From Armatimonadota bacterium (GTDB lineage: Bacteria; Armatimonadota; UBA5829; DTLH01), in assembly GCA_039680575.1 (NCBI GenBank), contig JBDKSP010000043.1, positions 1 through 33,088 on the forward strand: 33,088 nt of DNA, in the 5' to 3' direction. Under the pieces are notes generated by a model. It was not told the DNA's origin. It made no database searches and was given only the letters and a program-made list of their open reading frames with translations. Numbering within the stretch: the first letter of the stretch is position 1; the number at the start of each line of letters is the position of its first letter. Both the position numbers and the translations under genes were made by a program. Of the stretch, positions 1 to 33,088 are shown piece by piece.

Positions 1-164
1 ACTTCGACAACGGGCTCAGGAGTTCATTACTTTTTGGGGTAGATTTTTAACTATTTTGCCTCTGACTGCATTTCCCACGCTCAGCACTTGGGGCTTTCAC
101 ATTTTTTCGATGCCTGAAATCATACTCGGATTGACTTATCGCAATTGCCTCTCTTACGCAGCGG

Positions 165-193
165 TTGACTCAGTATAGCTGTTATGTTATACT
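165..193 (+). promoter_or_regulatory. sigma70-type promoter of tRNA-Gln
   Basis: TTGACT (165-170), 17-nt spacer, TGn extended element, TATACT (188-193), ending 16 nt before the tRNA. Confidence 0.75.
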
Positions 194-209
194 ATGTCGT
201 CACACGCGC

Positions 210-285
210 TGCGGGGTAGTTTAGTTGGCAGAACGCCTGACTCTGGATCAGGAGGTCCTAGGTTCGAGTCCTAGCCCCGCAGCCA
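210..285 (+). tRNA. tRNA-Gln (anticodon CTG)
   Basis: Cloverleaf: acceptor TGCGGGG/CCCCGCA, D arm GTTT..GAAC, anticodon arm CCTGA-CTCTGGA-TCAGG, T arm CTAGG-TTCGAGT-CCTAG, encoded CCA. Confidence 0.97.
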
Positions 286-427
286 AATTTTGTGTAAGTG
301 CATTTTTCACCCTCTCCAACGCTCCGGAACTATCCACATATAGGTGTTTGCCAACCGTAAGGATCAGATTCCGCCTTATGGTTCATATAATTACAATACG
401 CTTTTTATGTGAGGATGGGTGCATCCC

Positions 428-655
428 GTAAGAGTTCAGAGTTGATGAGTATAATATCATGCTGAACTACCACAACGTAATTCCGAGCTTGACTCGGAAT
501 CCAGGAAAAACTGGACCCTGAACTACGGAGTTTCAGGTAATACCTGAAACTCCGTAGTTCAGGGTGACGTGTTTGCCGTCCAGGGTGACGTCCTTCCATG
601 ATGACGAGTTAGTTGTTCAGGATAATATATAATTCTTACAAGAGTGAACTATTAC
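428..655. repeat. Composite palindromic repeat (CGTC-family REP dimer in a MITE/REPIN-like unit), copy 1
   Basis: Homologous to 7637-7837. Hairpin ATTCCGAG-CTTGA-CTCGGAAT, perfect 25-bp inverted repeat at 515-565, tandem GGGTGACGT units, ends TAAGAGTT...AATTCTTA. Confidence 0.85.
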
Positions 656-720
656 TGCATCCCCACGTCACTCTGAACTCTGTTTGTTTTTGATTGTCTG
701 CTTCTGGTATACTGCGATTG

Positions 721-3090
721 ATGATACCAAGAATACTTGCTCTAATTTTATTCTGCTTGATAGTGACACCTGTGGTTGCGGTTGATTCCGTTGTTTCGTC
801 CGGCGGACCCGTCGCTTGGGTCGATCTGGGTACTATAAACATCGAGCACGGCCTGTCTTTGCTTGATGGGTTGGATGGCCGGAATGAGCCCGCAGAGGCA
901 GGAGGGTGTTCCTGCCGAAAGAACACTATCGATGGTTCATCAGCTTCATATCTATACTTCGACTATAACGCCGCTGCAGGCCGGCTGCGCAGGCCGGTTT
1001 ACATTGCCATTGAATACTTCGATGAGGATTTCGGGTCATTTCAAATACAGTATGACTCTGTGAGTGACAAAGCAGGAGACCAGGGAGCTTACAAAAGCGG
1101 AGCCAGTGAGCTTCTGCTTGATTCAAGGAAGTGGCGAAAAGTCATATTCGAACTTCCTGATGCCAGGTTCGACGGACGGCAAAACATGGGGGCAGACTTC
1201 AGACTTGTCTGCAGCGGACATTTGTTGGTCCGAAGGGTTACGGTCGAGATGGAGCACTCCGATGAATTTGTCTGCGTGCCTCAGCCTATGTCTGAGAGGA
1301 TAAAAGCGAGTAGAGGAAGATTGTCTCCACCCAAAAATGTCCAGATTACCTTCAGTTGCCCGGATGCAACGTATGTAAATGAAGCAGAGAGGGTATTCAG
1401 GGATTTGAGGTTGCTTGCTCCCAGGATGAAAGCACTCGGCGTAACAAGTGTCGAGACTTATGTGAAGTGGAACTTCATCGAACCATCTCCTGACAACTGG
1501 GACTGGAGCTTCTATGATGGTATCGTATCCATTCTACGGGAAAACGGGCTTAGATGGAACCCATTTATCATAATTGGACCGGCCTATGCCACTCCGGCGT
1601 GGTTCAGAGACTCTGGTGAGTCAGTTTTTGCGACATGCCTGGAACATGGGACGGCTAGCAAGATACAATCGATCTGGAACCCTGTTCTTTCCTCGCGTGT
1701 GGACCGGTTTATGTCCAAGTTTGCCGAGCATTATGGACCTACGCATACGATAGAGTCGATAATGGTCGGTATAAGCGGAGACTTCGGAGAGGCGATATAT
1801 CCGGCATTCGGCGGAGGTTGGACGGAGGTTGTACCGGGAAAATACCACACGCATCCAGGCTACTGGTGCGGAGATTCATACGCTCGCGAGGACTTCAGGA
1901 AACACATCGAGAACAAATTCAGCAGCATCGAAGAATTAAACAAGGCCTGGGGAGCAGATTATACCGAATTTACGCAGGTAGAGCCGTTTGTGCCGGACAA
2001 CAGCCGGTCAGCGCGCGTCAAGCTGGACATGATTCAGTGGTATCGGGACAGTATGACCAACTGGTCGAGTTCCTGGCTTGCAACGGTCAGAAAATACTTC
2101 CCCTGCACCGATCTGTACCTCTGCACTGGAGGAGACGGACAACCCATGCACGGGTCGGATTTTTCCGCCCAATGTAAATCCGCTGCCAAGTATGACGCAG
2201 GGGTGCGCATAACGAATGAAGCATCGGATTACGCTTTCAATTTTACGCTTACCAGGCTTATAGCTTCGGCATCGAAGAATTATGGCTCATACTGTGCATT
2301 CGAGCCTGCCGGAGACGTAACCCCGAATGGCATTACATCGCGAATATACAACGCCGTGACATCCAGCGCGCGTGGGATTCATACTTATTATCCTACTATT
2401 CTCACCCAAGCTGGCGGAATAGCTTCATGGAGCAATTCCTACAAGTGGCTGGGAACACGGGTAACAAAATACCCGCCGATTGCCGTCCTGTTCCCCCAGA
2501 CGGCGTTTACGCTTAAGGGCGGTGGGATTAATGAAAAGATCAAGCCATTAAGGGACGCTGTAGATTTTGATTTGATCGACGAATCTATGATTAGGGATGG
2601 AGCGCTGAAACATTACAAAGTGCTCGTAATCCTGGACGGCAAAGTGCTGGAGCGTGAGGACATCGACAAGATTATGGAGTGGGTCAGAGGAGGCGGAATA
2701 GCCGTCACCTGTAATTACGGCGGGTTTTCCACTGTTGAAGGCGACGAATCACAGTTCCATGAGATGTTCGATACTACAAGTACCAAGCTGCATAGTGTCA
2801 AAGTAATCGGCAGCGGTCTCACTGTTTATGTATCAAGCAGTTGGGAAGAAGGCCAGAAGCCTGTTGTCGAAGAGATAACCAGAGCACTCGATAACCTCAG
2901 CACCAGAGTCCGCGCGAACCTGGTGCCGGACGGGCATGTCGATGGTGTATATGTAACCGGCATCGACAGCGGTTGGCTTATATATAATGCCAACGGTCAT
3001 GATGTAGAAAAAGAGCTTCAAACCAGCGTCGGCCACTACCGCAGTGTCAAACTTTCGGCCGGTTCTATAGAAGAATTCTCTGAAAGGTAG
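721..3090 (+). CDS. Secreted glycoside hydrolase (GH14/GH42-like TIM barrel, N-terminal accessory domain, C-terminal trimerisation-like domain)
   Basis: Signal peptide MIPRILALILFCLIVTPVVA; MKALGVTSVETYVKWNFIEP..WDWSFYD; GISGDFGEAIYP resembles the GH14 catalytic segment; KFSSIEELNKAWG is GH42-like. ATG 721 preferred over TTG 694. Confidence 0.75.
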   Translation: MIPRILALILFCLIVTPVVAVDSVVSSGGPVAWVDLGTINIEHGLSLLDGLDGRNEPAEAGGCSCRKNTIDGSSASYLYFDYNAAAGRLRRPVYIAIEYFDEDFGSFQIQYDSVSDKAGDQGAYKSGASELLLDSRKWRKVIFELPDARFDGRQNMGADFRLVCSGHLLVRRVTVEMEHSDEFVCVPQPMSERIKASRGRLSPPKNVQITFSCPDATYVNEAERVFRDLRLLAPRMKALGVTSVETYVKWNFIEPSPDNWDWSFYDGIVSILRENGLRWNPFIIIGPAYATPAWFRDSGESVFATCLEHGTASKIQSIWNPVLSSRVDRFMSKFAEHYGPTHTIESIMVGISGDFGEAIYPAFGGGWTEVVPGKYHTHPGYWCGDSYAREDFRKHIENKFSSIEELNKAWGADYTEFTQVEPFVPDNSRSARVKLDMIQWYRDSMTNWSSSWLATVRKYFPCTDLYLCTGGDGQPMHGSDFSAQCKSAAKYDAGVRITNEASDYAFNFTLTRLIASASKNYGSYCAFEPAGDVTPNGITSRIYNAVTSSARGIHTYYPTILTQAGGIASWSNSYKWLGTRVTKYPPIAVLFPQTAFTLKGGGINEKIKPLRDAVDFDLIDESMIRDGALKHYKVLVILDGKVLEREDIDKIMEWVRGGGIAVTCNYGGFSTVEGDESQFHEMFDTTSTKLHSVKVIGSGLTVYVSSSWEEGQKPVVEEITRALDNLSTRVRANLVPDGHVDGVYVTGIDSGWLIYNANGHDVEKELQTSVGHYRSVKLSAGSIEEFSER

Positions 3091-3103
3091 AACGCTTGAG
3101 CTA

Positions 3104-3133
3104 TTGACACTCTGCCTGCCTGATTTCTATAAT
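3104..3133 (+). promoter_or_regulatory. Consensus sigma70 promoter upstream of comM
   Basis: TTGACA (3104-3109), 18 nt, TATAAT (3128-3133); GGAGG RBS before ATG 3175. Confidence 0.8.
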
Positions 3134-3174
3134 GAGAATGTAGTAAATCATTTTCCTCTACGGAGGCTCTTTTT

Positions 3175-4710
3175 ATGCTCTCTCAAGTCAACTCCAGTGC
3201 TGTTCTAGGCATCGATGCGTATATCGTTGAAGTGGAGGTTGACATATCAGGAGGCATACCCCGCTTTGATATAGTAGGCTTACCGGATGCGGCGGTTCAG
3301 GAGTCCAGAGAACGTGTCCGCTCGGCCATCAAGAACTCAGGGCTTGAGTTTCCGATGAAGCGGATCACCATCAACCTCGCCCCTGCGGATGTCCGCAAGG
3401 AAGGTCCATCATTCGACCTCCCGATAGCGCTCGGAATACTTGCCGCAACATCACAGGTAGATCCTGAGACGCTTAAGGATACGATAGTCGTTGGGGAGCT
3501 TTCACTTGACGGCGGAGTACGCCCGGTAAGCGGTGTGCTTCCGATTGCTCTTAAGTCAAGGGAACTGAAGATCAAACGGATGATAGTTCCCGCGCATAAT
3601 GTAAAAGAAGCAGCCATAGTCGGTGAGGTCGAAGTTTACCCCGTTACGACGCTTACCGAAGTTGTGCAGTTTTTCAACGATAGTCAGACTATGCTGCCCG
3701 CCATCATCGACTCAGCCGATTTCGCAGCTCTTGAAGACCCAAGCTATGATGTAGATTTCTCCGATGTAAAAGGACAGACACATGTAAAGCGCGCGCTGGA
3801 AGTCGCTGCAGCAGGTGGGCATAATATAGTGATGATTGGTCCTCCAGGAAGCGGAAAAACGATGCTTGCGAAGCGTATTCCGACTATTCTTCCACCGCTT
3901 TCGCTGAATGAAGCGCTTGATACAACGAAACTGTACAGTGTTTGCGGGCTTCTCGGCTCGAATGAAGCACTCGTCACAAAGCGCGCATTTCGAGCGCCGC
4001 ATCATACGATTTCAAACGCCGGTCTGACCGGCGGGGGCACATATCCGCGGCCCGGCGAAGTAAGCCTTGCCCACCATGGAGTCCTGTTCCTGGATGAACT
4101 GCCGGAGTTTAGAAGAGATGTGCTCGAAGTGTTGAGACAGCCAATAGAAGACGGGCAGGTCACGATTGCCAGAGCGCAAGCATCACTCACGTACCCTGCA
4201 CGTTTTATGATGGTTGCAGCTATGAACCCATGCCCATGCGGGTTCTTCGGCGACCATGTGAAACCCTGTACATGCACACCGCATGTTATCCAGCGATACC
4301 TGCAGCGGATATCCGGGCCGCTCCTCGACCGGATCGACATCCACATAGAAGTCCCAAGGCTGCGGCATGATGAACTGATAGGGCATGGGACTGGAGAGAC
4401 GTCAGCCAGTATCCGAGCAAGGGTAAGCAAGGCAAGAGAACAGCAGTTGAGCCGGTTCAACGATACAGGGATTTACTGTAATGCGCATATGACTTCCCGG
4501 CAGATCAAGCAGTTTTGCCAGGTGTCGGATGATGTAAAGAACTTGCTGAGAGCAGCGATAGCTCAGTTGAACCTTTCAGCGAGGGCTTACGACCGGATAT
4601 TGAAACTTGCGCGGACTATCGCCGATCTTTCCGGCGAGGATGACATCCAGACTGCTCATATAGCGGAAGCCATACAGTACAGAAGCTTGGACCGGAAGTT
4701 CTGGGGATAG
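3175..4710 (+). CDS. comM: YifB/ComM Mg-chelatase-like AAA+ ATPase (competence helicase)
   Basis: [38 protein letters not shown], Walker [53 protein letters not shown]. Confidence 0.96.
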
Positions 4711-4778
4711 ACGGATAAAACTGTATAGCAGGCTAAATCACCCCCCACAATTCTTAAGAAAAAGCGCCAAAGTCCAGT

Positions 4779-4799
4779 GAGTTTCAGTCATTGAAACTC
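4779..4799. repeat. Short palindrome GAGTTTCA-GTCAT-TGAAACTC
   Basis: 8-bp perfect arms 20 nt upstream of the sirtuin ATG; related to 528-552 and 7573-7599. Confidence 0.5.
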
Positions 4800-4819
4800 T
4801 CTATAGTGGGAGATTTAAT

Positions 4820-5581
4820 ATGAAACACGTAGAACCGGATAACGATGAGCTTATCAGCATACTTCAGAGTGCAAATAGGGTCTTTGTCTTCACAGGAGCA
4901 GGTATAAGCAAAGAATCAGGGCTGCCTACATTCCGTGACGACGATGGACTGTGGAAGAAGTATGATCCAATGACGCTTGCGACACCTGAGGCATTTACAA
5001 AAGACCCTGTGCGAGTTTGGAATATGTACTTGATGAGGCATCACCAGATCTGTGAAGCACAACCAAACCCCGCGCATATAACACTTGCGCGGATGGAAAA
5101 TTACTATCCGGATTATCTGCTCTCTACACAGAATGTGGACGATCTTCACGAGAGAGCCGGAAGCAAAAGAATGGTAAAACTGCATGGGGATGCAATGCAG
5201 ATGCGGTGCCTGGACTGCGGCAGGGTGTTCGATCTTCGCAATAGAAGCTTTCCGGGTGAATTCACGCTGGAGACGCTGCCGAAATGCGCAGGATGCAGCG
5301 GGATTTGCAGGCCGAATATCGTCTGGTTCGGCGAGCTTGTCCCGCAGGAACCGATGATGCAGTCTATCGAGAGCGCAGCGAACAGCGAACTAATGTTGAT
5401 TGTTGGCACATCAGGCGAGGTATCCGGCGGGTACGGCTTTGCACAGTACGCCAAGGCGAACGGAGCAATAATCGTAGACGTAAACCCGTCCCAAAGCAAT
5501 TTCACACACTACGCTTCGTTCTGGATATCAGAACCGGCGGGAAAAGCACTGCCGGAATTATTCGAAAAAGTTGTTCTATAA
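4820..5581 (+). CDS. cobB: NAD-dependent protein deacylase, Sir2/CobB family
   Basis: GAGISKESGLPTFR, TQNVDDLHERAGS, LHG, CxxC..CxxC zinc site, RPNIVWFGE, VGTSG; YxxR (YLMR) typical of class III desuccinylases. Confidence 0.93.
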   Translation: MKHVEPDNDELISILQSANRVFVFTGAGISKESGLPTFRDDDGLWKKYDPMTLATPEAFTKDPVRVWNMYLMRHHQICEAQPNPAHITLARMENYYPDYLLSTQNVDDLHERAGSKRMVKLHGDAMQMRCLDCGRVFDLRNRSFPGEFTLETLPKCAGCSGICRPNIVWFGELVPQEPMMQSIESAANSELMLIVGTSGEVSGGYGFAQYAKANGAIIVDVNPSQSNFTHYASFWISEPAGKALPELFEKVVL

Positions 5582-5588
5582 CAAAAGA

Positions 5589-7478
5589 TTATTCAGCGTA
5601 GGCAGGCGGTTTTGTCTGAAGCATCTCTCGCGCGGTGTTTACGATACCTTCTGCGTTCAAACCTAATATTCGCTTGAGCGATCTCACCGATCCGTGCTCA
5701 ATGAATTTGTCACCCATCCCCAGCAGCTTTACAGAGGCCACAATGCCTTTTGATGCAAGTAGTTCAAGAATGGCAGAGCCAAACCCACCAAGCGTTGTGT
5801 TGTCCTCGACTATGACCAGCCTCTTGCAGCGTTCTGCTGCGTCAAGAATGGCCTTTTCGTCCAGAGGTTTGACGAACCGGGCATTAATGACCTCGACATT
5901 ATAGCCATCCTTTTCCAGTGTTTCAGCGGCCTCGATTGCCTGATACACGGTAGTCCCGACTGCGATTATGCACAGGTCATCTCCGGACCGCATCTCTTCG
6001 GACTGGCCTATGGCCATCATAGACGGTGTCTTTCGAAGATATTCGCTTGGACCTCCGCCACGCGGATAGCGGATGGCGATGGGGCCGTCATGAGTGAGAG
6101 CGGTGGCGAGCACATCTCTCAGTTCGTTTGTATCGCGGGGAGCTGCAACGATCAAGCCCGGAATGTGCCGCAGATACGAAAGATCGAAAACTCCGTGATG
6201 TGTCGGTCCGTCTTCACCTACAAGACCCGCTCTGTCGATTGCGAATACCACGGGAAGGTGCTGTAGACAGACGTCATGTATAATCTGATCATATGCTCTC
6301 TGCAGGAATGTAGAATAGATGGCTACTACCGGCCTCATACCTCCTGCTGCAAGCCCGGCTGCAAAGGTCACGGCGTGCTCTTCTGCTATGCCCACATCAT
6401 AAAACCGGCCTGGAAACTTTTCAGAGAATGCTGCGAGCCCGGTGCCGTCAGGCATCGCTGCGGTAATAGCAACAATTCTGGGGTCTTCTTCCGCAAGTTC
6501 GATGAGCGTCTCCTGAAACGCCTGTTTGAAAGTCACATGCCCGTTTCCTTTTTCTATCTTGCCGTCGGATATGGTAAACGGTGGAATCCCGTGGAACCGC
6601 CTGGAGTTTGCTTCTGCAAAATCATAACCTTTGCCCTTTACAGTCAGCACATGAACCAATACCGGCCCGTGCATCTTCCTTGCATTTTCCAGCACTTCCT
6701 TTAGAAGAGTGATATTATGTCCGTCTATTGGTCCCAGGTATTGGAAGCCGAACTCCTCGAACATAACACCTGTTTTTGATCCGAAAAGGTGGGTGACACC
6801 GTGACTGAGTCCCTCGGCGGTACGCGTAAGATGCTTGCCCAGGGGATACTTTTCAAGGGTGCTTTTTGCTCTGCTCTCCAGGTTACGGTAAAGCGGAGCC
6901 ATCCTCAATTTTGCAAGATGGTATGAAAGAGCCGTTACGTTTTCCGCAATTGACATCTCATTGTCATTAAGAACAACTATCACATCCGTATTGAGGTCCT
7001 GCGCATTGTTCAGCCCCTCGAAGGCCAACCCCCCGGTCATTGCACCGTCACCTATTACGGCGATGACGGACTCGCTTCCGCCTCTTAAGTCGCGAGCTTT
7101 TGCCAGCCCGAGTGCCGCGGATATGGATGTACTGGCATGTCCCGATCCGAACGCATCATATTCCGACTCATCACGCCGCATAAACCCGCTGAGGCCGTCC
7201 TTCTGTCGGAGTGTCGAAAATTTATCAACCCTGCCGGTCAAGAGTTTATGTGGATAGGATTGATGGCTTACATCCCAGAGTATTTTGTCCTGTGGAGAGT
7301 TAAAAACGGTATGGAGCGCAATAGCAAGCTCAACAACACCGAGATTCGAAGCAAGGTGTCCACCATTGCGAGAGACAGTGGTGATGATTTTTTGCCTCAT
7401 TTCCTCTGATAGGACTGCCAACTCGCTCTGGCTTAGGCCTTTAAGGTCGGAAGGTGTCTTTATGCGGTCTAGCAACAT
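5589..7478 (-). CDS. dxs: 1-deoxy-D-xylulose-5-phosphate synthase
   Basis: GGHLASNLGVVEL, GHASTSIS, GDGAMTGG..LNDNEMSI, YLGPIDGH, GIAEEHAV, DRAGLVGEDGPTHHG. Start set at MLLDRI (ATG 7478) by homology, not 7823. Confidence 0.96.
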   Translation of the reverse strand: MLLDRIKTPSDLKGLSQSELAVLSEEMRQKIITTVSRNGGHLASNLGVVELAIALHTVFNSPQDKILWDVSHQSYPHKLLTGRVDKFSTLRQKDGLSGFMRRDESEYDAFGSGHASTSISAALGLAKARDLRGGSESVIAVIGDGAMTGGLAFEGLNNAQDLNTDVIVVLNDNEMSIAENVTALSYHLAKLRMAPLYRNLESRAKSTLEKYPLGKHLTRTAEGLSHGVTHLFGSKTGVMFEEFGFQYLGPIDGHNITLLKEVLENARKMHGPVLVHVLTVKGKGYDFAEANSRRFHGIPPFTISDGKIEKGNGHVTFKQAFQETLIELAEEDPRIVAITAAMPDGTGLAAFSEKFPGRFYDVGIAEEHAVTFAAGLAAGGMRPVVAIYSTFLQRAYDQIIHDVCLQHLPVVFAIDRAGLVGEDGPTHHGVFDLSYLRHIPGLIVAAPRDTNELRDVLATALTHDGPIAIRYPRGGGPSEYLRKTPSMMAIGQSEEMRSGDDLCIIAVGTTVYQAIEAAETLEKDGYNVEVINARFVKPLDEKAILDAAERCKRLVIVEDNTTLGGFGSAILELLASKGIVASVKLLGMGDKFIEHGSVRSLKRILGLNAEGIVNTAREMLQTKPPAYAE

Positions 7479-7572
7479 GCAAAATATCGACTCTCTATAT
7501 ATTCTACCTATAGATTTTCGCCTGTTTTGATAATAACCAATCGTATACTGATTATTACCGAAAATCCTCCGG

Positions 7573-7599
7573 AGAGTTTCAGTTGATACCTGAAACTCT
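7573..7599. repeat. Short palindrome AGAGTTTCAG-TTGATAC-CTGAAACTCT
   Basis: 10-bp perfect arms in the dxs upstream region. Confidence 0.55.
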
Positions 7600-7636
7600 T
7601 TAATTGTAACCTCTGGCTTCGAACCGGTCAAGCGAG

Positions 7637-7837
7637 GTAAGAGTTCAGAGTTGATAAGTGCAACTTCATTCCGGGCTAACACAACGTCATTCCGAGCTTG
7701 ACTCGGAATCCAGGAAGAAAATGGACCCTGAATCAAGTTCAGGGTGACGTCGCTCTGTTTGGGGTGACGTCTTTCGTCAGGGTGACGTGCTGGTTGTTCA
7801 GAATGATATATAATTCTTATCAAGAGTGAGCTGTTAC
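7637..7837. repeat. Composite palindromic repeat (CGTC-family REP dimer in a MITE/REPIN-like unit), copy 2
   Basis: CGTCATTCCGAGCTTGACTCGGAATCCA and TGGACCCTGAATCAAGTTCAGGGTGACG in inverted arrangement, three GGGTGACGT units, same ends as 428-655. Confidence 0.85.
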
Positions 7838-8026
7838 CAAGCGAGCTCGTTGCCTCACGGATGAAAATCCTTCCACTCCCGTCATTCTGAACTCTCTCGG
7901 AAGAAAAGCATGCGGGTGTTTGATAAACATTGCGCTTTTATCGCTCCATGTTGGTTTTTGATGTTTGTATATGTGCGTATGGACGGTAAGATAGCCCGGA
8001 ATTCGATGTCGGCAGGGAAGGAGCTG

Positions 8027-8980
8027 ATGATGAGAAGATTAGCGATGGCGGCACTTATTGGAATAGCCGTTATTTCATCGTCGTATGCAGCAACAAGCCA
8101 TGCCCGAATGCTTAGAATGCTTGCTGAGATGGACACTGTAAAGCTTTTTAGCGGAAGGGGATTCATATCAACGGTCTCAATTGGTCGATCATCACTCGGG
8201 CAGCATATACCTCTGGTAATTATCCGCGACCCAGTAGTCCCTGTTGAGTCTACAGCCAGGATGTTTGTGATATGCCGACAGCACGGCAATGAACCTGCAT
8301 CTACAGAAGCCATGCTTGGCATAATACGTTCCTATTTTTCCCAATCGAAGGACTGCGATACCGATCTGTTGAAAAAGGTCACGATATTGATTGTGCCAAT
8401 GATGAACCCGGATGGGAGCCTTCGTAATAAGCGCCGGAATGCAAACGGAGCGGACCTGAACAGGGATTGGTTGTCGCAATCGCAGCCTGAAACGCGGGCT
8501 GTAGCCGGTGCCATACGGAAATGGCAGCCGGATCTGATCATAGATGCGCATGAATTGGATGATAATGATTATCAGAGAGACTTCATCGAATGCATTGGAA
8601 CCCGTTCCGGTGCTAACCCAGCATTGATTTCGAAATCCGTCGAGATTCAAAATCTTATCAGGGCTAAACTGCGCACCCACGGGATCAAGGCAGCTGCGAA
8701 ATCAGCAAGTTACAGAAGCTCTCCACGGCTGGCACATCGCTATTACTCGCTCCGGCGGGGTATTATCGCTCTTCTGGTCGAAACCAGGCAATCGGGGAGC
8801 CGCGCGTATAACTGTAAAGAACGCGCGAGGATACATATGATAACCGCGATGACAGCAGCGCGTTATCTTGCGGGAAACAAAGACGAGATAAAGCAGGAAA
8901 TTGCGCAGTGGTGGAATGGCCGGTCAAAACCAGGTTTTGCATATCGCGGCGAATATAATCGGGCGAAGGAGAACAGATGA
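8027..8980 (+). CDS. Secreted M14-family zinc carboxypeptidase
   Basis: QHGNEP (HxxE), PMMNPDG, RRNANGADLNRDW, IDAHE, LVET; signal peptide after ATG 8027 with AAGGAG RBS. Confidence 0.88.
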   Translation: MMRRLAMAALIGIAVISSSYAATSHARMLRMLAEMDTVKLFSGRGFISTVSIGRSSLGQHIPLVIIRDPVVPVESTARMFVICRQHGNEPASTEAMLGIIRSYFSQSKDCDTDLLKKVTILIVPMMNPDGSLRNKRRNANGADLNRDWLSQSQPETRAVAGAIRKWQPDLIIDAHELDDNDYQRDFIECIGTRSGANPALISKSVEIQNLIRAKLRTHGIKAAAKSASYRSSPRLAHRYYSLRRGIIALLVETRQSGSRAYNCKERARIHMITAMTAARYLAGNKDEIKQEIAQWWNGRSKPGFAYRGEYNRAKENR

Positions 8981-9105
8981 CAGGAACAGGGAATAGAAGG
9001 AATGGTGGATAATCGTGCTTCGGGATGAAAAGAGATCCAGAAGCATATGACCCTCATCTACACCCGATATTCTTTAGGCAGTCGTGATCGTTTCATCATC
9101 TCGAT

Positions 9106-10053
9106 TCACCTCCGCGTTTTTAATTGTTCCTCTAAATGGTGCTTTACGCCGTTGAAATCACTGTAGTTGCTGTAATCCACACCCCAAAATTCAAGAGGCA
9201 CAGGTATTTTTCCGCTGCCATGTGGGGTGTCGATTACATACGTGGGGCATGCAAGCCCGCTGAGGTTTTTTCTGAGTTCGGTCATTATCTTTCGTTCTGT
9301 TTCAAAATCTGTCCTGAAATGTCCTGCGCCTGCCACCGGATCGCATCTGTAGATATAATAGGGGCGTACACCTATCTCGACAAGTCTGGAGAATAGCTCA
9401 TAAAGTGTGGCGTAATCGTCGTTGACGCCCGCGAGGAAGACAGTCTGGCTGTATAATATCGCTCCTGCCTTTCTGAGCTTTCGAATAACATCGACCGTTG
9501 CTTTAGTCAGCTCGAATGGGTGCTCGAAATGTATGCCGACATATACAGGCTGCTCGATTGAACGGATGATATCCAGCTTTTCGTCCGTCACATATTCGGG
9601 AGCTGTAACAGGGACTCTTGTCCCGATTCTTAACAGTTTGATTGTCGGTACAGCGGCAATATGTTTCACTGCGCTGCTGAAGATTTCCGCAGGAGCAACA
9701 AGCGGATCACCTCCGGATAGAATCGCTTCTTCCACATCTGTATGTGCGCCCAGGTATTCAGTCCAGCGTAAGATGTCCTCTTCGCTCATCCTGCCGTTCT
9801 CGACATCTGAGACCTTCCTTCGCCTGGTACAAAACCGGCAATAAGCGGCGCACTCAGGTGTAAGAAGACATAACACCCGGTTGCGGTATTTATGTATCAG
9901 CCCGCGAACAACCTCATAATCGTCCTCAAGGAGCGGGTCCGGTTCCTCAAAGACAAGTATATCGGATTCCTGCTCTGTTCGGACAAACTGCTTTGCCACC
10001 GCGGGTTCGATGTCCACTATACGCTTTATGTGGTCCGATATTTTCTCAAGCAT
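9106..10053 (-). CDS. KamA-family radical SAM enzyme, lysine 2,3-aminomutase-like (short form)
   Basis: HKYRNRVL, CAAYCRFCTRRR, LSGGDPL, RIGTRVPV, QTVFLAGVND, PYYIYRCD, YVIDTPHGSGKIP (PLP lysine). Confidence 0.92.
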   Translation of the reverse strand: MLEKISDHIKRIVDIEPAVAKQFVRTEQESDILVFEEPDPLLEDDYEVVRGLIHKYRNRVLCLLTPECAAYCRFCTRRRKVSDVENGRMSEEDILRWTEYLGAHTDVEEAILSGGDPLVAPAEIFSSAVKHIAAVPTIKLLRIGTRVPVTAPEYVTDEKLDIIRSIEQPVYVGIHFEHPFELTKATVDVIRKLRKAGAILYSQTVFLAGVNDDYATLYELFSRLVEIGVRPYYIYRCDPVAGAGHFRTDFETERKIMTELRKNLSGLACPTYVIDTPHGSGKIPVPLEFWGVDYSNYSDFNGVKHHLEEQLKTRR

Positions 10054-11449
10054 TGTCTTCGACCATACAAGGGGACATTACGGCGTCTGCCATTCCATGT
10101 ATAAGTTTTTTATCAGATGGAACAACTGTAGCGAGCACGCCCGCAAGGTTTGTTCCATCCTCAATTACATAGTAATAAGGAGTAAGCCGAACACGTCCCT
10201 GCATATCCACTACGGCGTTTAGTTCCTTGCTGTAATAATTGACTAGAACTCTTTTCCCCTCGTGAAAATGCTGCAAAACGTAAGGGAGCTCATTGAAGCT
10301 GTCAAGCGCCCGGTCTACTGCTGCGCTCCATTCAGTTGAGGACATATCGTGGCCGACTGTGACTCCATGACCTCCCCATGCAAGCTCCGAAAAACCTGAT
10401 GGCTTTATGACCAGCCTGCGTTCCTTTTGAGTGCCTTCTTTTATGACCGGCCAGTCCTGTACCGGCTTGTCTCTGAACCGGAAACCGGCAACTATGGCAT
10501 GAGGTGGAACGGGTCGCGGATCGAGTATCCATGTTTCAGGTATCAGCTTCTTAAGCAGGATGCAATCATCGCTTCCAAGCACATCAGCCCAATATCTATC
10601 GAGCGCCGGATGATGCAGGAGAGCAAGAAGCATCTTCTCCTCAAGATGGTGTTTATACGGTGGAGTTACTATGACAAGCTTCTTTTTTGCGGCATAAGCC
10701 AGAAGCTCCGATTTGGGGATATTCCTAAGATCGAACAGCTCGAAAAACCTGTATATGATGTCGAGCCTGGTCCTCTTGCCGTTTTGTTCGATATACAGCC
10801 CGTCCTCGGTGAACATAACTTCTTCCGGACGGACAATCCACGTTCTGAGCCCAATTTCTCTCAATCCCGCTGAGAGCCATGACATCTCCGCCCTGTAAGA
10901 TGCCGATTCGTCGGAAACCATTATGGCAAGTGCGGGGTCATCCATCTCAGAAGCCGACTTGATCATCTGGGCGAAACCTGTAAGCATTCCTCTTGCGGAG
11001 CCGAGAATACCGAACCCATGCCGGGCATAAAGTATCGACATTGCATCGAGCTGACCCATCCCACCGGGAACAGAGTCGAGTTCCGTGATGCGGGGGCCTT
11101 CTTCGGTGAGAATAATGTCCGGTCTGATGATCCTTGGCAGCCTTCGCTTCTGATAGTTCATATGAGCATGTTCTATTATCGCTTCCGGCTTTCCCCGGTC
11201 CAGGTAATCATTCACCCAGGGATATAGGGATTTTAGGTAAAGGGTGTTAGCTGCGTTGTAGAATGACAAGAGCGCCGGACCAAGACGGTTGAATGTATCT
11301 ATAAGCTCGCCATCCAGGAGAAAAGGGGTAGGGGAGATACGCCAGACACGTTCCTGGCGTTCATCTTCGCGCGGAATGCTCCACACGCCGTTTTTCAAAA
11401 GCTCATCTGCTATATACTTACACAGGGAATGGTCCATATCGGTTTGCAC
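10046..11449 (-). CDS. Circularly permuted ATP-grasp / glutathionylspermidine synthetase-like amide ligase
   Basis: IRPDIIL..ITELDSVPGG, IYRFFE, EEKMLLALL, IPETW, VIKP..WGGHGVTVG, YVLQ; overlaps the kamA-like start by 8 nt. Confidence 0.72.
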   Translation of the reverse strand: MQTDMDHSLCKYIADELLKNGVWSIPREDERQERVWRISPTPFLLDGELIDTFNRLGPALLSFYNAANTLYLKSLYPWVNDYLDRGKPEAIIEHAHMNYQKRRLPRIIRPDIILTEEGPRITELDSVPGGMGQLDAMSILYARHGFGILGSARGMLTGFAQMIKSASEMDDPALAIMVSDESASYRAEMSWLSAGLREIGLRTWIVRPEEVMFTEDGLYIEQNGKRTRLDIIYRFFELFDLRNIPKSELLAYAAKKKLVIVTPPYKHHLEEKMLLALLHHPALDRYWADVLGSDDCILLKKLIPETWILDPRPVPPHAIVAGFRFRDKPVQDWPVIKEGTQKERRLVIKPSGFSELAWGGHGVTVGHDMSSTEWSAAVDRALDSFNELPYVLQHFHEGKRVLVNYYSKELNAVVDMQGRVRLTPYYYVIEDGTNLAGVLATVVPSDKKLIHGMADAVMSPCMVEDNA

Positions 11450-11525
11450 TGCTCTTATTGTCCCTCAGTCCGCAGTTCTTGACTGCAGTATTTGGCACTA
11501 AACTGATCAGTTACAGACACGTATA

Positions 11526-11561
11526 ATAAAAAGCAGTGCCGGTCTTATGTTCCGGCACTGC
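11526..11561 (-). terminator. Rho-independent terminator of the htrA operon
   Basis: GCAGTGCCGG/CCGGCACTGC 10-bp stem followed by a U tract on the minus strand, just after the stop at 11576. Confidence 0.8.
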
Positions 11562-11575
11562 GAATTATAGGACAC

Positions 11576-12460
11576 CTATTTGGTTTGTTTTGCTGGATGC
11601 GAAGCTGCCGGAGCTTTGGCAGGAGCCGAAGCAGGCTTCACGGAAGGTTTTGGTGCATCCACTGGAGCCTGTGCAGCTATCGGGACTATGTCTTCGGCAG
11701 GTATTATTACCGGGATAATCGGGCTCTCGCTCATCCCGCCGGACATAAGGCTTTCTTTACTTTGTCCCTGCATCACCCTAAGCAGCACGATACCCAAGAC
11801 TCTGCCGTCCATCGAGAAAACAGGTGAGCCGAGAACGCTGCTGCTGTTCGAATTTAACCTTATGGTATAGAACTTCCTCGGTTTCTCCACAGAAGCCTCT
11901 ATACGGCCGATGGAAGCCGATATAACCCGGTTGGCTACTTTTCCCAGCCTTGTTACCAAAACCGTCTGGTCGAGAACGTCGAGCTTGCAGTTGTTCTTGA
12001 TATCCAGATATGGCAGCGGTGCACTCGGTTTTTTGACAGGCCGGATGAACGCCAGGTCGAGATCCTTGTCTCTCAGGACAATCTTTCCAGGGAGTTCCGT
12101 GCCGTCCACAAGCCTGATTTTTACATCCGTGACTTCGGACTTGATCTGCATTTCTTCCGTATCGCCGTACACCGATTGTATGATATCGGCGGGATCTGTG
12201 GATGACATCGATATTACTGTTAAACCGGACGGGTCGACTACCGTGCCGGTAGCTTCAATCTTTTGCTCCTGGCTATCACCTGAACCCATATACGACATAG
12301 ATAGCTTGAGAACAATTTGCACCTTGACGATTGCTGGGCCGTAATTGGACGCTATTTCTCTTCCGGAAGTCGTGTCATCAGCGGTTGAAATCACAGCCGG
12401 CCCAAGAATAAGCGTTAATAACATAAACGCAAGGAGATATGCGCGATTACGTAATCTCAT
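11576..12460 (-). CDS. Secreted trypsin-like (S1C) fold protein lacking catalytic His and Ser, paralogue 2
   Basis: Signal peptide; GTVVDPSGLTV, RDKDLDLAFIR, LGSPVFSMDGRVLGI; no TNxHV or GNSGG; Pro/Ala/Lys-rich tail. Confidence 0.8.
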   Translation of the reverse strand: MRLRNRAYLLAFMLLTLILGPAVISTADDTTSGREIASNYGPAIVKVQIVLKLSMSYMGSGDSQEQKIEATGTVVDPSGLTVISMSSTDPADIIQSVYGDTEEMQIKSEVTDVKIRLVDGTELPGKIVLRDKDLDLAFIRPVKKPSAPLPYLDIKNNCKLDVLDQTVLVTRLGKVANRVISASIGRIEASVEKPRKFYTIRLNSNSSSVLGSPVFSMDGRVLGIVLLRVMQGQSKESLMSGGMSESPIIPVIIPAEDIVPIAAQAPVDAPKPSVKPASAPAKAPAASHPAKQTK

Positions 12461-12467
12461 CAAGATA

Positions 12468-13289
12468 TTATTCCTTTACCGCCGGAACGGCAGGTGCATT
12501 AGCATCCGTATTAGGAGCATCCTCCGGCGCCTGTGCGGCAACAGCTAGTATATCTTCCGCAGGCAGCACAATCGGCATGGAGCTATCTTCATAATAGCTA
12601 TAGCCGCTTCCCGGCATTTCCTTGGTCAACACTATGCCGATCAGTTTTCCATCCATAGTGAATACGGGTGAGCCGTATTGCGACCCCGTACCCACAAGGC
12701 TGACGGAGTAGACCTTCCTCGGCTTTTCCACTACAGCTTCAATCCGCTCGAAGGAAGCGGATATAGCTCTGTTGGCGACCTTTCCAAGACGAGAAACGAT
12801 AATTACCTGATCGAGTATATTGGCTTTTACGCTGTCTTTCAGGTCAATTGACTGAAAAGGCGTCGATGGCTTCTCAATGGGGCGAAGGAAAGCAAGATCA
12901 AGGTCTTTATCTCTTAATACGACCTTAGCGGGAATCTCTTTCCCCGATGGCAGAAGGATTTTAGCGCTCGTAATCTGCGAAGTCTCGTTGCCTTCTTCTT
13001 CGTCGTAGTAGCCTTCATATTCAATGTCGGACTTGGACACCAGAGTCAATCCTGATGGATCGATTACGGTCCCTACGACTTCCATTTTATACTCTCTATC
13101 TCTCGATTCCCCTCCGTAAGATGATGTCAGCTTGAGAACGATCTGAACTCTTACTACAGTATCACTCCACTTGTTGCAGATTGCTCTTCCGTTTGAAGCA
13201 TCGTCGGCGAAAGCAAAAGTCGCAAGCGCCGAAATACACGCCAGAATTGTAATACAGATTGTAATACGCCGGATTATCCAGCTATTCAT
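12468..13289 (-). CDS. Secreted trypsin-like (S1C) fold protein lacking catalytic His and Ser, paralogue 1
   Basis: Start MNSWII (ATG 13289, AGGAG RBS); GTVIDPSGLTL, RDKDLDLAFLR, YGSPVFTMDGKLIGI; clearly paralogous to the downstream gene. Confidence 0.8.
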   Translation of the reverse strand: MNSWIIRRITICITILACISALATFAFADDASNGRAICNKWSDTVVRVQIVLKLTSSYGGESRDREYKMEVVGTVIDPSGLTLVSKSDIEYEGYYDEEEGNETSQITSAKILLPSGKEIPAKVVLRDKDLDLAFLRPIEKPSTPFQSIDLKDSVKANILDQVIIVSRLGKVANRAISASFERIEAVVEKPRKVYSVSLVGTGSQYGSPVFTMDGKLIGIVLTKEMPGSGYSYYEDSSMPIVLPAEDILAVAAQAPEDAPNTDANAPAVPAVKE

Positions 13290-13311
13290 CGCAGTCTCCT
13301 TTTGTGATGTT

Positions 13312-15369
13312 TTACTTGCCATTGGTCCAGTCTGTTTCAAGCTCGACGAACAACTCATTTATACCTCTTCGGACCCGAAGCACGACATTCTTATCCTTCC
13401 GCTCGGCGATCAGTTCCATCTGCTTCTGAAGATCGTCCACGCTATTTACCTGGTTACCTTCTACTGTGCAAATGATATCGCCTACGGACAATCGTCCGAG
13501 TGCAGCCCATCCGCCCTGGCTGATCTCATCAACATAGACACCGATTACATCCTTCTCAAGATTCTGGCGGATACGGTCCTTTTGTGTTATGTCGCGGACT
13601 GTAAACTCGAAGTTATCGTCCCGGTATTTCTTCATCTCACGTGGAAGAGGAGGGGCTTCTTCGAGCAGTACAGTGACTTTCATTTCCTCTTTGCCGCGTA
13701 TTACTGTCAGGTCAGCGTTTGTTCCGACTTTATACTGGCGGATCATTGCAGGCAGGACTTCGGTATCCTCCGGCTGGCTTGCAGGGATCTCTTCACCGTC
13801 AAGTGCGACAATAAGGTCACCTATCTTGATCCCGGCCTTCGATGCCGACGAGTTCGGATATACCTGTGTGACTCTGACGCCCGTGCGTTCTCCTATACCA
13901 AGCGCTTCAGAGATGTCTTTTGTAATGACCTGCATACCGATAGGCAGATATGCCTTCCGTACCTCTTTACCCGGGTCCTCGATACTCTTGATCCCTACCT
14001 TGACGACAGTGACTAGCCGCTCGCCGTCCCTGTCGAAAGTTATCAGTACAGGTGTGGGTTCAGTCTTGTCTTTGGTGATTTCCGCCGTAATATCTGCCAG
14101 GTCCTGAATGTTCTTGACCGGCTTTCCGGCTACATCCACTATAATATCGTCTTCTTCGACAGAAGGCTTAGCTTCGCCGCATGGGCCGCCAGGACGAACA
14201 CTCCATACCAGCGCTCCATCCTGGTTCGCGCGCTTGCATTCACGAGCCTTCGCGAAAGTAATGTTGCTTACGCACATACCCCACTGTTTGAGCTCGCGTG
14301 GTCTCAGATATGATTCAGGACGGCACTTGGTGGTTACCTTCAGAGGGAGTTCCTTGCCATCTCTGAGGACAGTGATACCGGCTTCCTTGTCTACAGGCAA
14401 AGCAGCTATCATCTGGTTGAAAAGTGGTATTTCCTCTGCGAAAAGGACTCTGACGTCCTTACCGGCTAAACGAACGATAATATCGCCTGGTCTGATACCG
14501 GCTAAAGCAGCGGGTGATCCATCCACAACGCCGCCGACCAGCACGCCGGTTTTCTGATTAGATCCCTTGAGAAGCGGCTGGATATTGATGCCAAGCCATG
14601 AACGGTTTATCTTACCTGACTTGATAATCTCTTCCGCGACAGGCCGTGCGATAGCGCTTGGGATAGCTCCGGCCATGCTGCCCAGTCCGATCTCGTTTAT
14701 TCCAACAATCTCGCCTTTGCCATTGACCAGCGGGCCACCGGAATTGCCGGGCTGTATGGTAGCGTCATGGCCGATCCACCGCACCATCGAGCCGACATCT
14801 TCGCCATCCAGGGTCATACTGCCGAAGAAATCCGGCATGATCATCTCGGTATTGCTCACGATTCCCATGGTGACAGATTGAGAAAGCGCAAGGGGGCTTC
14901 CCATAGCGAAAATCCTGTCACCGACCCTAAGCTCTGTGGAATCTCCCCACTTCGCCACAGGGAATTTGCTGCGCGTGGATGTCTGGCGCAGTTTTATCAC
15001 GGCGATGTCGGTCAATGGATCGGTGCCGATCAGGTCTGCTTCGATTTCTTCTTTGTCGGACATCGTGCAGACGAGCCTTTTCGCCCATCCCGCCACATGG
15101 TGGTTGGTGACGATATAACCATCTTTGCTTATGATTGCGCCGCTGCCTACTGATTCGCTTTTGATCTCGCGTCCCTGATCATACTCGACATCAGCTACAT
15201 GGATGCGTACCAGCGCAGGTTTTACCGCATCAATTGCCGACTCGATCGACTTACGTTCTTCGCTTGACAGATCAGCGTAGCTGGCAGTAGAGACAGCGAA
15301 CGCTGAAAGCAGCAGTGTCAAAATCACTGCCGCCTTTCGAAAGATTGTACAGCCTGATTGTTGTACCAA
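13312..15369 (-). CDS. HtrA/DegP-family serine protease with four PDZ domains
   Basis: GSGAIISKDGYIVTNHHV, DPLTDIAVIK, IQPGNSGGPL triad; four PDZ-like repeats; TTG 15369 preceded by AGGAGG chosen as start. Confidence 0.92.
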   Translation of the reverse strand: MVQQSGCTIFRKAAVILTLLLSAFAVSTASYADLSSEERKSIESAIDAVKPALVRIHVADVEYDQGREIKSESVGSGAIISKDGYIVTNHHVAGWAKRLVCTMSDKEEIEADLIGTDPLTDIAVIKLRQTSTRSKFPVAKWGDSTELRVGDRIFAMGSPLALSQSVTMGIVSNTEMIMPDFFGSMTLDGEDVGSMVRWIGHDATIQPGNSGGPLVNGKGEIVGINEIGLGSMAGAIPSAIARPVAEEIIKSGKINRSWLGINIQPLLKGSNQKTGVLVGGVVDGSPAALAGIRPGDIIVRLAGKDVRVLFAEEIPLFNQMIAALPVDKEAGITVLRDGKELPLKVTTKCRPESYLRPRELKQWGMCVSNITFAKARECKRANQDGALVWSVRPGGPCGEAKPSVEEDDIIVDVAGKPVKNIQDLADITAEITKDKTEPTPVLITFDRDGERLVTVVKVGIKSIEDPGKEVRKAYLPIGMQVITKDISEALGIGERTGVRVTQVYPNSSASKAGIKIGDLIVALDGEEIPASQPEDTEVLPAMIRQYKVGTNADLTVIRGKEEMKVTVLLEEAPPLPREMKKYRDDNFEFTVRDITQKDRIRQNLEKDVIGVYVDEISQGGWAALGRLSVGDIICTVEGNQVNSVDDLQKQMELIAERKDKNVVLRVRRGINELFVELETDWTNGK

Positions 15370-15579
15370 GAATGACCCTCCTATAGAATATGGTGCGGAA
15401 TTACTTCCGCCAATCATGGATTAGTCACATACGATAACCCTTCCTCCTGAATAACACAGAGAGAGAAAATATTTTTGAGTTTGAACAGAGACTAATGATT
15501 GACTAGATGGTATTTATGGCTATATACTTCAGTGCAAAGGAGCTTTGCTCTTATTGTGTCATGGTGAGGAGGAACGGAA

Positions 15580-15954
15580 TTGGAGGGCATCCGACTGGAA
15601 ACGAACACCCGCGAAGTAGAAGATTACAAAGTACTCAATGTAACCGGCGAAATAGATGTTTACACAGCTCCGCAGTTCAAAGAAGCTGTGAATCAGATTA
15701 TCAATTCGGGGCAGAAAGACTTGATAGTCGATATGGGGCATGTCTCCTATATGGACTCCAGCGGGTTCGGCACTCTGCTTTCAGCGACTAAACGACTCAG
15801 ACCGGAGGGCGGCACTGTAAATCTTGTAGCCTGCAACAGCGCTATTGACAGAATGCTTCGAATTACCCGGCTGAATACGGTATTCGGAACGTTCAAGACA
15901 ATAAGCGATGCATTGCAGTCAATCAAAGCGGAATCACCCCAGGAACAGCCCTAA
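15580..15954 (+). CDS. STAS-domain anti-sigma factor antagonist (SpoIIAA/RsbV-like)
   Basis: VTGEIDVYTAPQFK, VSYMDSSGFG phosphoserine motif; GAGGAGG RBS before TTG. Confidence 0.92.
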   Translation: MEGIRLETNTREVEDYKVLNVTGEIDVYTAPQFKEAVNQIINSGQKDLIVDMGHVSYMDSSGFGTLLSATKRLRPEGGTVNLVACNSAIDRMLRITRLNTVFGTFKTISDALQSIKAESPQEQP

Positions 15955-15975
15955 AGGCATATTCCTTGACTGGTT

Positions 15976-16605
15976 TCAGTAATTACGGATCAACCCAACC
16001 AGCTTACCAATCACCTGGCAGCCTTCACGATCGACGATTATTGGCTGATACTTCGGGTTTGAAGCAATAAGTATCGCTTTTTCTTTTTCGAAACGGACTC
16101 TTTTGATGGTTGCCTGGTCGCCCAGGAGGACTGCGGCCAATTCACCATTGGCGATGCTTTTCTGCGGTCGGATTATGACGAGATCACCCGGCAGGATAGC
16201 GTCTCCTACCATGCTGTCGCCGGCGATTCTGAGCGCAAAAAGCCCATTTGAGTGCCTACTCATATCTTCAGGGATGAGCAGGTAGTCTTCTATATTTTCG
16301 ACCGCCAGAATGGGTGCTCCCGCGGCAATAGTCCCCAGAATCGGGATAGACTCGGCGCCTTTCTTTCTCATCGGTGTAGGAGCGAGTATCTGAATCCCGC
16401 GCGAGGCGTTCTCACGCTTAATCCAGCCCTTCCGCTCTAATGCGTCCAGGTGGATCGTGACCCCGCGCAGGCTGGATATGTGGAGGGCTGCGCCGATTTC
16501 TCTAATAGATGGAGGAAAACCCCGGTCCGCTATGTAATTGATGATAAAATTAAGCACTTCCCGCTGTCTCGCGGTCAGCTTAACCGGTTTTGTCTCATTA
16601 ACCAT
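15976..16605 (-). CDS. lexA: SOS repressor LexA
   Basis: LTARQREVL..GFPPSIREI wHTH, IAAG cleavage site, GDSM catalytic Ser, TIKR catalytic Lys. Confidence 0.96.
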   Translation of the reverse strand: MVNETKPVKLTARQREVLNFIINYIADRGFPPSIREIGAALHISSLRGVTIHLDALERKGWIKRENASRGIQILAPTPMRKKGAESIPILGTIAAGAPILAVENIEDYLLIPEDMSRHSNGLFALRIAGDSMVGDAILPGDLVIIRPQKSIANGELAAVLLGDQATIKRVRFEKEKAILIASNPKYQPIIVDREGCQVIGKLVGLIRNY

Positions 16606-16614
16606 TTCATTTTG

Positions 16615-16644
16615 ATTATATACTAGACATCAGTCTACCGTCAA
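16615..16644 (-). promoter_or_regulatory. lexA promoter with a palindromic operator (TAGAC-N4-GTCTA, 16624-16637) in the spacer
   Basis: Minus strand reads TTGACG-gTAGACtgatGTCTAgta-TATAAT-caaaatgaa-ATG; 18-nt spacer. Confidence 0.75.
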
Positions 16645-17034
16645 ACAGCCCCAACAATCAAGAAGCTCTATGAGTGGTATGCAAGTGGAAGCTACTCCCT
16701 CAAAGCTATAACGGATAAGGCTCATGAGGAAGGGCTTTCGTTCCGCAAGTCTGGGGCAAAGGTTCCAAAGAGCCATATCCACCAGATACTCACCAACCGT
16801 ATCTACTATGGAGATTTCGACTGGGACGGGCAAACTTATTGCGGAATCCATGAACCTCTGGTATCGCGGGAACTGTGGAAGAAGGTGCAAGACGTGTTAT
16901 CCGACAACGGGAATCATCGAGCGCGGCAACAGAAGCATGAATGGGCTTTTCAGGGGCTGGTCTTTTGTGGTCATTGTGGGTGTGCGCTGACGGCTGAGCT
17001 GTATTGCAGATGTTACCATAGCACTTCGTTGTAG
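16642..17034 (+). pseudogene. Internal fragment of a large serine recombinase (recombinase domain plus start of zinc ribbon)
   Basis: Frame absent from the ORF track: TAPTIKKLYEWYASGSYSLKAI..HQILTNRIYYG..GIHEPLVSRELWKKVQ..FQGLVFCGHCGCALT; no start codon, no catalytic domain, truncated after the first CxxC. Confidence 0.85.
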
Positions 17035-17603
17035 TTCTATCCCTATTGTCTTCGTTGTACTGATTCAGAAGCTGAGTGAAGTAAACTTGGGCTCTCTGTT
17101 TCCAATTGCGACATTGGCTTCAGTTTGGGTAATAGAGTAGTCGGTAATCTAGTTATACTGCCTGCAGGACAAGTATTTATCTTGACATCTCCTGCAGGAA
17201 ACTTTTCTTGTTTCGTTGAAATAAACTTTATGCAGGTTTGATTCTTAACATTCTGGCTTAAGCTAAATGAGCACTGCCTAACATGCAAAATTTCGCCCAT
17301 GAATTGACACACCACTCCGCATGTGATTCTGGACTCATGCATAGTGTCTTGCACGCCATTGCAATCGGTAGGCAGGTGGTTCGACTACGATAAGGCTAAG
17401 TTTGAAAAAAGAACATGTTTGTTTTTCCAGTATGATGATAGGCACACATATAGATGGCAAATGATGGATAAGTGTTGGCTTAATAATGGTGTCCACACAT
17501 ATGGATAGTTACTATTGGACTAACAGATAAAAGTGGTTGGGATTCAAATTAATGACCATATACCTTCTGCAAGACCTGGGCTGACCTATGTTATGAGATT
17601 GCT

Positions 17604-18269
17604 GTGAATAGAAAATCTCCAACATCAATGGCTTCAACCGGCTTCAAAGCCCCAGCCGTTGCTCTTGAGCTGAAAGACATCTCAAAGAGCTTCGGCGCGC
17701 GCGATGTGCTGTCTAAAATCAACCTGTCCATCGACTCCGGCTGCCTTGTCATCACCGGACGGAACGGTTCGGGTAAATCTACGCTTCTGAAGATCATAGC
17801 GAGGCTCATTCAGCCGACTGAGGGCGAGGTTGTCTTTACTTTGGATGGGAATATACTGCCGTCCGATATGAGAAGAGACCTGGTAGGGATGGTTGCGCCG
17901 GATCTTTCACTCTACGATGAGCTCTCAGCCATCGAAAACCTGAAATTCTTTGCCGAGGTCCGGGGTATTTACCGCTCTGATGATGAACCCAAGTCACTCC
18001 TAGATTCTCTGGGGCTTCAGACACGTGAGAACGATCTCGTCGGTGCGTATTCCTCCGGCATGAAGCAGCGCATCAAGTACGCTTTCGCCGTAATGCATAA
18101 TCCGCCGGTGCTTCTCCTTGATGAACCGTCCGCCAACCTCGACGAGGGCGGTATAGAGATAGTGGATGGGATAATCAAGAAGTGGCGGGAGAGGGGAATT
18201 GTAGTTCTCGCGACCAACGAGAAGTCCGAACTCGGCTATGGCGATAAAATACTGGAGTTGGGGGCGTAG
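17604..18269 (+). CDS. ccmA: Heme exporter ATP-binding protein CcmA
   Basis: GRNGSGKST, YSSGMKQR, LLLDEP; first gene of the ccm operon (start may be ATG 17628). Confidence 0.9.
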   Translation: MNRKSPTSMASTGFKAPAVALELKDISKSFGARDVLSKINLSIDSGCLVITGRNGSGKSTLLKIIARLIQPTEGEVVFTLDGNILPSDMRRDLVGMVAPDLSLYDELSAIENLKFFAEVRGIYRSDDEPKSLLDSLGLQTRENDLVGAYSSGMKQRIKYAFAVMHNPPVLLLDEPSANLDEGGIEIVDGIIKKWRERGIVVLATNEKSELGYGDKILELGA

Positions 18270-18271
18270 AG

Positions 18272-18976
18272 ATGTCTATCAAGGCGCAACAAAAGCCTGC
18301 CAGCCCGGCTGAGATGATAAAAAGGTCGTTCGCAGTCTTTAAAAAAGACGTGACAGGTGAGTTCCGCACCCGCTACGCCGTGAACGCAATCTTTCTTTTT
18401 GCCGTGACGACACTTGTCGCTGTCAGTTTCTCTATCGGCGGGGCAGATGTAAGCCCTTCGGTGCAGTCTGCACTGCTCTGGATAATTATCTACTTCTCGG
18501 CGCTTTCGGGGCTCGCCCGTGCGTTCGTTAAGGAAGAGGAATCGCATACTTCGAGCGCGTTGAGGCTTGCTGCCGTGCCCGGCGCAGTATTCGGAGGCAA
18601 GCTCCTTTTCAACTTCCTGCTCCTCATCTTGCTTGAGCTTGTTACCGTGCCGCTCTTTGTGGGTATTATGGGCGTGCAGGTGAAGAACTGGCCACTTTTT
18701 ATCGTTGTAACAGGTGCCGGAAGCGCGGGGCTTGCGGTCTCTGCGACAATCGTTTCTGCAATAGTTTCAAAAGCAAATGCGAAAGGTGCTCTTTTCGCCG
18801 TGCTTTCGTTTCCGATTCTTCTGCCTGTCTTGATCGGCGGGATTCGCGGTACAAAGGCGGCACTTTCGAGCGTTCTTTTTGCAGATGGAATGCAGGATGT
18901 TAAGTTACTGGTATCGTACACTGGAGTGATGTTTGTCGTAGCACTCCTTGTTTTTCGATTTATCTGGGAGGACTGA
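18272..18976 (+). CDS. ccmB: Heme exporter membrane protein CcmB
   Basis: Six TM segments, FKKDV..EFR, F..EEE, FGGK, FPILLPVLI. Confidence 0.9.
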   Translation: MSIKAQQKPASPAEMIKRSFAVFKKDVTGEFRTRYAVNAIFLFAVTTLVAVSFSIGGADVSPSVQSALLWIIIYFSALSGLARAFVKEEESHTSSALRLAAVPGAVFGGKLLFNFLLLILLELVTVPLFVGIMGVQVKNWPLFIVVTGAGSAGLAVSATIVSAIVSKANAKGALFAVLSFPILLPVLIGGIRGTKAALSSVLFADGMQDVKLLVSYTGVMFVVALLVFRFIWED

Positions 18977-19623
18977 TGCCTCTTAAAATACTCATTGGAA
19001 TATGGATGGCCGGAGTGATCGCGGCGGCGTTTCTTTACGCGCCCCCAGCCGAGGGGTTCGCGCATCCCGATGCCGCCCGGATCATATTCTTTCATGTTCC
19101 AAACGCCATAGTCGCATCCATCGCGTTTATCATGTCGGCGGTATACGGGATACGATACCTTAAAAACCGCAGTATGATGGATGATGCCAAATCTGCCGTC
19201 TCAGCCGAACTCGGGATGGTATTTGCCATACTCGCCACAATCACAGGGTCGCTTTTCGCACACATTCAGTGGAACAGCTGGTGGAACTGGGACCCGAGAG
19301 AGACATCCATCGCCGTGCTGCTCCTGATTTATGCTGCATACTTTGCCCTGAGATCAGCCGTCGAAGGGACGGAAAAGCGCGCAGCTCTTTCGGCTGTTTA
19401 TGCAGTCCTCGCGCTTCCGGCTATGGCCTTTTTGATGTTCGTTTTGCCGAGAGTGATGTTCTCGCTTCATCCCGCAAATACGCTCACTTCCAGCTCAGGG
19501 CTGAGTAATGAGTACAGGATGGTGCTGTACCCGGCCATACTCGGGTTTATCGGCCTGTTTATCTGGATGTTCCGCGTCAGAACGGCTCTTGCGGAGATCA
19601 AGCTCAAAATGAGGAGATACTGA
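18976..19623 (+). CDS. ccmC: Heme exporter protein CcmC
   Basis: RIIFFHVP, WNSWWNWDPRET (WWD domain), SLHP. Confidence 0.93.
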   Translation: MPLKILIGIWMAGVIAAAFLYAPPAEGFAHPDAARIIFFHVPNAIVASIAFIMSAVYGIRYLKNRSMMDDAKSAVSAELGMVFAILATITGSLFAHIQWNSWWNWDPRETSIAVLLLIYAAYFALRSAVEGTEKRAALSAVYAVLALPAMAFLMFVLPRVMFSLHPANTLTSSSGLSNEYRMVLYPAILGFIGLFIWMFRVRTALAEIKLKMRRY

Positions 19624-19624
19624 T

Positions 19625-19729
19625 ATGTCATCGCTTGTAGCGTTTATGATAGCCCCCTTGATCGTGTGGATAGGCCTCTTTTTCTACCTTCTTCACATCG
19701 ACCGGCAGGTGAAGGGACTCAAGAAGTGA
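19625..19729 (+). CDS. ccmD: CcmD-family small membrane protein (34 aa, not in the ORF track)
   Basis: MSSLVAFMIAPLIVWIGLFFYLLHIDRQVKGLKK: one TM plus charged tail, between ccmC and ccmE, GTGA overlap with ccmE. Confidence 0.82.
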   Translation: MSSLVAFMIAPLIVWIGLFFYLLHIDRQVKGLKK

Positions 19730-20094
19730 GAAGTTACTACATAATCGCCGGGGTGATAATACTTGCGTTTCTGACACTCGGCATATCAGCCTTTATGAGC
19801 TCGATGACACCTTATGTAGAAGATTTCTCGAAAGCCCAGGCATCCACGGAAGAGACTATTCAGGTTCCGGGCGACATCGTAAAGGGCAGGACTGAGTATG
19901 ATGTAAAGAACCGCGCTCTCGTGTTCTACCTGAAAGATGCAAAGCAGAGTGAGATGAAGGTTGTCTATCACGGCACCGCGCCAGCCAATTTCAACCACGC
20001 AAAAAAAGTCGTCGTATCAGGCAAATACCGTAACGGGGCATTCGAAGCCTCTGAGCTCAAGGCCAAATGCCCGTCGAAATATCAGCCGGAATAG
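19726..20094 (+). CDS. ccmE: Heme chaperone CcmE, CxxxY variant
   Basis: N-terminal TM, VVYHGTAPANF..VVVSG..FEASELKAKCPSKY; GTG start overlapping the ccmD stop. Confidence 0.9.
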   Translation: MRSYYIIAGVIILAFLTLGISAFMSSMTPYVEDFSKAQASTEETIQVPGDIVKGRTEYDVKNRALVFYLKDAKQSEMKVVYHGTAPANFNHAKKVVVSGKYRNGAFEASELKAKCPSKYQPE

Positions 20095-20102
20095 GGATTG
20101 TC

Positions 20103-22541
20103 ATGCAGACCGGTAACTTACTTCTTTCTTCAGCTTTTGCCGTCACAATCGCAGCTATAGCGGCCTATATCACCTCCGGGCTCGGTTATAAGCGGTTCAG
20201 GCGGTATAGCCGCGCGGCTTATTTCCTCTCGACAATTCTTATTACCTGCATTTCCGCTTATTTCATGGCGCTTATCCTAACGAACCACTTCGATGTCCGT
20301 TACATTGCCGAATACAGCTCAAGAGAGCTTCCCATTATCTATAAAATCTCAGTTTTCTGGGCAGGGGCGCAGGGGTCGCTCCTTTTTTGGGCGCTCGCGA
20401 GCGGAATTATCGGGCTCATCGTGATGCAGAAGTCCAGGGAGTTCGAACCCTGGACTATGGCCTTCCTGAGCGTCGTTCAGGCGTTATTCCTCTATCTGCT
20501 CCTGGTGGATAGCCCGTTCAAGCCCATGCTGATTACTCCAGCGGACGGAATGGGCCTGAGGGAGCTTCTGCGGAACCCGTGGATGGCGGTGCATCCGCCG
20601 GTCACGTTCATCGGTTATGCGGCAATTTCCGTCCCGGCGGCGTTTGCCGTTGCCGCGCTCATCAAAGGTGATTTCAGCAGATGGCGAAAGGCCGCTCTAC
20701 CCTGGGCCCTTTTAGGATGGGTAACTCTGGGCGCTGGGATAGTCTTCGGAAGTTATTGGGCATACGAGGTGCTCGGCTGGGGCGGCTACTGGGGATGGGA
20801 CCCGGTGGAGAACTCATCGCTTGTGCCATGGATCATTGGTACGGCGCTTCTCCACACGATGATTGCCGAGCGCTACCGCGGCAGCTTCCGAAGAGTCAAT
20901 GTAGTACTTGCACTTTTGGCTTTTACATTCGTCTTTTACGCCACTTTTTTGACCAGGAGCAACGTTATTAAGGACTCTGTCCATACTTTCGGTGATACTG
21001 CAACTGCCGGACCGCTGGTTTGCTTCATCCTGGCGTTTCTAGCCATTTCTATTGTCCTTATGGCGTGGAGGTGGAAGAAGCTCACCGGCGAGCCTAGCTA
21101 TACATCTGTCACATCGAAGGATTTTCTCTTTTTTCTCGCAGCCATATTCATAGTTACAGCAGGATTTCTGGTAATAACAGGCACATCAGCACCGATTATT
21201 GGCAGTATCATCTCGAAGAAGATCAGCCTTAAGCCGGATTTCTACAACAAGACGGTCTCGCCGGTTGCGCTCATAGTTCTCGCACTGATGGCGCTTGCAC
21301 CGGTAATCTCCTGGAGCCGAAACCGCGAACCGAGCAAAAGGCAACGTGCTTTACTTATCGCTGCTCTCGTTTTGATCTGCGCTGTTTTTATAGTGGCGTT
21401 AATTACAAGGGAATATCTGACCGTCACGGCCATCGGGATACTCACAGTGGCGATAGCGGGGCTTGCTACAAACGCCTATACACTCGTAAGATCGTGCAGG
21501 TTCGGGCTGCGTGGGATTGGGGGATTCCTCTCGCATGCAGGTATCTCGATTATGTTCCTCGGCATCGTGCTTTCGGCTAACGGCGGTACACCGGAGAATC
21601 TTACACTTATAAAAGATAAACCAGCCGCTGCTCTCCTGACCGAATCCAAACTTTCCCGCTCAAAGCGCGAGTATCGATTCACCTATCAGGGCTATCAGGA
21701 CTTTGGCGACAGAATGAAGCTGAATATCCGCGTCGAAAGTGGCAAAAAGCCGGTCAATGCGGCGGTAATGATACCCACGGCGGGGAGTAACGATACTCCA
21801 CCGAAGCCAGCGATTATAAGCTCATTTGTGAGAGACATCTATATTGCGCCGCAGGCCGGGCCTGAGAGGAAAGAGGGACTGGTCGAACTCGGCAAACCCG
21901 TGGAGCTTTCCGGTTACACGTTGACGTTTATCAATTTCGCAAAGTCCTCCGGTAACCGTGTTGGAGCAAAACTGGAAGTAGAATCGAATGGACAGAAGCA
22001 CACTATTATCCCGTGGTTGGTCAAAAGGTCTGAATCTTCACCAACTGTCGATGTCCCGGGAATGTCTTCCTCCATAGGTATCACAGGAATCAGCGTCGAG
22101 GAGCACGCGGTGGATGTAGTATTCACCCCGAAGTCCGGGAAGCCGCAGGTGTTTAGGCTTGTGAAGGGTGAGGAGAAGACGGCAGCGGGAGGATACAGGT
22201 TCTTATTCAAAAAGTGGTTCTTCCCATCCGGCGGTATGGGCGACATGCAGGCCGGAGCAAGGATAGATATAACCCACAGCGGGAAGACTGTGAGTGTGGA
22301 GCCGGTCTACAGTCCAAATTCCGGCGCATCAGCGGTTTCCCGGCCTGTAAAAGTGCCCGTCACTGGTGATATAATCGAGTTGCTGGATTTGGATATAAAT
22401 AAAGGGCTGATAGAACTTGCTGTTACAACTGACAGCGCGGTTGTGAGCGTGAGCGCAAAGCCCTTCATGAGCCTTTTTTGGAGCGGAGCGATACTTACGC
22501 TCATGGGAGGCACAATTGCACTATGGCGGCGGGTGAAATGA
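20103..22541 (+). CDS. ccmF: Cytochrome c heme lyase CcmF with extended periplasmic region
   Basis: FWAGAQGSLLFW, LLRNPWMAVHPP, WAYEVLGWGGYWGWDPVENSS, FLTRS..SVHTF, LSHAG, KPFMSLFWSG. Confidence 0.94.
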   Translation: MQTGNLLLSSAFAVTIAAIAAYITSGLGYKRFRRYSRAAYFLSTILITCISAYFMALILTNHFDVRYIAEYSSRELPIIYKISVFWAGAQGSLLFWALASGIIGLIVMQKSREFEPWTMAFLSVVQALFLYLLLVDSPFKPMLITPADGMGLRELLRNPWMAVHPPVTFIGYAAISVPAAFAVAALIKGDFSRWRKAALPWALLGWVTLGAGIVFGSYWAYEVLGWGGYWGWDPVENSSLVPWIIGTALLHTMIAERYRGSFRRVNVVLALLAFTFVFYATFLTRSNVIKDSVHTFGDTATAGPLVCFILAFLAISIVLMAWRWKKLTGEPSYTSVTSKDFLFFLAAIFIVTAGFLVITGTSAPIIGSIISKKISLKPDFYNKTVSPVALIVLALMALAPVISWSRNREPSKRQRALLIAALVLICAVFIVALITREYLTVTAIGILTVAIAGLATNAYTLVRSCRFGLRGIGGFLSHAGISIMFLGIVLSANGGTPENLTLIKDKPAAALLTESKLSRSKREYRFTYQGYQDFGDRMKLNIRVESGKKPVNAAVMIPTAGSNDTPPKPAIISSFVRDIYIAPQAGPERKEGLVELGKPVELSGYTLTFINFAKSSGNRVGAKLEVESNGQKHTIIPWLVKRSESSPTVDVPGMSSSIGITGISVEEHAVDVVFTPKSGKPQVFRLVKGEEKTAAGGYRFLFKKWFFPSGGMGDMQAGARIDITHSGKTVSVEPVYSPNSGASAVSRPVKVPVTGDIIELLDLDINKGLIELAVTTDSAVVSVSAKPFMSLFWSGAILTLMGGTIALWRRVK

Positions 22542-22559
22542 TCCGAATATGACTAAAAC

Positions 22560-22606
22560 CAGCTCCCTGGCACAGAATATAGTTCAATTCATGTACCAAG
22601 GAGCTG
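22560..22606. terminator. Hairpin between convergent genes, possible bidirectional terminator
   Basis: CAGCTCCCTGGCACA ... TGTACCAAGGAGCTG, 13 of 15 complementary. Confidence 0.5.
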
Positions 22607-22612
22607 CTATTC

Positions 22613-24148
22613 TCAAGCCTTTTCTGCTTTAAAGACCACTTTGTAGGTTTTGTCCTTCTCTATCTTATTTATGTCGGGCAGGATGAGAAAATCATCCGCT
22701 ATCACAGGATTAAGCCCCTGTCCTTCCAGTATCTTTATGTTCTTTAGCCTCTCCGGGAAGATAGCCGAGGGTGGACGTTTGCAGGAACTGTCTTTTATCC
22801 CTTTGACCTCGAAGGTGTATACTCCATCTTTCTCTGTCAGACTCTGTTCCCAGTACAGGTTCCGTGTCACAAGCCTTGCATCCCACGCGGGGTCACCGTA
22901 GAGCACGAATATATCGCGGTCCACAATCAGCTTTATTATCCACATTACGTCCGGATTCACCTCGGAGAATCCCAGGTCACTGGCTATTTTATCAGCTGAT
23001 GTTGTTCTATATTGCTTGATCTCATAGGCGTTCGCACCCGGCATCCTATTCTCCAACTTGCTTATCAGCAGTTGTTTGCTCAGATACCAAGACTCCACCA
23101 AGTTGAACCTGCCGGGTTGACACACGAAGTAGTAGTAAGTTCCCCATCCAGAGAATCCTTGATCTGTCAACGAAAGGTATGCCGCCATCTGGTTTACACC
23201 ACAAGAGCCCATATATGCAAGCGCCATTGACTGCTTGTTCTTGATGTGACCTATCAGGCAGTTGCCGGGAGCCAGGTATACCTTTGGATTGGGGGAGTTG
23301 ACGGCATATATATTCTGATTAGTATCCATCCCATATAAAACGCCGTTTTTGCATCTGAACTCTCCTGCGTTATATTTGTAGCCTATCAGCCAGTTATCCT
23401 CACTGGAGTGTCCGGAGGTGACGAACATGTCCGGCTGGCCGTCGTTCAGCCCATCCACCAACTCTTTTGCCAGGTCGTCAGGGCAGGATACTGCTTTTAC
23501 CACACCATCTTTGCCCTTTACCTCTGAGCAGTTCTTCTTAGACTCGTTATAGCGAGTCACTTCTTCCAGGTTTTCCACAGGTATGGTGTAAGCGGCGGAG
23601 AGGGCTTTATGGACTACCAAAGGCTCGGAGCAGGATGCTATTCTTAATGCGTCACGCACTGAATAACCCGTCAATATCCCGCTGAAGGTGTCCATGTAGA
23701 TGTCATCATCAAGCTTTCTGGACATTCTCAGGACATCCAGCACATACTGCTCATTTGCCTCTTCTGGTTTAGCTATAAAGCAGGTGTATCTGGGCATCCT
23801 TTTCGATAATTCGTCTTTAACCGACGTCACCTGGCCTGTGTATACCAATATTTCGGCTGAATACTTGTAAGAAATGGCATGCACCACCTTGCTCCACTCA
23901 GCATCTTTATAGGTGGAGTCTGATACCACTACCACATATCCACCATCTAGCTTTACCGGACGTATCTCTACTTTATTTACTTTATCTACTGCTTTAATAT
24001 CCTGTGGAAGGTCAAGTGAGAGCACTCCACCTCCTATTGTCACGGCAGGATATACCTCTACAGGCTGCGTGTCTTGTGGGTTTGCAATACCTGCTACTGT
24101 GAATGCCGCTAAAGCTGGTACTATGACAAAGAATATTCCGGTTCTCAT
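22613..24148 (-). CDS. Secreted protein, putative clan CD (C25/gingipain-like) cysteine peptidase fold
   Basis: Signal peptide from MRTGIFF (ATG 24148); FVTSGH, YLAPGNCLIG and VLYGDP in clan CD order. Confidence 0.55.
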   Translation of the reverse strand: MRTGIFFVIVPALAAFTVAGIANPQDTQPVEVYPAVTIGGGVLSLDLPQDIKAVDKVNKVEIRPVKLDGGYVVVVSDSTYKDAEWSKVVHAISYKYSAEILVYTGQVTSVKDELSKRMPRYTCFIAKPEEANEQYVLDVLRMSRKLDDDIYMDTFSGILTGYSVRDALRIASCSEPLVVHKALSAAYTIPVENLEEVTRYNESKKNCSEVKGKDGVVKAVSCPDDLAKELVDGLNDGQPDMFVTSGHSSEDNWLIGYKYNAGEFRCKNGVLYGMDTNQNIYAVNSPNPKVYLAPGNCLIGHIKNKQSMALAYMGSCGVNQMAAYLSLTDQGFSGWGTYYYFVCQPGRFNLVESWYLSKQLLISKLENRMPGANAYEIKQYRTTSADKIASDLGFSEVNPDVMWIIKLIVDRDIFVLYGDPAWDARLVTRNLYWEQSLTEKDGVYTFEVKGIKDSSCKRPPSAIFPERLKNIKILEGQGLNPVIADDFLILPDINKIEKDKTYKVVFKAEKA

Positions 24149-24179
24149 CCTAATTATTCTCCAAACCAATATAATTAAG

Positions 24180-25772
24180 TTACTCATTAATCAACCTCAC
24201 TTTATAATCAGCATATATCACAACCTTCCAACTATAGCCTGCATCAAGCACTCCGATGATTTCACTCTCTGGATGCTCCATCTTATCTTTGTCTGGCTGG
24301 TGATATGTGAATATCTCTTGTTCAGTTCCAGGCCTTCGATACTCACTGCGGTCATCTGAAGTATATTGATTCATCTCTTTCGTGTAACAACCTCCTAGTG
24401 GAAATCTACCATCATGTTCATTTGCATACATGAGTAGAGCATATGCAATATGCTCAGCATTAGATAGTATCAGCACCTTCTCGTCTTCTTCGTTCAGTGG
24501 AGCATCGGCTGTCAATTTTTCTAATGGAGTTGCGGGACGAGATGCAAGCTCTGCCATATAAACGCAGTTATCTCGTATATAAGCAATTTTTTTCGAATCC
24601 ACTGACCATGTAGGGCTGCTGCTACCTGAATCCAAAGATATACACATTCTGTCATACTTGTGAGATGCAGGAGTTATAAGCCAAAGCATATTAATTGATC
24701 CAATTCGGCCATCCGGATCATTAAAAGCCACTGCATTTCGCCGATATAAAAGCATTTTGCTATTTGGAGACCAGCCAAGTGCTACAGAATCATTTTGTGA
24801 TGATGCTATGGTTTTGCCGGTTGACCTAGATGCTACATCGAAAAAGAGCGTGCGATCTTTTGCAAGTGGTTCGAAACAATAAGGTGCTACTAGTTTTGGA
24901 TCACTGCCATCCTTGGCTCTAGTTTTCTTCACAACAAAAAACATGTCGTCAGATGATTGCATGTAGTCAGGTTTGTAATTTTTCGTTATGACATCATCAG
25001 GTTTTCCGTCAGTGTAGATCTCTCTTAGCTCAGATGTTTCATTGAGTTCAAATGATTTCGGATCTTCCTGTGTTGTCTCACAAAGCAACCCTTTATTCAC
25101 ACTTGTCCAGCCTATAAGTTTGATTGGTCCTTCGTTTTGTATATAGACTGTCTGCATAGTGTTGGCATCAAGATCAAAAATTAGCACTCCTGTTTGAAAC
25201 ACATCAAGATCATCATTAAACCAATGTCCTGCTGCCGCAACTTTATGATTGTCCCGGCTCCAGGTTATGTAGCTTAACAAAAGCTCCTTTGGACGTTTGA
25301 TGGATGCCTTGACATCTCCTGTAATAGTTAGCACTAACAAGTAATATTCACAGGGCTTCTGTGAATCACTGGGATAATCCAAGATAGCATCGACTGCCAC
25401 TAGTCTACTATCAGGAGACCATACAAAATCTGCAATATACCAATGTTCCTCATGATTCTGCTGCAATTCATTCCATGTCATTGGTTCTTGAAGCAACACA
25501 TGAGGTTGTCCACCAATGGACTTTACAACTAGTAATCCAGAGCATCCGTCAGGTTTATCTGCTTTGTATGCAACATACTTTCCATTGGGTGAAATGCAGG
25601 GCTTATTTGCAGATCCATCTGATTTGAGCGTTAATTGTCTAGTATTCGCAATTTCCACCATCTGATCGCCAACTATCATCTTTGTTACCGGCATTGGATC
25701 TGGCACACTGGGTGTGAAAGCGCAGCACAATTTACTTGTAATAATGAAAAATAAGATTAATATCTTCCACAT
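24180..25772 (-). CDS. Secreted TolB/PD40-like beta-propeller with a C-terminal DUF1559-like module
   Basis: PCISPNGKYVAY, WSPDSRLVA, WSRDNHKVA, WSPNSKMLLY, PTWSVDSKKIAY; LSNAEHIAYALLMYANEHDGRFP..VIYADYKV. Confidence 0.7.
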   Translation of the reverse strand: MWKILILFFIITSKLCCAFTPSVPDPMPVTKMIVGDQMVEIANTRQLTLKSDGSANKPCISPNGKYVAYKADKPDGCSGLLVVKSIGGQPHVLLQEPMTWNELQQNHEEHWYIADFVWSPDSRLVAVDAILDYPSDSQKPCEYYLLVLTITGDVKASIKRPKELLLSYITWSRDNHKVAAAGHWFNDDLDVFQTGVLIFDLDANTMQTVYIQNEGPIKLIGWTSVNKGLLCETTQEDPKSFELNETSELREIYTDGKPDDVITKNYKPDYMQSSDDMFFVVKKTRAKDGSDPKLVAPYCFEPLAKDRTLFFDVASRSTGKTIASSQNDSVALGWSPNSKMLLYRRNAVAFNDPDGRIGSINMLWLITPASHKYDRMCISLDSGSSSPTWSVDSKKIAYIRDNCVYMAELASRPATPLEKLTADAPLNEEDEKVLILSNAEHIAYALLMYANEHDGRFPLGGCYTKEMNQYTSDDRSEYRRPGTEQEIFTYHQPDKDKMEHPESEIIGVLDAGYSWKVVIYADYKVRLINE

Positions 25773-25821
25773 TATAAACTCCTTAAGGTTGATGTCTCGC
25801 GGATTTTGTAAAATATTCTAA

Positions 25822-25852
25822 AGGGGGATGGGTTGGTGGTATTCATCCCCCT
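25822..25852. other. Intergenic hairpin between rhs and the propeller gene
   Basis: AGGGGGATG / CATCCCCCT 9-bp stem. Confidence 0.4.
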
Positions 25853-25984
25853 AGCACTAATGCTGTATTGCCTGGCATTTATACTTTATTACTATGCACT
25901 AAATAAGAATCTTAATGGTTAATATCTTTCTGGAATACAACCAAGCTGCAAAGTAACAACTTCCAGGGCAAATACATCAATGAG

Positions 25985-28900
25985 CTAATTCCCCATACAT
26001 GCATGCGTTATATCCTCTGCTTTCATTTCTTCATAGATATAAGGATATGGATCGGTTTGCTTGCCCCAAGTCCTATGGCAATAATGATCGCAGGTCCATA
26101 TTCCATCTTGTATGGCCTTTGCTCTATCTGGATAATCGATTTTGTATTGATTCCACCATCCAGCGGCTTGAACTTCCGCATCAGTAATAAACAGCTTTTG
26201 CTTAAACCTGCAATAATGTACTGCCTCATGAATAAGGGTGCTAAGTTCAAGTCCGTTACTTTTAACAATTATAGCATCACGACTCGGGTCAGTAAGCCCA
26301 GCTGGATTATTCTTAGCGTCTAATATTTGATTTGTATCTACCTCAATAAGGGGAGGTTGCCCGTTATCCTTGAACGCCATTTTCATACAAGCCGTAAAAC
26401 CATTGTGTGTACCACCGTATTTTGTTAATGCTGCTATGCAGGTTGCGTTGTTATTAAGTATATCAGATGCTTTTTTTATTAATTTTGGCAATGTCCCACA
26501 ACTTGCAGCACCATTTCCCTTAATGTATAAACCTGTTGGGTCAGTCCAAATTATTGGACTACTACCAGAGTATATGTAATAGTTATTACCATCTTTTGCT
26601 GGGTCAGGTTGAGTAAACCTGCCTGTACTCGGATCATAATACCTTACCCCAAGCTGCAGGAGGTTCAGTGTCGGCTCCTGGTAATGGGTGTAGTATCCCA
26701 ACTTTCCAACATACTGATAAGGATTATCGGCAGTAGTCCCTGATGTATGAGTAACATTCCCCCAGGCATCGTAGCTGTAGGTATCTGTAGTGACACCATT
26801 TTCATCCGTTAAGGCTATGGTGCTTCCAAGCCCGTCGAAGTGATAGGTCCTGCTGTACTGGTAAACTCCACTAACGTACTTCTCTCTACTTATCAATGCA
26901 CCAGAAGGTTCCCTGGTATTCATATAAGCAGTAGTGCCTGTAGCCTCATATACCACTGCTGGGATAGATGCCGTAGGATCATAGACGAAGTAGTAGGCAC
27001 TTCCGCTCTTGGTTATCAGCTTCACTCTGTTCCTGCTATTATTATAGAAGAACCTGGTGTTAGTGTCGCTTGTGCCTGCTGAAAGAGTGGGATTGCTTGT
27101 GCAGGTAACAATCTCTGTATTCATACCTATCTGCTTGCCTTCTCTGTCATAGTGATAGGTATATCTCTTGGCACTGCTGTTGCCCATAGGAACAGTCATA
27201 CTTGTCTTCTGTCCCTGCAGTCCCCAGGTATAGGTTATGGAGCCGTATCCCGCAGGCAGTGCTGGTGTATAACTTATGAGCCTTCCCTGTCCATCATAGC
27301 TGTAGCTCGATGTTACACTCTGAGTATCTATGACCTCCGTCACTGTAGCAACTCTATCTGTCGGGATAACAGAATCATCATAGGTATAGCTTACAATGCT
27401 GCCGTCGGGATCACTTGCAGGAATTGCTATAGGCAAGGCAAATGTGCCAAGATAGTTATAGTCTATCTTCACTACCCTGTCCAGATAATCATACTCATAG
27501 GCTGCTATCTTGCCGTCTCCATCTTTGACTGCGGCAAGCCTTCCATACTGGTCATACAGATACTCCTCAGAGCCAAGTGTGGCTTCCATACCCTGAGGGT
27601 AGTAGTTTATCTTATCCACCCTTCCAAGATCGTCATACTCGTAGTTTATGACGGCTGTGTCGGTGGAGTTCTTCCTTGTAGTGATATTGACTAGCCTTCC
27701 AAACACACCGCTGTAGTCATACTCTACAAGAGGAGTCTGCTCTGACTGACCTGTTACATCAGCCCACTGCTTTATCATCGTCCCCTTGGTGTTATAACCG
27801 TAGTGGACTGCATTTCCCTCTTCATCTGTTACGGATGTAAGGTAGCAGCAGCCTCCGTAGTCATTGACTCTGGTCTTCCTTGTGCTTTCACCTGTGACAA
27901 GTGGATATGTTGTAGTAGTAGACCTGCCTTTCCAGTCGTAGTCGTAGTTGGTCCTTCTATCGTGCTCATCCTCACTCCACATAAGCTGACCCAGTGCATC
28001 ATAGCATGACTCAGTAGTCTTGCCCTCACAGGTAGCCGTGGTAGTAAGTGTTCCTCCTAAATAACTATAGGAGTATGTTGTCACCTGATCTTTGTTCGTC
28101 CCTTGTGTGGCTACACCGTATACTGTCGATGTATGAAGCATCCCCTTATGAGTATCAGGAGTGGTATAGTAGGTGTAAGACCCAGTCTTTACCAACTGGC
28201 TGTCTACCTCGTGCCAGACCTCTGCCGTGCTTCCATCTGCATTTACCACATACTTTGCGGTCTTTCCTTTATAATCCTTTTCTATGGTTGTAAAAGACGT
28301 CATCACACCATCTAATACCTTGTAATTATTAGCTGTGCTAAAACTGGTGCTGTTTATGGTGAGAGTCGCCTGTCTTAACATCCCGTTTCCTGCAACTCCT
28401 CCTGATATTACCTCATCATAAGGGGCGGAATCAGGACTGGTTGTCACATCATACTCTAGATCAGGGTCATAGTAGTCGTATGTAGTGGTCTTTTCTCTTC
28501 TTTTGGTGAGATCATTTTCATAATCTATCGAGACTGCACTTGCGATATTGCCGTAGTTCCAGTTTCCCGGGGTAGTCATATTTCTGTTGTACACTGTAGT
28601 ATGCAGCGGTACAAGCTGGAAGTTCTCATATACCAGAGCTACTTTTTTGTAGATAAAGGAGTTATTCCCCTGGGCGTCTCTATAGTACCAGTGTTCAACA
28701 ATCTTATCAGCCCAGTCACTGTCCCAGCCGGGATAATCCACAGATCCGGTAGATGCACACTGCCGGATGGTGGTCCTGCCATAATCAGCTATATCATCAT
28801 CATCGATATCAACAGTGTCATAGCTGTATTTGGTCTGGGAGTATACCTGCGGCGTATAAAACTGCGGATACTCACTTGGATGCGCCGCTACATAATCAGG

Positions 28901-29863
28901 ATCATCCATCACTCTTACATACTGCACTTTGGCAACATCGCCTGAAAAGTCATATGTCACCTTGGTCTTGATATGGTTGTTGCCGGTGACAGAGTCTATA
29001 AGACAGCCATTGTATGTATACGTAGTTACCGAAGGGTCTTCCGGGGTCTGTGAAGTGGTATCGACTATGGATACCTGTGTCGGCCACAACCCACCTTCTA
29101 TCAGCATATGAGCATTGCCATCAGGGTATGTGACGGATGAAAGCATCCCACTGGAGTCATATCCGTAACTATAGGTGCTGCCGTCCGGCAGTTCGACTGA
29201 TGTTGGCATACCATCCGGTATGGTATTCTGGCTGTCCCTATCGAGGGTATAAGTAGCAACTTTTCCCTGCGGATCGGTTATAGTCTCGGGCAGATGATAC
29301 TTGGCAACAGTCGACGAATCCCAAACCCTGGTATACGTCTTCTGGTCCAGATGAGAAAACGTCATCTGTTTACCGTTAGGCTCGGTTATGGTAGCTGTTG
29401 TTATCACTCCACCCACCAGATTGGTAGGCTGCATAACAAGCCCAGGTACCGTGTCAGATACCCACTGCTGGGATATGTCGCTTGTATTAGACGGTCTGAA
29501 CGTACATGCACCGTTTGCCATGTTCAGAGTGGCTTTGGTGTTACTTTCGATGTTGAGCCCTGAGACACCCTCCTGCTCAACATTCGCCCTTCTCTGGTTG
29601 GCAGATATAGGGAAACCTGGAATGCTAAAAGACGGGGTTGCCGTCCCTTTTGTTGCATCTACCACTATGGGTGATTCACTACTACCACCATTGCAACTGC
29701 TACAACCAGTTACTTTATCGGGTTCACTGCTTATTTTATCATTGCAGCACAAAGGGCAGAATGGATACTCCCAAAAGTACGGATATGCAAAGCAGCTTTT
29801 AAGCCCTGTTGAGAAAAGCACGACTGTTGCTGCTGCAGCGAGTGCTATCTTACGTAGTTTCAT
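25985..29863 (-). CDS. Secreted Rhs/YD-repeat protein with Rhs core and a 180-aa C-terminal HExxH tip
   Basis: Signal peptide; YD repeats; YHFDGLGST, YSYDAWGN, RYYDPSTGRFTQPDP..WTDPTGL; LIHEAVH in the tip; AGGAGG RBS. Confidence 0.92.
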   Translation of the reverse strand: MKLRKIALAAAATVVLFSTGLKSCFAYPYFWEYPFCPLCCNDKISSEPDKVTGCSSCNGGSSESPIVVDATKGTATPSFSIPGFPISANQRRANVEQEGVSGLNIESNTKATLNMANGACTFRPSNTSDISQQWVSDTVPGLVMQPTNLVGGVITTATITEPNGKQMTFSHLDQKTYTRVWDSSTVAKYHLPETITDPQGKVATYTLDRDSQNTIPDGMPTSVELPDGSTYSYGYDSSGMLSSVTYPDGNAHMLIEGGLWPTQVSIVDTTSQTPEDPSVTTYTYNGCLIDSVTGNNHIKTKVTYDFSGDVAKVQYVRVMDDPDYVAAHPSEYPQFYTPQVYSQTKYSYDTVDIDDDDIADYGRTTIRQCASTGSVDYPGWDSDWADKIVEHWYYRDAQGNNSFIYKKVALVYENFQLVPLHTTVYNRNMTTPGNWNYGNIASAVSIDYENDLTKRREKTTTYDYYDPDLEYDVTTSPDSAPYDEVISGGVAGNGMLRQATLTINSTSFSTANNYKVLDGVMTSFTTIEKDYKGKTAKYVVNADGSTAEVWHEVDSQLVKTGSYTYYTTPDTHKGMLHTSTVYGVATQGTNKDQVTTYSYSYLGGTLTTTATCEGKTTESCYDALGQLMWSEDEHDRRTNYDYDWKGRSTTTTYPLVTGESTRKTRVNDYGGCCYLTSVTDEEGNAVHYGYNTKGTMIKQWADVTGQSEQTPLVEYDYSGVFGRLVNITTRKNSTDTAVINYEYDDLGRVDKINYYPQGMEATLGSEEYLYDQYGRLAAVKDGDGKIAAYEYDYLDRVVKIDYNYLGTFALPIAIPASDPDGSIVSYTYDDSVIPTDRVATVTEVIDTQSVTSSYSYDGQGRLISYTPALPAGYGSITYTWGLQGQKTSMTVPMGNSSAKRYTYHYDREGKQIGMNTEIVTCTSNPTLSAGTSDTNTRFFYNNSRNRVKLITKSGSAYYFVYDPTASIPAVVYEATGTTAYMNTREPSGALISREKYVSGVYQYSRTYHFDGLGSTIALTDENGVTTDTYSYDAWGNVTHTSGTTADNPYQYVGKLGYYTHYQEPTLNLLQLGVRYYDPSTGRFTQPDPAKDGNNYYIYSGSSPIIWTDPTGLYIKGNGAASCGTLPKLIKKASDILNNNATCIAALTKYGGTHNGFTACMKMAFKDNGQPPLIEVDTNQILDAKNNPAGLTDPSRDAIIVKSNGLELSTLIHEAVHYCRFKQKLFITDAEVQAAGWWNQYKIDYPDRAKAIQDGIWTCDHYCHRTWGKQTDPYPYIYEEMKAEDITHACMGN

Positions 29864-29881
29864 GTTTTTGAACCTCCTTTC

Positions 29882-32566
29882 CTACTGTCCCGACGCCGTC
29901 GAGAGCAAGCCTCTGGAGTCGTAGGTATATGTTCTACTGGTAACATCGTTCTTCTTTACCTCAAGCAGGTTGCCTGCTCCCGGTGTATAGGGATTGACGG
30001 CGTAGCGGTAGGTGTATGTATCGCTGCCGCTGGTCCGTTCGGTCAGCATGTCCACGATGCTGTAGTCCCAGGCTCCACCGTTGTACTTTGAAAACAGGTT
30101 GCCTACCCAGTCATAGCTGTAGTTTGTGCTTGCTGCCGATGTGAGTCTGTTGACGACATCGTAGGTGTAGACGGTCGAGAGATTGGCCTCGTCGTTGTCC
30201 AGCCACGTCTTGACCCTGTTGCCTACTCCGTCGAGGTTATAGTTGACCTGCTTGAACATCGAGAACTGGCTGCTGACCAACCTCTGATGCTCTACTTCCT
30301 TCAGTCTGTATCTCTCGTCATAGGTGTAGATGGTCCTGGTCCCGTTGGGATTTACGACTGTCCTGTTACCGGTTGAGTCATAGGTATATGCCGTCACTAC
30401 TCCTATTAACAGTGCATCTGCGTTTGTGTCCTGTGCTTCATTACCTGCCATATCCATTCCGGTTATGACGATTGTCGCCAGACCTACAGGATCAGTTGAC
30501 AATACAGTGTAGGTGCAGGTGTAGTTGAGCCCGTTATGACTAAGATTCGCGGCGCTGTTTCCATTCACTGTCACAGCAGGGTTTTCCTTAAGCTCCTCTG
30601 ATGCTGTGAATGTGATGGTTGTTGTCTGGCGTGAAGAATCGCCATACTTTATTGTAGTCGGATTTGCTGCGATATCTGTAAATGCAGGCGCCGTCCTGTC
30701 CGCAGGGATGATTAGGGTGAGGTTGGGCAAATTGGAATAGACTAAATACATCCGCCCCGGCTCAAGATATGCACTTCCATTACTCCCAGTAGGGTCTACA
30801 TAGTACGTGCTTCCTGTTTGGGCAACATAATATGTCCAATTGTCATCAATCCATCCTTCAGTAATTGCATCCTGAACTGACAACGTATCCATCCCATTAG
30901 TAACCTTTATATCGGTCCAAAGAACCTTATGATTGAGAGGATGGCCTATCCAAGTAGCACCTGCCTGATATTCAATATAACTAGAAAGATTTATGGCCAT
31001 ATCAGTGATTAGTCCGTTGCTACCTCTTAATCCATCAGGATAACCTGCATAATTCACCTGACACTGCTGAGTGACAGAAGCCTTATATCCATCTCCAAGC
31101 AACATCCCGCCAAAGCCCTCCGGATAATCTTCGTCATATATTACAAGACCATTCGTCAGGGAGTTCCAGCGATAAAGACAACCATTCGGGTTATATGGAA
31201 ACACTGCTGCCGGGTCAGAATTGAGCGGGGCACAAGACAATGAAATCCAGTTGGTTATACTACTGCCGTAATATAGTGTAAAGCTTACGGATTCTCCTGT
31301 CGTTACTTCGGTTATATCCGATGCACTGCGTGTAAGAATGAGCCTTTCTAAATTACCTGATCCATTCTCAAAACAAGAGCTTATTCCTGTTACGACCAGG
31401 TGGTCTCCTACAACAACTCCAGCGGGAGGTGTACACATCACCTTGATGCCTGTATTGTAGCTACCATCCTCCAAAGCTGACCCGTCATCTATGTAGAGGT
31501 AGTCTAAGCCGATAGCAGCTACATTGCCATAGGTCCTGATAAGCATGCCAATGTTGTTCCAAGCATAGACTTCCGTTATCCCCCTCTGTCCGCCACATCC
31601 GGGATCACAGTATTCGAAGTCTCCACCACCAACTGTCCGGTTGTTCATTCCAAGAGGAATAATAGTCCCGGTACCATCGATGGTTACTGTGGATGCTGTT
31701 ATGCACCTTTCATCATTTGAGTCAGTATCGATGACACCGACTATGTCTACCATATCGCCAACTGCTACTGCTGCAGTCGAATTAACCTTTATACCTGAGA
31801 ACCTGTCCTCGGACTCAATGTAAAAGTTGCCCGTAAAAGTCGCCGTGACTACTGCATTATTGACGATTACATCTGCATCATCCGGCATAAGTTTACAGAT
31901 TCCAACTGTTGTCCCGTAAATAGTTGAACAATCTTCCCATCCGAGTGGAGATCTGTTACAGGCATTATCCTCAGCAACAAGGTCAAAATAGTACATCCCT
32001 TCTCCGGCAGGAGGGACAAAGTTGAATGAACCAGGTGCCGATGATGCAATTGAAGCATAGTAGGTCCAAGTACCCTCTGTCCCCAATTTATACCAAAGCT
32101 CCACATGATGAACTCCGCTGCCATTATCGTAGCAACCATTGTAGTTCAGAGTAATTGTGCTGGAACTGTATGTATATCCATTCAATATACAGAGATCTGG
32201 ATTGGTAGTATCTAGCAGGATAGTGTCAGAGTAAGATGCAGATACCTCTCCAAGGTTGTTCTTGTACTGCGCGTAGACAGTCTTAGTCCCATCTCCTGAT
32301 GTAAGAATCCACCCAGACTTACTGGAAGAATAGGCTTCCCACTCGCTCCAGATGGAGTTGTTGTTACTAAAACGCATATGGGTGATTATTTCATTTGGAT
32401 CAGACGCAGATAATGGTGTAAGGTTAACTGATGCGGTATTTGTATATGGATCATTATTCTTTATACATATGGTCCCGGTTAGTGTTGCTGCACAGGGGTT
32501 TGCTGCAATTATAAAAATCACAAAAGTAAAAAGCGGTAATATGCATCGTCCAATAATTCTAAACAA
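29882..32566 (-). CDS. Secreted multidomain protein (Ig-like and OB-fold-like domains) ending in about 170 aa of YD repeats
   Basis: TTG start with AAAGGAG RBS; signal peptide; Ig-like GDGTKTVYAQY..LDTTNP and DMAGN; OB-like FYIESEDRFSGIKV..VGDMV; C-terminal YTYDSTGNR..YTYDSRGLL. Confidence 0.85.
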   Translation of the reverse strand: MFRIIGRCILPLFTFVIFIIAANPCAATLTGTICIKNNDPYTNTASVNLTPLSASDPNEIITHMRFSNNNSIWSEWEAYSSSKSGWILTSGDGTKTVYAQYKNNLGEVSASYSDTILLDTTNPDLCILNGYTYSSSTITLNYNGCYDNGSGVHHVELWYKLGTEGTWTYYASIASSAPGSFNFVPPAGEGMYYFDLVAEDNACNRSPLGWEDCSTIYGTTVGICKLMPDDADVIVNNAVVTATFTGNFYIESEDRFSGIKVNSTAAVAVGDMVDIVGVIDTDSNDERCITASTVTIDGTGTIIPLGMNNRTVGGGDFEYCDPGCGGQRGITEVYAWNNIGMLIRTYGNVAAIGLDYLYIDDGSALEDGSYNTGIKVMCTPPAGVVVGDHLVVTGISSCFENGSGNLERLILTRSASDITEVTTGESVSFTLYYGSSITNWISLSCAPLNSDPAAVFPYNPNGCLYRWNSLTNGLVIYDEDYPEGFGGMLLGDGYKASVTQQCQVNYAGYPDGLRGSNGLITDMAINLSSYIEYQAGATWIGHPLNHKVLWTDIKVTNGMDTLSVQDAITEGWIDDNWTYYVAQTGSTYYVDPTGSNGSAYLEPGRMYLVYSNLPNLTLIIPADRTAPAFTDIAANPTTIKYGDSSRQTTTITFTASEELKENPAVTVNGNSAANLSHNGLNYTCTYTVLSTDPVGLATIVITGMDMAGNEAQDTNADALLIGVVTAYTYDSTGNRTVVNPNGTRTIYTYDERYRLKEVEHQRLVSSQFSMFKQVNYNLDGVGNRVKTWLDNDEANLSTVYTYDVVNRLTSAASTNYSYDWVGNLFSKYNGGAWDYSIVDMLTERTSGSDTYTYRYAVNPYTPGAGNLLEVKKNDVTSRTYTYDSRGLLSTASGQ

Positions 32567-33088
32567 GGTAATCTCCTTTCTATATGCTACACTTGAAGAA
32601 ATGTTTGTTGATGTAATAGTTCAGGAAGATGCAATGAGGAGGAGGGCGAGAAGTGCCCACATCAGGCTGCCTCTGCTTTTGATGAGTGTTACTGTAACTA
32701 AAAGATATATTGCGCATCCTTACGCCCCTTTCCCGGAAATCTCCGGAGGATATGCCCCAAGTACTGCAAGGGCTGGTGATAACTCATCAGTTATGGCAGG
32801 GATGACGAAGTAGAGGGTAATCAAGTGGCGCCAGTAACACTTGGACCGGTCTTACACATCGTATTTCCCATCTTGGTACTACAACTTGCATAAGCCGATA
32901 CTACTGGCTCTTGAAAAGAATATCAGTCAGGCTGTCAGATGTCAAATTATATTAGCGGGAAATCAGGAGCATCGTTTTTAGACAGTGAGCTTGTATATGA
33001 TTATCGGGTGTATAGGATTGGTCTGGAAAAATGGCGGGATTGTTAGTATTGATACGAGAAAAAGGATGATTACGGGACTTCTATGCAG

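Follow-up and report, generated by a model that had tools for sequence, protein, structure and literature searches.

Rhs/YD toxins are known from Photorhabdus Rhs1 (7PQ5), Pseudomonas RhsA (7Q97), Vibrio RhsP and the Sec-exported Rhs proteins of the WapA type, and the system described here has the same YD repeats, two-aspartate core, variable cargo and orphan cassettes. As described in excerpts of PMC8636562, the Rhs1 barrel is a single chain that forms one continuous strip and ends ~80 residues ahead of the cleavage site. How cargo escapes from the Rhs cage is stated there to be unresolved, with lateral opening as one hypothesis. The same excerpts describe TcB as an N-terminal extension of the barrel that also closes it (PMC8636562). 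Bacterial teneurin-like proteins are presented, in excerpts of PMC13018210, as secreted toxins that have a YD shell and adhesion domains of variable type.

We analyzed a stretch of 33,088 nucleotides from an Armatimonadota bacterium (contig JBDKSP010000043.1; hereafter the window). Judged from sequence, two adjacent genes in it probably encode a two-gene, Sec-exported Rhs polymorphic toxin whose two-chain shell would be built via internal insertion. Compared with Rhs1, an internal portion of the strip is encoded in another gene. Unlike T6SS-delivered Rhs proteins, the window Rhs had no PAAR, VgrG or VIRN domain at its N-terminus in family searches, and a hydrophobic leader, a predicted signal peptide, is found there instead. 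The TcB-TcC (BC) shell is likewise a YD shell made from two gene products. However, Tc chains meet at one seam, whereas the window partner would fill an internal gap, with two seams and a linker as a bridge; neither window gene had a match to a TcA/TcB-type domain, and the partner, which maps to an internal gap, does not resemble a TcB that joins end to end. In teneurin-like proteins the adhesion domains precede the shell within a single chain, while those of the window system lie on a separate chain that we propose is attached via a wall panel.

In pili, donor-strand complementation completes an Ig fold in trans with one strand. The comparison is an analogy only, as ~16 strands are proposed here to enter a toxin cage. 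A search of full-text literature retrieved no internally split Rhs; an earlier mention may exist, for example in subscription journals.

Results

Organization of the gene pair

Both genes lie on the reverse strand, with the Rhs gene downstream of its partner:

29882..32566, reverse strand: partner (putative donor) gene, 894 aa, TTG start, predicted Sec signal peptide
31919..32485, reverse strand: beta-rich N-terminal region of the donor, aa 28-216, putatively Ig/Fn3-like
30692..31918, reverse strand: middle region of the donor, aa 217-625, shared with donor P0244
30419..30691, reverse strand: Ig-like domain directly before the block, aa 626-716, present in 4/7 donors including P0244, P0398 and P0401
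29885..30403, reverse strand: putatively donated YD block, partner aa 722-894 (173 residues), RHS_repeat match, terminates at the stop codon
25985..29863, reverse strand: gap-type Rhs gene, 1292 aa, predicted Sec signal peptide, RBS at 29873-29878
27059..27112, reverse strand: linker, Rhs aa 918-935, in place of the missing block, pLDDT <50 in the Rhs-alone model
26528..26773, reverse strand: Rhs-associated core with D1087 and D1108 (PxxxxDPxG), TIGR03696 over aa 1031-1112, 58.9 bits (cut-off 32.5)
25988..26527, reverse strand: C-terminal cargo, 180 aa, HExxH at aa 1212-1216, predicted zincin-like metallopeptidase

The initial annotation had described two intact genes, each with its own RBS, separated by 18 nt, and had located the linker and the partner tail. 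Its coordinates for both were exact, and we found AAAGGAG 6 nt upstream of the partner TTG and AGGAGG within the 18-nt spacing. In the database, the partner gene (P0122, 831 aa) is called from a later ATG.

Donor residues ~92-226 recur upstream of full-length Rhs genes, with 42-46% identity to the upstream genes at L137, L139 and L140. The middle region consists of a domain that recurs in many proteins of the same genome, which we take to be OB-like and which would suit an Armatimonadota host, and an unannotated domain; there was no Pfam or NCBIfam match in this region, and the best Atlas score of 0.76 is a lead only. By sequence, the YD block that follows the Ig-like domain comprises ~8 hairpins.

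The Rhs protein contains a YD/RHS repeat array (PF05593, E 2.5e-22, plus TIGR01643). Its cargo is unlike that of P0003, P0004, P0005 and P0242 (described below), as in toxins with hypervariable C-terminal cargo, and the top Atlas matches of the cargo were zinc-peptidase clusters (0.87-0.90, a lead only). No ORF of ≥80 aa, such as an immunity gene, was found within 212 nt after the Rhs stop codon; the next gene encodes a 530-aa beta-propeller-like protein. This is one of two predicted secreted proteins encoded downstream of Rhs (22613-25772), the other being a 524-aa protein without a family match. The 524-aa gene may belong to the system because a paralogue lies downstream of a sister Rhs gene.

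The most hydrophobic segment fell within the first 45 residues in each of the seven donors and in each of the four gap-type Rhs proteins that are full-length. These observations, which come from a hydrophobicity scan and inspection alone, are consistent with Sec leaders on both groups. The N-terminal 60 aa of the window Rhs (window 29680-29785) and of its relatives also contain cysteine-rich, CxxC-type motifs after the leader, and their shell region has a CC pair that hardly varies (alignment A1).

A group of Rhs proteins with an internal gap

According to the initial annotation, the Rhs protein lacks an internal YD block. We collected relatives with Rhs aa 560-1120 as the query and used the best 120 of 946 matches. 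The distance between pre-gap and post-gap profile matches was then measured across all proteins and loci gathered in the analysis, of which 28 rows passed the score cut. This anchor spacing was bimodal, at 52-60 residues in 8 rows and 188-243 residues in 20 rows with none between 60 and 188, which bears out the absence of the block relative to full-length proteins. The 8 gap rows represent five distinct proteins, and the 20 full-length rows include at least two duplicates. Besides the window protein (P0001), the gap proteins are P0003 (85% identical), P0004 (44%), P0005 (42%) and P0242 from genome G007. All five have a linker without repeats; these linkers resemble one another in length but are unrelated in sequence. 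A 19-row tree of the segment after the gap placed the gap proteins on one side of a 100/100 branch.

The window Rhs is a complete ORF with an RBS and a leader, and four of the five gap proteins are full-length with leaders, unlike an orphan cassette or pseudogene. With its intact core aspartates and varying cargo, the gap-type Rhs appears to be maintained. We also considered whether extra repeats elsewhere in the chain compensate for the gap. This was rejected: apart from P0005, the gap proteins have a shorter distance from start to core than their full-length relatives do, and on inspection the extra N-terminal length of P0005 is not YD-like.

A family of proteins ending in the missing block

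We searched 1.84 billion representatives with the partner tail and used the best 150 of 5270 matches. Among the matches listed, three proteins (P0244, P0356 and P0362) contained it as a single C-terminal stretch. A profile built from these three and the window tail (best 120 of 2680 matches used) added P0395, P0398 and P0401, none of which had been used in its building. These three scored 138-142 bits, compared with 86 for the next row, and only seven distinct donors reached ≥138 bits across 486 proteins and 123 loci. An eighth donor, in G018, is interrupted by the contig end after the first strands of the block. Word-based searches had limited recall, and P0244 itself was not among the matches they listed.

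The tails of the seven donors are 36-54% identical to one another, and all seven proteins end 0-2 residues past the end of the profile, just before the stop codon. Their N-termini vary, with beta-helix, PKD, Ig-like and unannotated domains and total lengths of 346-1232 aa. The Ig/OB-like domains of the partner had been proposed to act as an exchangeable module; the term is apt only in an evolutionary sense, as the N-termini differ among the seven donors, but a single donor was found in this genome. In a 27-row tree (4 rows omitted for short coverage), the donor blocks formed one group with moderate support (87/88).

The two pieces tile a full-length Rhs

As a reference for tiling we used a 489-state profile built from 13 full-length Rhs proteins only. 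The gap proteins (5/5) aligned from states 1-3 to 118-124 and again from 308-312 to 486, and the donors (7/7) aligned from states 134-139 to 303-306. By eye, the ~10 uncovered states match a strand still present in the gap proteins, KQIGMNTE. In every donor the boundaries agree with those of the gap to within ~1 strand at both ends. The partner tail thus falls in the gap and not on a retained part of the Rhs, which is the outcome of a check that the initial annotation had suggested. Model states ~125-307 are missing from the Rhs chain, so it does not encode the one-chain shell of Rhs toxins. Approximately 175 residues remain between the gap and DPTG, and by likeness to Rhs1 the missing panel would lie within the last turn of the barrel.

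Full-length Rhs loci lack the block upstream

For a control we examined 16 regions, of which 11 had a long full-length Rhs gene and 10 of those had upstream sequence. The block profile had no match in the two nearest upstream ORFs of any of the 10. Therefore, in the loci seen, either the Rhs contains the block or the upstream partner ends with it, and never both. Together with the tiling, this reciprocal distribution supports the donation in trans that had been proposed from the window, a reading that is likewise derived from sequence.

In five of the 10 full-length loci, the adjacent upstream gene is closely coupled, apparently secreted and homologous to donor N-termini. At a sister locus in the genome of the window (contig C85), a 979-aa beta-helix protein that is 49% identical to the P0244 N-terminus is separated by 25 nt from the full-length Rhs P0008. 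The simplest history that we infer is that the block was transferred once, from an Rhs to the end of an accessory gene, within a pre-existing two-gene operon.

The C85 locus (L039:2815-17728) comprises an integrase, a leader shared with the window, the 979-aa secreted protein, P0008 and an ankyrin-repeat-like protein; the contig also encodes a 528-aa paralogue of the window gene at 22613-24187. At L039, L137, L139, L140 and L141, the upstream secreted beta-helix/Ig partners carry one of two shared C-terminal domains. These partners of full-length Rhs proteins may bind Rhs by another route.

Linkage of donor and gap-type genes

In sequencing run X1, one 5584-nt contig covers 27002-32585 with 0 differences and flat depth; X1 is probably the source run and so is not independent of the sample. 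Because this contig is uninterrupted and identical, we find no misassembly at the linker, the intergenic gap or the start of the tail, junctions for which a read check had been suggested. In run X2, from a different study, a 2712-nt contig is collinear from the donor Ig domain through the tail to the Rhs start, with ~95% identity in the two listed pieces. A 1727-nt X2 contig crosses the linker and, if collinear, has no room for the block.

P0244 and P0004 both come from JGI and both have a longest contig of 11393, and P0401 and P0005 both come from Logan and both lie on a contig of 8304. We infer that each of these pairs shares a contig. A search for homologous pairs thus yielded, in addition to the window, P0244/P0004, P0401/P0005 and the X2 contig. 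No donor was found for P0003, nor a gap-type mate for P0356, P0362, P0395 or P0398 (contigs of 2.9-6.1 kb). Among the candidates scored in 53 genomes of the class and 401 of the phylum there was no second intact pair, so the system is rare among the genomes searched; these genomes yielded orphan gap-type fragments (G007, G034) and the contig-end donor of G018. DNA collections gave no further pairs (one irrelevant locus in metagenomes, none in viral contigs), and scans of genome contigs returned either nothing or 10 loci without a complete donor.

P0242 is an N-terminally truncated chimeric orphan without a leader, and no donor was found either upstream of it or elsewhere in G007 (99% complete). 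The chimeric orphan in G007 (L032:11941-14601) joins a piece of full-length-type block to a mid-portion of a gap-type Rhs, has proline-rich cargo and adjoins a transposase-like ORF. In the genome of the window, contig C18 (L038:240-1212) holds an orphan fragment of the gap type; it begins at the linker, is 85% identical over 111 aa and breaks off inside the core. A 202-aa ORF behind it is a possible immunity gene.

The composition of the block differs from its surroundings: its GC3 is 0.67-0.77, above the rest of either gene and compared with 0.22-0.53 in the remainder of its own. In run X2 it also appears better conserved than the Rhs pieces. Both features suggest that the partner tail is possibly the product of a recent exchange.

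Structure models

An AlphaFold model of the Rhs alone (19 sequences) had a pLDDT of 65.7 and a pTM of 0.54, with no full-length control for these values. The linker was disordered and the core was of low confidence, both with pLDDT <50. Against solved structures the model matched Rhs, teneurin and Tc shells with TM scores of 0.2-0.33, a level at which it would fit an open shell as well as a closed one, and its Z scores to Rhs shells were 9-11 (for example 8h8a, Z 10.6, rmsd 4.5, 557 aligned). The tail alone was modeled with low confidence (pLDDT 55) as an open single-layer sheet. Its best matches were OspA-like sheets (Z <7), which reflects a common arrangement only.

Discussion

The tiling and distribution lead us to regard it as quite likely that the donor adds ~16 strands in trans, shuts the shell and tethers adhesin-like domains to it. 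Both chains would be exported, and the donor tail would pair with two Rhs strands, one that ends near aa 917 and one that starts at aa 936, and the linker would span the panel. The shell would then close around the autocleaved cargo, with the variable N-terminal domains of the donor (beta-helix, PKD/Ig and others) held on its side as adhesion or anchoring modules. If true, this would be a new way of building an Rhs cage, in which ~16 strands of the mid-wall come from a second secreted protein. It would also provide a natural example, on a large scale, of one chain completing the fold of another in trans, and variable adhesion domains would be coupled to variable cargo as separate genes.

More tentatively, and with considerable doubt, we suggest that the donated block may be a removable side hatch, a reading that is compatible with strand addition in trans. 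The cargo would be sealed only with the partner panel in place; engagement of the adhesin-like domains by a target or surface would pull the panel out, and the autocleaved toxin would exit sideways. A separable panel would make lateral opening testable. If this idea is correct, the system would amount to an Rhs container with two components that is gated by its target, and would offer a natural handle on the question of cargo exit.

An unlikely alternative is that the gap-type Rhs needs no partner to fold and forms a shell that is shorter or has a window, and that the tail is a separate domain, for self-association or docking on the outside, which is adjacent by descent. Some loss of strands is tolerated, because excerpts of bioRxiv 2024.02.26.582050 describe a solved Rhs core in which four strands are replaced by a loop; however, the loss here is ~4x larger. 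The existence of a gap protein without a donor (P0242) and the resemblance of the Rhs-alone model to Rhs shells (Z 9-11) agree with self-sufficiency. The low pLDDT of linker and core in that same model (<50) points the other way, though weakly, and a self-sufficient shell would leave unexplained why the donor boundaries fit the gap in 7/7 cases and why the stop position is fixed across tails of 36-54% identity.

We consider it improbable that the tail is a transient intermolecular chaperone or template for folding and cargo loading, which then departs or is separated by cleavage of the donor, so that the mature particle need not carry the donor domains. The same tiling and linkage would fit such a role. 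However, loss of the panel would presumably open the wall by half a turn and expose the cargo, and the size and variety of the adhesin-like N-termini are easier to explain if these domains remain on the particle. Rhs fragments are described as remaining non-covalently bound after autocleavage (excerpts of PMC8636562), which is compatible with a chaperone role.

That the arrangement is an artefact or dead relic, through misassembly, recent scrambling, or DNA, RNA or protein splicing that restores one chain, is highly improbable: Rhs loci do recombine often, as the orphan fragment at the linker (C18) and the G007 chimera illustrate, and the GC3 of the tail differs from the remainder of its gene, but the X1 contig is identical and uninterrupted with no joint listed, a collinear relative exists in X2, the gap proteins number five, with identities as low as ~42%, and the donors seven, repeat-mediated DNA rearrangement was rejected because no long repeats flank the linker and tail, linker cysteines are missing in 2/5 gap proteins, and intein-like splicing was likewise considered and rejected.

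Leader and flanking DNA

Upstream of the partner gene is a non-coding leader (32623-32961) that shares 87% identity with its counterpart at the unsplit sister Rhs locus of C85 and could be a regulatory RNA or a shared control region. It includes one promoter-like feature:

32917..32945, reverse strand: promoter-like site TTGACA-17-TATTCT, inside the ~340-nt leader

Because a promoter scan yielded fewer sites than shuffled sequences, it is conservation at the sister locus that speaks for this site. There were no matches to Rfam families in 24000-33088. No RNA data set was listed as carrying the region; two short RNA contigs match it but may be DNA. Beyond the leader, a ~125-nt repeat at 32963-33088 also occurs at the ends of at least eight other contigs, has ~10x the read depth and is probably the end of a mobile element.
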